DNA of 64,000 nucleotides from a virus. Shown here piece after piece: positions 1 to 64,000 of the stretch. A model generated the notes under the pieces. It searched no databases and was not told where the DNA came from. It saw nothing but the letters and a program-made list of their open reading frames with translations. Each line of letters starts with the position of its first letter. The first letter of the stretch is position 1. The translations under genes were made by a program, and so were the position numbers. Location of the stretch: IMG/VR virus record IMGVR_UViG_3300025168_014097, positions 1-64,000 of that record. One strand, 5' to 3'.

Positions 1-9255: not shown

Positions 9256-9864
9256 TTAATTCTCTATATCTTTTGATTCTATTAGAGTATATGTGAAATT
9301 ATTGTTCCACGTTTCTCTAGCCGTTTGACATATTTCTAAGAATGTATGCCAATCATCATTACTTGCTATTACTTGACAGCCCGCTGACCATCTATCTACG
9401 TATGTTGATTTTTTACCTGCCTTTGAAGTTGCTCTATGTATATTAATTCCAAATATACCAGTTTGAGTTGTCGATTCATCAAAATCATATACACCATCTT
9501 TATTACGATCTCTGTAAACTGTTACATCTTTCTGTTGTCCTAATGCTAAATATTTACCTTGATGTAATCTAAGTTTATGTGAACCTCTGTATTGACCTGG
9601 CTTAAGGATTGCAACACCTTTTTCACTTAGTAAGTTTTCAACATGATCGTCTCCAGGATCTGTTGTACAGTCAAAGCAGTGAAATTGCCATTCACCATCT
9701 TCTTTATATGTAATTGTGATTTTGTCATCGAATCTGTTTGTAACCTTGTTGTTAGTTTCGGAATTTCTGATTCCTACAATGTTAACGTTATAGTCACCAG
9801 ATTCAAACCATCTGTAGCCTTTAGCTTCAACTGCAGTTTGGATTTGATCTCTAGTATAAGACAT
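9256..9864 (-). CDS. L,D-transpeptidase (YkuD)-fold peptidoglycan enzyme, endolysin candidate
   Basis: GINIHRA...WSAGCQV matches the H...SxGC catalytic signature; GAGGAG RBS. Confidence 0.65.
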   Translation of the reverse strand: MSYTRDQIQTAVEAKGYRWFESGDYNVNIVGIRNSETNNKVTNRFDDKITITYKEDGEWQFHCFDCTTDPGDDHVENLLSEKGVAILKPGQYRGSHKLRLHQGKYLALGQQKDVTVYRDRNKDGVYDFDESTTQTGIFGINIHRATSKAGKKSTYVDRWSAGCQVIASNDDWHTFLEICQTARETWNNNFTYTLIESKDIEN

Positions 9865-9898
9865 AGTTTTCTCCTCTTGTATTTAGTATGAGTACGTA

Positions 9899-9906
9899 TA
9901 TAAATA
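9899..9906 (-). promoter_or_regulatory. TATTTATA motif, candidate phage-specific promoter
   Basis: Intergenic, about 35 bp upstream of the endolysin candidate; same octamer at 41647, 56452 and 38692. Confidence 0.35.
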
Positions 9907-9931
9907 TACTGAGACCCGAGAAAACAATCAG

Positions 9932-10111
9932 TTAATCCAGCTTAACGTCTTTGCGTTCTACCCAAAATAACCGCCCAACATCATCAGTTACTCTGATTCT
10001 TTTTTTATCTGAATCTGACTCATTGTATTTGACCCGAGTGCCCTTCACTAAAGCTCCATTAGCTGTGTGATATGTCTTTGTAACATTAGCTTTTTTCACG
10101 CTTCCTGACAT
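9932..10111 (-). CDS. Small hypothetical beta-rich protein
   Basis: 59 aa from ATG 10111; IRVTDDVGRLFWV hairpin pattern. Confidence 0.5.
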   Translation of the reverse strand: MSGSVKKANVTKTYHTANGALVKGTRVKYNESDSDKKRIRVTDDVGRLFWVERKDVKLD

Positions 10112-10259
10112 TTTCTTTCCTCTTTTTCGATGGAACTTCTTCGTCATCATACTTTCGTTTTCTACGACGAATCTTTTCTTTATGAGGCTTATTCTGTCCC
10201 CAATCTAATTCTTCTAAATCTTTACGATTTAGCTTGACTTTCTTCACTGAGTCTTTCAT
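10086..10259 (-). CDS. Small basic hypothetical protein
   Basis: Lys/Arg-rich ORF filling the gap between neighbours; start uncertain. Confidence 0.35.
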   Translation of the reverse strand: MKDSVKKVKLNRKDLEELDWGQNKPHKEKIRRRKRKYDDEEVPSKKRKENVRKREKS

Positions 10260-10413
10260 GTACATTTTCGCATAATTGCAGTCTGTCTGGATTCGTTCCA
10301 ATCTCCTGCAATCTTTTAATTTCTAATTCTAATTCTTTAATATCTGTTGGAATCCAGTCTTTCACATCTCTGTTACGATTAATGTCCCAATATCTGTCGT
10401 TATGATTTGTCAT
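10222..10413 (-). CDS. Hypothetical protein
   Basis: 63-aa ORF overlapping neighbours by short stretches. Confidence 0.45.
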   Translation of the reverse strand: MTNHNDRYWDINRNRDVKDWIPTDIKELELEIKRLQEIGTNPDRLQLCENVHERLSEESQAKS

Positions 10414-10654
10414 ATCTTATCTTTAATTTTTTTATTCTATCTAGGAATTCTGTAATGGTTAGCGTTTCATTCTTATCTGTTTTTATTTTTACCGCTTCTA
10501 ATAATTCCGGTTTTGTATCTATCATTCCCATAAGAGATCTCAATCCTTGTCCACTCCAAAATACTCCAAAGCCGTTATCTTCTCCAAGTAAGTTTGTTTC
10601 GAGCCATGCATCACGCTCTGTATCTCCTGGCATCATTAGATAGTATTGCTTCAT
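10400..10654 (-). CDS. Hypothetical protein
   Basis: Start moved to ATG 10654 (MKQYYL), just after the epimerase stop. Confidence 0.6.
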   Translation of the reverse strand: MKQYYLMMPGDTERDAWLETNLLGEDNGFGVFWSGQGLRSLMGMIDTKPELLEAVKIKTDKNETLTITEFLDRIKKLKIRYDKS

Positions 10655-10655
10655 A

Positions 10656-11648
10656 TTATTCTGATTTCCAAAACGAGTATATACCTTTATCCAATTCATA
10701 CTCATTCCAAAACATCCTTTCCCGCTTCGGTTGTTTTTTTGCCCACTCCCACATGTCAGTAAGACCTTGCTTCAAATCAATCTTTTCTGTGTAGTCTAGC
10801 AGGAATTGGGACTTCTCATATGTTGGATATGCATATTTAACCTCATGTCGACCTTCTAAGTGAACTTTATTCCCTCCACCCATTACTTCAATCAATATAT
10901 CTGCCGCTTGATTAATACTACATTCTTTTATACCACCTAAATTAATGACTTGCTTTGATGCTCTTTCATCAGTTGCAGCTTTCCACAATGGTTCTAAACA
11001 ATTATCAATATAGCTAAATGCTCGCTGTTGTTCACCATCTCCAAATATAGTAATATCTTGGTCATTCAAATATTGATACATCCATATACCTAATACATTT
11101 CTATATTTATCCCAGATATTTTGCTTGAGACCATATACGTTATGTGGTCTGATAATACACCAATCCAGATTATGTTGTTGTCCTGCTATATGAATATCTA
11201 GCTCACATCCTAATTTTGCTACTCCATATGGATCAATTGGTTGTAGTGGTGAATCTTCAGAAAATGGTGGTGTTCCGTGACCATATACAGCTAAAGATGA
11301 TGTGAATACTAATCTAGTAACATCATATTTAATACAATTGTTAATAATTTCAGCTGTTGATATTAAATTATTCTGATAGTTGTATTTTCTAATGAATGGG
11401 CTCAATCCTTCTGCTGCATATGCTGCAAAATGATATACAAATTCTGGTTTATGTTTTTTAAATACCTTATCCAGCCCGTCATTAATATCTTGCTTATAGA
11501 ATTTTACCTTTTTATTAACGTTTTCTTTAAATCCGCCAGATAAATCATCTACCCCAATTACTTTATAGTCTGTACTTTCTATGATCCAATCTGCCAATCT
11601 GGATCCGAGTAATCCTGCTACTCCGGTTATTAAAACTGTTTTACTCAT
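10656..11648 (-). CDS. NAD-dependent nucleotide-sugar epimerase/dehydratase (UDP-glucose 4-epimerase-like)
   Basis: TGVAGLLGS Rossmann motif, TSS, YGVAK catalytic motif, RPHNVYG. Confidence 0.9.
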   Translation of the reverse strand: MSKTVLITGVAGLLGSRLADWIIESTDYKVIGVDDLSGGFKENVNKKVKFYKQDINDGLDKVFKKHKPEFVYHFAAYAAEGLSPFIRKYNYQNNLISTAEIINNCIKYDVTRLVFTSSLAVYGHGTPPFSEDSPLQPIDPYGVAKLGCELDIHIAGQQHNLDWCIIRPHNVYGLKQNIWDKYRNVLGIWMYQYLNDQDITIFGDGEQQRAFSYIDNCLEPLWKAATDERASKQVINLGGIKECSINQAADILIEVMGGGNKVHLEGRHEVKYAYPTYEKSQFLLDYTEKIDLKQGLTDMWEWAKKQPKRERMFWNEYELDKGIYSFWKSE

Positions 11649-12426
11649 AATTAATTCCCTTAAATTTATTTATTTGTGGTTTATGTGAATTGTTAGGATG
11701 TCGAATTGGATCGATACCCCATTTATACTTAAATATATTTGCTGCTGACTGTTCGCTAGCTTTGAATCGCTCACCTTCTTTTCCATTCTTAGTTGCTACT
11801 GAGCCGAAGTGATAAAAATTTAATTTTCTAGATCTTTTGAATGTTTTTCCAGCTAGCTCTAATTTCAAAAAGAAGTCCCAATCACATATAAATGGTGACC
11901 CATAGATAGTATCAAATCCCCCTACCATCATATAGTCAGTCTTTGACATGTAAAATGGAAATATTTCTCCATCATCTGTCAATTTATTTGTTCTATAGGT
12001 TTGTTCGTCTGTAGTGAACTTATCTAGATCAAAATCTTCTACTCCTCCAAAATCAGCTGTTTCAAAATTAAATATGCTAGGAGCTCGTTCAATCTGGTTT
12101 GGTGTTATAATTGTTTTACCATCTTCCGATTCTAAAATTACATCCCAATCCTTTGGAAATACATTATCATCATTTACGATAAGTATGTATTCATTAGTTG
12201 CATTCCACACACCTACATTAAGTGAATGCTGCATACCTTGATTTGTTTCATTTGGTACAAATCCTACACGATCTTTATACTTTTCAATTATGTGTTTACT
12301 TTCTTCAACAAATCCATCAATAACACATATCATCTCATTATTATTCTGTTGATTATCTAATGCTGATTGCAGACATATATCTAAACATTCAGGACTTCTA
12401 TAGCTTGGTATTATTACACTAATCAT
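11641..12426 (-). CDS. Glycosyltransferase family 2
   Basis: ISVIIPSY, NDD motif, VGGFD, DWDF. Confidence 0.85.
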   Translation of the reverse strand: MISVIIPSYRSPECLDICLQSALDNQQNNNEMICVIDGFVEESKHIIEKYKDRVGFVPNETNQGMQHSLNVGVWNATNEYILIVNDDNVFPKDWDVILESEDGKTIITPNQIERAPSIFNFETADFGGVEDFDLDKFTTDEQTYRTNKLTDDGEIFPFYMSKTDYMMVGGFDTIYGSPFICDWDFFLKLELAGKTFKRSRKLNFYHFGSVATKNGKEGERFKASEQSAANIFKYKWGIDPIRHPNNSHKPQINKFKGINYE

Positions 12427-13115
12427 ATTACATTCTCCCAATCTGTTAGTGGTGCTAACCAAGCAGTTTCTCCATGTGTTGCATGTCCTGGTATTGAGCT
12501 CACTAACGATCTATTGTTATTTCTTAATTCTATGAATGTGTCAAAGTCTCTTGGATAAGTTCCTTGTGTGTGTTTTCTCCAAACATCCTCATCTTCTCGT
12601 AATGTTTTAACTCGAGCACAGAACGTCATTGTTGTTGAATTTGTTATCTTCCAATGACTGCTATCTGTCAAAAACACTTTAGTAATCTCTCCTCCACCTT
12701 TAACGTGAGGATTTCCTCCTCTATTAGCATCAATATATTTATCTGGATGGTCATATAATGTTGCATAATGAGCTCCCATATCAATAGCTTCTTGCAAATA
12801 CTTTTGTGCATTCATATTATGAATATAGTCATTTTCTATGAAATATACAACTTTATCATCGTCTAATTTTAATGCTTCATCCAAAGCTAAATTGAAAGTA
12901 CCAGCACCATGACCAATTGATACATAGTTTATATGATCTCTCGATTTATATTTCTGGATCATATTATTTGTTTCCTCTGATATATTATCTGCTATAATAG
13001 ACCAATTTGCATTACAAAATACTTTGACCGCATTTTGCAAACATGTTTCATTGTTAATATAGTCTGGTTTTACTTTACTATATCCTGCATCTGATATTCT
13101 ATAGATTACGTGCAT
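12423..13115 (-). CDS. GT-A fold glycosyltransferase-like protein
   Basis: VYFIENDY DxD-like motif, HG near C-terminus; glycan island context. Confidence 0.65.
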   Translation of the reverse strand: MHVIYRISDAGYSKVKPDYINNETCLQNAVKVFCNANWSIIADNISEETNNMIQKYKSRDHINYVSIGHGAGTFNLALDEALKLDDDKVVYFIENDYIHNMNAQKYLQEAIDMGAHYATLYDHPDKYIDANRGGNPHVKGGGEITKVFLTDSSHWKITNSTTMTFCARVKTLREDEDVWRKHTQGTYPRDFDTFIELRNNNRSLVSSIPGHATHGETAWLAPLTDWENVI

Positions 13116-13969
13116 ATTATTTCTCGCATTTGTGATGCTACTTCAGTATCTGTTAAATATGGATCTAAGCTGACGTGTCCCTCATTTGGAAAGTAGAATT
13201 CTGGACCTAGTTTTGGTTTCTGAATTTTCTTGATAACTCCATTCCATCCATATAATTGGTGTACAAAATCTCCAGTGATAATTGTTTTAGTTCCAACACC
13301 TGCTGCAAGATTTATCAATCCACTTTCTCCTCCAATCATCCAATCACAAGATTTTATAACAGAAGCCGTTGCGCTATAGTATCCTGCTGCCATAGCTCCA
13401 CCCATTGGTTGGTGTTTATGGTTTGGAGTTCCAGTTGGAAAACCAACCATTATGATATTACATTCTTTAGCTAATACTGATAGAATATTCTCGATATTCC
13501 TCCTTTCACCTCCATATCCAGTTTCATTTGGATGATTGATTCCCGCTTTATATTGTTCTGGAGTGAATTTAAAACTCTTTTCGATCCAATTAGATTGTAC
13601 TGCAATGTTAGGTCTACCATCTTTAGGGAGAAGTAATTTTGATGAATCGTCCGCTCCTTCATTTGTATAAATTTTATATCCAAGATCATCTGTAAATATT
13701 TCACAATGATGTCTAAAATAGATTGGAGGTGGAATTGATTGGTCTACTGGTGGTAAGTTGTATACTTTATCATATTGTTTTTCCATTTCTGGAGTAAGTT
13801 CAGAATTATGAATTACCTTACCGATACGTGGATCGTTGTTAAATAATCCCATTACTTGATGTACTGAAACACAGTAATCTATTGGATCAGTATATGGATT
13901 AGATTGAGCAATTCCTGCTGCGAATAAATGATCACCTATGAATCCATTACATTTAACTAACTGCTTCAT
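13106..13969 (-). CDS. GT9-like (heptosyltransferase-type) glycosyltransferase
   Basis: N-terminal IGD and C-terminal IGGESGLINLAAGVGTKT, matching the GT9 (D/E)SGxxHLAAA pattern. Confidence 0.7.
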   Translation of the reverse strand: MKQLVKCNGFIGDHLFAAGIAQSNPYTDPIDYCVSVHQVMGLFNNDPRIGKVIHNSELTPEMEKQYDKVYNLPPVDQSIPPPIYFRHHCEIFTDDLGYKIYTNEGADDSSKLLLPKDGRPNIAVQSNWIEKSFKFTPEQYKAGINHPNETGYGGERRNIENILSVLAKECNIIMVGFPTGTPNHKHQPMGGAMAAGYYSATASVIKSCDWMIGGESGLINLAAGVGTKTIITGDFVHQLYGWNGVIKKIQKPKLGPEFYFPNEGHVSLDPYLTDTEVASQMREIICT

Positions 13970-14750
13970 CTACTATCTCTTTTACATTTGGATTAAATTC
14001 TGGATTGTCTTTTACAAATTGACCGACCCTTGGTACATAATGTTTTATGAAATGTTCCATTTTTGTACCTTCTTGATTTGGAAAATAATCATCTTTGTTT
14101 AGTCTATAATCTTCTGCAGTAATATTATCACAGTTTAATCCTAATCCCCCAGCAGCTGCATATCCAAATTCTGCTGTTGGTCGGTGGTTAATTTTAAATC
14201 CTGCTTTTTTCACTAGTTCTGGAAGATATGTTTCGTATATTTCAAAGAAATAATTACAATAATTTGTAATTGAAATCGTTTCAACCAACTCAAAGATTTT
14301 TCGATGGATAACCCAAAAGTCCCAGTAATGTGTACCTGCTTCAGCTATATCCGTAAGGAATACACACTTACCTTTCCAATTTCGAACATTATCATCCCAC
14401 CCTTTATTTATATCTGTTATATCATCACAAGCACCTAAAAGGAATTCACCTTTTGCTGTCGCTGCGATCTCATCAAAAAATTGCGGTATACTGCAGTAGC
14501 CGTATTTTTGCGGTCCTGACATTACTTTAATTTGTAAATGTCTTGCATGTCCTGCACATAATCTTATATCATTTATCCATTCTTGAGATCTACCAGCTTC
14601 ATTATCTATACGAAGTATTACTTCAATATCATCGGGATTTGTAGCTGTGTTGAAAAATAGTAATATTGATTTTGTGACCATATCTCTATCATTTGCTGAT
14701 GGCATCATAATTGATACTAATGGATTTTGGTTGTCGATTGCATTACTCAT
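13953..14750 (-). CDS. Glycosyltransferase family 2-like
   Basis: VSIMMPS, EVILRIDN, AKGEFL..DD; paralogue of 28165..28950. Confidence 0.7.
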   Translation of the reverse strand: MSNAIDNQNPLVSIMMPSANDRDMVTKSILLFFNTATNPDDIEVILRIDNEAGRSQEWINDIRLCAGHARHLQIKVMSGPQKYGYCSIPQFFDEIAATAKGEFLLGACDDITDINKGWDDNVRNWKGKCVFLTDIAEAGTHYWDFWVIHRKIFELVETISITNYCNYFFEIYETYLPELVKKAGFKINHRPTAEFGYAAAGGLGLNCDNITAEDYRLNKDDYFPNQEGTKMEHFIKHYVPRVGQFVKDNPEFNPNVKEIVDEAVS

Positions 14751-15132
14751 TTTGACTATCTCCTTTTTCGACTCTATAAGAGTCTTCTATTTTATCTTGC
14801 GTTGAGGTTTCAAAAATACAGCTATCTTCAAGAGCTTCTAATTGATGAGCTATACCTTGGTATATTGTTACAACATCACCTGCGTTTAATTCTTGTACAA
14901 CTTTATCTGCATTAGTAGGATCAATCCATGTGAATTTTAATTTGCCGTATCGTACAAACCACGTTTCATATTTATCAACATGATAGTGCATTGAAAACTT
15001 TTTACCTTTTTCAAATACTAAAAGCTTAGCACAATAGTCTTGATTGTTTTCGATGTGTAATTCATATCCCCAACCTTTTTTAATAAAAGATTCTTTACAT
15101 TTTGTTGCATTCCATACTATCGGTTTTTCCAT
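14743..15132 (-). CDS. Cupin, sugar-phosphate isomerase-like
   Basis: KGWGYE, SMHYHxxKxETW and HQL cupin metal motifs. Confidence 0.8.
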   Translation of the reverse strand: MEKPIVWNATKCKESFIKKGWGYELHIENNQDYCAKLLVFEKGKKFSMHYHVDKYETWFVRYGKLKFTWIDPTNADKVVQELNAGDVVTIYQGIAHQLEALEDSCIFETSTQDKIEDSYRVEKGDSQNE

Positions 15133-15509
15133 TCTAATATCTCCGTTGTTGAGTATCCTTCTATTCTATCAAAGAATACTACTTCTTCTACATGTTGTTC
15201 ACCTACCACAGTTTGGCCTTTCCAATCTGATCCTATGACTAATTTACTAGCTCCTACTATATTTACGAGATCTTCCAATCCTTGGGTAGAGTCAAATACA
15301 AATACTCCATCTATATATTTTATAGATTCTAAAACTTCTTTTCTATCTTGCATATTATTAAAAGGTCTATCATCTCCCTTATCTTTTTTAACTTTTTCAT
15401 CTGAATCAATACCTACGTATAATTTAGATCCTAAGCTTTTGGCATATTTGAATAATTCAATGTGTCCTTTATGTAAGATGTCAAAACATCCATTAGTCCA
15501 AATTATCAT
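15117..15509 (-). CDS. Heptose-1-phosphate adenylyltransferase (HldE domain II / HldC-like)
   Basis: NGCFDILHKGH, KGxxRP, GSDW, STT. Confidence 0.85.
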   Translation of the reverse strand: MIIWTNGCFDILHKGHIELFKYAKSLGSKLYVGIDSDEKVKKDKGDDRPFNNMQDRKEVLESIKYIDGVFVFDSTQGLEDLVNIVGASKLVIGSDWKGQTVVGEQHVEEVVFFDRIEGYSTTEILEWKNR

Positions 15510-16261
15510 ACAGTTGCTACTCCTTGTTTTTGTACCACTATTGTAGTGCATTCCTGTGCAAATTGGATAGCTTTGTCTATATTATTTGTGTTAATATATT
15601 CATATACCAATCCAGCTAAGAATGTATCTCCTGCTCCTGAGACGTCCTTTACAGGAACATCTGTTGTTGCATACATTCGGCCTTGATATTCACATCCATG
15701 CTTACCTTTCGTTACTATTAATTGTTTGTGTAGATTGGGATATTCTGACAGTTGCTTGGAATTCTTTTGATATTCTAAATGATTAATTTTAATATAATCC
15801 ATACCTTTACACCAACTACCTAATTCTTTTTTTGTATCTAAGAATGTGGGACACTTTGCTTTTTTACCTATATGAGCTATATCATAAAGTGTAAGAAATC
15901 CTTTATCATAATCCGATACTACTATAGCGTCATACTCTAAATCAAAATCTGTATTTATACAATTTTGCCAGTCTTCATTAAAGTCAATTGGCATGCATTC
16001 ATCATTTTCATCTACTCTAAGAACCATTTGGTTATATCGCTCGTCTACATATCTTATCTTTCTAATAGATTCTTTATTAGTAATTAAATCAACTGTGGCT
16101 CCTAGAGCTTTTAAATTAGCAACTACATTTCCTGCCATTCCTGGATTTGATTTTTTCTCTACTGGTACTAATACTGGTACTGGAGCTTCTGGAGCTATCC
16201 TTTCTATATCTCCATAGATAAATACATCTTCACAACTATCCCCTATAACTAATATTTTCAT
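15506..16261 (-). CDS. Heptose-7-phosphate kinase (HldE domain I / HldA-like, PfkB family)
   Basis: RIAPEAPVPV, SDYDKG, DVSGAGDT. Confidence 0.88.
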   Translation of the reverse strand: MKILVIGDSCEDVFIYGDIERIAPEAPVPVLVPVEKKSNPGMAGNVVANLKALGATVDLITNKESIRKIRYVDERYNQMVLRVDENDECMPIDFNEDWQNCINTDFDLEYDAIVVSDYDKGFLTLYDIAHIGKKAKCPTFLDTKKELGSWCKGMDYIKINHLEYQKNSKQLSEYPNLHKQLIVTKGKHGCEYQGRMYATTDVPVKDVSGAGDTFLAGLVYEYINTNNIDKAIQFAQECTTIVVQKQGVATV

Positions 16262-17043
16262 ATGCTCAAATTCTTTCTATATTCTTTTGTTCCTTCTTCC
16301 ACTGTCCAATTTGGCTCCCATCCTGGCATAAATTTTAATCTGTCTGCTTTAGTGTAGAATTGGTACCAACCAGGTATTTTATCTGGAGTGTGATAAGTAT
16401 ATGATATTTCCATTCCTTCTACTAAAGATTCAAAAGTTTCTGCTTTACCCGTACCTACGTCAAATACTCCGCGTTCTAAACTCATTGCATGTAAGTTTGC
16501 ATGAACAATGTCTGCTATATATACAAAATCCCTCTTTGGATTTTTTGGAAACAATTTAAACTTTCCTGCTTTATGTGCTTGATATGCTACTGATGCCATT
16601 TTACCCTTTTCATGTTCACCTGGACCGTATACATTAAAATATCTTAACGCTACAAACTTCTTACATGCTTGCAATCCATACTCCTCTGCTAATAATTTCG
16701 ACCAACCGTATATGTTATTTGGAAGGCCATCATTTCCGTAACAAGCAGCGGAGCTAGAATATACAACTTTTTTCTTATATTTCCTAGCTAAATCAAATAA
16801 TTTTTTGCTTGTTGTATAATTCCAATACAACATATAGTTTGGATCTTGTTCAGTTGTATCTGATATTGCTCCTATATGGAATATACCATCACACTGTTTA
16901 ACCATGCTTTCCAAAGCTAGCTCATCTTCCCATGTCTGTTTGTCTTGATGTATTTGCCATGCATAATCACCTCTCGATTCGAGTGTTTCTAATACAGCTT
17001 TTCCTACAAATCCTTCTGCTCCAGTTACTATGAATTTTGCCAT
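16258..17043 (-). CDS. hldD: ADP-L-glycero-D-manno-heptose 6-epimerase
   Basis: GAISDTTE, SSAACYG, YGWSK, LRYFNVYGPGEHEKGKMASV, YQFYTKAD. Confidence 0.85.
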   Translation of the reverse strand: MAKFIVTGAEGFVGKAVLETLESRGDYAWQIHQDKQTWEDELALESMVKQCDGIFHIGAISDTTEQDPNYMLYWNYTTSKKLFDLARKYKKKVVYSSSAACYGNDGLPNNIYGWSKLLAEEYGLQACKKFVALRYFNVYGPGEHEKGKMASVAYQAHKAGKFKLFPKNPKRDFVYIADIVHANLHAMSLERGVFDVGTGKAETFESLVEGMEISYTYHTPDKIPGWYQFYTKADRLKFMPGWEPNWTVEEGTKEYRKNLSI

Positions 17044-17420
17044 GATATTTCCCAATCTTTAAAATCTGCTGCTAAGCAATCTATTTTATAATCTTTTCTT
17101 CCACCAACTTTTTCTTGGATCATATTTTTTGCAGTATTTCTAATACCATTTAATCCGTGTGTTAGCTCGAGATTATTTCCATCTTTGAGACCTTTTCTAT
17201 AGTTTGATTCATTGTGCCATATATGTAAATTCATTTGTGAAAGCACTACGACAGCTCTAATCAATTCTGCATCTATTCCTTCTAACTTAATATCGTGCAT
17301 AATATCTTGAATTTCCTGAGCATATTCTTCTTTATGATCTGGAATAAATACTTCTTTTAATTGTGCTATTGATAGCCTATCTATTAATTCTGATAGTGTT
17401 GGTAAATATTTTCTACTCAT
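17028..17420 (-). CDS. Helical hypothetical protein (DUF4254-like)
   Basis: LIDRLSIAQLK and NLHIWHNE motifs; family assignment from memory and tentative. Confidence 0.5.
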   Translation of the reverse strand: MSRKYLPTLSELIDRLSIAQLKEVFIPDHKEEYAQEIQDIMHDIKLEGIDAELIRAVVVLSQMNLHIWHNESNYRKGLKDGNNLELTHGLNGIRNTAKNMIQEKVGGRKDYKIDCLAADFKDWEISWQNS

Positions 17421-18376
17421 ACTCGCTTTCTCCAATATTCTAGTAAATCGTTCCATATATCATCCATCGTTTTTTCTGGCTTCCAATCATAATGACTTTT
17501 AAATTTAGATGTATCAGGTATCTGTAGTGTTATATCAGTTGGTCTCATTCTTTCAGGATCTTGAATTTTCTTGAATGGTTTATCTGATTTTGATATTAAA
17601 GCATCTAATGCTTCTCCTACTAAACACGATTCATCACCGCCTATATTATATACCTCACCTGGTCTTGGAAATTCTGAACATAGCCAATACGCCTTGATCG
17701 CGTCATCTATATGATTATAGGTTCTAACAGAATTTAAGTTTCCATGTCGTACTTCATATATTCCATTTTTCTCTCCTTTTGCGATTTGACGTGCAAACGA
17801 TGATACTGCAAATTCTTTTCCTCTTCTAGCTCCTTCATGACTAAACATTCGAGTAGTTATAATTTTCATTCCAAACGCTTTGTGATAATATTGAGACATT
17901 AAATCATGTCCTACTTTCGATATTGAATATGGATTAGCTGGTCGAATTGGATTATTTTCAGTTATTGGAATTTCATGTGGTTCTGGATTACCATATACCT
18001 CACTTGTAGACACACTTATTATAACCGGATCCATTTCATTTGATTTTATTGATTCTAATAAATGAGTTGTTCCCAATACATTTGTATGCAATGTTACAAT
18101 TGGATTTTTGAAGCTAGATTCTGGAAAACTTTGAGCTGCAAAGTGAAATACTTTATCCGGTTTGGATAGCTTAATCGCTCTATCAATACTAGCATAATCC
18201 ATTAAATCGCCTCCATAAAGTACAACTCTCGGATTGTCGATTAGATGCTCTATATTTGTAGTATCTTCCATCCATCTTTTAAACCCATAAATTTGATCAT
18301 CTGTGTGTTCCAGAATATAGTCTGCCATATGGCTACCTACAAATCCTGTAATGCCTGTGATAAATATTTTACTCAT
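17417..18376 (-). CDS. gmd: GDP-mannose 4,6-dehydratase family SDR
   Basis: ITGITGFVGSH, AAQSF, STSEVYG, PYSISK, FSHEGARRG, HGNL..R, RPTD. Confidence 0.82.
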   Translation of the reverse strand: MSKIFITGITGFVGSHMADYILEHTDDQIYGFKRWMEDTTNIEHLIDNPRVVLYGGDLMDYASIDRAIKLSKPDKVFHFAAQSFPESSFKNPIVTLHTNVLGTTHLLESIKSNEMDPVIISVSTSEVYGNPEPHEIPITENNPIRPANPYSISKVGHDLMSQYYHKAFGMKIITTRMFSHEGARRGKEFAVSSFARQIAKGEKNGIYEVRHGNLNSVRTYNHIDDAIKAYWLCSEFPRPGEVYNIGGDESCLVGEALDALISKSDKPFKKIQDPERMRPTDITLQIPDTSKFKSHYDWKPEKTMDDIWNDLLEYWRKRV

Positions 18377-18851
18377 TTTTATCTCTTCCCCATAGAATTG
18401 GATTATTATGTGGCCATTTGAAATTCCACGATGGATCATTCCAATGTACAACAAATTGATTTTCTATATCATTATAAGAACCCTCAAACGCTTGCTTGTA
18501 ATGGAACGTGCATGTATCACTTAATACAAAATGACCATTTGCACAACCTGGAGGAACCAATACTTGTTTTCTATTAGCATCTGATAATACAAACCATTCT
18601 GATTCACCGTAGGTTTCTGACTCCTTACGACAATCAGCTACAACTAGATAGAATTCACCCTGCACACAATTGATCAGCTTCCATGTTTTATCATCACCGT
18701 GTAATCCTCGCAGTACATCTTTTTTAGAATGTGAAAACTTATCCAATCTCCAATTCAAATCTGGATAATCATCACTGGTCCACGTTGTGTATATGTCTCC
18801 ACGAAAGTCTTCATGATGAGTTGGATTAAAAGTTTTTAGATCTTGAATCAT
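18369..18851 (-). CDS. rmlC: dTDP-4-dehydrorhamnose 3,5-epimerase family
   Basis: DFRG, VLRGLH, VPPGCANG, HYK, WNDP. Confidence 0.85.
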   Translation of the reverse strand: MIQDLKTFNPTHHEDFRGDIYTTWTSDDYPDLNWRLDKFSHSKKDVLRGLHGDDKTWKLINCVQGEFYLVVADCRKESETYGESEWFVLSDANRKQVLVPPGCANGHFVLSDTCTFHYKQAFEGSYNDIENQFVVHWNDPSWNFKWPHNNPILWGRDKNE

Positions 18852-19756
18852 GCAACTACCTCTTCTGATACATTCTCCAGATACCACTCAATGGTTTTAC
18901 GGACACCTTCTTCAAAACTAGTTTGTGGTGTGAATCCATATTTTTTTGCTCGACTTGTATCTAATACTCTTCTCATATCACCTTCTGGTTTTTCTGGCGA
19001 ATATTCAATAGTTCTATCAAAATAATTAGCTACTATTTCAGCCACAGCTTTGATTGATATACCATGTCCGCTAGCTAAGTTTACTGGTTCAGTAACTTTA
19101 TTTTCTACCATATGAATCATTCCCTGAGCTACATCTTCTGAATAGATTAAATCTCTAACGGGTGCGCCAGTTCCCCAAACGTTTAGTATTTCATTCAAAT
19201 GTCCTTTCTTAATTAAAGATGGAACAACCATTGAATGCTCACCAAAATTATCATGCGGTCCATATACATTTGCAGGTCTTACTATTGATACTTTATTCCA
19301 ATCGTTTTCAATTGCATATGCTTGTGCTTGCAATTCACCCATTCTCTTTGCCCAAGCTGGGAATGTATCATTTTTTGTAGGAAATGTTTTCCACACATCA
19401 TCTTCGGTTAATACTTCAGCTTGCTCATATACTCCAACAGAACTTGTATACAAATACCATTCTACTCCTGCATCTTTAGCAGCTTCCATCATATTAGTGT
19501 TAAACTGTAACATTGGTACAAAGTATCTTGCTGGTTTTTCTACAGCTGTTTGTGGACTACCTTTGATACCTGCTAGATGCATTACGATATCCATTCCTTT
19601 ACATATTTCTTGACATACACATCTTTCTCTTAGATCTGTTGGTAGGTCTGTTGGATATACACGTGCACCTTTTTCTTGTAACATTTTTACTAATGATTTT
19701 CCAATCATTCCGTTAGCACCCGTTACTAATATTTTTTTATCTTTTAAATTTATCAT
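18848..19756 (-). CDS. NAD-dependent epimerase/reductase (GDP-fucose synthase-like)
   Basis: VTGANGMIG, RPANVYGPHDNF, VWGTG..RD; catalytic YxxxK appears degenerate (PAWAK). Confidence 0.85.
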   Translation of the reverse strand: MINLKDKKILVTGANGMIGKSLVKMLQEKGARVYPTDLPTDLRERCVCQEICKGMDIVMHLAGIKGSPQTAVEKPARYFVPMLQFNTNMMEAAKDAGVEWYLYTSSVGVYEQAEVLTEDDVWKTFPTKNDTFPAWAKRMGELQAQAYAIENDWNKVSIVRPANVYGPHDNFGEHSMVVPSLIKKGHLNEILNVWGTGAPVRDLIYSEDVAQGMIHMVENKVTEPVNLASGHGISIKAVAEIVANYFDRTIEYSPEKPEGDMRRVLDTSRAKKYGFTPQTSFEEGVRKTIEWYLENVSEEVVA

Positions 19757-19760
19757 ATCT

Positions 19761-20543
19761 TTACTCTACTACAAAATAAGAAACTCTTGATGCAAATTTA
19801 TATCGTTTCAATGTTATATTATTCAATCCAAAAACTTCCATTAATGCTAATGTTTCACCTGGTGAATCTGGATCATTTAATTCATCAAAAGCCACTACAC
19901 TACCTTTTGTAAGTCGTGGTCTGATTGCTTCCAAACACTCCTTGGTAGGTTTATATAAATCAAAATCAAAATATGCTAATGATATGATAGTCTCTGTATT
20001 GTCTTCTAGGTATTTATGTATTGTTTTAGTTGCATCACCTTTTACTAATTCAAATTTCTTAATATGTGATAAAGGATTATCATCCTCAATATTCTGGACT
20101 ACTTTGGATAAGTATTTATCATAGTCATCTGTAAGTGCTAATCCTCCTTCAACCATCAGAGATGATTCGCCATCTTCTGGTGTAATTTCTGGAAACCCTT
20201 CGAAGGTGTCAAATGCTACTATCTTTTTATGTCTATTGAAAGGTTCGTATATACCACGGAGGGCTGCAAATAATGCTGCATTGTGTCCCCATCTAGTCCC
20301 AAGATCCATCACAATACCATGTACATCAATTTGTTTTTGATATATGTGATTCATAAATAAAATCCTAGATAGATTTTTTGAATTTAAAAATAATCCTAGA
20401 TTTGGTAGTACTTGTTCTTTCGGTATCGGACATTCTCTCAATAATTCGTATAATTCGAGTCGTTTCTTTGTTTCTAATTTATTCTCATACTCACCATAAA
20501 AAGGGTCTTGGCCGTTTGCATGCTTTGTGTTGTTGTCAGTCAT
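19761..20543 (-). CDS. TylF/MycF/NovP-like sugar O-methyltransferase
   Basis: DLGTRWG, FDTFEGFP, DFDLY, FDE, PGE. Confidence 0.78.
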   Translation of the reverse strand: MTDNNTKHANGQDPFYGEYENKLETKKRLELYELLRECPIPKEQVLPNLGLFLNSKNLSRILFMNHIYQKQIDVHGIVMDLGTRWGHNAALFAALRGIYEPFNRHKKIVAFDTFEGFPEITPEDGESSLMVEGGLALTDDYDKYLSKVVQNIEDDNPLSHIKKFELVKGDATKTIHKYLEDNTETIISLAYFDFDLYKPTKECLEAIRPRLTKGSVVAFDELNDPDSPGETLALMEVFGLNNITLKRYKFASRVSYFVVE

Positions 20544-20562
20544 TTTTATTCTCCTTTATTGT

Positions 20563-21666
20563 TTATTTTTCCCAAACTAGTGCTGGGATTTCTTTGTTCC
20601 ATCCAAAAGCTATTACCCAAGCCCAAAATCTTAACCTACCTTCGATCAAATCAAATTGAGTATCGTTTACACGCTTGAGCCTGATAGGCTTTAGGAATAT
20701 TCCTTGTTCTATTTCTTCTGATAATTCTATTGGGGATGGCGTCATTCCCATTGCATTTTCTTTTGCTTCTTCTATTGTTTGATATACTTTACGATTGTAG
20801 TCATTAGAAACTCTAATCTGCTTTGTATCTATATTTCTTGTCGGTGTTACCAACTGTACTGACATTGATTCATAATCATGGTCTGTTAATTCTATATCAG
20901 CTGATTTTGCATTTTCCAATGCACGTGATGGTTTTGACGTATTTGGGATTACTATTACGTTTGGATCTTGTATCAACCACCTTAAAACTATTTGTCCTGG
21001 AGTACATTTATATTTCTCTGAAAGAGCATTTAGATATTCTGATTGGTATGATCCATTTGCCAACTTTCCTTGTGCTAATGGACTATATGCGATGAGCTTG
21101 ATATCATTATTTTCACAGAAGGGTAATATGTCCTTCTCTACTGACCGTTCAAAAAAATTATATTCTGCTTGTATGCAAGCTAAGTGATGACCTTCAGAAG
21201 TTAATGCAGTAACCGCATCTTGTGCTTCTGATAGTAGAAAATTACTGACACCTACATGTCTAACCTTCCCTTCCTTTACTAAAGTATTCATTGCTCTCAT
21301 CGTTTCACTAATTGGGAAATTTGGATTTGGCCAATGTACTTGGAATAGATCGATTCGGTCTGTTTGCAATCTTATAAGACTATCTTCAGCTGATTTTATA
21401 ACACCTTCGTATGTAGTATCGTTTGGAGATACTTTACTTGCTAAAAATACTTTTTCTCTACCTATTTTTTTCAATGCAGATCCCAATAAAGTTTCAGATA
21501 ATCCATCTCCATATACTGGTGCAGTATCTATAAAATTTACACCATTATCTACAAAGCATGATAGTGTTAGGTCTAGATTCTTTCCATCTTCCTTATCTGG
21601 TAGGTGGAATCCAGTACCAAAACCTATTGCAGAGACGCTATCCGATCCTAAGTTACGATAAATCAT
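20563..21666 (-). CDS. Aldo/keto reductase with C-terminal ParB/Srx-like extension
   Basis: IDTAPVYG, SK, DLFQVHWP, GVSNF, AYSPL; extra C-terminal PIRL...LIEGRLRFWA. Confidence 0.85.
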   Translation of the reverse strand: MIYRNLGSDSVSAIGFGTGFHLPDKEDGKNLDLTLSCFVDNGVNFIDTAPVYGDGLSETLLGSALKKIGREKVFLASKVSPNDTTYEGVIKSAEDSLIRLQTDRIDLFQVHWPNPNFPISETMRAMNTLVKEGKVRHVGVSNFLLSEAQDAVTALTSEGHHLACIQAEYNFFERSVEKDILPFCENNDIKLIAYSPLAQGKLANGSYQSEYLNALSEKYKCTPGQIVLRWLIQDPNVIVIPNTSKPSRALENAKSADIELTDHDYESMSVQLVTPTRNIDTKQIRVSNDYNRKVYQTIEEAKENAMGMTPSPIELSEEIEQGIFLKPIRLKRVNDTQFDLIEGRLRFWAWVIAFGWNKEIPALVWEK

Positions 21667-22559
21667 TATATATCTCTAATCTTAGTAATTATTGAATCAA
21701 CATCTATTCCATATTTTTGATGTAGCCATTTTCTATCTCCATACTCAAAATATTGTTTATCTTCCAATGCTATCCTTTTCAGTTTAATAGAGAGGTTATT
21801 GTCTGTGATGAACTCGCTGATTGCACTACCAATTCCACCAGTTATTGAATTTTCTTCAATGGTGATAATTTGTCGAGCGTGATATATTAATTGTTCTAAA
21901 TTATTTGGTAATGGACTTATTCTAATTAAATCTATCAATCCATACTTTAATTCCTTTGCAACTTCTAATGCTACATGAGTCATGTATCCAGTACTTATAA
22001 TAACTGTATCATCAAATTCGCGTATTTCATTTGCAGCTTCACATCCATCCGTATACAATTCTGGGAATGTTCCTTTATCAATTCTTACATAAGCTGGTGA
22101 TGAATTGTTATAAACTTTTTGTGCACAATCTTTAGCTGACTCAGCATCGGATGGGTTAAAAATTTTCATCTCAGGCATTACTCTCATAACACCTATATCA
22201 TGTATTGCATGATGAGTTGGTCCATCTTTGGAAAATGACAATCCTGCTCCACATCCTATTATAGTAACATCTAAATTCATACTACATATATTTGCTTTTA
22301 TATGCTCATAACACCTCATTGTAATGAACGGAATTATAGAATACACGAATACTTTTTTTCCAGCTAACGCTAACCCAGTTGCTATTAATACCATGTTTTG
22401 TTCTTGTACACCCACATTTATGAATTGGTCTGGAAAATCTTTTTTATATTTTCTAATACTGAACGCATCTGCATCCGCCGTTATGAATACTACGTTTTTA
22501 TCTTTTGCTGCAATATCATATATTTCGTCGAAGAAAGCATCTCTAATATCTATACCCAT
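21666..22559 (-). CDS. Transketolase C-terminal subunit (split transketolase)
   Basis: NVGVQEQNM, DGPTHHA, PAYVR, IEENSITGGIGS. Confidence 0.9.
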   Translation of the reverse strand: MGIDIRDAFFDEIYDIAAKDKNVVFITADADAFSIRKYKKDFPDQFINVGVQEQNMVLIATGLALAGKKVFVYSIIPFITMRCYEHIKANICSMNLDVTIIGCGAGLSFSKDGPTHHAIHDIGVMRVMPEMKIFNPSDAESAKDCAQKVYNNSSPAYVRIDKGTFPELYTDGCEAANEIREFDDTVIISTGYMTHVALEVAKELKYGLIDLIRISPLPNNLEQLIYHARQIITIEENSITGGIGSAISEFITDNNLSIKLKRIALEDKQYFEYGDRKWLHQKYGIDVDSIITKIRDI

Positions 22560-23371
22560 TTTAGAATCTCCTCTTTTAATTCTACTTCAGCTAAATCAAA
22601 TTCTTCATCTGTTGGAACAGAGTGGTGCCATTTTATTCCAGATTCCATAAATGAAACTCCTTTTCCTTTTACGGTGTCTGCTATAATAACTGTTGGTTTA
22701 TTTATTTTTAGATATCGGTGTTCTAAGCCATGACATATTGAATCGTGATTATGGCCGTCTATTGTTTCAACATTCCAACCACAAGCTGTAAATTTTTCTT
22801 CAAGATTATCATTTTCGATAAAATCTGTAACGGATAGTCTATTTCTATCAACAATCACAGTCAAGTTAGTTACATTTTTCTGAGCTGCAAACATGACGGA
22901 CTCCCAAATGGATCCTTCTTCACATTCTCCATCTCCCACTAAAGAATACATGTGTTGATCTGGTTTTGCCATAGCTAATCCAGTTGCAATTCCAATCGCA
23001 TGTCCGAGTGATCCAGTGTTTGTTTCTACTCCTGGTATATTAAAGTCTAATTGTCCACCATAAATACTACCATCAATTCCATACATTGCTATTTCAGATT
23101 TAGATATGATTCCAAGATCAGCTAAGATTGCATATATTCCCAAACACGCGTGTCCTTTACCTACTATTAATCTATCCCTATCTTCCCAATCTGGATCGTT
23201 AACTCTGTAGCAAAATGCACTTGGTCCGTAGTACAAAGCTACTAATATATCCATACAAGAATATATTCCTCCAAAATGTCCGAGTCGAGCTTGTTTTATC
23301 ATTTCCAAAACTTTTAATCTCATCTCAGCTGATTTTTTCTGCAAACTTCCTGTTGGATATAAATTATCCAT
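22550..23371 (-). CDS. Transketolase N-terminal (ThDP-binding) subunit
   Basis: GHFGG, DRDR..KGHA, TGSLGH, GDGECEEGSIWE..N, TVKGKG, WHH. Confidence 0.9.
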   Translation of the reverse strand: MDNLYPTGSLQKKSAEMRLKVLEMIKQARLGHFGGIYSCMDILVALYYGPSAFCYRVNDPDWEDRDRLIVGKGHACLGIYAILADLGIISKSEIAMYGIDGSIYGGQLDFNIPGVETNTGSLGHAIGIATGLAMAKPDQHMYSLVGDGECEEGSIWESVMFAAQKNVTNLTVIVDRNRLSVTDFIENDNLEEKFTACGWNVETIDGHNHDSICHGLEHRYLKINKPTVIIADTVKGKGVSFMESGIKWHHSVPTDEEFDLAEVELKEEILKWV

Positions 23372-25026
23372 TATACATTTCCTCCAAAAGGTTCTATAAT
23401 TTTTTGATTACAGTCACAAACAACTTCTACCAACATAGGTGTATTAGTTGAAAATATTTTTTTAAGATCCGATTCAATATTATTATAATCTTCAATAATA
23501 TAAAATGGCAACTCAAACGCTGCAGCTACTTTTTTAAAATTCAATACCGTATCATCATCTGTATATCTAGCACCAGTCATATCATCTTGCGATTTTCGGA
23601 TAGATGCGTATCCACCGTTATTTATTACAAATGTTTTTATGTTTAGATTGTTATACGATATAGTTCGCAACTCTTGTATATTCAATTCAATTGAACCATC
23701 TCCTACAATAGTAATTACCTGAGAGTCTGGTTGAGTTGCGCTAGCTCCTATGGATAAAGGTACTGCTAATCCCATACTATAAAAAGCTCCAGAAGTTAAA
23801 TCTCGCTGTCCTTGTTTTAGTTTAAGTGTTTGAGATACTGCATAATTAGAACTTCCCGCATCACTAACAAATACTGCATTTTCAGCTGCATACTTACTTA
23901 CAGTTTGTAAAAAACGGTATGAGTTTATTGGATTTCCTATCTGCTCTGTAGTTACAATTGGATTGGATGTTTGATATTCTTTACATGTATCTAACCATCC
24001 ACTATATCGATTCCACTCAGTGGTTTTTTCAATCTCTGAATTCAGCTCAGTCATAAATAATTTCAAATCAACTTGTAATGGAATATCAACTTTAAGACCT
24101 GGTTTTTTCATTTCAGTTTTATCAATATTTACCATTATTAGTTTTTTCACAGATTCAAAATAATTATACTCCGGACCTGCCTGTGCATGGGTTAGACTAG
24201 TTCCTAGAGCTAATACTAAATCACATTCCTTCATAATTTTAGATGATGATAAATTTCCTCTTATACCACCCATTCCAAAATAACACTCATCTTCATCTGT
24301 TAGAATATCATTAGCTAATCTTGCAGATATTGCTGGAATTCTCAATTCGTTCAGTAAGAATCTTAACTCGTCAATACTATCAGATGTTCTGACTCCTTGT
24401 CCAAATACAACCAAAGGTTTTTTACACTTACGCAGTTCAGTCAATACTTTTCCTATATTAATTTTTTTGCTTTTATGTTGATGTGGTTTAAATCCTTTTA
24501 AATTAGAGATATTGATTTCTTGTGATTGTACATCGAATGGAATATCTAACCAAACTGGTCCTGGTCTTCCTGTCGTTGCTTCGTGAATAGCTTTTTCTAA
24601 ATGAAATCGAATATCATTTGGATCATCAACACGAACTGCATATTTTGTTATATTTTTTACATTGTCAATAATATTGAATCCTTGAATACCAAATGTTCTA
24701 GCTTTATCTGATAACTGTTTAGTTCCTACTTGTCCTGATATTACGAGTACTGGTGCTGAGTCCACCCACGCTTCCGCTACACCACTAATTGCATTCGTTC
24801 CACCAGGTCCGGTTGTTGCTATAACAACTCCTACATCATTCAAAAGTTTAGAATATGCAGAAGCCATTCCAACAGCTGCAGCTTCGTGTCTTGCACAAAT
24901 ATATCTCATACCTTTTTGATGAGCAAATGCATCATCTAAGTATATAGAACCAGTACCCGAAAGCATGAATACATTCTTTACTCCATGATTATTTAAGAAT
25001 TCAGCTATAAATTCTGATGCATTCAC
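23371..25026 (-). CDS. Acetolactate-synthase-family ThDP enzyme (YerE-like carboligase candidate)
   Basis: RHE, TTGPGGTN, GRPGPVWLDIPFDVQ, GDGS...NN; GTG start. Confidence 0.88.
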   Translation of the reverse strand: MNASEFIAEFLNNHGVKNVFMLSGTGSIYLDDAFAHQKGMRYICARHEAAAVGMASAYSKLLNDVGVVIATTGPGGTNAISGVAEAWVDSAPVLVISGQVGTKQLSDKARTFGIQGFNIIDNVKNITKYAVRVDDPNDIRFHLEKAIHEATTGRPGPVWLDIPFDVQSQEINISNLKGFKPHQHKSKKINIGKVLTELRKCKKPLVVFGQGVRTSDSIDELRFLLNELRIPAISARLANDILTDEDECYFGMGGIRGNLSSSKIMKECDLVLALGTSLTHAQAGPEYNYFESVKKLIMVNIDKTEMKKPGLKVDIPLQVDLKLFMTELNSEIEKTTEWNRYSGWLDTCKEYQTSNPIVTTEQIGNPINSYRFLQTVSKYAAENAVFVSDAGSSNYAVSQTLKLKQGQRDLTSGAFYSMGLAVPLSIGASATQPDSQVITIVGDGSIELNIQELRTISYNNLNIKTFVINNGGYASIRKSQDDMTGARYTDDDTVLNFKKVAAAFELPFYIIEDYNNIESDLKKIFSTNTPMLVEVVCDCNQKIIEPFGGNV

Positions 25027-25955
25027 TATTGGTCTCCTTTTGAAGTTCTTGGCGTCACACTATGTTTTGGCTCTGCTTTATTTTCTACTCTATCAGCTTC
25101 ATATTTCCACTTCGAATCACCTAATAACTTTTCTAATTCATCTTCCTTGATTTCATAGAAATTTTCTGATGCTGGGAAAACTCCACCTCTTACCTCATCT
25201 CTATATTGTTCTAACGATGATTTAATTAACTGTCCTGCTTCACAATATCTCTTTACAAATTTAGATTTAAAGTCCCAGAATAATCCTATTAAGTCATGCA
25301 TGATTACCAATTGACCATCTACTTCATCACCTGCTCCAATACCGTAAACTGGTATATCCAATTCTTTAGCTATCATTGCAGCTGGTTCTTTTGGCATTGC
25401 TTCTAACAATAATGCTGAGCATCCTGCTTCTTGTAAAGCTATAGCTTGATTAAGTACAAGTTCAGCTTGGTCAGCTGTTTTACCTTGCACTCTATATCCA
25501 CCCATTTTTGCTCTCGTATGAGGAGTCAATCCTAAATGACTCATAACCATAATCCCAGAATCGCATATAGCTTTAATTCTTTCTACCATTGCTCCTTCCA
25601 CTTTAACCATATCCATTCCCGCTTTTATAAATCTACCAGCGTTTTCTACTGCGCTTTCATTTGATATTTGATATGACATGTAAGGCATATCACCTATTAA
25701 AAATGCATCACTAGCACCTCTTGATACAGACTCTGCTGCTGATATCATTTGATCCATAGTTACTGGGATTGTTGTTTTATGACCTAATGTAGTCATCCCC
25801 AACGAATCACCAACTAGAATTACATCTACTCCTGCTCCATCTGCAATATATGCTTGTGGATAATCGTAAGCTGTTACAGCTACAGTTTTAATTCCTTCTC
25901 TTTTGTGCTTTCTCAACTTAATAATAGTTGTTTTTGTTTTGCTATCTGCTGCCAT
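25026..25955 (-). CDS. panB: Ketopantoate hydroxymethyltransferase family protein
   Basis: TAYD, LVGDSLGM, DMPYMSY, VKVEG, HLGLTP, GIGAG..DGQLVIMHD. Confidence 0.9.
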   Translation of the reverse strand: MAADSKTKTTIIKLRKHKREGIKTVAVTAYDYPQAYIADGAGVDVILVGDSLGMTTLGHKTTIPVTMDQMISAAESVSRGASDAFLIGDMPYMSYQISNESAVENAGRFIKAGMDMVKVEGAMVERIKAICDSGIMVMSHLGLTPHTRAKMGGYRVQGKTADQAELVLNQAIALQEAGCSALLLEAMPKEPAAMIAKELDIPVYGIGAGDEVDGQLVIMHDLIGLFWDFKSKFVKRYCEAGQLIKSSLEQYRDEVRGGVFPASENFYEIKEDELEKLLGDSKWKYEADRVENKAEPKHSVTPRTSKGDQ

Positions 25956-25967
25956 GTTATTTCTCCT

Positions 25968-26498
25968 TTATTTATCGTTATAATGATCACCATACTCTAT
26001 TAGTAATGTCGATCCTTTCCTTTCATATGCCTTTTCAAATTCAGACACAATTTCTTTTGGTTCGTTTAATAGTACTATTTTTATTTCACCCAATATAGAT
26101 TGCAATGCTTCTGTATAATCTATAGTGTGTTGGACGCCTCCGTTCAATGGAGTCGTAGACCCAATTGAAGTTCTTATGATTACTTTTGGTTTCCAATTAT
26201 TCTCAGTCATTATTTGAAATTTATCTAAATGATTTACTAATTGATCCATTGCTCTCATTAGGAAATCAAACCGTGGATAGCAACTAATTGGCGTTAAACC
26301 TTCCAATGCCATACCAGTTGCTATACCCATTTGTACTTCTTCAAATACTGGCATTTCCAGTCTTTTATCTTCTGATACTGTACTTAATGTATTAAATATA
26401 GCATTGCCACTATACGATACTGATTGACCTAAAAAAATCGTATCATCTTTTTCAGCTAGCCATTCCATTGCTTTAATTATTTCGTCTTTATATTTCAT
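25968..26498 (-). CDS. Truncated 2-oxoacid dehydrogenase E1-beta-like subunit (pyrimidine-binding domain only)
   Basis: EMPVFEEVQMGIATGMAL, DQLVNH, GVQH; 176 aa from ATG 26498, C-terminal domain absent. Confidence 0.8.
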   Translation of the reverse strand: MKYKDEIIKAMEWLAEKDDTIFLGQSVSYSGNAIFNTLSTVSEDKRLEMPVFEEVQMGIATGMALEGLTPISCYPRFDFLMRAMDQLVNHLDKFQIMTENNWKPKVIIRTSIGSTTPLNGGVQHTIDYTEALQSILGEIKIVLLNEPKEIVSEFEKAYERKGSTLLIEYGDHYNDK

Positions 26499-26508
26499 AA
26501 CATCTCTC

Positions 26509-27132
26509 CTAGAATAAAACCCAATTGCCAGTTCCGTGGTGTGGAAATACTCTATCATATTTATAATAAATTACATCCTCTGGAACATCTCTTTTTACAC
26601 CACCCCAAGTTTCGTCAGTTGGTGTGTTAGTACTCATATTATTATCTTCTACTACAAACTGTAATGGTAAATCAAAATTCTTTGCATATTTATATGCTTC
26701 ATAAAACAATCCACTTTCAAATGTCATATCACCAATGAAACACCAAGTCTTTCTATCACTTCCCATTTCTTTCTGAGCTTTAGCTGTACCTAATGCTATT
26801 GGAATAGTTCCTCCTACAATAGATGAAGTATACAGTTTTGGTTCTTTAGAATAAACACTCATACTTTTTCCACGAACAATTAGGTCCTTCAAGATTTCTT
26901 GATCGACACCGTGTAATAATGCGTGATAATGATTTCTCCAACTAGAGAATACCCAATCATCTGGGTGAACATATTGAAATATATCTATCAGATTATCTTC
27001 ATTCCCTCCTGATAAATGAACAGGGCCTGGTATTTTTCCAGCTTCATATATTAATTTAATATCTTCCTCAAAATCTATGAGATCTTTTGCTGTTAAGTTA
27101 ACATCTTTATGTTTTATCAATCCTGGCTTCAT
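26509..27132 (-). CDS. Short 2-oxoacid dehydrogenase E1-alpha-like subunit
   Basis: GPVHLSGGNE, RNH, IVGG, GDM...EDNN ThDP motif; only 207 aa. Confidence 0.85.
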   Translation of the reverse strand: MKPGLIKHKDVNLTAKDLIDFEEDIKLIYEAGKIPGPVHLSGGNEDNLIDIFQYVHPDDWVFSSWRNHYHALLHGVDQEILKDLIVRGKSMSVYSKEPKLYTSSIVGGTIPIALGTAKAQKEMGSDRKTWCFIGDMTFESGLFYEAYKYAKNFDLPLQFVVEDNNMSTNTPTDETWGGVKRDVPEDVIYYKYDRVFPHHGTGNWVLF

Positions 27133-28127
27133 GTTAAGTATCCCTCTTTATTTTTATTATACCATTCTATAGTTTTTTTGATTCCTTCATCAATATTAAC
27201 TTCAGGCTTCCACCCTAACTCATCAAAAGCTTTTTGTGAATTAAGTGCTAATTTTGTATTAATGCTTGGCTTTGTCAAATCGTGAGTTATCGTCAGATTT
27301 TTTCCTGAGTGTTTTACTATTTTATTTACAATATCTTTTACCGAAATACTTGTACCATTTCCAACGTTATATAACTTGTATATAGATTTTTGCAAATTTA
27401 CAGCCTTATCAATAAAATTTACAACATCTGAAACATATAGTAGGTCTCGCTCAGTTGATCCATCTCCCCAAACTACCATTTCATCTCCTTCAGTTGCTTC
27501 CATTGCTTTTGTAATAGTTGCACCAAACATATGAGATTTTTCTAAATCGTATTTATCGTAAGGGCCGTAAGTGTTTGAATGACGTATGACAGTATGTTTA
27601 GTTCTTCCTAATTTAGAGTAAAATTCACACATTTTTTCTACATAAACTTTTGTCCACCCAACTCCAAAATATGCATCAAATATACCCTCATCTAATGAAA
27701 AATCCATCTCAGTTACTGGCGATCTTTCTGGATTGTACATTACTCCACAACTTAGAAATAAAAAGTGGCCAACATTATAATCATAACATGCTCGTAACAA
27801 TAATGAATTCATTACTGCATTGTCAGTAACATGTAGGTATGGCTTTTCTAATATATCCTTTGCTCCAGATGTATTTGCAGCTGCCATAATTACAACATCG
27901 TATTGTGGTGTACGCTTAAATACATGATCTATTCCTGATTGTGTTGTTATATCACATGAGAGATGTTGTTGACCAGTTACACCTTTATATCTCCACGGTC
28001 TAGTATTACATACAGTCCATACATCATATTGCTCTGGCTTAGATTTATAATAATTGTAGATGTTCATTCCCATGAATCCAGTTGCACCTACTATCAATAC
28101 GCTAGTTTTATCTTGTTTTTTACTCAT
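27129..28127 (-). CDS. NAD-dependent epimerase/reductase (GDP-fucose synthase-like)
   Basis: GATGFMG, SNTYGPYD, SH, VWGDG..RD; catalytic YxxxK appears degenerate (VGWTK). Confidence 0.85.
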   Translation of the reverse strand: MSKKQDKTSVLIVGATGFMGMNIYNYYKSKPEQYDVWTVCNTRPWRYKGVTGQQHLSCDITTQSGIDHVFKRTPQYDVVIMAAANTSGAKDILEKPYLHVTDNAVMNSLLLRACYDYNVGHFLFLSCGVMYNPERSPVTEMDFSLDEGIFDAYFGVGWTKVYVEKMCEFYSKLGRTKHTVIRHSNTYGPYDKYDLEKSHMFGATITKAMEATEGDEMVVWGDGSTERDLLYVSDVVNFIDKAVNLQKSIYKLYNVGNGTSISVKDIVNKIVKHSGKNLTITHDLTKPSINTKLALNSQKAFDELGWKPEVNIDEGIKKTIEWYNKNKEGYLT

Positions 28128-28151
28128 AACCTTTTCTTTTAATATTAATTG

Positions 28152-28182
28152 TAATATACGAAATTTATTTCAATTGTGCAAC
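28152..28182 (-). promoter_or_regulatory. Conserved promoter GTTG-N20-TATATT
   Basis: Minus strand GTTGCACAATTGAAATAAATTTCGTATATTA, upstream of the sugar-synthesis sub-block. Confidence 0.75.
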
Positions 28183-28950
28183 TTCCAAGCCATTTATTAC
28201 ACGTTGTACATCATCTTCTATTATGTTGTAATGTGCTGTGATTCCATCCGGTCTGGTTGGTGGTAATTCATCTCGCACGTGTTCTCCACCCATACATTTA
28301 TGTGACAGTTGAATGTTAGGTTCAATAATTTCGAAATTATAACCTTTCGTTTTTGCTATATTATTCCAAACAGTCCATTTGGTATCCGTAGATGCGTGAA
28401 ACTCCATATAACCTTGGAGCTCTATAATTTTACTGTGGATAAATGGAATTGCAAGAAAGTCTTCAGTTGTAAACCCTTCCCCCGAAAATCCATTTACTCC
28501 ATCTAAAAAAGTAGATTTTACGATACTCACTTTACCGCTATTGCTCTCCATTATACCTTCCCATCCAACCGTTTTCATAGTTACATCATCGCTAAAAGGA
28601 AGTATGAATTCTCCTTCAGCTGCTGTAGCAAGTTCGTTCCACATCCTCCACAGATCTACATAACCTCCATACCTATCTCCTTTCAATAACTTCATATCAA
28701 ATACTTTATCGTATTTGTCTAATAAATGAAGATTGTCTAAAGTATTATGGTCATCATTATCAACACGTAAAATTATTTCTATCTTATCTTTATGTTCTGT
28801 AGTATTGTAGATCGATTCTAATGATGGGATCAACCCTCCTTCTTGAGCAAATCCATCATTATGAAAAGTTGGTATCATTCTATTTCTTGTAGGCATGATT
28901 ATAGATACCAACTTTTTATATTGGTTTGGTTTGATTGTAAATTCTTTCAT
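28165..28950 (-). CDS. Glycosyltransferase family 2-like
   Basis: VSIIMPTR, EIILRVDNDD, AEGEFI..SDD. Confidence 0.72.
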   Translation of the reverse strand: MKEFTIKPNQYKKLVSIIMPTRNRMIPTFHNDGFAQEGGLIPSLESIYNTTEHKDKIEIILRVDNDDHNTLDNLHLLDKYDKVFDMKLLKGDRYGGYVDLWRMWNELATAAEGEFILPFSDDVTMKTVGWEGIMESNSGKVSIVKSTFLDGVNGFSGEGFTTEDFLAIPFIHSKIIELQGYMEFHASTDTKWTVWNNIAKTKGYNFEIIEPNIQLSHKCMGGEHVRDELPPTRPDGITAHYNIIEDDVQRVINGLEVAQLK

Positions 28951-28951
28951 A

Positions 28952-29650
28952 TTATATATCTACTTTTATCCATTTTAACCATCCTCGTATTTCTACTGTA
29001 AATTTTTCTTCAACATCAGCTGGTCTGAAATCCTTATCAGCATATTGTTGTCCTTCATGTAATATTTTTTCATTATTTTGGAAGTCTGTATCTGAATCTA
29101 GAGGTTTATTATCTTTATGGTGAAATGCATAAAACATTCCTTCATCATTTCTATGCCATTCTATATTTAATAACTCTTTTGCTCGAGTTCTCGTATCATC
29201 ATCTTCCTTGCCCCATCCTATATACATAGAATTCAATCCTTTCATTTGATTCCAATGACTACGTGTTAAAATAAATACTCCTCCAGAATGATCACCAACA
29301 TCTATGTGGAATTTTTGATATCCTAATGGAATATCCATCTTGCCTAAAGATTTATCATTTTCATCTAAGAATATAACATTTCTAACTGGGTATGTTGGTT
29401 TATTGTCTATAACATCATATGATACATTGTCTGATGGCCAATGATCCACATCGTGAAATATAAGTACCTCACCCTGTGCTTGTTCTGCAGCTATATTATA
29501 GAGTGTATTCTTTCTAAACTTGTTAGCTCCTAACTGTTCTGATACAATAATCTCATACTCTGTATCTTTAAACTTTTCATGTAATCGTGGTAATAACTTT
29601 TTAAGATGTTCTTCACGATCTCTGTATGTAATTATAATTGAATACTTCAT
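28952..29650 (-). CDS. GT7-like (beta-1,4-galactosyltransferase-type) glycosyltransferase
   Basis: YRDREEHL, FHDVD, GG, GWGKEDDD. Confidence 0.85.
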   Translation of the reverse strand: MKYSIIITYRDREEHLKKLLPRLHEKFKDTEYEIIVSEQLGANKFRKNTLYNIAAEQAQGEVLIFHDVDHWPSDNVSYDVIDNKPTYPVRNVIFLDENDKSLGKMDIPLGYQKFHIDVGDHSGGVFILTRSHWNQMKGLNSMYIGWGKEDDDTRTRAKELLNIEWHRNDEGMFYAFHHKDNKPLDSDTDFQNNEKILHEGQQYADKDFRPADVEEKFTVEIRGWLKWIKVDI

Positions 29651-30522
29651 GATGAATACTTCTTTGTAAGTTTATCATACCATCCAGGCACTCGTTCATA
29701 TTGATGTAGTATTGGAAATATATTTCCATCTTCATTCATTACATATCCATCATCATTCATAATAGGAGCTGGTTCAAGAATGGTGTCTCCTAATTTAGGT
29801 CTCGCCTCTATAAGTGCACCAATCTGTGCAGCCCAATATTCTTTCGTCCCTGCCCATTGAGTTCTATCCTTATATACTGTATTCACTATCAGATTAAATG
29901 CTGGTTGATCTGAGTGCCATTGACCTACCGTCAGCAGGTATATATGGAGGCATAAATCGATTGCTGTATCTGCATTAGCTGCAAAGGAGCCCACATTAGA
30001 TACCATCATATCGTTTGCAAGATTCATAAATGTAATATCTCCAAACGATTTTCTGAAATTGTCTCTGTTCCAAGGTTCATTCCAATACTTCACACTTTCC
30101 GATGGTGAAATAATCTCTTTGGTCATATTATGATCTAACCATACAGTTGGATCATTCTGGAATATAATATCTCTCACGTCTGTATGTATTATGCGATTGA
30201 ATGTTCTTCCTTCTGATCTAAATTGGCATAGGAGCTGCCACATGTGAAAAAATCGTACATTATGTACTAGTAGATGTGCATTGGATGCATTTACTTGACT
30301 GCTGTTTGTTATGAAGTTATCTACGACTTGCCCTTTTGCATCTGTCGTTATTTCATATACTTCTATATCATTCTCACGGAGCTCATCTATAAGTGCTTTA
30401 TTAGAGTTATAAGATACCAATATCTTGTCTCCTTTAAATCCACACTGATTAACTGAATTTACCCAATTTTGTATTTGATCGAATTGATAATCTCCAATCG
30501 CTCCTATTATTAAATCCTTCAT
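29647..30522 (-). CDS. GT-A fold nucleotide-diphospho-sugar transferase
   Basis: RFF, TDVRDIIFQNDP, DQPAFN, HQYER. Confidence 0.7.
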   Translation of the reverse strand: MKDLIIGAIGDYQFDQIQNWVNSVNQCGFKGDKILVSYNSNKALIDELRENDIEVYEITTDAKGQVVDNFITNSSQVNASNAHLLVHNVRFFHMWQLLCQFRSEGRTFNRIIHTDVRDIIFQNDPTVWLDHNMTKEIISPSESVKYWNEPWNRDNFRKSFGDITFMNLANDMMVSNVGSFAANADTAIDLCLHIYLLTVGQWHSDQPAFNLIVNTVYKDRTQWAGTKEYWAAQIGALIEARPKLGDTILEPAPIMNDDGYVMNEDGNIFPILHQYERVPGWYDKLTKKYSS

Positions 30523-31145
30523 TATATTCCTCTATAGAATTCGTTTTGTGCTTCTTGTTTTGTTATTGATTTATGGTGTTGTATGGCGTATTTTGCATCG
30601 AATGGTAATCTACCGAATGCCTCATATCCATCTAACCGTTCGTGTACTGGTTGTATCCATTTTATGATTCCATTATTTTTATATATCCGCATTTGAGCAT
30701 CTGGCCAGTTAATCCAATTTTTATCATTTACCTGCCAGTTCCACTTCTCTACATGCTCATCAGTGATTCCTTCTACTGTATTCACTCTTGGCATCCAGAT
30801 TGCATCAACTTCATCATTCATCTTTATTATATCAGGTAATATACGAATTAAATCTAAGGGAAGCAACTCATCCGCATCTAAATTCACAATCCAATCTCCT
30901 GAGCATTTGCTTGTTAAAAAATTCTTCTGTGCTGCAAAGTCTTTATTGAGTGGATGAGTATACCATTTGAAATGGTTGTTACTTCGCGCATATGAATCAC
31001 ATATGAATTGAACTTTTTTTGTATGAGTCGTTTCATCTAAGACTACGACTACTTCGTCTGAAGTTCTAATATTTTCTAGCGATGTTAATAGTTCGTTGAG
31101 TTCTCTAGCTTCATTACATGCTAGTATTGCATAACTAATTTTCAT
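30522..31145 (-). CDS. Glycosyltransferase family 2
   Basis: ISYAILACNE, DFAAQKN, LDADE, WPD.Q.R, VHE. Confidence 0.85.
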   Translation of the reverse strand: MKISYAILACNEARELNELLTSLENIRTSDEVVVVLDETTHTKKVQFICDSYARSNNHFKWYTHPLNKDFAAQKNFLTSKCSGDWIVNLDADELLPLDLIRILPDIIKMNDEVDAIWMPRVNTVEGITDEHVEKWNWQVNDKNWINWPDAQMRIYKNNGIIKWIQPVHERLDGYEAFGRLPFDAKYAIQHHKSITKQEAQNEFYRGI

Positions 31146-31151
31146 AACGTA

Positions 31152-31715
31152 TTATTCCTTAGGCGGTTTTGGTGGTGCGGTAAAATCCATTTTATATTGT
31201 ATATCTGTAAAATTATACTGTACTACGTGACATCCTTTAATTCTATCTATATCGTAACTTCGATAATTTTCAACAAGTGCTTTTATACCTTTAATCCTGT
31301 CCCATTTAGCAAGTCCGTTCATCCCTGGAATATCTATGATTGGTATGAGGTTCCTGGCTACTCGAGTGACTGTTGGTTCTGGATGTTTGGGTTGTACTCG
31401 GGCTCCTATTTTAGGACCTGCCCACTGAACATCATAAGGCCTTGCTGCGAATATTAGGAATTGAGTTGGGGTAATTTTTTCCAAGTCTATTCCCCACATA
31501 TAGAATCCACGTGAATCAACATCATCTCCTCCTCCAGCTTGTCTTCCAAAATAAGGATCCGATACCCATAATAATCTTTTAACGTTTCTCGGTCCTTTTG
31601 GAGACTTTCCACTCCTATGATACGAACTTTGATACATGAATTCAACAATCATTCCTGCTTCTACCTTCATCTTACTTATCGGAAACTTTACCTTTGTATG
31701 TACGGCTGGATGCAT
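31152..31715 (-). CDS. Hypothetical protein
   Basis: 187-aa ORF in operon; no confident family. Confidence 0.65.
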   Translation of the reverse strand: MHPAVHTKVKFPISKMKVEAGMIVEFMYQSSYHRSGKSPKGPRNVKRLLWVSDPYFGRQAGGGDDVDSRGFYMWGIDLEKITPTQFLIFAARPYDVQWAGPKIGARVQPKHPEPTVTRVARNLIPIIDIPGMNGLAKWDRIKGIKALVENYRSYDIDRIKGCHVVQYNFTDIQYKMDFTAPPKPPKE

Positions 31716-31716
31716 A

Positions 31717-32184
31717 TTATTTTGTTTCTTCGATTACTAGGCCTAAATTAGCTATTGCATCTGCAAATTGCCAACTTTCATATGCTATACTATTTTCCAT
31801 ATCAAGTCTATTAGTATAGAATTTTCCGTCTTGACCTTCAATTGGCCATTTTTGTTGTTCTTCTTCTGGAATTTCTATCTCAGGAGCAAATCTATACCCC
31901 CACTGATCCTTACTTGTTCCATCAGGAAAAACTATACCTTTTTCTGGAATTTGTATTACTGATGGGATCCAAACTATTCCTCGTGCCTCATCTTCAACTG
32001 CCAAATCTGTAATTAATTGTGGAGCATCTCTTAGCACATTTTCAATTGCTTCTGATCCTATTTTGTAATGTTCATTTGACGCATACCCACAATCAAATGA
32101 CATATATGCGTCGCCTTCTTCAAGTCTTTCGTGGAAGCAATTACCTAATCCATCCACCGGACATGTTATTTTTGTTCTAGACAT
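31717..32184 (-). CDS. Hypothetical protein
   Basis: 155-aa ORF with N-terminal Cys residues; in operon. Confidence 0.65.
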   Translation of the reverse strand: MSRTKITCPVDGLGNCFHERLEEGDAYMSFDCGYASNEHYKIGSEAIENVLRDAPQLITDLAVEDEARGIVWIPSVIQIPEKGIVFPDGTSKDQWGYRFAPEIEIPEEEQQKWPIEGQDGKFYTNRLDMENSIAYESWQFADAIANLGLVIEETK

Positions 32185-32186
32185 TA

Positions 32187-33491
32187 TTATTCTCCCGCTT
32201 TTTGTAAGGTTGGTAACTCAATTGAATCAAATGATGGTAACGTCATTGGTATTTCCGATGCTGGTTTTGGAACATACTTTTCAACTAGTTGTGTGAACTT
32301 ATCATTCATCACATCCATACTGCCATTTTTTGTTATATAATGACGTTGACGTCTTCCCAAATCTTTAATATTTTTATATTTATTAAATGCATCTTGCATT
32401 GCTTTTTTAGCAAATTTATAGTTTGCATAAAACCAAGATGATTCTTTCAATATAACCTTATCCCAGACTGCACTTTCATGAACTGGAGTTACACTACCGA
32501 CGAGTCTAACTGAATGTTTTAGAAAGTCCTTGTGTCCGGACCACCACGTTGATATGATTGGCTTTCCACTTGTACTGAATTCTGCTAATGGTCGCCCATA
32601 CCCCTCTCCGTGAGTAAATGATACCATAGTTTTTACCTTTGGATGATTGTATAGTGAGTTTACTTCTGAATCTGTTAGTTCACCATGAATAAGATAAATC
32701 TTTGGTGGATTATCAAATCTATCAGTGATATCTTTAATCTTAGCTTTCATTTGCTCTCTATCAATTATACTGAAGGTTGCATGTGATGTTTTTAGAATCA
32801 TTGCAGGTTGTTTTGATTTACCATCAAACGCACTACAAAATGTTTCAATACATCCTCCGATATCTTTCCTGTCGTGGGTATGACCTCCTGATAGCCAATG
32901 ACCCATTTGTAAGAAGCAGAAATCTTCTGGTATTACATCAAGCATTTCTTGAATAGATGTATCTATAGTATTTTTAGAATCGTGCTTAGTTATGGCAAAA
33001 TAAGTATCTAGATCCACTCCTTCTAACAAAACTTCTATTGGTTTTTGTAACTGTAGTTTTGCGACCTCATTCCCATTATCCATTTTGGAATATACAGTCT
33101 CTATCAAAGTTTGCTTAGAATGGTGGGAAGGTACAATTATTAGATCCATTCTATTACATCCATCTAACCATTCATTATGTACTAATGTAGTTTCCATACC
33201 AGCTGTTATTCCTATATTGTAATTCCCTAACGGTTGAAATTCGTTTGGTACTGATAGTTGTACAAATACGTCTGGTTTTGGAAGACTACCTGCTTGTGGG
33301 TTATGTATTAAATTAGTGATATCACTATCACCTTCTCCTAATGCATTCATTGGAGTGTTTCCCCACCTTAAGCTAATTACCTTTATATCAAATTTATCCA
33401 TTGCAATTAAACTTCTTACAAGATCTCTTGCATGATCACCATATCCTGATCTAGTTGCTATTGGTCCTTGAAATACTAAAAATGGTCTCAT
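32187..33491 (-). CDS. GT-B glycosyltransferase (GT4-like)
   Basis: RSGYG, RK, GEGYGRPLAE (Ex7E), WSGHKDF. Confidence 0.85.
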   Translation of the reverse strand: MRPFLVFQGPIATRSGYGDHARDLVRSLIAMDKFDIKVISLRWGNTPMNALGEGDSDITNLIHNPQAGSLPKPDVFVQLSVPNEFQPLGNYNIGITAGMETTLVHNEWLDGCNRMDLIIVPSHHSKQTLIETVYSKMDNGNEVAKLQLQKPIEVLLEGVDLDTYFAITKHDSKNTIDTSIQEMLDVIPEDFCFLQMGHWLSGGHTHDRKDIGGCIETFCSAFDGKSKQPAMILKTSHATFSIIDREQMKAKIKDITDRFDNPPKIYLIHGELTDSEVNSLYNHPKVKTMVSFTHGEGYGRPLAEFSTSGKPIISTWWSGHKDFLKHSVRLVGSVTPVHESAVWDKVILKESSWFYANYKFAKKAMQDAFNKYKNIKDLGRRQRHYITKNGSMDVMNDKFTQLVEKYVPKPASEIPMTLPSFDSIELPTLQKAGE

Positions 33492-34978
33492 TGTTTATCT
33501 CCTAATATACTGTCAAAAATTATCCCAGATGGGTACTTTGGTGTTGGTGTTGACATATCTAACATTGCAAATTTTGGTCTAGGTTTCCACACATCTAACG
33601 TTGTTTCAACTGCATTTATAAAGTCATTGCACATATCTTCTGATTTGAATCCAGTTGCCATAGCCCACGTTCGACCTGCCATACCTCTACGATTCCGTTC
33701 GTCTGGTCCTAACTTATATACTTCCACCATTTTCTTTGCAATATCTTTTACACTTGCTCTACTATCATAAATGTATGGTGTTTGTGGCGATCCTTGTAGA
33801 TTTATTTGTGGGAATACTGGAAATGCCCATTCACCATGCTTTTTATGCTTTCCATTACTATTCGACGGCCAGGTGTCTGTATAATCAGTTTCCTTGATCA
33901 ACGAGCCATCCTCTTTTACAAAACCGCATTGGTCTTGTAATCCACCAGTTACGTTTACAAGTACTGGAGTTCCTGACATTATAGTCTCCATGCAACTTAA
34001 TCCAAATCCTTCTGCTGAACTTGTATTAATTCCACAATCTGATATATTATAAAAATAGTTTAATGTTCTTGAATCTATCTTTGCTGTAGAGAATCCGACT
34101 TTATAATCAGCACAGAGTGCTTTAGCTACTGCTGGAAGATCAGTACCATTTGGATCTACTGTATCCGTGTGTAAAAGGAATAAGCACTTATCTGCTTGTT
34201 CTTTTGGAAGTGTATCACAGAAAAGTCTATATGCTAACATAGCGTCTGATACCATTTTCCTTCTGATATTTCTACTGTTAAACGTAAATATCATTTCTGC
34301 ATCTATATTATCTCCAAGCAATTCTACTTTAAAGTTTTGCATATCATTCCACTCTGGGTGGTCATCAGCTATCGGATAATATTCACTTGGATTGATACCA
34401 TGAGGTACGTAGAATAAATCTTTTCCTTCTACTCTAGGTTTTCGTTGACAGACGTGTTTGTTAATATTATACGTTTGCTTTGAGATAGCCATAATAAAAT
34501 CACACGACTCATATGCATTTTCATTCCAATGAGGAAATGGAAGATCATCCCATATATTTAGATATCCTAAAGGTATAGTTTGTCTGATTTCATGTTCCAT
34601 TTGATATAACCATTCCCAAAATCTAGGATCCGTAAAGTGAATAATTACATCTGGTTTTTCTTGGTTTATGACATGTCTTAATAGATCTGGATTGCCATAT
34701 CCATCAGTTGGATATATTTTGCAATATGCATTTTGAACCCCAGTTTCTTTTACAAGATCTTGAGATATATCCACTAGCTTTCCTCCATCTGGATGTTTGA
34801 TTGCTCCTCCTATTTGAACCCAATCATATTTATGACACGTACCTTTTACTGTATTACGAGATACTGTTCCCACACCTGAGTGCATTCTCATATCATCTGA
34901 TAATAGTAAAATTTTCTTTTTTGCTTGAATAGGCTGATTATGTACCATTGAATTAGTTGGTAAATTTTGAATTTCCAT
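33488..34978 (-). CDS. GT-B glycosyltransferase (GT4-like)
   Basis: PHGI, RNIRRK, EGFGLSCME (Ex7E), GG. Confidence 0.88.
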   Translation of the reverse strand: MEIQNLPTNSMVHNQPIQAKKKILLLSDDMRMHSGVGTVSRNTVKGTCHKYDWVQIGGAIKHPDGGKLVDISQDLVKETGVQNAYCKIYPTDGYGNPDLLRHVINQEKPDVIIHFTDPRFWEWLYQMEHEIRQTIPLGYLNIWDDLPFPHWNENAYESCDFIMAISKQTYNINKHVCQRKPRVEGKDLFYVPHGINPSEYYPIADDHPEWNDMQNFKVELLGDNIDAEMIFTFNSRNIRRKMVSDAMLAYRLFCDTLPKEQADKCLFLLHTDTVDPNGTDLPAVAKALCADYKVGFSTAKIDSRTLNYFYNISDCGINTSSAEGFGLSCMETIMSGTPVLVNVTGGLQDQCGFVKEDGSLIKETDYTDTWPSNSNGKHKKHGEWAFPVFPQINLQGSPQTPYIYDSRASVKDIAKKMVEVYKLGPDERNRRGMAGRTWAMATGFKSEDMCNDFINAVETTLDVWKPRPKFAMLDMSTPTPKYPSGIIFDSILGDKQ

Positions 34979-35000
34979 ATATTATAACCCTTTTTTTTAT

Positions 35001-35189
35001 TTATAAGTTTCGTCCTAAGGTCTCCACCCTATTTATTTTCTTTCTAAACGATTCCTCATTAACATATAAGTATATCGATCGATTAACTAATTTTTGTAAA
35101 TTTATATCTGTTTCTAGACAAGTTTTTTTGAAATCTTTACGCAGTCCTTCTTTAATTTTGACTGACGTGAGTCGTATTTCTTCCGGCAT
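35001..35189 (-). CDS. Small DNA-binding protein (ribbon-helix-helix-like)
   Basis: LTSVKI strand followed by two amphipathic helices; GGGAG RBS before ATG 35189. Confidence 0.55.
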   Translation of the reverse strand: MPEEIRLTSVKIKEGLRKDFKKTCLETDINLQKLVNRSIYLYVNEESFRKKINRVETLGRNL

Positions 35190-35233
35190 AACTGTTCTCC
35201 CTTTATATATACATATATACGAGTCGTACAAAA

Positions 35234-35632
35234 CTAACTAATTATTACAACTTTTTTCTTATATTTTTTAGCTTCACTTATCGTATGATTAGTTTCTTTA
35301 CCATCCTCTCCATTTGGAGTAAATATTATCATTACATCACAGTATTTTGCTAGCATAGTGTTTCTCGTAAAGAAGTTTCCTGGGTTGTATGTCTTATTAT
35401 AATAATTTTCATGTAATGCTGAATATAAATTTTTTGGAGTGTGAGATGGATTGAACTCTAAGTATTCACATCCTAACTCTAACGCATATTTCTTTGCATA
35501 TTTATCCGCTCCTTGTTTGCATCCACTAGATGCTATTAATAAAGATTCACACTCATTCTTCAATTTATATATACATTCTTTTATCTTACGTTTATTTTCG
35601 TAATTGCGACTACCTACAATACCAACCTTCAT
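35234..35632 (-). CDS. SLOG superfamily (YspA/DprA-like) protein
   Basis: GIVGSR, SGCKQGAD, RN, T..TI..A.K. Confidence 0.7.
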   Translation of the reverse strand: MKVGIVGSRNYENKRKIKECIYKLKNECESLLIASSGCKQGADKYAKKYALELGCEYLEFNPSHTPKNLYSALHENYYNKTYNPGNFFTRNTMLAKYCDVMIIFTPNGEDGKETNHTISEAKKYKKKVVIIS

Positions 35633-35856
35633 AATTTTATCACCAATTTACCTTCATTCGGTGAATAACGTTCCAGTACTTCTAAGTTATATTCATCTAG
35701 TACTTCACATACTAGCTCTTTCATTCTATCACTATATCCAGTTACTATTTCAAATCTTTGCACTGGTTTGTCTGCTAGAATAATATCATTGATAAATTTA
35801 TCTACGATATCATATACATCTCTATGTCGTATTCCATGTAGATCTAATTTATTCAA
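35629..35856 (-). CDS. Stand-alone Smr domain protein
   Basis: LDLHG, IVTG, N.G signature. Confidence 0.75.
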   Translation of the reverse strand: MNKLDLHGIRHRDVYDIVDKFINDIILADKPVQRFEIVTGYSDRMKELVCEVLDEYNLEVLERYSPNEGKLVIKL

Positions 35857-36748
35857 CTACTCTCTCCTTTGATGGACATAAGTCTGGTCGAGTCTTGAAG
35901 TCACAGTATTTACAATTTTTATTATTCTTTCCTTTGACTGCAATGTAATCACGATCCGTATTATGCGATCCATCTACATTGAAAGCAGATCTAACAAACT
36001 CATCTACCGAGCTATTAATCTTATTCATGGTAGGCTTACCTGCAGCTGGATTAAATATTTGTACTCTCTTTTGTGGAAAGTCCATGTTTTCATATAGCTT
36101 GCGTTTTACAATAAAATATTCCACTCTGATATTATCTAATGGTACGTTGAACTGCTTTGCATAATACGATTTATATAATACCAACTGAGCAGTTTTAGTC
36201 GAATCAGCTTTCTGATACTTATTCCATCCCATTGTACTAGTTTTGATATCAATGATCTTATAAGTATTATCTCTAGTATCTTTAATAATCAAATCAATAT
36301 AACCTCTGAACTTCACATTCTGATTTACACTCATAGGAACAAGTAATGGTACCTCTACACCAATGAGTTCATGATTCTTTTTCTGGAAGTATTCTCCTCG
36401 TTTACTCAATACATAATCTAATATCAGAATACCATGTTCGTAGAATTCACCCATTTCAGCTGCATTAGTAAATTTAGGATCTTGTCCCATAGCACATGCT
36501 TTGCGATATTCTTTAGCCATCATCTTTTTCAAGATTTCATGCCAGTCTTCCTTATTAGCAGCTACTGCTGATTCTTCATACATAATAGTAAGATACGATT
36601 GTAGAGTTTCGTGGAACGCACTACCGAATAATGTATGTATTGATTGTGTATATACAGATAACTTATCTACATAGTTAAGCTTCCACTGACGTGGACAGTT
36701 AGCATACTGAGTATACTGTGAGTATGATATTTTATTTCCAGTCGCCAT
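35849..36748 (-). CDS. PD-(D/E)XK exonuclease (RecB/AddB-like)
   Basis: SYSQ..CP, GSAFH, E, GYID, IDIKT, QLVLY, CKYC...C. Confidence 0.85.
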   Translation of the reverse strand: MATGNKISYSQYTQYANCPRQWKLNYVDKLSVYTQSIHTLFGSAFHETLQSYLTIMYEESAVAANKEDWHEILKKMMAKEYRKACAMGQDPKFTNAAEMGEFYEHGILILDYVLSKRGEYFQKKNHELIGVEVPLLVPMSVNQNVKFRGYIDLIIKDTRDNTYKIIDIKTSTMGWNKYQKADSTKTAQLVLYKSYYAKQFNVPLDNIRVEYFIVKRKLYENMDFPQKRVQIFNPAAGKPTMNKINSSVDEFVRSAFNVDGSHNTDRDYIAVKGKNNKNCKYCDFKTRPDLCPSKERVVE

Positions 36749-37070
36749 TGATTACTATTTGTGATATTATTCCATATATTGATAGATCCTGAAACGTATC
36801 TTTTACAGATTCAGTTGTTACTTTTGCATCTTGCTTCAACAGTACTAATTGCTTTAATCTTTGAATCTTATCATTCATTCTAAACCATAATCCTGTTAAT
36901 GCAACATGTACTTCTTGCTCAGTCTCTAAATTAGATCCTACTGATATATTACCTTTACCATAATCCATCATCTTACTGGCAAACAATTCATATTGTTCTG
37001 CATGTATCTGTTCATATGCTTTTGCAATGTCTGGATACTTAGCTTTCAACTCGTCTCTACTATTCGTCAT
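36732..37070 (-). CDS. Nucleotide modification-associated domain (DUF1599-like, all-alpha)
   Basis: K..DYG..NI, RMNDKIQRL, ESVKDTFQDLSIY. Confidence 0.7.
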   Translation of the reverse strand: MTNSRDELKAKYPDIAKAYEQIHAEQYELFASKMMDYGKGNISVGSNLETEQEVHVALTGLWFRMNDKIQRLKQLVLLKQDAKVTTESVKDTFQDLSIYGIISQIVINGDWK

Positions 37071-37510
37071 TTCTTTATCTTTATTAGTTTTTTAATCAGC
37101 TTACGGTCCATGCCGTAAGTCTCAAGTATATTAGATATATACAATATCCCCCTTTTTTCTCGAAAAAGCAACAATAAATACGATTTTATTTCAGTTTTTC
37201 CTACTTCAAAATGTCGTGATAAATACTCAAGTAATTCGGGATTATATTTGTCAGCTTTTGCAGCCTTTACATACTTGCTAAACATTTTCTTCTTTGGAAG
37301 AATGCTAGAATACAATTTATACAATTGCTTCTTATCTGTAATATTTAGTGATTGGACTTCGTTTACTATCTCAAGTAAATCAGAGTTCATAGAGAGCCAT
37401 CTACTTACCATAAACGAACTCCATGACTTCCAATCACTTTCTGAGTAACTAGTAGCTGGAAGTTTGTTTACAGTTATATTATTGATGTGCTCAATTATGC
37501 TTTTACTCAT
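37067..37510 (-). CDS. Clamp loader small subunit (gp62-like)
   Basis: FMVSRWLSM motif, LPKKK..KY, adjacency to the large subunit. Confidence 0.65.
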   Translation of the reverse strand: MSKSIIEHINNITVNKLPATSYSESDWKSWSSFMVSRWLSMNSDLLEIVNEVQSLNITDKKQLYKLYSSILPKKKMFSKYVKAAKADKYNPELLEYLSRHFEVGKTEIKSYLLLLFREKRGILYISNILETYGMDRKLIKKLIKIKK

Positions 37511-37775
37511 CTGATGATGTTGGCATCTTCGGAATAAATTCTTCATTCACCCACTTACATGATGAGCATTCAAATACTTGCATTGGTGCTAGTGTTGGTT
37601 TCCCCGATGGTGATAACGACGCTGGAAGTTTCTTGAACATTGATGCTGGTGTGAATGTTGGATTCTCACACTTTTCACATATGACATCTTCTAGTGTATT
37701 TGGATCAATACTGATTGGTGTTGGTTCAGAGTTCTTCGGTCCTGAATTCCTTCCTCTATTGTTTACTACTTTCAT
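37503..37775 (-). CDS. Zinc-ribbon protein
   Basis: CEKC...SPSGK...CSSC. Confidence 0.7.
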   Translation of the reverse strand: MKVVNNRGRNSGPKNSEPTPISIDPNTLEDVICEKCENPTFTPASMFKKLPASLSPSGKPTLAPMQVFECSSCKWVNEEFIPKMPTSSDE

Positions 37776-38689
37776 TTTACAGTCTCTTTTAGCTTTACTA
37801 ATAAGGCCATGATATTAATTTCTTTATCAACTACCATAGCATCTTTATATTGTGCTTCTGCTATATACATTATAGCTTCTGCTGTTTGTGTTGTGTATTC
37901 ATCAGTATTATCGTATAAGAATCTATATACATCTGTAAAATCTGTCGATTTACTGTCTACAACAATTTGTCTCATTTTTGATATATTTTCATTGGCTTGG
38001 ATTGATTTTAATAAATCGTTCATCCAATCAGCTTGAAGCATTGACGTCTCATCAATGACTAATCTACCATCTACTATCTGTCTTTGCAAACCGTTAATAG
38101 CTCTACGTATATCTGGATAAGTGGATTGTACAATTTGAACCAATGCTTGTGCGTATCCAGGTCCATTTCCAACTAATTCTTCATCACATATATGCTTTAA
38201 TCGTATTGCAACTTCTTTTCTTGATGGTGGAGTAATTCCAAATACCTGACATCTACTTTGTATAGGATCAATGATCTTTTCAACGTAGTTACAAGTAAGA
38301 ATGAATCTAGTAGTCTTACTGAACGTCTCCATTAAGTTTCGTAATGCTGCTTGTGCATTTGGAGTCAGATAATCTGCTTCATCTAGAATTACAACCTTTA
38401 AAGGACTGAATCCCATTGAGCTTGCAAAATCTCTAATCTTAGTTCTGACCGTATCAACATTGTTTTCATCAGATGCATTAATGTACATATGATCACATTC
38501 AATATTGTTAACTACGATCTTACCAAGAGTGGTTTTACCAGTTCCAGCTTTCCCATATAATAACAAATGGGGAATATCCCCACTTGCTATATATGATTGT
38601 ACCTTTGAAACTATTGCTTCAGATCCAATATACCCTTCCAATGTGTCAGGTCTATACTTTTCTACCCAAAGTGTATTTTCTATATTCAT
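37772..38689 (-). CDS. Clamp loader AAA+ subunit (gp44/RFC-like)
   Basis: WVEKYRP, GKAGTGKTT, NASD, DEAD, SRC. Confidence 0.93.
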   Translation of the reverse strand: MNIENTLWVEKYRPDTLEGYIGSEAIVSKVQSYIASGDIPHLLLYGKAGTGKTTLGKIVVNNIECDHMYINASDENNVDTVRTKIRDFASSMGFSPLKVVILDEADYLTPNAQAALRNLMETFSKTTRFILTCNYVEKIIDPIQSRCQVFGITPPSRKEVAIRLKHICDEELVGNGPGYAQALVQIVQSTYPDIRRAINGLQRQIVDGRLVIDETSMLQADWMNDLLKSIQANENISKMRQIVVDSKSTDFTDVYRFLYDNTDEYTTQTAEAIMYIAEAQYKDAMVVDKEINIMALLVKLKETVK

Positions 38690-38693
38690 ATTA

Positions 38694-38725
38694 TAAATAT
38701 ACGAAATTTATTTGGATTCTGCAAC
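38694..38725 (-). promoter_or_regulatory. Conserved promoter GTTG-N20-TATATT
   Basis: Minus strand GTTGCAGAATCCAAATAAATTTCGTATATTTA, a few bases before the clamp loader ATG. Confidence 0.75.
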
Positions 38726-38932
38726 TTTTTTATCGGTATTTATTAGTGATTTTAATGCTTCTAATTTACCATCAGATGTTGCAATTGCATCTAGCAATTT
38801 ATCCATTTCACCAACGACGTCAGGATGTTCTCCTACACCTACTGGATGTTGTAGATAAGTATTTAGATTAGCTACTGCCACAGCTCTGTCTGCTTCACAT
38901 TTTTTTACTATTGCGTTTACATATATTTCCAT
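38708..38932 (-). CDS. Small helical hypothetical phage protein
   Basis: HPVGVGEHPD hairpin between two helices. Confidence 0.65.
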   Translation of the reverse strand: MEIYVNAIVKKCEADRAVAVANLNTYLQHPVGVGEHPDVVGEMDKLLDAIATSDGKLEALKSLINTDKKVAESK

Positions 38933-38939
38933 AATCTCT

Positions 38940-40878
<1,939 letters not shown>

Positions 40879-40890
40879 AACTACTCTCCT

Positions 40891-41622
40891 TTAATTGTTT
40901 TGTGTTTGTACTAAATAATAAACAGACTTATAGTCTGGGCCTTCTATTGTTACTCTAGCTAATCCGTCAGGACTAACCTCCATTAATCCTGAAGTCATAT
41001 CTCTATTGGCTAGTAATATTTCCTTCATATGATCTGCTGAAAAAGAAATATATTCTAAATCAGGTACTTCTGTATTTGCGTTTGTTACATCAAATATAAT
41101 CTTATTAGTCGCCATCGAGTCTGAGTGACCTATAATTACTTGCAATTTGTCTCCGAAATCATTTGCTACTACTGTGAAATTTGTTTCTTCAGATAAAGCT
41201 GCTTTTGCTCTGATAAATCTAGACACAAAGTCTCCATCTACTGTAATAGTTGTAGTGAATTCTGGTATCTGTTTAAGTTTTGGAGCTTTTGGTATTATCG
41301 ATTCTTCTGATAGAATGTACTCTAACATTGTAGTACTGTCAGTCATCCCTATTGAATAATTGCGACCTTCTTGATGATTTACCAATACGTTAATATCAGT
41401 ATCTAATACGCTAATAAGTTTTTTGAGTTGTGATGTTGTGTATATACAATAATCACCTTCTGTGAATCCGATGCCCTTATACTTAACGTTTCCTAATAAC
41501 GTCTTGTCATCAGATATAAAGTTTGTGCGCATCTCTTCTTTAGATACATTCCACTTTACAGATTCGACACCACCTCCTAATGAGTATTTGTCTATAAAAC
41601 CATTTAATTTTTGTTTGTCCAT
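40891..41622 (-). CDS. Sliding clamp (gp45-like)
   Basis: 243 aa alternating beta/alpha pattern, GLARV..YYLV C-terminus, located between PolB and clamp loader. Confidence 0.7.
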   Translation of the reverse strand: MDKQKLNGFIDKYSLGGGVESVKWNVSKEEMRTNFISDDKTLLGNVKYKGIGFTEGDYCIYTTSQLKKLISVLDTDINVLVNHQEGRNYSIGMTDSTTMLEYILSEESIIPKAPKLKQIPEFTTTITVDGDFVSRFIRAKAALSEETNFTVVANDFGDKLQVIIGHSDSMATNKIIFDVTNANTEVPDLEYISFSADHMKEILLANRDMTSGLMEVSPDGLARVTIEGPDYKSVYYLVQTQNN

Positions 41623-41646
41623 ATAATAACCTTTATTTTTTCTATA

Positions 41647-41654
41647 TATAAATA
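41647..41654 (-). promoter_or_regulatory. TATTTATA motif, candidate phage-specific promoter
   Basis: Intergenic, about 25 bp upstream of the clamp gene. Confidence 0.3.
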
Positions 41655-41663
41655 TATATTAAG

Positions 41664-44177
41664 TTAACTAAAATCGAAAAATTTCCGTATCATTTTCGTA
41701 TTTTTTGCTGGTAATTTACCCCACTTCAATGCAGTGTAAAAAGCCGATAATTTATTTTCTAAATCTGACTGAAAGTGTCTATTATAGTCGATATATTTTT
41801 CTATATATTGAACTATCTCAATCGGATCGTCATATCCCTTCATTGCTAAACTGTCATATCCATAAGGATTCTGTTTCAAGTATACCCATTTAATTTTATC
41901 ACTACTCCGAATCTCACCTAAATGCGTCTGCTTGAGTGCTGTGATCATATCATTGTACGAAATGGCTGCTTTGACATGTGCTGGGCATCCTTTACGAGTT
42001 GCTGTTCGTGTAGACCCATCAAATTCCAACTTATACTTTTGAATATTCTTTACACCCGTCGGCTTAGCTACATCTAGTATAGGAAGAGTTTCTATCTCAT
42101 CTCGAAAGTCTAATACTTTATTATCAACATACTCTTGTGTTTTATTTTGTAGAATATCTTGCAATACTCCTGCCATAAAAGTTCTAAGTGCAGCTGGAAA
42201 GTTTGATCGTACAACATCAATACCCTTGACATCTAATTTATCTACTGGGTGTCCCTCAACGTTAATGATCCATTGAGCATATCGTTTCTTAGCTATCCAT
42301 ATTCCCGCCTTTGCAATAGTCTCTTGTTTAATGTCAAATCTGTGATCGTCTATATTAAACAATTTCTTAGCCATAACATCATATGTTTTATTCATATGAT
42401 CTTGAACATCTTTTGCAATGATAAGAATCTTCTCAGACATTATTTTATCGTCTGTTATATCAACGTTGGGATACCGCTTCTTAACAAGTGGAAGAGCTGA
42501 GAAGAATACTGAGTCGGTATCTGTATAGATGCAATGTTCCTTAACTTCTTCTAACTCTTTGCTATAATACTGATCACCTATTTTAGCTGTGGTCTTAATT
42601 ACAGTTTGTCCTGTAGTGGTTACAGCTTCTGCGTTGTCCAAGTCAAAGAATCTAAACGATGCTAAACCTAATACCCCATACATTGAGTTCAATAGGATCT
42701 TTTGAGTATATTGCTTTTGATCGTAGAATTCAGCCTTGACCGTATCACCTTCTTTCTCATACTTCTTACGTAGGTTTTTATACTCAACTCTTTCTTCAAA
42801 CCACGTATTCAAAATAGATGGAACAAGTCCAGGTCGCGACTTATCAAACATAACACCATTAGCAGCTACTGAGTAATTCTTTTCTTCAATGAATTCTTTA
42901 TACTCAGCCATATGCATTTTCTTATTAGTTTTACCTAACTGAACCGTAAAGTTTCTATCTTTATCCTTATTGAACGCATCTTGATCCCAATCAATTACCT
43001 TTCCCATTTTAGTTTCAGGACTGATATTGAGTGACATAATAATAGAAGGATATAGGGATGTTAAATCTAAATCGTATATCCACTCATACCTACCAGGGTT
43101 TGGTACCTTAACAAATGCTCCAGTAAACTTACCTTCCCGCTTACGCTTTTCCGGTTTATTCTTTGTTACGATTCCTAGTCTATTACAATATGTAAGAATT
43201 GCTCCTTCGAGATAATTAGATGTAATATGGATATACTCATATCGTACATGACCCTTATGACATATTGCTCTAGTCAGATCTAAGAATTTTAACTTATCAT
43301 CTAACCGCTTTACGATCTCAACATCATTTAAGTTATACTCAATATACTTATCAATATCCTTTTCGAATAAATCATCTAGAGTTCCATCATACTCAATCTT
43401 CCCCAATCCAACTTCAGTCTGTCCTATTGCGTCTAGTCTATACGATGATCTTTCACCAATAGTATATTTACGATATAATGGTAGGTAATCTAAACAAGAC
43501 ACTCCTTCTATATAATAGCGATCTAAATGCTCTCTATAGTTTACCTTTCCAATGGGACTCAATGAGTTTGCATAATCATCACCCAATACAGTTTTTATTC
43601 TATTGTAAAGATACGGTACATCAAATCCTTCAATGTTCCATCCAGTGAGAATCGTTGGATCTAATTCTACATACTTCTCTAGAAATTTGTATAGAAGTTC
43701 TCCTTCAGTTTTACATATTACTACTTCACAATTGTCTTTAGATACACTCTTTACACGATCCTTTTCATCTAATACGAAAACTCCATACTTATCTATCGAT
43801 CGTTCATACCAAGCTATTGCTGTAATCTTATTTACTGGATCTCTCCAATCAGGGAAGCCTTGAAGTATTTCAGTCTCAATATCAAAGAACACTTCTCTAT
43901 GATTTGTAGATGGAAAGTCTGAGTCTCCATACTCATGAATCAATGCTTTAGTTTCCATTGGAACATCATATTCATATAGTTTACCCGATCGTTCATCTTC
44001 TTCCGACCATCGTTTAACAACTCGTACAGTTTTACCATCAATAGCTTTCCTCTGACCTCTTGGATCTTTGAGGTAAGCATATCGATACTTACTTATCGGG
44101 TTCTTGATATGACCTAACTCGTCATCCCAAATATGAACCGTACGAGTTTTGTAATCTACATAAATATTTTGATACAT
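41664..44177 (-). CDS. Family B DNA polymerase (gp43-like)
   Basis: ExoI DIET, ExoII N..FD, ExoIII YN..D, DLTSLYPS, K..LNSMYG, YTDTDS, KKRY. Confidence 0.96.
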   Translation of the reverse strand: MYQNIYVDYKTRTVHIWDDELGHIKNPISKYRYAYLKDPRGQRKAIDGKTVRVVKRWSEEDERSGKLYEYDVPMETKALIHEYGDSDFPSTNHREVFFDIETEILQGFPDWRDPVNKITAIAWYERSIDKYGVFVLDEKDRVKSVSKDNCEVVICKTEGELLYKFLEKYVELDPTILTGWNIEGFDVPYLYNRIKTVLGDDYANSLSPIGKVNYREHLDRYYIEGVSCLDYLPLYRKYTIGERSSYRLDAIGQTEVGLGKIEYDGTLDDLFEKDIDKYIEYNLNDVEIVKRLDDKLKFLDLTRAICHKGHVRYEYIHITSNYLEGAILTYCNRLGIVTKNKPEKRKREGKFTGAFVKVPNPGRYEWIYDLDLTSLYPSIIMSLNISPETKMGKVIDWDQDAFNKDKDRNFTVQLGKTNKKMHMAEYKEFIEEKNYSVAANGVMFDKSRPGLVPSILNTWFEERVEYKNLRKKYEKEGDTVKAEFYDQKQYTQKILLNSMYGVLGLASFRFFDLDNAEAVTTTGQTVIKTTAKIGDQYYSKELEEVKEHCIYTDTDSVFFSALPLVKKRYPNVDITDDKIMSEKILIIAKDVQDHMNKTYDVMAKKLFNIDDHRFDIKQETIAKAGIWIAKKRYAQWIINVEGHPVDKLDVKGIDVVRSNFPAALRTFMAGVLQDILQNKTQEYVDNKVLDFRDEIETLPILDVAKPTGVKNIQKYKLEFDGSTRTATRKGCPAHVKAAISYNDMITALKQTHLGEIRSSDKIKWVYLKQNPYGYDSLAMKGYDDPIEIVQYIEKYIDYNRHFQSDLENKLSAFYTALKWGKLPAKNTKMIRKFFDFS

Positions 44178-44181
44178 ATAT

Positions 44182-44337
44182 CTAAACTAATTCTTCAATT
44201 ATTCCTACAATTTCACTAACAATTAATACTCCCATTGCTATCGTTAAATCGAAAGGTAATAATATATACCCTAGTATTCTTATTCCTGATTTTACAAAAC
44301 TAATTGTCTGATGCATTTTTGCGTCTGGTTGTTTCAT
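44182..44337 (-). CDS. Small membrane protein
   Basis: 51 aa from ATG 44337 with GGAG RBS; hydrophobic, ends EELV. Confidence 0.6.
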   Translation of the reverse strand: MKQPDAKMHQTISFVKSGIRILGYILLPFDLTIAMGVLIVSEIVGIIEELV

Positions 44338-44338
44338 T

Positions 44339-45184
44339 TTACTTCTCCAATATATTGCGCATCCAATTAATATTTGCATTAATCATTTTTTCTACCGACA
44401 TTTGTTTATTGTCAATACTATGCTTCTTAGCTGTTCTCTGAATATGAAAGTCCACCTCTAATTCTGACTTACCGTTCTTCAATCCAGTTGTACTATCATC
44501 TAATAATACACCATTGATCCCATGCCAAAAAGGTGAAGAGCTATCATTCGTGTCCATAACACCTAAAGCTCTCTGTGTGATCAATTCTCTTGGTCCATCG
44601 CCCAATCCTAAATAGTGATGGGAAAGATCTTTTCTTTGAGATACTAATCCTTCTCTACACATATAAGCAGTTGCAAAAATTCTATTAGCTGCTATATCGT
44701 TCGTACCAGTCAACCCACAAAATGCATTAGGCATTCCTAATATAGACATTCCCATAACTTTTACTTCTGGAAGCTCTGCTAATCTTTTATAGCATTCTAA
44801 CCATCCTTTATAGTTTCCCGTCTCTGATTGTGGTACTGCCATTATTTCATAGTCTTCATCCTTAGCCATTTCAATAAAAGCAACTGTGGAGTCGTATGTT
44901 ACACTCCAAGGCTCGAATGGATAATCTGGCGCTACTACATAAGTTGGCTTCACACCACTGTCTGCAATTAACTTCATTAGTGGTTCTGGATCTAAACTCT
45001 TTTTAAATTCAAATGCACCATTATCACATATGATGGTATCACCTCTATCAGCTTTTTCTCTATAATAAGCTGCGTATTGTTTATCTTTTAATAAATGTGC
45101 TAATATCAAGTGAAAATCAGCATCTTCCGGTATAAGGTCTAAATACTCTACTGGAGCTATGTAACCAAATTTAGTTTTTTTCAT
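44339..45184 (-). CDS. dpdA: TGT-fold DNA guanine transglycosylase candidate (DpdA family, possibly DpdA3)
   Basis: DNGAFE (cf. TGT DSG), PD, AVPQ, HYLG, DSSSP in TGT order; located in a folE-queE-queD cluster. Confidence 0.72.
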   Translation of the reverse strand: MKKTKFGYIAPVEYLDLIPEDADFHLILAHLLKDKQYAAYYREKADRGDTIICDNGAFEFKKSLDPEPLMKLIADSGVKPTYVVAPDYPFEPWSVTYDSTVAFIEMAKDEDYEIMAVPQSETGNYKGWLECYKRLAELPEVKVMGMSILGMPNAFCGLTGTNDIAANRIFATAYMCREGLVSQRKDLSHHYLGLGDGPRELITQRALGVMDTNDSSSPFWHGINGVLLDDSTTGLKNGKSELEVDFHIQRTAKKHSIDNKQMSVEKMINANINWMRNILEK

Positions 45185-45632
45185 ATTTTTTCTTTTCCAT
45201 ATATTGTTTAACTTCTTGTAATCCTAATTCATTATCTTTAAGTAAATATTCTTCAAATGTATTTCGATCAAATTCAATATCCTTTGAATCTCCTCTACTA
45301 CAAAATCGTTCAAAACACATATCTAAAGGTGTATTCATCCAAATCATTTCTGCTTCTGGATATGCTGATACAATCTCTACTTGTCTTGGCCCACTTATTA
45401 CTACTCCTTTTTTCTTAGTAGTTCGTCTAAGTTCTCCAATCTGATAGATAATTTGTGTAGATATCTCTGGATGACCTTGTAGTTTATCTCGCTTATTTGT
45501 ATCTAATATTCCTCTGACTATGTCTGAGATTTCTATAAGATCATAATCTAAATCATCTGATAGTAATCTAGCTTCATAAGTTTTTCCGCTACAGATTGTT
45601 CCTGCGACAAATATTATATGATCTCTATACAT
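45171..45632 (-). CDS. P-loop nucleotide kinase (NMP/dephospho-CoA kinase-like)
   Basis: IFVAGTICSGKT, SD.VR, SGPR, ER..SR lid. Confidence 0.75.
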   Translation of the reverse strand: MYRDHIIFVAGTICSGKTYEARLLSDDLDYDLIEISDIVRGILDTNKRDKLQGHPEISTQIIYQIGELRRTTKKKGVVISGPRQVEIVSAYPEAEMIWMNTPLDMCFERFCSRGDSKDIEFDRNTFEEYLLKDNELGLQEVKQYMEKKKYEKN

Positions 45633-45972
45633 AGACCTCTGCACCATTCTCGTTATCCTCAAATACGGAGACGTATACGCATTTGAATTCTTTTAATATT
45701 TCTTCAGCTAACATTTCACAGGACTTAGCTCCGAACTCATGTGTCCTGGATTGTAGATTATAATATGTATGTCCTAACCATTGTTCAATATCTCTCTTGA
45801 ACATGATAAACTCTACATCTCTATCATCATGATTAACTTGTTTCTTAGCAGTGATAAACCATTTATGTCTATGCATACTTGATAAGAATCCTACTTCTGG
45901 GACTATTGATTGAGCATCTGGCCAATTATGTAATCCTTCTATTTCTAACTTTACTATTACGTTTGTCTTCAT
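45625..45972 (-). CDS. dpdL: QueD-paralogous T-fold protein, DpdL-like (predicted CDG decarboxylase)
   Basis: H..., LSSMHRHKWF (LxxxHRH), SCEMLA, V.EDNEN; second T-fold protein in the cluster, without the QueD CxxxHGH cysteine. Confidence 0.68.
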   Translation of the reverse strand: MKTNVIVKLEIEGLHNWPDAQSIVPEVGFLSSMHRHKWFITAKKQVNHDDRDVEFIMFKRDIEQWLGHTYYNLQSRTHEFGAKSCEMLAEEILKEFKCVYVSVFEDNENGAEVYV

Positions 45973-45980
45973 ATTACTCT

Positions 45981-46011
45981 TAATATACGATTTTTTATTC
46001 GATCTAGCTAC
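45981..46011 (-). promoter_or_regulatory. Conserved promoter variant GTAG-N20-TATATT
   Basis: Minus strand GTAGCTAGATCGAATAAAAAATCGTATATTA, directly upstream of the dpdL-kinase-dpdA-polB run. Confidence 0.65.
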
Positions 46012-46526
46012 TAAACCTTTAGAAACTTTTTATATGCACTTGACATTCTATCAAAAAATTTAGTTTTAAGAATAGCAGAATGAGCTTTATTAAGCTCTTC
46101 TCTATCTGCTATATTTATTAAAAATGTTGGTGCAAATGATCTGGGGTTGTATCCATCTATCTCAGTAACTTCATCGTTAGGATTAAAGCATATGATTTTA
46201 TATTGTGGATATCTATTCTTTTTAAGTAGTTTGTTTAGAAAACTCTGATAGGATCTAGTTTCATTAGATGATAATTCACCTGAGTTTACTAGAGCAAATA
46301 AAGCTGACTTGTACTTACTTTTATGAAAAACCTCAACACGTTCTATAAACGTTTCAATATTTGGATCAAATACATCTATCATCATTAGATCTTTATCTAA
46401 TTCAGTACCAACAAATGGACAGACCGGCATATTTCCATATTCAGGACGTTTTTGTTTTATGATAAAGTCGAGATAACCCCTAACTCTCTTTTTTAGAGTT
46501 GTATATGGACATCCTGACTTTTTCAT
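46011..46526 (-). CDS. Hypothetical protein with CPF motif
   Basis: GNMPVCPFV, FNP.D; no confident family. Confidence 0.65.
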   Translation of the reverse strand: MKKSGCPYTTLKKRVRGYLDFIIKQKRPEYGNMPVCPFVGTELDKDLMMIDVFDPNIETFIERVEVFHKSKYKSALFALVNSGELSSNETRSYQSFLNKLLKKNRYPQYKIICFNPNDEVTEIDGYNPRSFAPTFLINIADREELNKAHSAILKTKFFDRMSSAYKKFLKV

Positions 46527-46529
46527 ATC

Positions 46530-47024
46530 TTACTTAACGTCTTTATCTTTTTGCCACTGACCATCATATAATTCTGCAGAATTGTTCTCAAACATAATAA
46601 TTTGAGCTAACCGTGCACCTTTTTCCAATACAACTGATTTGGTAAGTGTCATTACACCACCCATCTGATCCACTTCAAATCCTGGATCATACACACCACT
46701 TGTTACAGTTCCACCCATTCTAAGAATAGATGATCTCTGACGGATGAATGCAGTTGTCTTATCATCTAGCTTACATCCTTGTTCAAACGTAACACTATAA
46801 ATCCCTGGATGTAGTACCCACACATTCCGTTCATCACCTTCTGATTTTTCTACAGTTGATAATGTAACATCATCATATTTATCCAACATAGTAGCATCTG
46901 AGAATAACATTCCACCTCTGATAGCTTTTACATCTACTACGGTTAGATCATAACCTACTTGAGCTTTTTTTCCTTTACCATTTGTGGTAAGCATTTGCTC
47001 AACTTGATTTGCATTTAATAACAT
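46530..47024 (-). CDS. dCTP deaminase / trimeric dUTPase family protein
   Basis: GYDL, RSS, DPGF, RLAQI, YDGQWQ. Confidence 0.85.
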   Translation of the reverse strand: MLLNANQVEQMLTTNGKGKKAQVGYDLTVVDVKAIRGGMLFSDATMLDKYDDVTLSTVEKSEGDERNVWVLHPGIYSVTFEQGCKLDDKTTAFIRQRSSILRMGGTVTSGVYDPGFEVDQMGGVMTLTKSVVLEKGARLAQIIMFENNSAELYDGQWQKDKDVK

Positions 47025-47025
47025 A

Positions 47026-47175
47026 TTATATCTCGAATCCTAAATTCAATACCATAAGCCTAAATTTACTCCCATACCACTTTACTTCTAATACAGTGAA
47101 GGTTCCAATTCTACATTCTAAATAATACTTTTCTTTTTTGTTTCCAGCATCAAAGCCGTTTATCCAATTTACCAT
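47026..47175 (-). CDS. Small hypothetical protein (49 aa)
   Basis: MVNWINGFDAGNKKEKYY...NLGFEI; fills the gap exactly, GGAG RBS; below the ORF-track cutoff. Confidence 0.6.
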   Translation of the reverse strand: MVNWINGFDAGNKKEKYYLECRIGTFTVLEVKWYGSKFRLMVLNLGFEI

Positions 47176-47177
47176 TT

Positions 47178-47717
47178 TTATTCTCCGTTTTCTAATTTGT
47201 AAATAGCAGGAAGATTTCTACTTAATCCATTGTCGTCTAATCCATAACCAACGACCCACTCGTCGTTAATTTCAAATCCGTAAACATCCATTGGATGATC
47301 TCCACCTTTTCTTTTTAATAATGTTACTATCTTGATACTATTTGGTAATTGTGAACTGAGATGTAAATATACCTCTTTCATTGTTTCACCCGTATCAATT
47401 ATATCTTCTATAATATACACATTTTTTCCCTGAATAGCAACTTCTATATCTTTTAATATTTTAACTCCTCCTGAGTTATCCTTTCCTTCATATGACTTAG
47501 CTCTTATAAAATCTATTTCACACAATCCGTGGTATTGTTTTACCAAGTCACTGAAGAACATAAATGCTCCATTTAATACGCATATAAATACCGGTGGTGA
47601 GGATGCATTTCTTTTATCTTCAACTTGTTCTATCATTTGAGCCATCTCTACAATCCTTGATTGTATCTGGTCGTGTGTTATCATTTGTTCCATACTAAAT
47701 ATCTTTTCTTGTTTCAT
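47178..47717 (-). CDS. hpt: Hypoxanthine/guanine phosphoribosyltransferase
   Basis: VLNGAFMF, KSY, IEDIIDTGET PRPP loop, WVVGYGLD..RNL. Confidence 0.92.
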   Translation of the reverse strand: MKQEKIFSMEQMITHDQIQSRIVEMAQMIEQVEDKRNASSPPVFICVLNGAFMFFSDLVKQYHGLCEIDFIRAKSYEGKDNSGGVKILKDIEVAIQGKNVYIIEDIIDTGETMKEVYLHLSSQLPNSIKIVTLLKRKGGDHPMDVYGFEINDEWVVGYGLDDNGLSRNLPAIYKLENGE

Positions 47718-47718
47718 G

Positions 47719-48183
47719 TTATTCTTTATATATCGCTGAATTATTGCCATTTTCCATAAACTCTACACTTGAGATTTTAACACGGCCATCAGTTTCTAGT
47801 TGTACAAACTTGTTTAGTTTATTAAACACATACTCTGCAAACTTCTCTGCTCCAGTAGCTTCAACTTCTCTTAACTGTATAACTCCTAGATCAGATAATG
47901 ATTGAAACATTAATGCTTCTGGATCATCTTTAGCTATAACGACTGTATGATCAAACATATAGTCCATCCATGCTTTTGGTTGCATACCATCTATAAGATT
48001 TTTAGCTCTCTTCATGCCTCCGAAGTCCCATACCCAATTTTTATGATCCAACTCTCCTTCAAATACTACCTTGAATGATACAGCGTATCCATGTAAATAT
48101 TTACAATGAGTTTCTACTGCTTTCCATTGTCTAAAGCAGCAAGTGAATCCACTGAATAGTTTGGTTGATTGATATTTTGCCAT
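47719..48183 (-). CDS. queD: 6-carboxy-5,6,7,8-tetrahydropterin synthase
   Basis: HCKYLHGY, WVWDFG, FDH, AEKFA, E..NSA. Confidence 0.85.
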   Translation of the reverse strand: MAKYQSTKLFSGFTCCFRQWKAVETHCKYLHGYAVSFKVVFEGELDHKNWVWDFGGMKRAKNLIDGMQPKAWMDYMFDHTVVIAKDDPEALMFQSLSDLGVIQLREVEATGAEKFAEYVFNKLNKFVQLETDGRVKISSVEFMENGNNSAIYKE

Positions 48184-48190
48184 ATTGTAT

Positions 48191-48349
48191 TTACCCTTTA
48201 TTGTTTTGTTTATCATATTGATGTATAGCTATTCTTAACTTTGTAATTAAATCTTTTACATCATCTGGATCTAGTGTTATTGCGCAACATGTATCCTCAA
48301 TATGATCTTCTAGTTCTTTTACAATAGCATATATTTCTTTTACAGTCAT
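48191..48349 (-). CDS. Small hypothetical protein (52 aa)
   Basis: MTVKEIYAIVKELEDHIEDTCCAITLD...; ATG overlaps the queE TAA; below the ORF-track cutoff. Confidence 0.55.
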   Translation of the reverse strand: MTVKEIYAIVKELEDHIEDTCCAITLDPDDVKDLITKLRIAIHQYDKQNNKG

Positions 48350-49122
48350 TATACACCACGTTCTATGTCATATGCTATAATATGATCTCTCCCAGTCATA
48401 TTATATCCATGTTCTGCTACCATTTCGAATACTAAAGGATACATCTGAATTAACGTTTCTCTCGTATCTCCTGCAGGCATTATATAAGTCTTATCTTTCG
48501 GAATATCTAATTCAATCCTATACGCTTCAATTTCTGCAAGATTTTCATCTGTTCCATCCCATACTGGCTTGAAATGGTAATCTTTGTGAAATGACATCAT
48601 TTGTTTTATTGCTTCCGTATTTTGTCTTTTTCTGTTATGTGTATCTATAAATCTTTGGTCAATAACTTTCCCAGCTGGAGTAATAGCTCCAACAACAGGA
48701 ACGGAATTACTAAACTTAGGACTAAGACTAATAAGATCAATAGGATAATCGGTTTCAACAAAAGCAGATCCTTCAGTTTCAATAGTAATAATAATATTTC
48801 TTTCATAAGCAAAGTGTGTTAACTCATTAACCAACGCTGGGTGCATTGTTGGTGATCCACCAGTTAACATCATTTCTTTTACTTGTGGATTCTCGTCATA
48901 TATTTTGACTATATCATTAAAGGTAAATGTACCTTTTTCTGGATGTATGGAGGTATACCATGAGTCGCACCATCCTCCTTCACCAAAGTAGCAACGGTGA
49001 GTACAACCAGTAGTTCTAACTGCAATTGTTGGTCTTCCAAACCTACTTCCTTCGGATTGAACACACCTATATACTTCTAGTATAGGTAATACCTTATCGT
49101 AATCTAAAATTCGTTTATTCAC
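48349..49122 (-). CDS. queE: 7-carboxy-7-deazaguanine synthase (radical SAM)
   Basis: QSEG..G, R..GCTHRCYFGEGGWCDS (Cx3Cx7C), TGGSP, IETEGS, SPK. Confidence 0.9.
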   Translation of the reverse strand: MNKRILDYDKVLPILEVYRCVQSEGSRFGRPTIAVRTTGCTHRCYFGEGGWCDSWYTSIHPEKGTFTFNDIVKIYDENPQVKEMMLTGGSPTMHPALVNELTHFAYERNIIITIETEGSAFVETDYPIDLISLSPKFSNSVPVVGAITPAGKVIDQRFIDTHNRKRQNTEAIKQMMSFHKDYHFKPVWDGTDENLAEIEAYRIELDIPKDKTYIMPAGDTRETLIQMYPLVFEMVAEHGYNMTGRDHIIAYDIERGV

Positions 49123-49763
49123 TATGCCAATCTACTTTGATCTATTAGATTAAAAAATTCTGCCCTTGTAATATCAGCTTCGATAAATCTTCCAGACATT
49201 TGAGATGTTTTCATAACACTATCATGTTTAATACCTCTACACTTAACACAATTATGTTGTGATTCAATAACTACTGCAACTCCTCTATGTCCTTCACACA
49301 ATTTTTCAACGTGATCGTGAATTTGCTTCGTCAATGATTCTTGAATATTTGGTCTTCTTGAATAAAAGTCAACTATACGGTTCAACTTACTTAACCCAAC
49401 TACCATATCAGTCTTCTCTTTTCCTGGGATGTAAGCTACATGAGCTACTCCTGAGAATGTAAGATTATGATGTGCACACATACTCATTACCGGTATTCTT
49501 GTTTGGCATATTAGTCCCGTATAACCTTCATCGTTTGGGAATGCAGTAATAACTGGTTCAGCTCCTATCGATCCTGCGATCAGGTCATTTACCCATGCTT
49601 TTGCAACTCTTTGTGGAGTTCGATCACTATGCTTGTCGGCTTTCCAATCAAATCCTAATGCTTCTAAAAATTGACCGTAATGTACTGCAGCTTGTTCAAT
49701 CATTAAAGCTTTCTCAGCTTCTGTTCTTGGCATATTGCCATTCGCTTTTTTTAATAAATCCAT
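49122..49763 (-). CDS. folE: GTP cyclohydrolase I
   Basis: [31 protein letters not shown]. Confidence 0.95.
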
Positions 49764-49794
49764 AACCTTTTCTTTTCTTTATTATTATATTACT

Positions 49795-49826
49795 TAAATA
49801 TAAGAAATATAATTCGTTTATACAAC
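49795..49826 (-). promoter_or_regulatory. Conserved promoter GTTG-N20-TATATT
   Basis: Minus strand GTTGTATAAACGAATTATATTTCTTATATTTA upstream of folE. Confidence 0.72.
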
Positions 49827-49840
49827 AGTTTCTACTTTTT

Positions 49841-50035
49841 TTATTTGATCCATTCTTCTAGTTCAGTTGGTGTTGGCCATGTTAAAGCTTTTTGACACTT
49901 ATCACACACCCATCTTGTATCACTTACCTTTACAGTCTTTATCGTTTGATTTTTGTGCCTGCACTTGTTTTGATAGTCCTCTATTTCCTTCTCGATTTGC
50001 TTCAACCGTTTGGTCATATCGTTCATGTTTATCAT
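49841..50035 (-). CDS. Small coiled-coil plus zinc-finger-like protein
   Basis: CRH...CDKC; GGAG RBS before ATG 50035. Confidence 0.55.
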   Translation of the reverse strand: MINMNDMTKRLKQIEKEIEDYQNKCRHKNQTIKTVKVSDTRWVCDKCQKALTWPTPTELEEWIK

Positions 50036-50097
50036 GAGATCTCTCCGTAGTGTTACGTAACATTTCCTCATAATATAACCGTTCAATCCAATCTTCT

Positions 50098-51957
50098 TTA
50101 TACAATCTCACAAGAACCTCCTGCGCAGGCTAGTTCACCTTTAAGATCAGTTTCATCTTTTTCTTCTACAATATTAGATAAGTCTATTTCAGTTAACGAC
50201 TTTAACATTTCGTTATATTTTTCTTCTGTGATATCTTCGAATGGTGCTTGTGTATATGTTCCACCATTATAAGGTAGTACTGATAAACCATTATAGTGTT
50301 TTCTATTTTCCCACATCCATTCACCCGCATATTCCCACTCATTGTCTCTTAACGAAACGGTTGCAGACACGTTATGTGTATTAGATCCATTCCTATGTCC
50401 TGGAGACACCCATTCTTGAGCTACCTTCTTTACTCGTTCTAATAACTGGAATGGAGATTCAGTTCGCAATATTGAACCTTCTGGTGATTTCTGTGGTATT
50501 TGAATTACAGCTGTATCGTGTGGACTGAAGTATTCGTCTTCAACTAGCTCTGGATGGTGTTCGTTGAGATATTTATACATTGATTCATTTTTACCAACTC
50601 TAATTCTTCTGATATAATAATCGTTGTGCCATGCGTGGATACCTGATGATGTACCTAATGTCAATGAGGTAGTTCCTGCAGGCTTGACTGTTGTACATCT
50701 TGCTGATTGCTTAATTCCTATAAGTTTTGCAACTCTAGCATTTTCCTTCTTAACAATTTTTGCAGCTGATTTCATATCATATCCTAATACTACACCCGAG
50801 CCAATACCTGTCATTGATATTCCTATCAATGCATCTTTTTCAGTAGTATCTTGCCATACCTCTCTTAAATAGTGAAAGTTTGTATATCCTGCTTGAAGAG
50901 TTCCAATAAATGCAGCTGACTTTACCCTTGCTTCAAAATCTTCTTGTGATTCTATATCACTAGCATTTACTTCACATAGATTACAAAATTGATACGGTCG
51001 TAAAGCTATTTCACAGCAAGGATTAGTTCCCCAGTCTTTATCATTGTTAAGATATATACCAGGTTCTCCTGCTCCAGACAACTCTACTCTTTTCCAAAGA
51101 TCCATGAAAAATTCTTTAGTTATTTTGTGTCTCATTAAACATGCTGAGTTATTTGCTCTACCCCTCTGTGGATTCAATTCCCACCAATTACCACTTTTAC
51201 AACCGATCATTTCATTATCATCAGCGCTAAATAAACTAATAAGAGCAGCTCTTCTTATTCCTCCTGCTAATACAGCATCTGCAATGTGGCAAACTATATC
51301 GTGGACTTCAATTGTCGATAATTTATCTCCCGATTCTTTTTCCTTCAACATTCCATCAATCTTAACCAAACATTCTTTTAATGGTTGAGGTCCTGGTGCT
51401 TTACCACCCGATGTTACAAGTCTTGCACCTTTTGGTCTAATATCAGAATAATCAAATTCAACACGACTTCCACCACCATTCATGTATGATTTCATAAGAA
51501 CTTTTACTGCGTCTGCCCATCCTTCAATACTATCACTAATCAAATATCTTTTCTTCCTTTTAGGATATGGTTTTTGAATTACTGAGAGTTGACTTACATG
51601 ATGTTTCTGCACTGAATACCCCACTCCCGTTCCACCTAGCAATAAGAACATGCATTCACTGAATGATTCAATTGAATCGATTGGAAGATATGCACAGTTA
51701 TATACTCTATTAGGTGATATCTCAATTGGCTTACCTGCAAATTGCATAGATCTCATAGATGGTAATATCTTTTTATCATATACCATTTTATACACTTCTT
51801 CAATATCAGCTTTGAGTGCTGGGTATTTTTTTTGATGCATTTGCATATTACGCGTTACTAATTCTTCCCATGTCTCTCTTCTATTCAGTTCTGGCACGTA
51901 CTTTGCATACTTCATATAGACAGTAATGTCTGATAGAATTTTGTTTGAAATTTCCAT
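50098..51957 (-). CDS. nrdJ: Class II (B12-dependent) ribonucleotide reductase, monomeric RTPR type
   Basis: NC, G.GVG, RRAA, TNPCCEI, KPAGTTS, C-terminal ACAGGSCEI. Confidence 0.92.
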   Translation of the reverse strand: MEISNKILSDITVYMKYAKYVPELNRRETWEELVTRNMQMHQKKYPALKADIEEVYKMVYDKKILPSMRSMQFAGKPIEISPNRVYNCAYLPIDSIESFSECMFLLLGGTGVGYSVQKHHVSQLSVIQKPYPKRKKRYLISDSIEGWADAVKVLMKSYMNGGGSRVEFDYSDIRPKGARLVTSGGKAPGPQPLKECLVKIDGMLKEKESGDKLSTIEVHDIVCHIADAVLAGGIRRAALISLFSADDNEMIGCKSGNWWELNPQRGRANNSACLMRHKITKEFFMDLWKRVELSGAGEPGIYLNNDKDWGTNPCCEIALRPYQFCNLCEVNASDIESQEDFEARVKSAAFIGTLQAGYTNFHYLREVWQDTTEKDALIGISMTGIGSGVVLGYDMKSAAKIVKKENARVAKLIGIKQSARCTTVKPAGTTSLTLGTSSGIHAWHNDYYIRRIRVGKNESMYKYLNEHHPELVEDEYFSPHDTAVIQIPQKSPEGSILRTESPFQLLERVKKVAQEWVSPGHRNGSNTHNVSATVSLRDNEWEYAGEWMWENRKHYNGLSVLPYNGGTYTQAPFEDITEEKYNEMLKSLTEIDLSNIVEEKDETDLKGELACAGGSCEIV

Positions 51958-52044
51958 TATAATCTTCCTCTATTTTCTTTTGATCCTGTTGTGTCGGTAT
52001 AAATGTTGTGTATATAATAATTATGTGTATATATGTATATAGCT

Positions 52045-53403
52045 CTATCCATCAGCCGGTTTATCTTTTAATTCCATGAATTTATTGGCCAACCTTTTTC
52101 TCATAAATTCTGCCCCTCCATCCATTTGTTTCTGCGTGTCTTGTCCTGCAGCTGAAGCTCCTTCGTATATGTGAATTTGTCCATTTGATGTGTTCATTTT
52201 AGATGGTAATGTTATTCCATCTGGTCCAAATCTATTTTTAATAACATGCCACCTTCCAGTACCTGCTATCTTGTCTTCTACTTTTCTTGATAGTGATATT
52301 ACAAAGTCTGCGGTCATAATTTTTGAATACGACTCTGCAATCTTTTCTGCTCCAATAACATCTTCTTCCAATGCTGATCTATTTGCTTGAGATGCAGTCC
52401 AAACTGGTATTTCATATTCTCCTGCCATACCTCTTAGATCTTCATATATGTTTCCAAGCTCATGTCTCACTTCCTTACCATTACCCCTTAATAGATCAGC
52501 ATAATCTACAACAACTAAATCTGGCTTGAATCCTTGTATCGTGCATTTGTCTATATGTGCGCGTATTGTATTTACAGTCGCACCTTTAGTTGGAAAATAC
52601 TTTACTATCAATTGGCCTTTTAGTTTCTTTACTCGCTTTTCAACATCTTCTTGGTGAAACTTCAAATTCTGAGCTGGGATACCAGTGAATACAGAGTCGA
52701 ATCTTAACCCAACATATGCTTGATTTAATTCTAATGTATAATGAACTACAGTCTTACCATTCTTTACAGCATTTGCAGCTACATTAACTAATCCCCACGA
52801 TTTACCAATTCCAGCTGGTGCTACAAATACTCCTAGTTCTCCTGCTCCCAATCCTCCATCAGCCATATCATCTATTACTTCCCATCCTGTTTTTACAGTC
52901 TTACGTAAACTTTCTACATATCGGTCATTAATATCAACATTATAATCATGGCCAATATCTTTATCACCACCTGCTTTCATTGCTTCATCAATTATAGATT
53001 TGATACCATCATAATTTCCAAATTGCAACATTTCTACCGAACTTGTTATTGCTTGTTTTATTTTTTGATTCTTGCAGAACTTGATAGTTTCATCTTTAAT
53101 AAAATCTAAATCTTCAGCTTCAAAATTACGTACAGCATCTTTAAGATTTTGTACAATTTCAGTTTTAAGTACATCACTACTAACATTCTCTAATTTTACT
53201 TTCATCACTTCTAATGTTGGTTGTGATTTGAAGTCGTTGTAATATTCGGTGATTGTATTCATCATCCATTTATTAGCTTCCGATTCAAAATATTCAGGAT
53301 CTAGAATATCCATGATCTGTTGCAAGAATGGTTTATCCTTGAATAAGCAAGCCATCAATTTAGATTGAAAGCTATATCCATATTTTAAGAATGTATCTGA
53401 CAT
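52045..53403 (-). CDS. Replicative helicase (DnaB/gp41-like)
   Basis: APAGIGKS, TLE, VDYADL, TASQANR, KNRFG. Confidence 0.93.
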   Translation of the reverse strand: MSDTFLKYGYSFQSKLMACLFKDKPFLQQIMDILDPEYFESEANKWMMNTITEYYNDFKSQPTLEVMKVKLENVSSDVLKTEIVQNLKDAVRNFEAEDLDFIKDETIKFCKNQKIKQAITSSVEMLQFGNYDGIKSIIDEAMKAGGDKDIGHDYNVDINDRYVESLRKTVKTGWEVIDDMADGGLGAGELGVFVAPAGIGKSWGLVNVAANAVKNGKTVVHYTLELNQAYVGLRFDSVFTGIPAQNLKFHQEDVEKRVKKLKGQLIVKYFPTKGATVNTIRAHIDKCTIQGFKPDLVVVDYADLLRGNGKEVRHELGNIYEDLRGMAGEYEIPVWTASQANRSALEEDVIGAEKIAESYSKIMTADFVISLSRKVEDKIAGTGRWHVIKNRFGPDGITLPSKMNTSNGQIHIYEGASAAGQDTQKQMDGGAEFMRKRLANKFMELKDKPADG

Positions 53404-53410
53404 ATGCTTC

Positions 53411-53441
53411 TAATATAAGAAAAATATTTGTAGTATGCAAC
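53411..53441 (-). promoter_or_regulatory. Conserved promoter GTTG-N20-TATATT
   Basis: Minus strand GTTGCATACTACAAATATTTTTCTTATATTA upstream of the helicase. Confidence 0.75.
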
Positions 53442-54472
53442 TAAACTAATGAAAAAGCATGTAGGGGCATAAAAACTTCTTTTAGCCAAAATTCATGATT
53501 TCTAATAGCCGTGTTCATCTTATCTTCAACCAACATTAATTGAAACTTCGGTTTATTCAAAGATGGTACTGGGTTGTGTACAATATTTCTGATTGTTTCT
53601 TTTGCTCGTCCTGATATATCTACATCGTGGAGTTGCATAAGTTTGTGATTTAATTCTAGTAGATCGTAGTTCTCATTAATTGCATTCAACATTTTTATTT
53701 TACTGTCTGCTGATAATTGAATGAGATCATCGATTGTAACTTTTTGTTCTTCTGATAGTTCTGGTACTCGTTTGAGTAATGACTTCAAACCCACTCCAGG
53801 TATTCCTGGAATATTGTCGGACTTATCACCACTTAAAACTCTATACATTAAATAATTTGGAGCTGATATTCCATATTCTTCTAAGATATCATCTGCAAAG
53901 TACATTTTCTTTTTTGTTGGACTCCATACACCTATTCTATCATCTATTAACTGTAAAAAGTCTTTATCTGATGACATAATAAAATGTCTTGATTCCGGAA
54001 GCACTTGCTGCGTTATATATGCAATTGCATCATCTGCTTCTATGTTATCGATCGACATGCAACTTACTGGTAACGTGTCCAAGTAGTTTATCAATCTTCC
54101 TAGTTGCATTTTCATATTCTCTTGCTGATCCGTTAACGATCCAGATTCATATGCTCTATTTAATTTTTGAGTGGGTTTTCTGTTTCCCTTATAAGCTGGA
54201 AATACTTTACGTCTTCTTGACGACCCACCTTTCCCATCAAAGCAAATAATCACTCTGGTAGGTTTGATCCTTTTAATTGCAGCTCCTATAGACATTAGAA
54301 ATCCACTAATGCCACCCACGTGAATTCCATCATCATTTGTTGCTGGTGAAACTGACCATGATCTGATGAAGGTATTGAGGCCGTCAATAACTAATACCCT
54401 ATCATTGATATTGCTACCAACAGCCTCATTTTCCTTTAACGAATCCAATATTGAAAAATATTTGTTCTTCAT
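53441..54472 (-). CDS. 5'-3' exonuclease / flap endonuclease (T4 RNase H-like)
   Basis: IDG, FDG, YKGNR, EADD, SSDKDFLQL, GDKSDNIPG. Confidence 0.93.
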   Translation of the reverse strand: MKNKYFSILDSLKENEAVGSNINDRVLVIDGLNTFIRSWSVSPATNDDGIHVGGISGFLMSIGAAIKRIKPTRVIICFDGKGGSSRRRKVFPAYKGNRKPTQKLNRAYESGSLTDQQENMKMQLGRLINYLDTLPVSCMSIDNIEADDAIAYITQQVLPESRHFIMSSDKDFLQLIDDRIGVWSPTKKKMYFADDILEEYGISAPNYLMYRVLSGDKSDNIPGIPGVGLKSLLKRVPELSEEQKVTIDDLIQLSADSKIKMLNAINENYDLLELNHKLMQLHDVDISGRAKETIRNIVHNPVPSLNKPKFQLMLVEDKMNTAIRNHEFWLKEVFMPLHAFSLV

Positions 54473-54484
54473 AACCTTTATTCT

Positions 54485-55615
54485 TTATCCTTCTGGTACT
54501 GGTTCGCTACTTAGATCAATATCATCTACTCCTAATTTGTCAGTTTTGTATTTCATAATACTAACCTCACACATTTTTTCATAGATTTGATTTTTTAGAT
54601 CTTCATCTTTCTCAAGTAATTCTTTCCAATCCTTAGATAGGAATTTATGAACTTCTCCAGTGTCTGTATCTGTATATCCATACCACGCACCTGATTGCGT
54701 AACTAACTTGTGGTTTTTCAATACATTTAACCATCCACCTAAATCATCCACACCACTTTCAAATAGAATTTCAAACTCAGCTTTTCTCAAAGGAGGTCCC
54801 ATTCTATTCTTAACTACTTGAGCACTTGTTTTCATTCCAACTACTACATCCTGCTTGTCAACTTTCGTTTTCAATTGTCCCATAGATTTCAATCTAAGTC
54901 TACAGCTAGAGTGAAACCCTACTGCTTTACCACCCGATGTTGTCCATGGATCACCAAACATTACTCCCAACTTCTGACGGAGCTGGTTTGTGAATACTAG
55001 ACAAATTCGTTGTCTACCAATCATTTGAGTAACTTTTCTCATTGCTTTTGACAGAATGATAGCTTTTGAAGTTGCCCAACCGTCTTTCTCATAATCCGCT
55101 TCCATTTCTACTTTAGTAGATGCTCCAGCTAACGAATCTACAACGATTGTTACCAATCTGTCTTTACTAGACTCCCTAACTTTGTTTATGATGTTTTCAA
55201 TTGACTCAAAAATGTCTTCAATTGTTTCCAACTGTACATATAACATCTTTGATACATCCATACCGATAGCACGTAAGAACTCTTCGTTCATTGCATTCTC
55301 AGTATCTATGTAAACTGCTAAGCCACCTTTCTTTTGAGTATTAGCCAATAGGTGAGCTGCAAGTAATGATTTACCTGAAGCTTCTAGACCAGTTATTTCG
55401 GTAATTCTACCAACTGGTATTCCACCATGAGGTCTATTTGCAATAGCTAGATCAAGCGTAGATGATCCAGTTGATATCCATTCAGTCAAATCTGTTGGTG
55501 TATCTTCCGATCCATCTAGAAAATGTGCTACTTTGTAATCTTTGAATTGTTTATTCAACGATGCTGCCAGCACCGTAGCCAGTTCGTCCCTGACTCCTGC
55601 TTTATCTTTTGCCAT
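54485..55615 (-). CDS. recA: RecA/UvsX recombinase
   Basis: ISTGS..LD, GLEASGKS, IDTE, VVDS, NQLR, TTSGGKA, KNRMGPP. Confidence 0.95.
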   Translation of the reverse strand: MAKDKAGVRDELATVLAASLNKQFKDYKVAHFLDGSEDTPTDLTEWISTGSSTLDLAIANRPHGGIPVGRITEITGLEASGKSLLAAHLLANTQKKGGLAVYIDTENAMNEEFLRAIGMDVSKMLYVQLETIEDIFESIENIINKVRESSKDRLVTIVVDSLAGASTKVEMEADYEKDGWATSKAIILSKAMRKVTQMIGRQRICLVFTNQLRQKLGVMFGDPWTTSGGKAVGFHSSCRLRLKSMGQLKTKVDKQDVVVGMKTSAQVVKNRMGPPLRKAEFEILFESGVDDLGGWLNVLKNHKLVTQSGAWYGYTDTDTGEVHKFLSKDWKELLEKDEDLKNQIYEKMCEVSIMKYKTDKLGVDDIDLSSEPVPEG

Positions 55616-55625
55616 AACTTACCTC

Positions 55626-56396
55626 TTACTTAAATAATTCATCAAATGCGTCATTGACGTCATCTACTTTTTTGGTAGATGATTGTGCATTTGTTTGAGT
55701 TGATGCTGCTCCGGTTGGTCCTGCAGGAGTTTCATCACCTGATCCTGGTTCTAACCATTCAGCTAATGCTTGCTTCAAGTCATCATAAGATACTTCTTTA
55801 AATATCTCAGTAATGTTCTTTTGCTCATTCATTATTTTGTTTGCCACATCTTTGTTGTCAGTAGCAGCTGTTTGGTTGGGCTTCACGCGGATTGTAGTTT
55901 GAGGGAAGTTCTTTCCAGTTTCTTCTTTTGTCATGAATTCAACTGTAATGTCTCTTCCTGCTTGTAAATCTGTGATATCACCATAATCTGGATCAGCAAT
56001 AAAACTTAATAGTTCTTGGTAAACAGTTTTACCAAATCCCCATAATTTTACACCTTCTGATTCCTGTCCTCTTACTAATACCGGTACATAAGTTCTCAAT
56101 GTTGGATCAAGCTTTCTTGCCATTTGCCAATCATCTTTATTACCGGTAGCTTTCAATTGTTCTGCAAATTCCACTACTGGATCTGCTTTACCAAAAGTTA
56201 CTGGTGATACATAGTTCTTCTGTCCTAAGTTGTAATGAAAGTACATTTCCCTAAAAGGGTTATCTTTATCATACTGATAAGGTACTATTCTGATTTGTTG
56301 TTTGCCTGGTTCAGGCTTCCACAGATTTGAAGTTCTGTTGGTTTGGGATTGCAAGTTATTTAATTTCTTGCGGATTGCGTCTAAGTCAATAGCCAT
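55626..56396 (-). CDS. Single-stranded DNA-binding protein (gp32-like)
   Basis: WKP..G...IR, GKTVY, D...GRD, acidic tail DDVNDAFDELFK; adjacent to recA. Confidence 0.82.
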   Translation of the reverse strand: MAIDLDAIRKKLNNLQSQTNRTSNLWKPEPGKQQIRIVPYQYDKDNPFREMYFHYNLGQKNYVSPVTFGKADPVVEFAEQLKATGNKDDWQMARKLDPTLRTYVPVLVRGQESEGVKLWGFGKTVYQELLSFIADPDYGDITDLQAGRDITVEFMTKEETGKNFPQTTIRVKPNQTAATDNKDVANKIMNEQKNITEIFKEVSYDDLKQALAEWLEPGSGDETPAGPTGAASTQTNAQSSTKKVDDVNDAFDELFK

Positions 56397-56451
56397 TTTT
56401 TAATCTCCGTTTGTTAATTAGTTAATAAAATTATTTGTCATTAGTTACCTA

Positions 56452-56459
56452 TATAAATA
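56452..56459 (-). promoter_or_regulatory. TATTTATA motif, candidate phage-specific promoter
   Basis: Intergenic, upstream of the ssDNA-binding protein gene. Confidence 0.3.
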
Positions 56460-56480
56460 GGCTTCTAAAATGATTTACAT

Positions 56481-56512
56481 TAAATATACAAAATAAAATT
56501 TGTATTTGCAAC
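56481..56512 (-). promoter_or_regulatory. Conserved promoter GTTG-N20-TATATT
   Basis: Minus strand GTTGCAAATACAAATTTTATTTTGTATATTTA. Confidence 0.72.
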
Positions 56513-56857
56513 TTATTTCCAGATTATTTGTATGCCAACTAAAATTAAGGCTAGTAATAAGGAAACGAGTGTTTTTGTGTTGATACCCTCATTCATATAG
56601 ACACTCGTCAATACTGCGAATGATGATATACCGGTTGCAAATCCTATAAATCTTCCAGGCCATAGTGACCCGTTAAAGTATCCGACTACATAGGTTGTTG
56701 CTATAATAAATGCGTATGATATAGGAACGGCAAATATACATGCCATTGCAAATGGGTGATCTTTGGCCCACTTCCAAACGAATTGACCGTTTGTTTGATA
56801 CCAGATTAGTGTTTGCCCAAAGAAGAATAATAATATTCCGAATAATAATTTTACCAT
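56513..56857 (-). CDS. Four-TM small membrane protein (DMT/SMR-like topology)
   Basis: 114 aa, four hydrophobic helices, NE before the last helix. Confidence 0.6.
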   Translation of the reverse strand: MVKLLFGILLFFFGQTLIWYQTNGQFVWKWAKDHPFAMACIFAVPISYAFIIATTYVVGYFNGSLWPGRFIGFATGISSFAVLTSVYMNEGINTKTLVSLLLALILVGIQIIWK

Positions 56858-56880
56858 AGTCTTTACCTTTTTATTTAGAC

Positions 56881-56912
56881 TAAATATACGAAATTATTTT
56901 GGAGTATGCAAC
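56881..56912 (-). promoter_or_regulatory. Conserved promoter GTTG-N20-TATATT
   Basis: Minus strand GTTGCATACTCCAAAATAATTTCGTATATTTA. Confidence 0.75.
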
Positions 56913-56915
56913 TAT

Positions 56916-57317
56916 TTAGTTGTTTTTTTTGATATAGATTACGTCTTCGATCTCAGTATTAATTTTTCGAAGTCCATCATCATTTGTAACAAGCATTGTA
57001 TTTTTATAGTTATCCCAATCTATCTGATATGATGTATCCAATACACCATTGTTTAATAGTTTGATGAGATTGTTTAATGCATTTATAGTATATAATGTGT
57101 TTGTATTTTTCTTACGGTGAAGTGATATAGTATTATCCATTATTGTAAAGTCGCCTGATGCATCGATATTATACGTGCACATTAGATCATTTGCACTTCC
57201 CGCTTCTCTCAATATAAATATTTTATTATACAGTACTGTGTATGTCTGTATGATAATATCTACCGTTTCAGTTAAGTGTGGTTTTTGCGTGAATGTACAT
57301 AGTAGTTGAGTCCTCAT
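56916..57317 (-). CDS. Hypothetical phage protein
   Basis: QLLCTFT, TYN, HRKKNTNTLYTINALN; function unknown. Confidence 0.7.
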   Translation of the reverse strand: MRTQLLCTFTQKPHLTETVDIIIQTYTVLYNKIFILREAGSANDLMCTYNIDASGDFTIMDNTISLHRKKNTNTLYTINALNNLIKLLNNGVLDTSYQIDWDNYKNTMLVTNDDGLRKINTEIEDVIYIKKNN

Positions 57318-57320
57318 ATC

Positions 57321-59102
57321 TTACTCTATCAAGCTTTGGAGTTTATGGTTCACAGGATACGGTCCTAATAGTTTTGTTCCTTCCATTATCATTGTTAGTT
57401 TTGAACTGCTGTTAGTTCCAGTTCTTAATAGTGTATAATACTTTTGATTATCCTTTGTAAGTTCAGATAATACCCAACATGTAATTGTATAGTATGTTTT
57501 CTTAGGAGAAGGTTCAGCTTTTACAGCTAACATTTTGAAATCGATTTCATTCTCACTCAACCGTTTTTCAACTGCATCTGCTGTACCTAGATATGTATAT
57601 GGAGTTTTACCAAATGCACCATATACTTTCCATACAGGTAATTTTGTTCCACCAAATAACATCTCCGCTGTTAGATCGCTAATAATTCCTTTCATCTTGC
57701 TTACATCAGATACTAAATCAATTATCAATTGAGCTGTTGCTATATTTGCAATTAATGATAATACTGTGGTACTTCCTGGATGTTTATCATTCGACAGTTT
57801 TATATTTTTTACGGGCTTTACTTTTTTGAATGTTCCTATTGCGTATTTATTAGATTTTACTTTTTTATTTAGAGTATCTATATATCCATTTACATTTTTA
57901 ATCGCTTGCATTGGATTTTTTGCAACCTCATCAATTTCAGCTTCTAGTTTTCCTGATATTGTACCTTCTTTTATTGTATATCCTGATAGTAGAGCTGATA
58001 CCGCTGATGGTGGAATAGATTGTCCGTTTTGCAATCCTCCTAGGAATTTATTTCTAAAAGAAGAAATTGCGGAATTGAACTTATTCTTTATAGTATTAAA
58101 TGATTTAGTCGCAAAAGCTTTTATATTATCAAGAAAACCTTCTGTGAGTACTTCATATACCAAGCCTTCATTTGTAGTAGGCTTTTCGCCTTTTAGAATA
58201 CTAGTTGCATCTCCAGTCGATATTCCAAGATCATATACACCCCTGAGACTTTTCGTAACTTTACCCATTTGTGCACCTGATGCTGATTTCTTTAGTGAAA
58301 CTTGCCAATACTTGATACTATCTCCAACTTTCACATATCCATCAGTTGTTCCTTCTATAGCATTACTTTCATCTGCGATTGCTGCTAGTAATGCACTTTT
58401 TGATACATTGGATATCACACAGTCTGCAGTATTAGCTTTAGAACCTTTTCTTGTTAGTCCTCTAGTTTTTTCTGCAGTGTAGAAGTCTCTAATTCCTGCA
58501 TGGATGAAGTGCTTTGCCGAACCTCCTACCACCTTACTACAATATATGCTCATTCCTTTTGCAAGTGCACAGCATAATGCTATATCTTGCATACTATTTT
58601 CATGGAATTCTAGGTTTGTTGAGTCGAATGTTGGTAGTGTAAAATTACCGATAATTGATGTTCCTGATCCATCCCAATCACCTGAGCCAAACTTTAACTG
58701 TTTTAGTGCAGTTGTTGTTATCTTGATAACATTTTTACATTGAGCGATATAATCTTCTACATCCTTTTGCTTTTTAACTTTTATTTTCTTAAATACTGAT
58801 GGGAGATTCAATAAAGGATCTATTGCACTGGTAGAGATACCACCAATGCCAATACAAGCTGCAGTTTCCATCATTGCTGTATTTAACGAAGCATCCCTCT
58901 TACTTTCAAATATGTGACCTTTTCCCGATAAAGAGCTTATAGCATTTTCAATTAATTGGGTTGAATATTTTTTAGATACCAATACTTCACGTAATATTGC
59001 AAGATCTTTTGCGTTATATGGTTTATCAGCATATCCGTGTGGATGTGTGTAAAACCAATCTTCTATTACATCATCAATTAGGTAGTTTAAGTTCATGTTC
59101 AA
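57321..59102 (-). CDS. Hypothetical protein with possible PD-(D/E)XK-like nuclease core
   Basis: E(TAAC)...TAD...QVSLK arrangement; helical leader ending IFE. Confidence 0.5.
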   Translation of the reverse strand: MNMNLNYLIDDVIEDWFYTHPHGYADKPYNAKDLAILREVLVSKKYSTQLIENAISSLSGKGHIFESKRDASLNTAMMETAACIGIGGISTSAIDPLLNLPSVFKKIKVKKQKDVEDYIAQCKNVIKITTTALKQLKFGSGDWDGSGTSIIGNFTLPTFDSTNLEFHENSMQDIALCCALAKGMSIYCSKVVGGSAKHFIHAGIRDFYTAEKTRGLTRKGSKANTADCVISNVSKSALLAAIADESNAIEGTTDGYVKVGDSIKYWQVSLKKSASGAQMGKVTKSLRGVYDLGISTGDATSILKGEKPTTNEGLVYEVLTEGFLDNIKAFATKSFNTIKNKFNSAISSFRNKFLGGLQNGQSIPPSAVSALLSGYTIKEGTISGKLEAEIDEVAKNPMQAIKNVNGYIDTLNKKVKSNKYAIGTFKKVKPVKNIKLSNDKHPGSTTVLSLIANIATAQLIIDLVSDVSKMKGIISDLTAEMLFGGTKLPVWKVYGAFGKTPYTYLGTADAVEKRLSENEIDFKMLAVKAEPSPKKTYYTITCWVLSELTKDNQKYYTLLRTGTNSSSKLTMIMEGTKLLGPYPVNHKLQSLIE

Positions 59103-60390
59103 TGTCCATCATATTATTGTAATTATACCCATGTTTCACCTTTACTGGAAACTTGATGGTGTTTATTACGTCTTTTATAAATATCTCTTTGTCGGACAAA
59201 TCAAAGTCAAATAAGAAGGAATCGTACGTATATAGTACAAGTTTTGATTGATACTTCTGCATAACCCCGTAAATCTCCGATAAAATCGAAATATTACTCT
59301 CTGTTTCAAGTGATTGGATGTAATAATTAAACAATTTCTGTGGTGTCATGTTATTTAACACATGTTTATACATCGGTCTCTTAAATAAGTATGTAGGAAT
59401 GTACTTTTCCGCGTTAAATTGATGCCATAACTCTTTTATTAGCTTATCTACTTTTGCAAAGAACTCTATCTGCAGGAATTCTTTTGGTACTCCACCATAA
59501 AGTATTCTAAAACTTATCTCCTTAGACTCCTTATACTCTTTCTTAGTTAGAGTCTGCTTATCAAAATACTGTCTACCAAGATACTCGTGTATAGATCCAT
59601 CTGGTAGTTCGTAATCGAGAACATCAGCTATCAATCTCAAGTGATAAGCATCGAAATCCATCTCTATGAGTTTACCATTTGGAAACCTACTTATAAATCT
59701 TTCTCGAGAACCATCTTCTTTGTTAAGTGCGGCATAGTTTATGCTCTGGAATCTGTTTGAGGGTCTTCCAGTCGTTGTATATGGGTTATACTGTGTGTAT
59801 TCGAAGCCATCTTTTGTATACAATCCCTGTTTTTCTATTTCATGTAATAATGGAATAGTTATATTATTATATTTATCAAAATATTCTTGGTTAATAACCG
59901 TTTCAGGATCTTTGGAAATAAAATCATAATTAGATCTAACACGGTCTATAGATGATGCTCTCTCAACGTGTTTAGTTATTGGAATAATTAAATTTGTATC
60001 TTTACGATTCCAAAACTTAGATGTAAAAAAATCATGAGCTGTAGTACTCGTTTCATCTATAGGTATAATTTGTCCGTAATTTATCCACTCCACCATATTC
60101 ATATCAATCAATTCAATAGTTGGTAACATAAAATACATCAGACTTTTCTTGTCTATTGTATTTAATTTTTTACCACTTAGCTTTGTATTGACTTGTTCTA
60201 AAGTAGCTGTCCAAACAGCTTCTGGGTGGTTCATGGGAATTACATGAATTTCATTCATATTGAAAAAAATCAACATACTCAATGAATTATACATTGGATG
60301 ATCCGTATCATTACAATATATGGGGATTATTACGGAATAATCCGGAATATCAAATTCCATTAGTGATTCATGTGATTCTATTATATTCAT
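59074..60390 (-). CDS. Compact family A DNA polymerase-like protein
   Basis: TTGRPS, DFDAYHLR (motif A), K.ISFRILYG (motif B), NYYIQS, YDS (motif C); only 438 aa. Confidence 0.85.
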   Translation of the reverse strand: MNIIESHESLMEFDIPDYSVIIPIYCNDTDHPMYNSLSMLIFFNMNEIHVIPMNHPEAVWTATLEQVNTKLSGKKLNTIDKKSLMYFMLPTIELIDMNMVEWINYGQIIPIDETSTTAHDFFTSKFWNRKDTNLIIPITKHVERASSIDRVRSNYDFISKDPETVINQEYFDKYNNITIPLLHEIEKQGLYTKDGFEYTQYNPYTTTGRPSNRFQSINYAALNKEDGSRERFISRFPNGKLIEMDFDAYHLRLIADVLDYELPDGSIHEYLGRQYFDKQTLTKKEYKESKEISFRILYGGVPKEFLQIEFFAKVDKLIKELWHQFNAEKYIPTYLFKRPMYKHVLNNMTPQKLFNYYIQSLETESNISILSEIYGVMQKYQSKLVLYTYDSFLFDFDLSDKEIFIKDVINTIKFPVKVKHGYNYNNMMDIEHELKLPN

Positions 60391-60406
60391 AACCTAAATT
60401 TTTATC

Positions 60407-60437
60407 TAATATACGAAATTATATTCGAATACGCAAC
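60407..60437 (-). promoter_or_regulatory. Conserved promoter GTTG-N20-TATATT
   Basis: Minus strand GTTGCGTATTCGAATATAATTTCGTATATTA at the structural-to-replication boundary. Confidence 0.75.
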
Positions 60438-61249
60438 TAATAGCCGCCTGAGCTTCCACCTGAGCTTCCACCTGAGCTTCCACCTGAGTTATAGCTAGAG
60501 TCTCCAGAAGATGTATCAGTTCCACCAGCTGGTGGTGTGATAACTGGAGAATCTCCAGTTGAATTATCCATCATATCAGAATCTTTCATCATAGTTCCAT
60601 CCGGCATCCGGTGCATGCCATCTTCCATTTCCATTGGATGTGGCTTCCAAGCTTTACACCAATAATTTTTCCGAATCCATACATCCCCCCAATTAGTACA
60701 TTTTCCCGCGATGTTGAAATGGCAATTTGAGCACTTTTGAAATCCACTAGATCCTGGTGCATATGCTGCAGGTAGAGATCTTGGTATTGGTGTGTTATCA
60801 TCATATTTTCTTCCAGGAATATCAGGTAGTACATCCGGTTCCAGTAAAGCAAATAATGTAAATGATCTAACTACCTTTATAATTTTTGGATTATCCTTAG
60901 CTACTCGAGCTACGTTTTTACGATTTACTGTGTCAACACCTTTTTTATGGATAATTCCATTAAGATGTCTGTCGAATCGTGGGCCTTTCAACTTCCACGT
61001 GATTTTTACAACCTTCCATAGGTACGGACTTATTCCTTCTGTAGCACTTGCTGATGTGTCAAATTGTTTTTGGTCTATTTCAACTACAACATTACCAAGT
61101 TCACTTATTGCAAAGTATCTATCGAATTTACCATTCTTATATTGTTGTCCTGTTGGTATTGGACTTATAGCTTTTGGTGAAGAAAATACTGTATGGTCTT
61201 TCAAATTAGGGTCTTCTCTCACCAGTTTATCATAGATATAGTCAGCCAT
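60437..61249 (-). CDS. Multidomain hypothetical protein with HiPIP-like Cys4 motif, HxMPDG motif and Ser/Gly tail
   Basis: QKCSNCHF...C...YWCKAW; MHRMPDGTMM; SSGG repeats. Confidence 0.7.
   Translation of the reverse strand: MADYIYDKLVREDPNLKDHTVFSSPKAISPIPTGQQYKNGKFDRYFAISELGNVVVEIDQKQFDTSASATEGISPYLWKVVKITWKLKGPRFDRHLNGIIHKKGVDTVNRKNVARVAKDNPKIIKVVRSFTLFALLEPDVLPDIPGRKYDDNTPIPRSLPAAYAPGSSGFQKCSNCHFNIAGKCTNWGDVWIRKNYWCKAWKPHPMEMEDGMHRMPDGTMMKDSDMMDNSTGDSPVITPPAGGTDTSSGDSSYNSGGSSGGSSGGSSGGY
60444..60488. repeat. 12-bp tandem repeat (CCACCTGAGCTT, about 4 copies) encoding SSGG
   Basis: Seen directly; two exact and two near-exact copies. Confidence 0.9.
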
Positions 61250-63999
61250 TAGCTTTCTCCTCCAATTCCTTCAGTATCGGTTGTATTATTAGCATATGTT
61301 TTATTTTCTGGTAAGTCTACTCCTTCTTTCTTCCAACTAATTGGATCTCTTGTAAATGAAAGTTCTGAAGGTGACTTCTTATCGAGTTGATTTGGATCGA
61401 ATCTTCCACCTCCCGATCCTATTTTATATACACTCATATCTATTGGACGTCTACGCATTATAGATTCTACCGTTGTTTTCCATCCAGAAGTTGTAATGGA
61501 ATGTTTTACGTTAGTAACTTGAAAGCATACTGTATCCTTATACCGTGCAGGTAAGTGAGTTGATAATAATGCATGACCGTAATGAATTCCACTTATTCCA
61601 TCCAATTCAAAACTCATCTTAACTGGTACTATATTATGATCTAATAATGCATTATCTCCTACATTCGCATTAGCTTTATCATTTAGTATAGTTTCTAACA
61701 ATCTACCAGCATTTGATACATGTTCTTCAGTAAGATTATCATGTATATGATATGTTAATAAATGCACAAGTCCTTGAACCCTTCCTTTTACATCTTTAGG
61801 GATTATGAACGTATTATCATCAGCTGTGGGTTCTGCGTTTGATATGGGTACTTGTATATTTTCGTGAGCTAAATCCACAAACATATTTCCCAACTCATAT
61901 AACTTGTTTGGAACCGTCCCATCATCAAAAGCAGTATTATTACCATACAAAGCCATTACAGCCATTGCGTTTGGTATTTTACTCTGCAGAGAATATCCAG
62001 TCACTATGCTGTTCATTCGTTGAACTGGGAATTGAGCTACTACATCTACATGTGAGTTTGCATAATTAGCATCTATAATCTTAGTAGTTCCCGAATCTCC
62101 TTCTCCATCTATTTGAAATTTGAAATTCCAAATATTTCCACATGATTGTGACATTCCATCCAATACCTTTTGCATTGCATCTTTTATTGTTGTTGCATTT
62201 TTAAAACACTTATTTATAAAGTTTGTATTTATAAGTATATGTGGAAGGAATCCATACGTTCTTTCGGTCTTATCTTGATCAGTAAATAATTTAAAACTTT
62301 GAAGTCCCTCAAGTTTCTCGTTTCCTGCTGCATCGGAGATAAATTCAACTTGATTTTGAGTTTGATCGTCAAAGGAGACAACTTGAGATACACCAGTTTG
62401 GCCTGGTAGTATACATATTCTTGGATCTGTTGATGCTAGATATTGATGATTACATATTTTTGTAGGCAAGCTAACTAATTGATACATTTCACTTGGAAAT
62501 GGCGTATCCGGTTCTTCTGGAGCTGTTGAGTAAAAATAAGCTGCTAGATTTTGAGAGCTGTTTTTGAATCCAAAATGATGGCCGTATTGTTCTACTCCTG
62601 ATGCAGCTTCTTCTTTTGATTCTCCAGAAGCTTGGACGGTTTCATCTACTAACTCCTTTTCTCTTCCTTCTATATCTATAGGCTGTATTCCTACTGCTGA
62701 AGAATCTGGAAGAGGGGCTCCCTCTTCTATTGTAAGTCTAGTTTCCGAATCGTTATATTCATTCACTAATGTTTGGAATGCCTCTGCACTTAGTTTTTTA
62801 CCTGCGGAATCAGAAGCTTCTGGGATTCTATTAGGCGGTCCTGCTAGTAGATGGTCTCCACTATCAAACCTAGTATATTTTACTCCTTCTGGGGATTGTA
62901 GTGATATATTATCATTTACTATCTGTTCTAGTACGCTAAATGGTATGAATACGTCTCCATCTGTAATCTTTCTGAATTCTTCGTATATTTTATATGCATC
63001 TGAAAATGCTATTCCTTTGGCTAGTGCGCCTGACTGTTTTGATTGTTGTAATTGACCTTTGAAGCTTGCCTTATTATCTGCGATTGTTTGTACAAATGCA
63101 AAGTTACCAGATGAATCCAATTTCTGGTAGTGTCCCCACATTGGCATAGGATAATCTACCACACGTGGTGTACTAGACTTTAATATGGTTGATTTGAGTG
63201 TTCGAATTTGATTACCTGATCCAATTCCACTATTATTTTCTTTATAACCACCATATATTCCATAAGGACCTCCTGATGAAGGTGCTAGTGGGTTTTGAGC
63301 ACCAGTGCCTGACCCCAGTTTTCCAGCATCTATTCCAGAATGTTGTCGTAACGCGACCTCATTGTCTAATGCAAGGTGTATAACACCAAAATGTCTACTA
63401 ACGTCTCCTGCTGTGAATTTGTGAGGGAATCCAAATGATTTATCACCATCATTACCACCTTTACCTACCACTGCATCTAGCCCCGCCCAAACTGATATTG
63501 CAGTTGAACCGGCTCCAGGTTTGTATTTGGTGAAGTAATGTGGACCTTTACTAGTACCAGACATAGCTTTGACAATATCTGATGCACCTGGAATCTTATT
63601 GTTATTATTCTCTTTGATAAATGCATGAAATTCTTCTAATCCTTTGCCAAATCCAAGTATTGATTCTCCTTGGGGGTGTCGTTTACAAGCTATCCGCATG
63701 GCATATCCGAATGCAGATAGAGGATTTCCTGCTGATAAAAATTTTGGCATAGTATCTGGTACAGTATACTTTTGATGACCCATTCCTTTTGATCCTTTGG
63801 TAATGATGTATTCTTTTGAGACTACAGACATCATAGGATTAATGTAATCATCTGGACTAACACCATTACCACCAGTAAAAGCATTTCCATGATAAGTATA
63901 AGTGGGATCAGTAGCCCCCACTGGTATATATACCGTTGCATAATGATTGTAGAATGCATCCATTAGATTGTTTTCATTCATATATTTGAAATTATTTGT
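61249..63999 (-). CDS. Large structural protein, baseplate-hub-like (5' end outside window)
   Basis: Frame is open to the window edge; C-terminal LDGISG..G...FQVTNVKHSI...WKTTVES resembles the hub/GPD/VgrG C-terminal barrel. Confidence 0.6.
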   Translation of the reverse strand, partial: TNNFKYMNENNLMDAFYNHYATVYIPVGATDPTYTYHGNAFTGGNGVSPDDYINPMMSVVSKEYIITKGSKGMGHQKYTVPDTMPKFLSAGNPLSAFGYAMRIACKRHPQGESILGFGKGLEEFHAFIKENNNNKIPGASDIVKAMSGTSKGPHYFTKYKPGAGSTAISVWAGLDAVVGKGGNDGDKSFGFPHKFTAGDVSRHFGVIHLALDNEVALRQHSGIDAGKLGSGTGAQNPLAPSSGGPYGIYGGYKENNSGIGSGNQIRTLKSTILKSSTPRVVDYPMPMWGHYQKLDSSGNFAFVQTIADNKASFKGQLQQSKQSGALAKGIAFSDAYKIYEEFRKITDGDVFIPFSVLEQIVNDNISLQSPEGVKYTRFDSGDHLLAGPPNRIPEASDSAGKKLSAEAFQTLVNEYNDSETRLTIEEGAPLPDSSAVGIQPIDIEGREKELVDETVQASGESKEEAASGVEQYGHHFGFKNSSQNLAAYFYSTAPEEPDTPFPSEMYQLVSLPTKICNHQYLASTDPRICILPGQTGVSQVVSFDDQTQNQVEFISDAAGNEKLEGLQSFKLFTDQDKTERTYGFLPHILINTNFINKCFKNATTIKDAMQKVLDGMSQSCGNIWNFKFQIDGEGDSGTTKIIDANYANSHVDVVAQFPVQRMNSIVTGYSLQSKIPNAMAVMALYGNNTAFDDGTVPNKLYELGNMFVDLAHENIQVPISNAEPTADDNTFIIPKDVKGRVQGLVHLLTYHIHDNLTEEHVSNAGRLLETILNDKANANVGDNALLDHNIVPVKMSFELDGISGIHYGHALLSTHLPARYKDTVCFQVTNVKHSITTSGWKTTVESIMRRRPIDMSVYKIGSGGGRFDPNQLDKKSPSELSFTRDPISWKKEGVDLPENKTYANNTTDTEGIGGES

Positions 64000-64000
64000 A

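Follow-up and report, generated by a model that had tools for sequence, protein, structure and literature searches.

The DpdA3/DpdL-type module of a viral genome fragment, its recurrent companion genes and a possible nucleotide-pool route for 7-deazaguanine

The hmC pathway of T4 employs the dCTPase gp56, the dCMP hydroxymethylase gp42 and the dNMP kinase gp1. In Z-genome phages (2-aminoadenine; MazZ, PurZ, DatZ) a MazG- or HD-type hydrolase removes a canonical dNTP and supplies dGMP, and the non-canonical dNTP is incorporated pre-replicatively. In the DpdA1 systems of 9g-like phages the insertion of preQ0 or G+ is partial and post-replicative. G is completely replaced in Cellulophaga phage phiST, there by 7-deazaguanine (dDG), and in the phages immuto 2-6A and CP220, according to Cui 2023 (NAR, PMC10516641), where post-replicative insertion is proposed for all DpdA families. 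The same paper reports that E. coli carrying DpdL and DpdA3 alone formed no dDG, and that ADG nucleoside was found within the cytoplasm of CP220-infected cells; neither kinase nor phosphoribosyltransferase (PRTase) occurs in the main text of that paper. A homologue of CGPG_00066 is said there to be absent from every other phage; homologues were found in the window, in 10 IMG/VR loci among L005-L084 and in Chryseobacterium phage MA9V-3.

The window, a stretch of 64,000 nucleotides (positions 1 to 64,000 of IMG/VR virus record IMGVR_UViG_3300025168_014097), is part of an 81.7-kb fragment with a CheckV completeness of 42%, which derives from a phage of 34% GC with likeness to Bacteroidota phages. 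It harbours a block of genes, located entirely on the minus strand, that belongs to the phiST-type DpdA3/DpdL system and represents a module replacing genomic G with 7-deazaguanine. The gene order and identities given in a preliminary description of this DNA were confirmed by ORFs and profile matches, and the block reads as follows:

50098..51957, minus strand: class II (B12-dependent) ribonucleotide reductase (RNR), nearest the monomeric NTP-reductase type (RTPR); Pfam Ribonuc_red_lgC, RNR-II_ins_dom 1.4e-07; NCBIfam RTPR TIGR02505 1.9e-79, 268 bits, below the cut-off of 340
49841-50086, minus strand: 81-aa ORF
49122..49763, minus strand: FolE, GTP cyclohydrolase I; PF01227 1.7e-45, NF006824 1.3e-45
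48349..49122, minus strand: QueE, radical-SAM 7-carboxy-7-deazaguanine synthase; phrog_2076 1.3e-45, Radical_SAM 1.3e-06, TIGR03365 5e-15
48191-48349, minus strand: 52-aa ORF
47719..48216, minus strand: QueD, 6-carboxytetrahydropterin synthase; PTPS 3.8e-14, phrog_2389 2.4e-37
47178..47750, minus strand: Hpt-type 6-oxopurine PRTase; TIGR01203 HGPRTase 153 bits (cut-off 150), PDB 4qri 1.9e-34, E. coli Hpt 3.6e-30
46530..47024, minus strand: DCD-like protein of the dUTPase superfamily; PF22769 5.2e-13, archaeal-type dUTPase NF002598 77 bits (below the cut-off of 130), PDB 9w59 6.3e-07
46011..46526, minus strand: 171-aa ORF of no assigned family, without Pfam or NCBIfam match
45625..45972, minus strand: DpdL, proposed CDG decarboxylase and QueD paralogue; phiST gp040 (CGPG_00067) 38% identity, E 4e-24; phrog_17812 5.7e-25; motif LSSMHRHKW
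45171..45662, minus strand: P-loop protein with NMP-kinase fold, AAA_18 type; AAA_18 2.5e-07; phiST gp041 28% identity, E 4e-15
44339..45184, minus strand: DpdA3, TGT-fold guanine transglycosylase; phiST gp042 26% identity, E 1e-19
44182-44379, minus strand: 65-aa ORF
41664..44177, minus strand: PolB, family B DNA polymerase with exonuclease domain; DNA_pol_B 4.3e-44, DNA_pol_B_exo1 3.5e-21, phrog_262 2.3e-185

The genes are closely packed, the widest gap being 153 nt and itself holding a 49-codon ORF, and the kinase ORF (TTG start) overlaps both of its neighbours, as had been described earlier, by 14 nt in the case of dpdA3 and by 38 nt in the case of dpdL (41 nt between gp040 and gp041 of phiST). 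Both phages encode FolE, QueE and QueD without QueC, none having been found in the 81.7-kb record, and in both DpdL, the AAA_18 kinase-like protein and DpdA3 occur in the same order, overlapping alike, just upstream of the polymerase. A nucleotide pyrophosphatase stands directly before DpdL in each (in the window, ahead of the 171-aa ORF); however, it is DCD-like in the window and MazG in phiST, the two being without similarity to each other. The polymerase is PolB in the window but a split Pol III alpha in phiST, and the Hpt-type PRTase, the class II RNR and the 171-aa ORF are extras of the window. The last of these, missing from the gene list of the preliminary description, has no homologue in any of 84 DpdA3 loci, L005 included, and its Atlas matches are viral hypothetical clusters only, plus weak DUF1415/DUF6875 leads; compared with the closest relative it is inserted, and it lies outside the conserved core.

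The content of these 84 DpdA3 loci (1.01 Mb) was compared with that of 86 DpdA1 (phage 9g-type) loci (1.53 Mb), a control set consisting of one fairly narrow 9g-like clade with 57-100% identity. In systems of both kinds the transglycosylase has a TGT fold and the Asp motif DSS(S)xW, and FolE, QueD and QueE are present as well, whereas DpdL was found in 75/84 DpdA3 loci and in 0/86 controls. The DCD-like gene is the most faithful companion of DpdA3, present in 78/84 loci versus 1/86, though the profiles used pick up only these subfamilies, and the canonical dUTPase that phage 9g encodes escapes them. Three kinase profiles matched 74/84 loci (AAA_18 in 11, the T4 gp1-type DNMK, PF21448, in 12 and DUF3310 in 51), and an AAA_28/dNK-like gene in five further loci raises the total to 79/84, made up of four unrelated families and one DpdA3-kinase fusion; no kinase was detected in the other 5/84, while in the DpdA1 controls the kinase profiles matched 0/86 even at E<=1. 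A 6-oxopurine PRTase occurs in 35/84 loci (25/38 where flanks are ample). RNR is clade-specific and lies outside the conserved core, all 9 of its 84 occurrences belonging to the window's own clade. After dereplication to 49 rows, the DCD-like protein remained in 47, a kinase in 39 and a PRTase in 21, and in the reciprocal search 67/77 loci anchored on the DCD-like family contained DpdA3. One must bear in mind that the counts are clustered phylogenetically: since the kinase type tracks the clades of DpdA3, changing label only 5 times, few independent events are represented. The gene arrangement is nonetheless more than chance, because it recurs across loci, and as the DCD-like and kinase-like proteins, often with the PRTase, travel with DpdA3, the core is wider than FolE-QueD-QueE-DpdL-DpdA3. 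Hence the link between accessory and dpd genes, for which co-occurrence of hpt and kinase had been suggested as a check, stands.

The nucleotide hydrolases found beside DpdA3 are of three folds unrelated to one another: DCD-like, MazG-like and HD. The gene order is MazG, DpdL, AAA_18 kinase, DpdA3 in phiST; PRTase, FolE, PRA-PH/MazG-like pyrophosphatase, DpdA3, AAA_28 kinase in Flavobacterium phage immuto 2-6A; and HD+AAA_33 protein, DpdA3, AAA_28 kinase in Campylobacter phage CPt10, which we take as a genomic stand-in for CP220 (both Firehammervirus). The MazG-like enzymes of the first two and the HD-domain enzyme of CPt10 recall the Z-genome hydrolases by enzyme type; the chemistry and the enzymes are otherwise different, the window hydrolase having a DCD-like fold. 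The DCD-like protein, whose role the preliminary description overlooked, is proposed from its gene context to serve the DpdA3 system as a dedicated dNTP pyrophosphatase.

As for the kinases, the AF2 model of the window protein (pLDDT 79.3) has its best fold matches in 3lw7 (Z 13.4), UMP kinase (Z 12.4) and CMP kinase (Z 11.3). Two of the other families appear, judging by their domains, to be dNMP-kinase types. T7 gp1.7, whose sole Pfam domain is DUF3310, is described in PMC11897194 as phosphorylating dTMP and dGMP. In most loci carrying it, the DUF3310 gene overlaps the stop codon of DpdA3, and in Rhizobium phage RHph_I1_18 the two are fused. T4 gp1-type kinases adjoin DpdA3 in 12/84 loci; Aeromonas phage Ahp1 encodes the canonical gp1 kinase (3.1e-50) and a second DNMK paralogue adjoining DpdA3, and in both Ahp1 and Vibrio phage D479 the DCD-like gene is accompanied by a canonical dUTPase encoded at another site.

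The PRTase is not DpdA3-specific. In DpdA3 loci it mostly adjoins QueD, QueE or FolE, and in ~20/86 DpdA1 loci FolE carries a fused PRTase-like domain, one that Pfam does not call at E<=0.01; in locus L070 a PRPP synthetase adjoins DpdL. Hpt-type and Gpt-type enzymes swap in one slot among the window's relatives, a pattern that speaks for a generic activity on guanine. Among 34 phage PRTases aligned with MAFFT, the N7-contacting Asp of EDIIDTG, pointed out earlier, is invariant (34/34). The LLKR noticed by eye at the O6-Lys site is likewise present: the window Hpt and L005 have Arg in the column of the conserved Lys, the window having Lys one residue earlier, and L176 has the same LKRK within the C-terminal tail. 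The role proposed from these features is guanine salvage feeding FolE.

The repeated presence, across related phages, of a kinase, of a hydrolase resembling dUTPase and of an enzyme for guanine salvage suggests that the new base may reach DNA via the nucleotide pool and not solely after replication. The best explanation of the block, which is offered tentatively and by analogy, combines a salvage PRTase with a T4-hmC-like deoxynucleotide route, the specificities of the DCD-like and kinase proteins being predictions. FolE, QueD and QueE would convert GTP to CDG, and DpdL would decarboxylate the latter to 7-deazaguanine. Meanwhile the DCD-like enzyme would hydrolyse dGTP to dGMP, on which DpdA3 would exchange guanine for 7-deazaguanine; the adjacent kinase would form dDGDP from dDGMP, a host NDP kinase would yield dDGTP and PolB would build it into DNA. 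The Hpt-type PRTase would turn the displaced guanine into GMP, thereby refilling GTP for FolE and removing the exchange product, and RNR would be a dNTP supplier specific to the window's clade. As in T4, one base is replaced completely, and a triad of dNTP pyrophosphatase, base-modifying enzyme and dNMP kinase would adjoin the polymerase; the modifying enzyme, however, is thymidylate-synthase-like in T4 and a TGT-fold base exchanger in the window, for which action on a mononucleotide is presumed. The preliminary description had hinted at such a route by listing DpdA on DNA versus free nucleotides.

No TGT-family enzyme is known to act on a mononucleotide, which counts against the nucleotide-pool route, as do the five loci without a detected kinase. 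The AF2 model of DpdA3 (pLDDT 95.4; Foldseek TGT 2z1x, E 9.1e-09, TMq 0.52-0.64 among the matches listed) and the invariance of D54, D87 and D214 across 49 sequences also tell against it, as the protein shares its fold and invariant Asp residues with DNA- and RNA-acting relatives. The accepted post-replicative model is a close rival. With DpdA3 exchanging the base in DNA, PRTase and kinase could recycle excised guanine (G to GMP, GDP and GTP) for FolE, and the DCD-like protein could be a dUTPase or a pool-sanitising operon neighbour; we consider this possible, if rather doubtful. Apart from the enzyme fold and the proposal in Cui 2023 (PMC10516641), it is favoured by the archaeal-type dUTPases being the nearest named relatives of the DCD-like protein, which also weighs against the nucleotide-pool route, by the placement or fusion of the PRTase with FolE, QueD or QueE, and by the AAA_18 kinase fused to FolE in L009 and L017 (one lineage), although this fusion fits the guanine-to-GTP loop and the nucleotide-pool route equally. 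Yet DpdA1 phages would free guanine too, and there the kinase (0/86) and the DCD-like gene (1/86) are all but missing; two kinase families are of dNMP types; a canonical dUTPase is already encoded by Ahp1 and D479, as is a canonical gp1 kinase by Ahp1; it is not evident what a dedicated hydrolase would do, even though three folds adjoin DpdA3; and DpdL with DpdA3 was insufficient in E. coli in the reported experiment. Of the recycling loop proposed originally, the PRTase part has thus held up through its adjacency to QueD, QueE and FolE, the FolE fusions, the Hpt/Gpt swap and the invariant Asp, whereas the full loop with the kinase survives only within this rival.

The other original proposal, in which HPRT phosphoribosylates free 7-deazaguanine or CDG and the product is phosphorylated by the kinase, passed to the class II RNR for reduction and used by PolB, with DpdA3 clearing residual G, seems unlikely. 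Every needed gene is present in the window, the RNR is of NTP-reductase type, PRTases of deazapurine antibiotic pathways act on CDG or preQ0, and the O6-Lys column is altered in the window, L005 and L176. However, RNR is confined to 9/84 loci of one clade, PRTases also occur in DpdA1 systems, fused there to FolE, the Hpt/Gpt swap and the invariant N7-contacting Asp argue for guanine as substrate, the kinase families are dNMP-type, and phiST gave no PRTase homologue (tblastn with the window Hpt, E<=1e-3), nor, over the 18.8 kb covered, any homologue of RNR. As written, this proposal is weak; the pre-replicative idea gains support, conditionally, in the form of hydrolase, DpdA3 on a deoxynucleotide and kinase. 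Equally improbable is that the accessory genes are ordinary phage nucleotide metabolism, placed with the dpd genes in one replication operon but without specific functional tie to them: phage replication modules commonly include kinases, dUTPases and RNRs, the counts cluster by clade and a sigma-70 promoter scan gave 49 sites, near the 51.9 expected, but against this stand the contrast with DpdA1 loci, the reciprocal search, the filling of one neighbourhood by kinases of four families and hydrolases of three folds, the DpdA3-DUF3310 fusion and the duplication of canonical genes beside DpdA3 in Ahp1 and D479.

The route through hydrolase, DpdA3 and kinase, if true, would account for the complete replacement of G.

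All genes of the block at 41664-51957 lie on the minus strand, and the gene order given in the preliminary description (nrdJ, folE, queE, queD, hpt, dcd/dut, dpdL, kinase, dpdA, polB) was borne out by ORF calls and family profiles, every named gene being present. From the first transcribed gene to the last, the block comprises:

1-2, minus strand: RNR of class II, nearest to RTPR; 81-aa ORF
3-6, minus strand: FolE; QueE; 52-aa ORF; QueD
7, minus strand: Hpt-type PRTase (TIGR01203)
8, minus strand: DCD/dUTPase-like protein (PF22769, 5.2e-13)
9, 46011-46526, minus strand: 171-aa ORF of no family, missing from the preliminary gene list
10-12, minus strand: 115-aa DpdL; 163-aa P-loop protein; 281-aa DpdA3
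13-14, minus strand: 65-aa ORF; PolB

The RNR carries the class II insertion domain (PF21995, 32 bits, over its cut-off of 27) and scores 268 bits against TIGR02505 (1.9e-79), under the cut-off of 340. The 171-aa ORF was considered as a member of the pathway and rejected because it is missing at every related locus, including L005, the 94%-identical relative; it has no family match, and in the Atlas its matches were limited to hypothetical clusters of viruses and weak leads to DUF1415/DUF6875. The PRTase and DCD-like genes are separated by 153 nt (47025-47177, minus strand), in which a 49-codon ORF was read by eye, the stop of which overlaps the start of the DCD-like gene (ATATAATATG). Downstream of PolB, beyond a 243-aa ORF (40891-41622), homologues of GroEL and GroES are encoded at 38940-40878 on the minus strand, and in Flavobacterium phage immuto 2-6A GroES likewise directly follows the polymerase. 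With regard to the single promoter put forward in the preliminary description, scanning for sigma-70 promoters and terminators yielded counts at the level of chance. The source record is an 81,685-bp IMG/VR fragment with a CheckV completeness of 42%, and no match to QueC was found within it, which is consistent with dDG, the 7-deazaguanine deoxynucleoside, as the end product, without being proof of it.

The 115-, 163- and 281-aa proteins are homologous to gp040, gp041 and gp042 of Cellulophaga phage phiST (E 4e-24, 4e-15 and 1e-19). The order DpdL, kinase, DpdA3 is common to both phages, with an overlap of the first two genes of 38 nt in the window and 41 nt in phiST. In phiST DNA, dG is reported to be fully replaced by dDG, and the names DpdL (CGPG_00067) and DpdA3 (CGPG_00065) are taken from the same work (Cui 2023, PMC10516641). 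There, CGPG_00068 was noted as a dUTPase or MazG, CGPG_00064 and CGPG_00066 (the kinase-like gp041) were said to be without homologue in other deazaguanine phages, and all such modifications were concluded to be post-replicative; E. coli with DpdL and DpdA3 gave no dDG, the authors' own trials of DpdA3 in this host being described as unsuccessful (Cui 2023, PMC10516641). The terms kinase, phosphoribosyl, HPRT and pre-replicat are absent from the main text of that paper, supplements apart (PMC10516641). A literature search retrieved 'DpdA3' in no relevant paper besides Cui 2023 and its preprint, and no kinase or dGMP-level route for DpdA3; a printed description of the conserved extension of the DpdA3 system described below could not be found.

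A search of IMG/VR with a DpdA3 alignment gave 339 relatives, and the best 80 of these, together with four GenBank phages, made up a set of 84 loci (1.01 Mb). The census employed profile HMMs built from clusters within these loci; they replaced the counts of an earlier phmmer census with single window proteins (PRTase 6, kinase 11), which are undercounts. DpdL was detected in 75/84 loci and the DCD-like protein in 78/84, while an AAA_18-type kinase was present in 11, a T4 gp1-type DNMK in 12 and DUF3310 in 51, any of these three occurring in 74/84. Five more loci, belonging to a clade without the three kinases, have an AAA_28/dNK-like P-loop gene, which brings the kinase total to 79/84. PRTase was present in 35/84, FolE in 53/84 and RNR in 9/84. 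When the count was restricted to loci with flanks of at least 3.5 kb upstream and 3 kb downstream (38 loci), the DCD-like gene was found in 37, a kinase in 29, PRTase in 25 and RNR in 6; after dereplication to 49 rows, the DCD-like gene, kinase and PRTase remained in 47, 39 and 21, respectively. Since the type of kinase follows the clades of the DpdA3 tree, with 5 label changes, the independent events are few.

The control consisted of 86 loci (1.53 Mb) around relatives of the phage 9g DpdA (DpdA1), which represent one fairly narrow 9g-like clade. No match to the kinase profiles, even at E<=1, no DpdL and a single DCD-like gene were found there; the profiles detect their own subfamilies only and missed the canonical dUTPase of phage 9g. 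In a reciprocal set anchored on the DCD-like protein (best 80 of at least 568 relatives, 77 of them new), DpdA3 was present in 67/77 loci, and most of the remaining 10 are truncated towards the expected position of DpdA3. DpdA3 is thus nearly always accompanied by two nucleotide enzymes, a hydrolase and a kinase, whereas DpdA1 is not. This agrees with the expectation in the preliminary description that the kinase would co-occur with dpdA3 (79/84 loci against 0/86 in the DpdA1 control). PRTases also occur at DpdA3 loci, but they are not specific to them, as FolE fusions in about 20 DpdA1 loci indicate.

The kinase-like protein of the window has the Walker A motif GTICSGKT. A phmmer search of the PDB with this protein gave nothing useful, and profile and fold searches were required: the kinase profile matched 3lw7 (8.1e-07), and the best folds for the predicted model were 3lw7 (Z 13.4, rmsd 2.8 A, 136 residues aligned), UMP kinase (Z 12.4) and CMP kinase (Z 11.3). 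The modelled protein therefore has an NMP-kinase fold, with T4 PNK, gluconate kinase and other P-loop kinases scoring Z 10-11, and the substrate is not fixed by the fold. DUF3310, the most frequent type, is the sole Pfam domain of T7 gp1.7, whose substrates are given as dTMP and dGMP (PMC11897194, citing Tran 2012). The DUF3310 gene usually starts within the final dpdA3 codons, and in Rhizobium phage RHph_I1_18 (locus L002, 9998-11266; QIG70629) a C-terminal DUF3310 is fused to DpdA3, the record labelling the product as a DUF3310 protein only. In Aeromonas phage Ahp1, a divergent gp1 paralogue adjoins DpdA3 and the canonical gp1 kinase is encoded elsewhere (3.1e-50). At two loci (L009 and L017, 6729-7841 in each) one 370-aa ORF comprises an AAA_18 kinase-like protein and FolE, which in sister loci are encoded by adjacent, separate genes. 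Two other loci (L054, 1327-1821; L071, 3915-4409) have a HAD-type 5'-3' deoxyribonucleotidase (phrog_2643, 4.2e-28) between the DUF3310 and DCD-like genes.

The DCD-like protein belongs to the dUTPase/DCD superfamily (PF22769, 49.8 bits against a cut-off of 27), and D26, R97, S98, R102, D113 and Q141 are kept in 99-100% of 75 sequences. It scores below the cut-offs of both the dUTPase model NF002598 (77 bits, under 130) and the dCTP deaminase model TIGR02274 (31 bits, under 93). Ahp1 and Vibrio phage D479 possess this gene as well as a canonical dUTPase elsewhere; the second enzyme weakens the notion that the DCD-like gene is a mere housekeeping dUTPase, which genomes with a single copy still allow. 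In one locus on a 257-kb contig (L016, 10797-11720), DpdA3 and the DCD-like gene are separated by a 307-aa ORF, the GGDEF motif of which suggests a diguanylate cyclase.

The kinds of hydrolase and kinase vary among lineages. The neighbourhood in phiST comprises MazG, DpdL, an AAA_18 kinase and DpdA3, that in immuto 2-6A a PRTase, FolE, a PRA-PH/MazG-like pyrophosphatase, DpdA3, DpdN and an AAA_28 kinase, and that in CPt10 an HD+AAA_33 protein, DpdA3 and an AAA_28 kinase. CPt10 is taken here as a relative of CP220, the genus being in common. With CPt10 standing in for CP220, the same neighbourhood surrounds DpdA3 in three lineages of phages reported to be fully replaced; CP220, not CPt10, is the phage measured in Cui 2023 (PMC10516641). 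Altogether, the same positions beside DpdA3 are taken by kinases from four families and hydrolases of three folds, the companions being interchangeable across lineages and unrelated in sequence.

DpdA3 of the window matches phiST CGPG_00065 over its full length (E 1e-19) as well as phrog_20335 (4.5e-14), and a profile of the family matched DpdA of immuto 2-6A and gp055 of CPt10 with probabilities of 99.5% and 98.4%, respectively. Its AF2 model (pLDDT 95.4) is predicted to adopt the TGT (TIM-barrel) fold, with Foldseek TGT matches at E about 1e-08; the DpdA3 profile retrieved nothing from PDB sequences at E<=1, TGT being seen by fold search only. All 49 sequences compared retain D54, D87 and D214, which presumably have catalytic roles. 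The median pI is 5.3 for DpdA3 and 5.6 for DpdA1, both acidic, so that net charge and pI, taken as a proxy for DNA binding, are uninformative. Weak tblastn matches to phiST DpdA3 (E 1e-05 to 8e-05, 22% identity) were obtained in Bacillus phages BSTP5, BSTP8, BSTP10, BSTP12 and BSP7, and in two of these records the match falls under genes labelled NadR-like or polynucleotide kinase. DpdL of the window shares 38% identity with CGPG_00067 (E 4e-24) and has no Pfam match at E<=0.01. Its motif LSSMHRHKW has Trp at the Phe position of LxxxHRHxF, which replaces the CxxxHGH of QueD (Cui 2023, PMC10516641). DpdL is a proposed CDG decarboxylase.

The identity, order and co-occurrence of the block genes being established, the chemistry may be inferred. 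In phage T4, one base is replaced before replication by means of a dNTP hydrolase, a modifying enzyme and a dNMP kinase (gp56, gp42 and gp1). The DpdA3 loci resemble this hmC pathway in bringing together genes for a hydrolase, a modifying enzyme (DpdA3) and a kinase. Because the triad of hydrolase, DpdA3 and kinase is the signature of such a route, and is specific to the sole DpdA subfamily with 100% replacement, a nucleotide-level, pre-replicative route is tentatively regarded as the most likely one. In this route, dGTP would be hydrolysed to dGMP, DpdA3 would swap DG for G on the deoxynucleotide, dDGMP would be phosphorylated to dDGDP and dDGTP, and PolB would incorporate the latter; the displaced guanine might be recycled by the PRTase. 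It is conceivable, if a shade more speculative, that DpdA3 is not, or not only, a DNA-modifying enzyme but a TGT-fold exchanger acting on free dGMP from a dedicated dGTP pyrophosphatase and passing its product to a dedicated dNMP kinase.

The accepted post-replicative model, combined with a salvage loop from guanine to GTP, seems a somewhat weaker candidate than the pre-replicative route. It draws on the TGT fold of DpdA3, which is common to polymer-acting enzymes, and on the kinase-FolE fusions of L009 and L017; the hydrolase-DpdA3-kinase triad points the other way. The loop had been put forward in the preliminary description, with HPRT and kinase returning the guanine released by DpdA to GTP for FolE. 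The window enzyme is Hpt-type (TIGR01203, 153 bits against a cut-off of 150; 56 solved HPRT-family chains in the PDB at E<=1e-05), while nearly all other DpdA3-linked PRTases are Gpt/XGPRT-type. In close relatives, the slot directly preceding the DCD-like gene is filled by either type. The PRTase gene usually adjoins QueD, QueE or FolE. The Asp of EDIIDTG, to which attention had been drawn, is indeed present (D119) and invariant in 34/34 aligned PRTases; this residue of the PRPP loop is the one that contacts N7. Where E. coli has LLDK with the O6-binding Lys, the window has LLKRK, HMMER placing a gap there and MAFFT an Arg in the Lys column, with Lys one residue earlier. In about 20 DpdA1 control loci (L145, 9028-9933, and L138, 8209-9144, among them), a protein of about 300 aa combines a C-terminal FolE with a PRTase-like domain in the N-terminal ~120 residues, which matches the Gpt-type profile (E 2e-06 to 6e-04) and carries DDIIDSG and WVVFPWE; Pfam makes no call for this domain. 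The swap of PRTase types, the adjacency to QueD, QueE or FolE, the FolE fusions and the invariant Asp therefore favour a generic guanine salvage that probably feeds FolE. This role corresponds to the guanine-recycling reading of the preliminary description and is not specific to DpdA3, as PRTases also occur with DpdA1. At one DpdA3 locus (L070, 8072-9007), a PRPP synthetase (Pribosyltran_N, 7.7e-55) lies directly upstream of DpdL. The other route of the preliminary description, from HPRT through kinase and RNR to PolB with replicative incorporation of 7-deaza-dG, is unlikely as written, because RNR is clade-specific and confined to the 9 loci counted above.

The route by which some phages completely replace G with 7-deazaguanine is unsettled; DpdA3, the only proposed agent of complete replacement, is reported to have failed in heterologous tests (Cui 2023, PMC10516641). 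The hydrolase and kinase constitute a concrete gene set to be added for reconstitution, and replacement in the dNTP pool is a sharp, testable alternative. The link between PRTase and FolE suggests that salvaging guanine belongs generally to the synthesis of deazaguanines in phages. The block of the window belongs to the known DpdA3/DpdL system, and the conserved extension of this system makes the question of mechanism directly testable. If the pre-replicative route holds true, the 7-deazaguanines of fully replaced genomes would enter as dNTPs at replication, which would account for 100% replacement with DpdA3 versus 30% or less with other DpdA families and would change the classification of these modifications. 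DpdA3 would then act on a mononucleotide, for which no precedent in the TGT family is known, and the system would provide enzymes for making 7-deaza-dGTP analogues.
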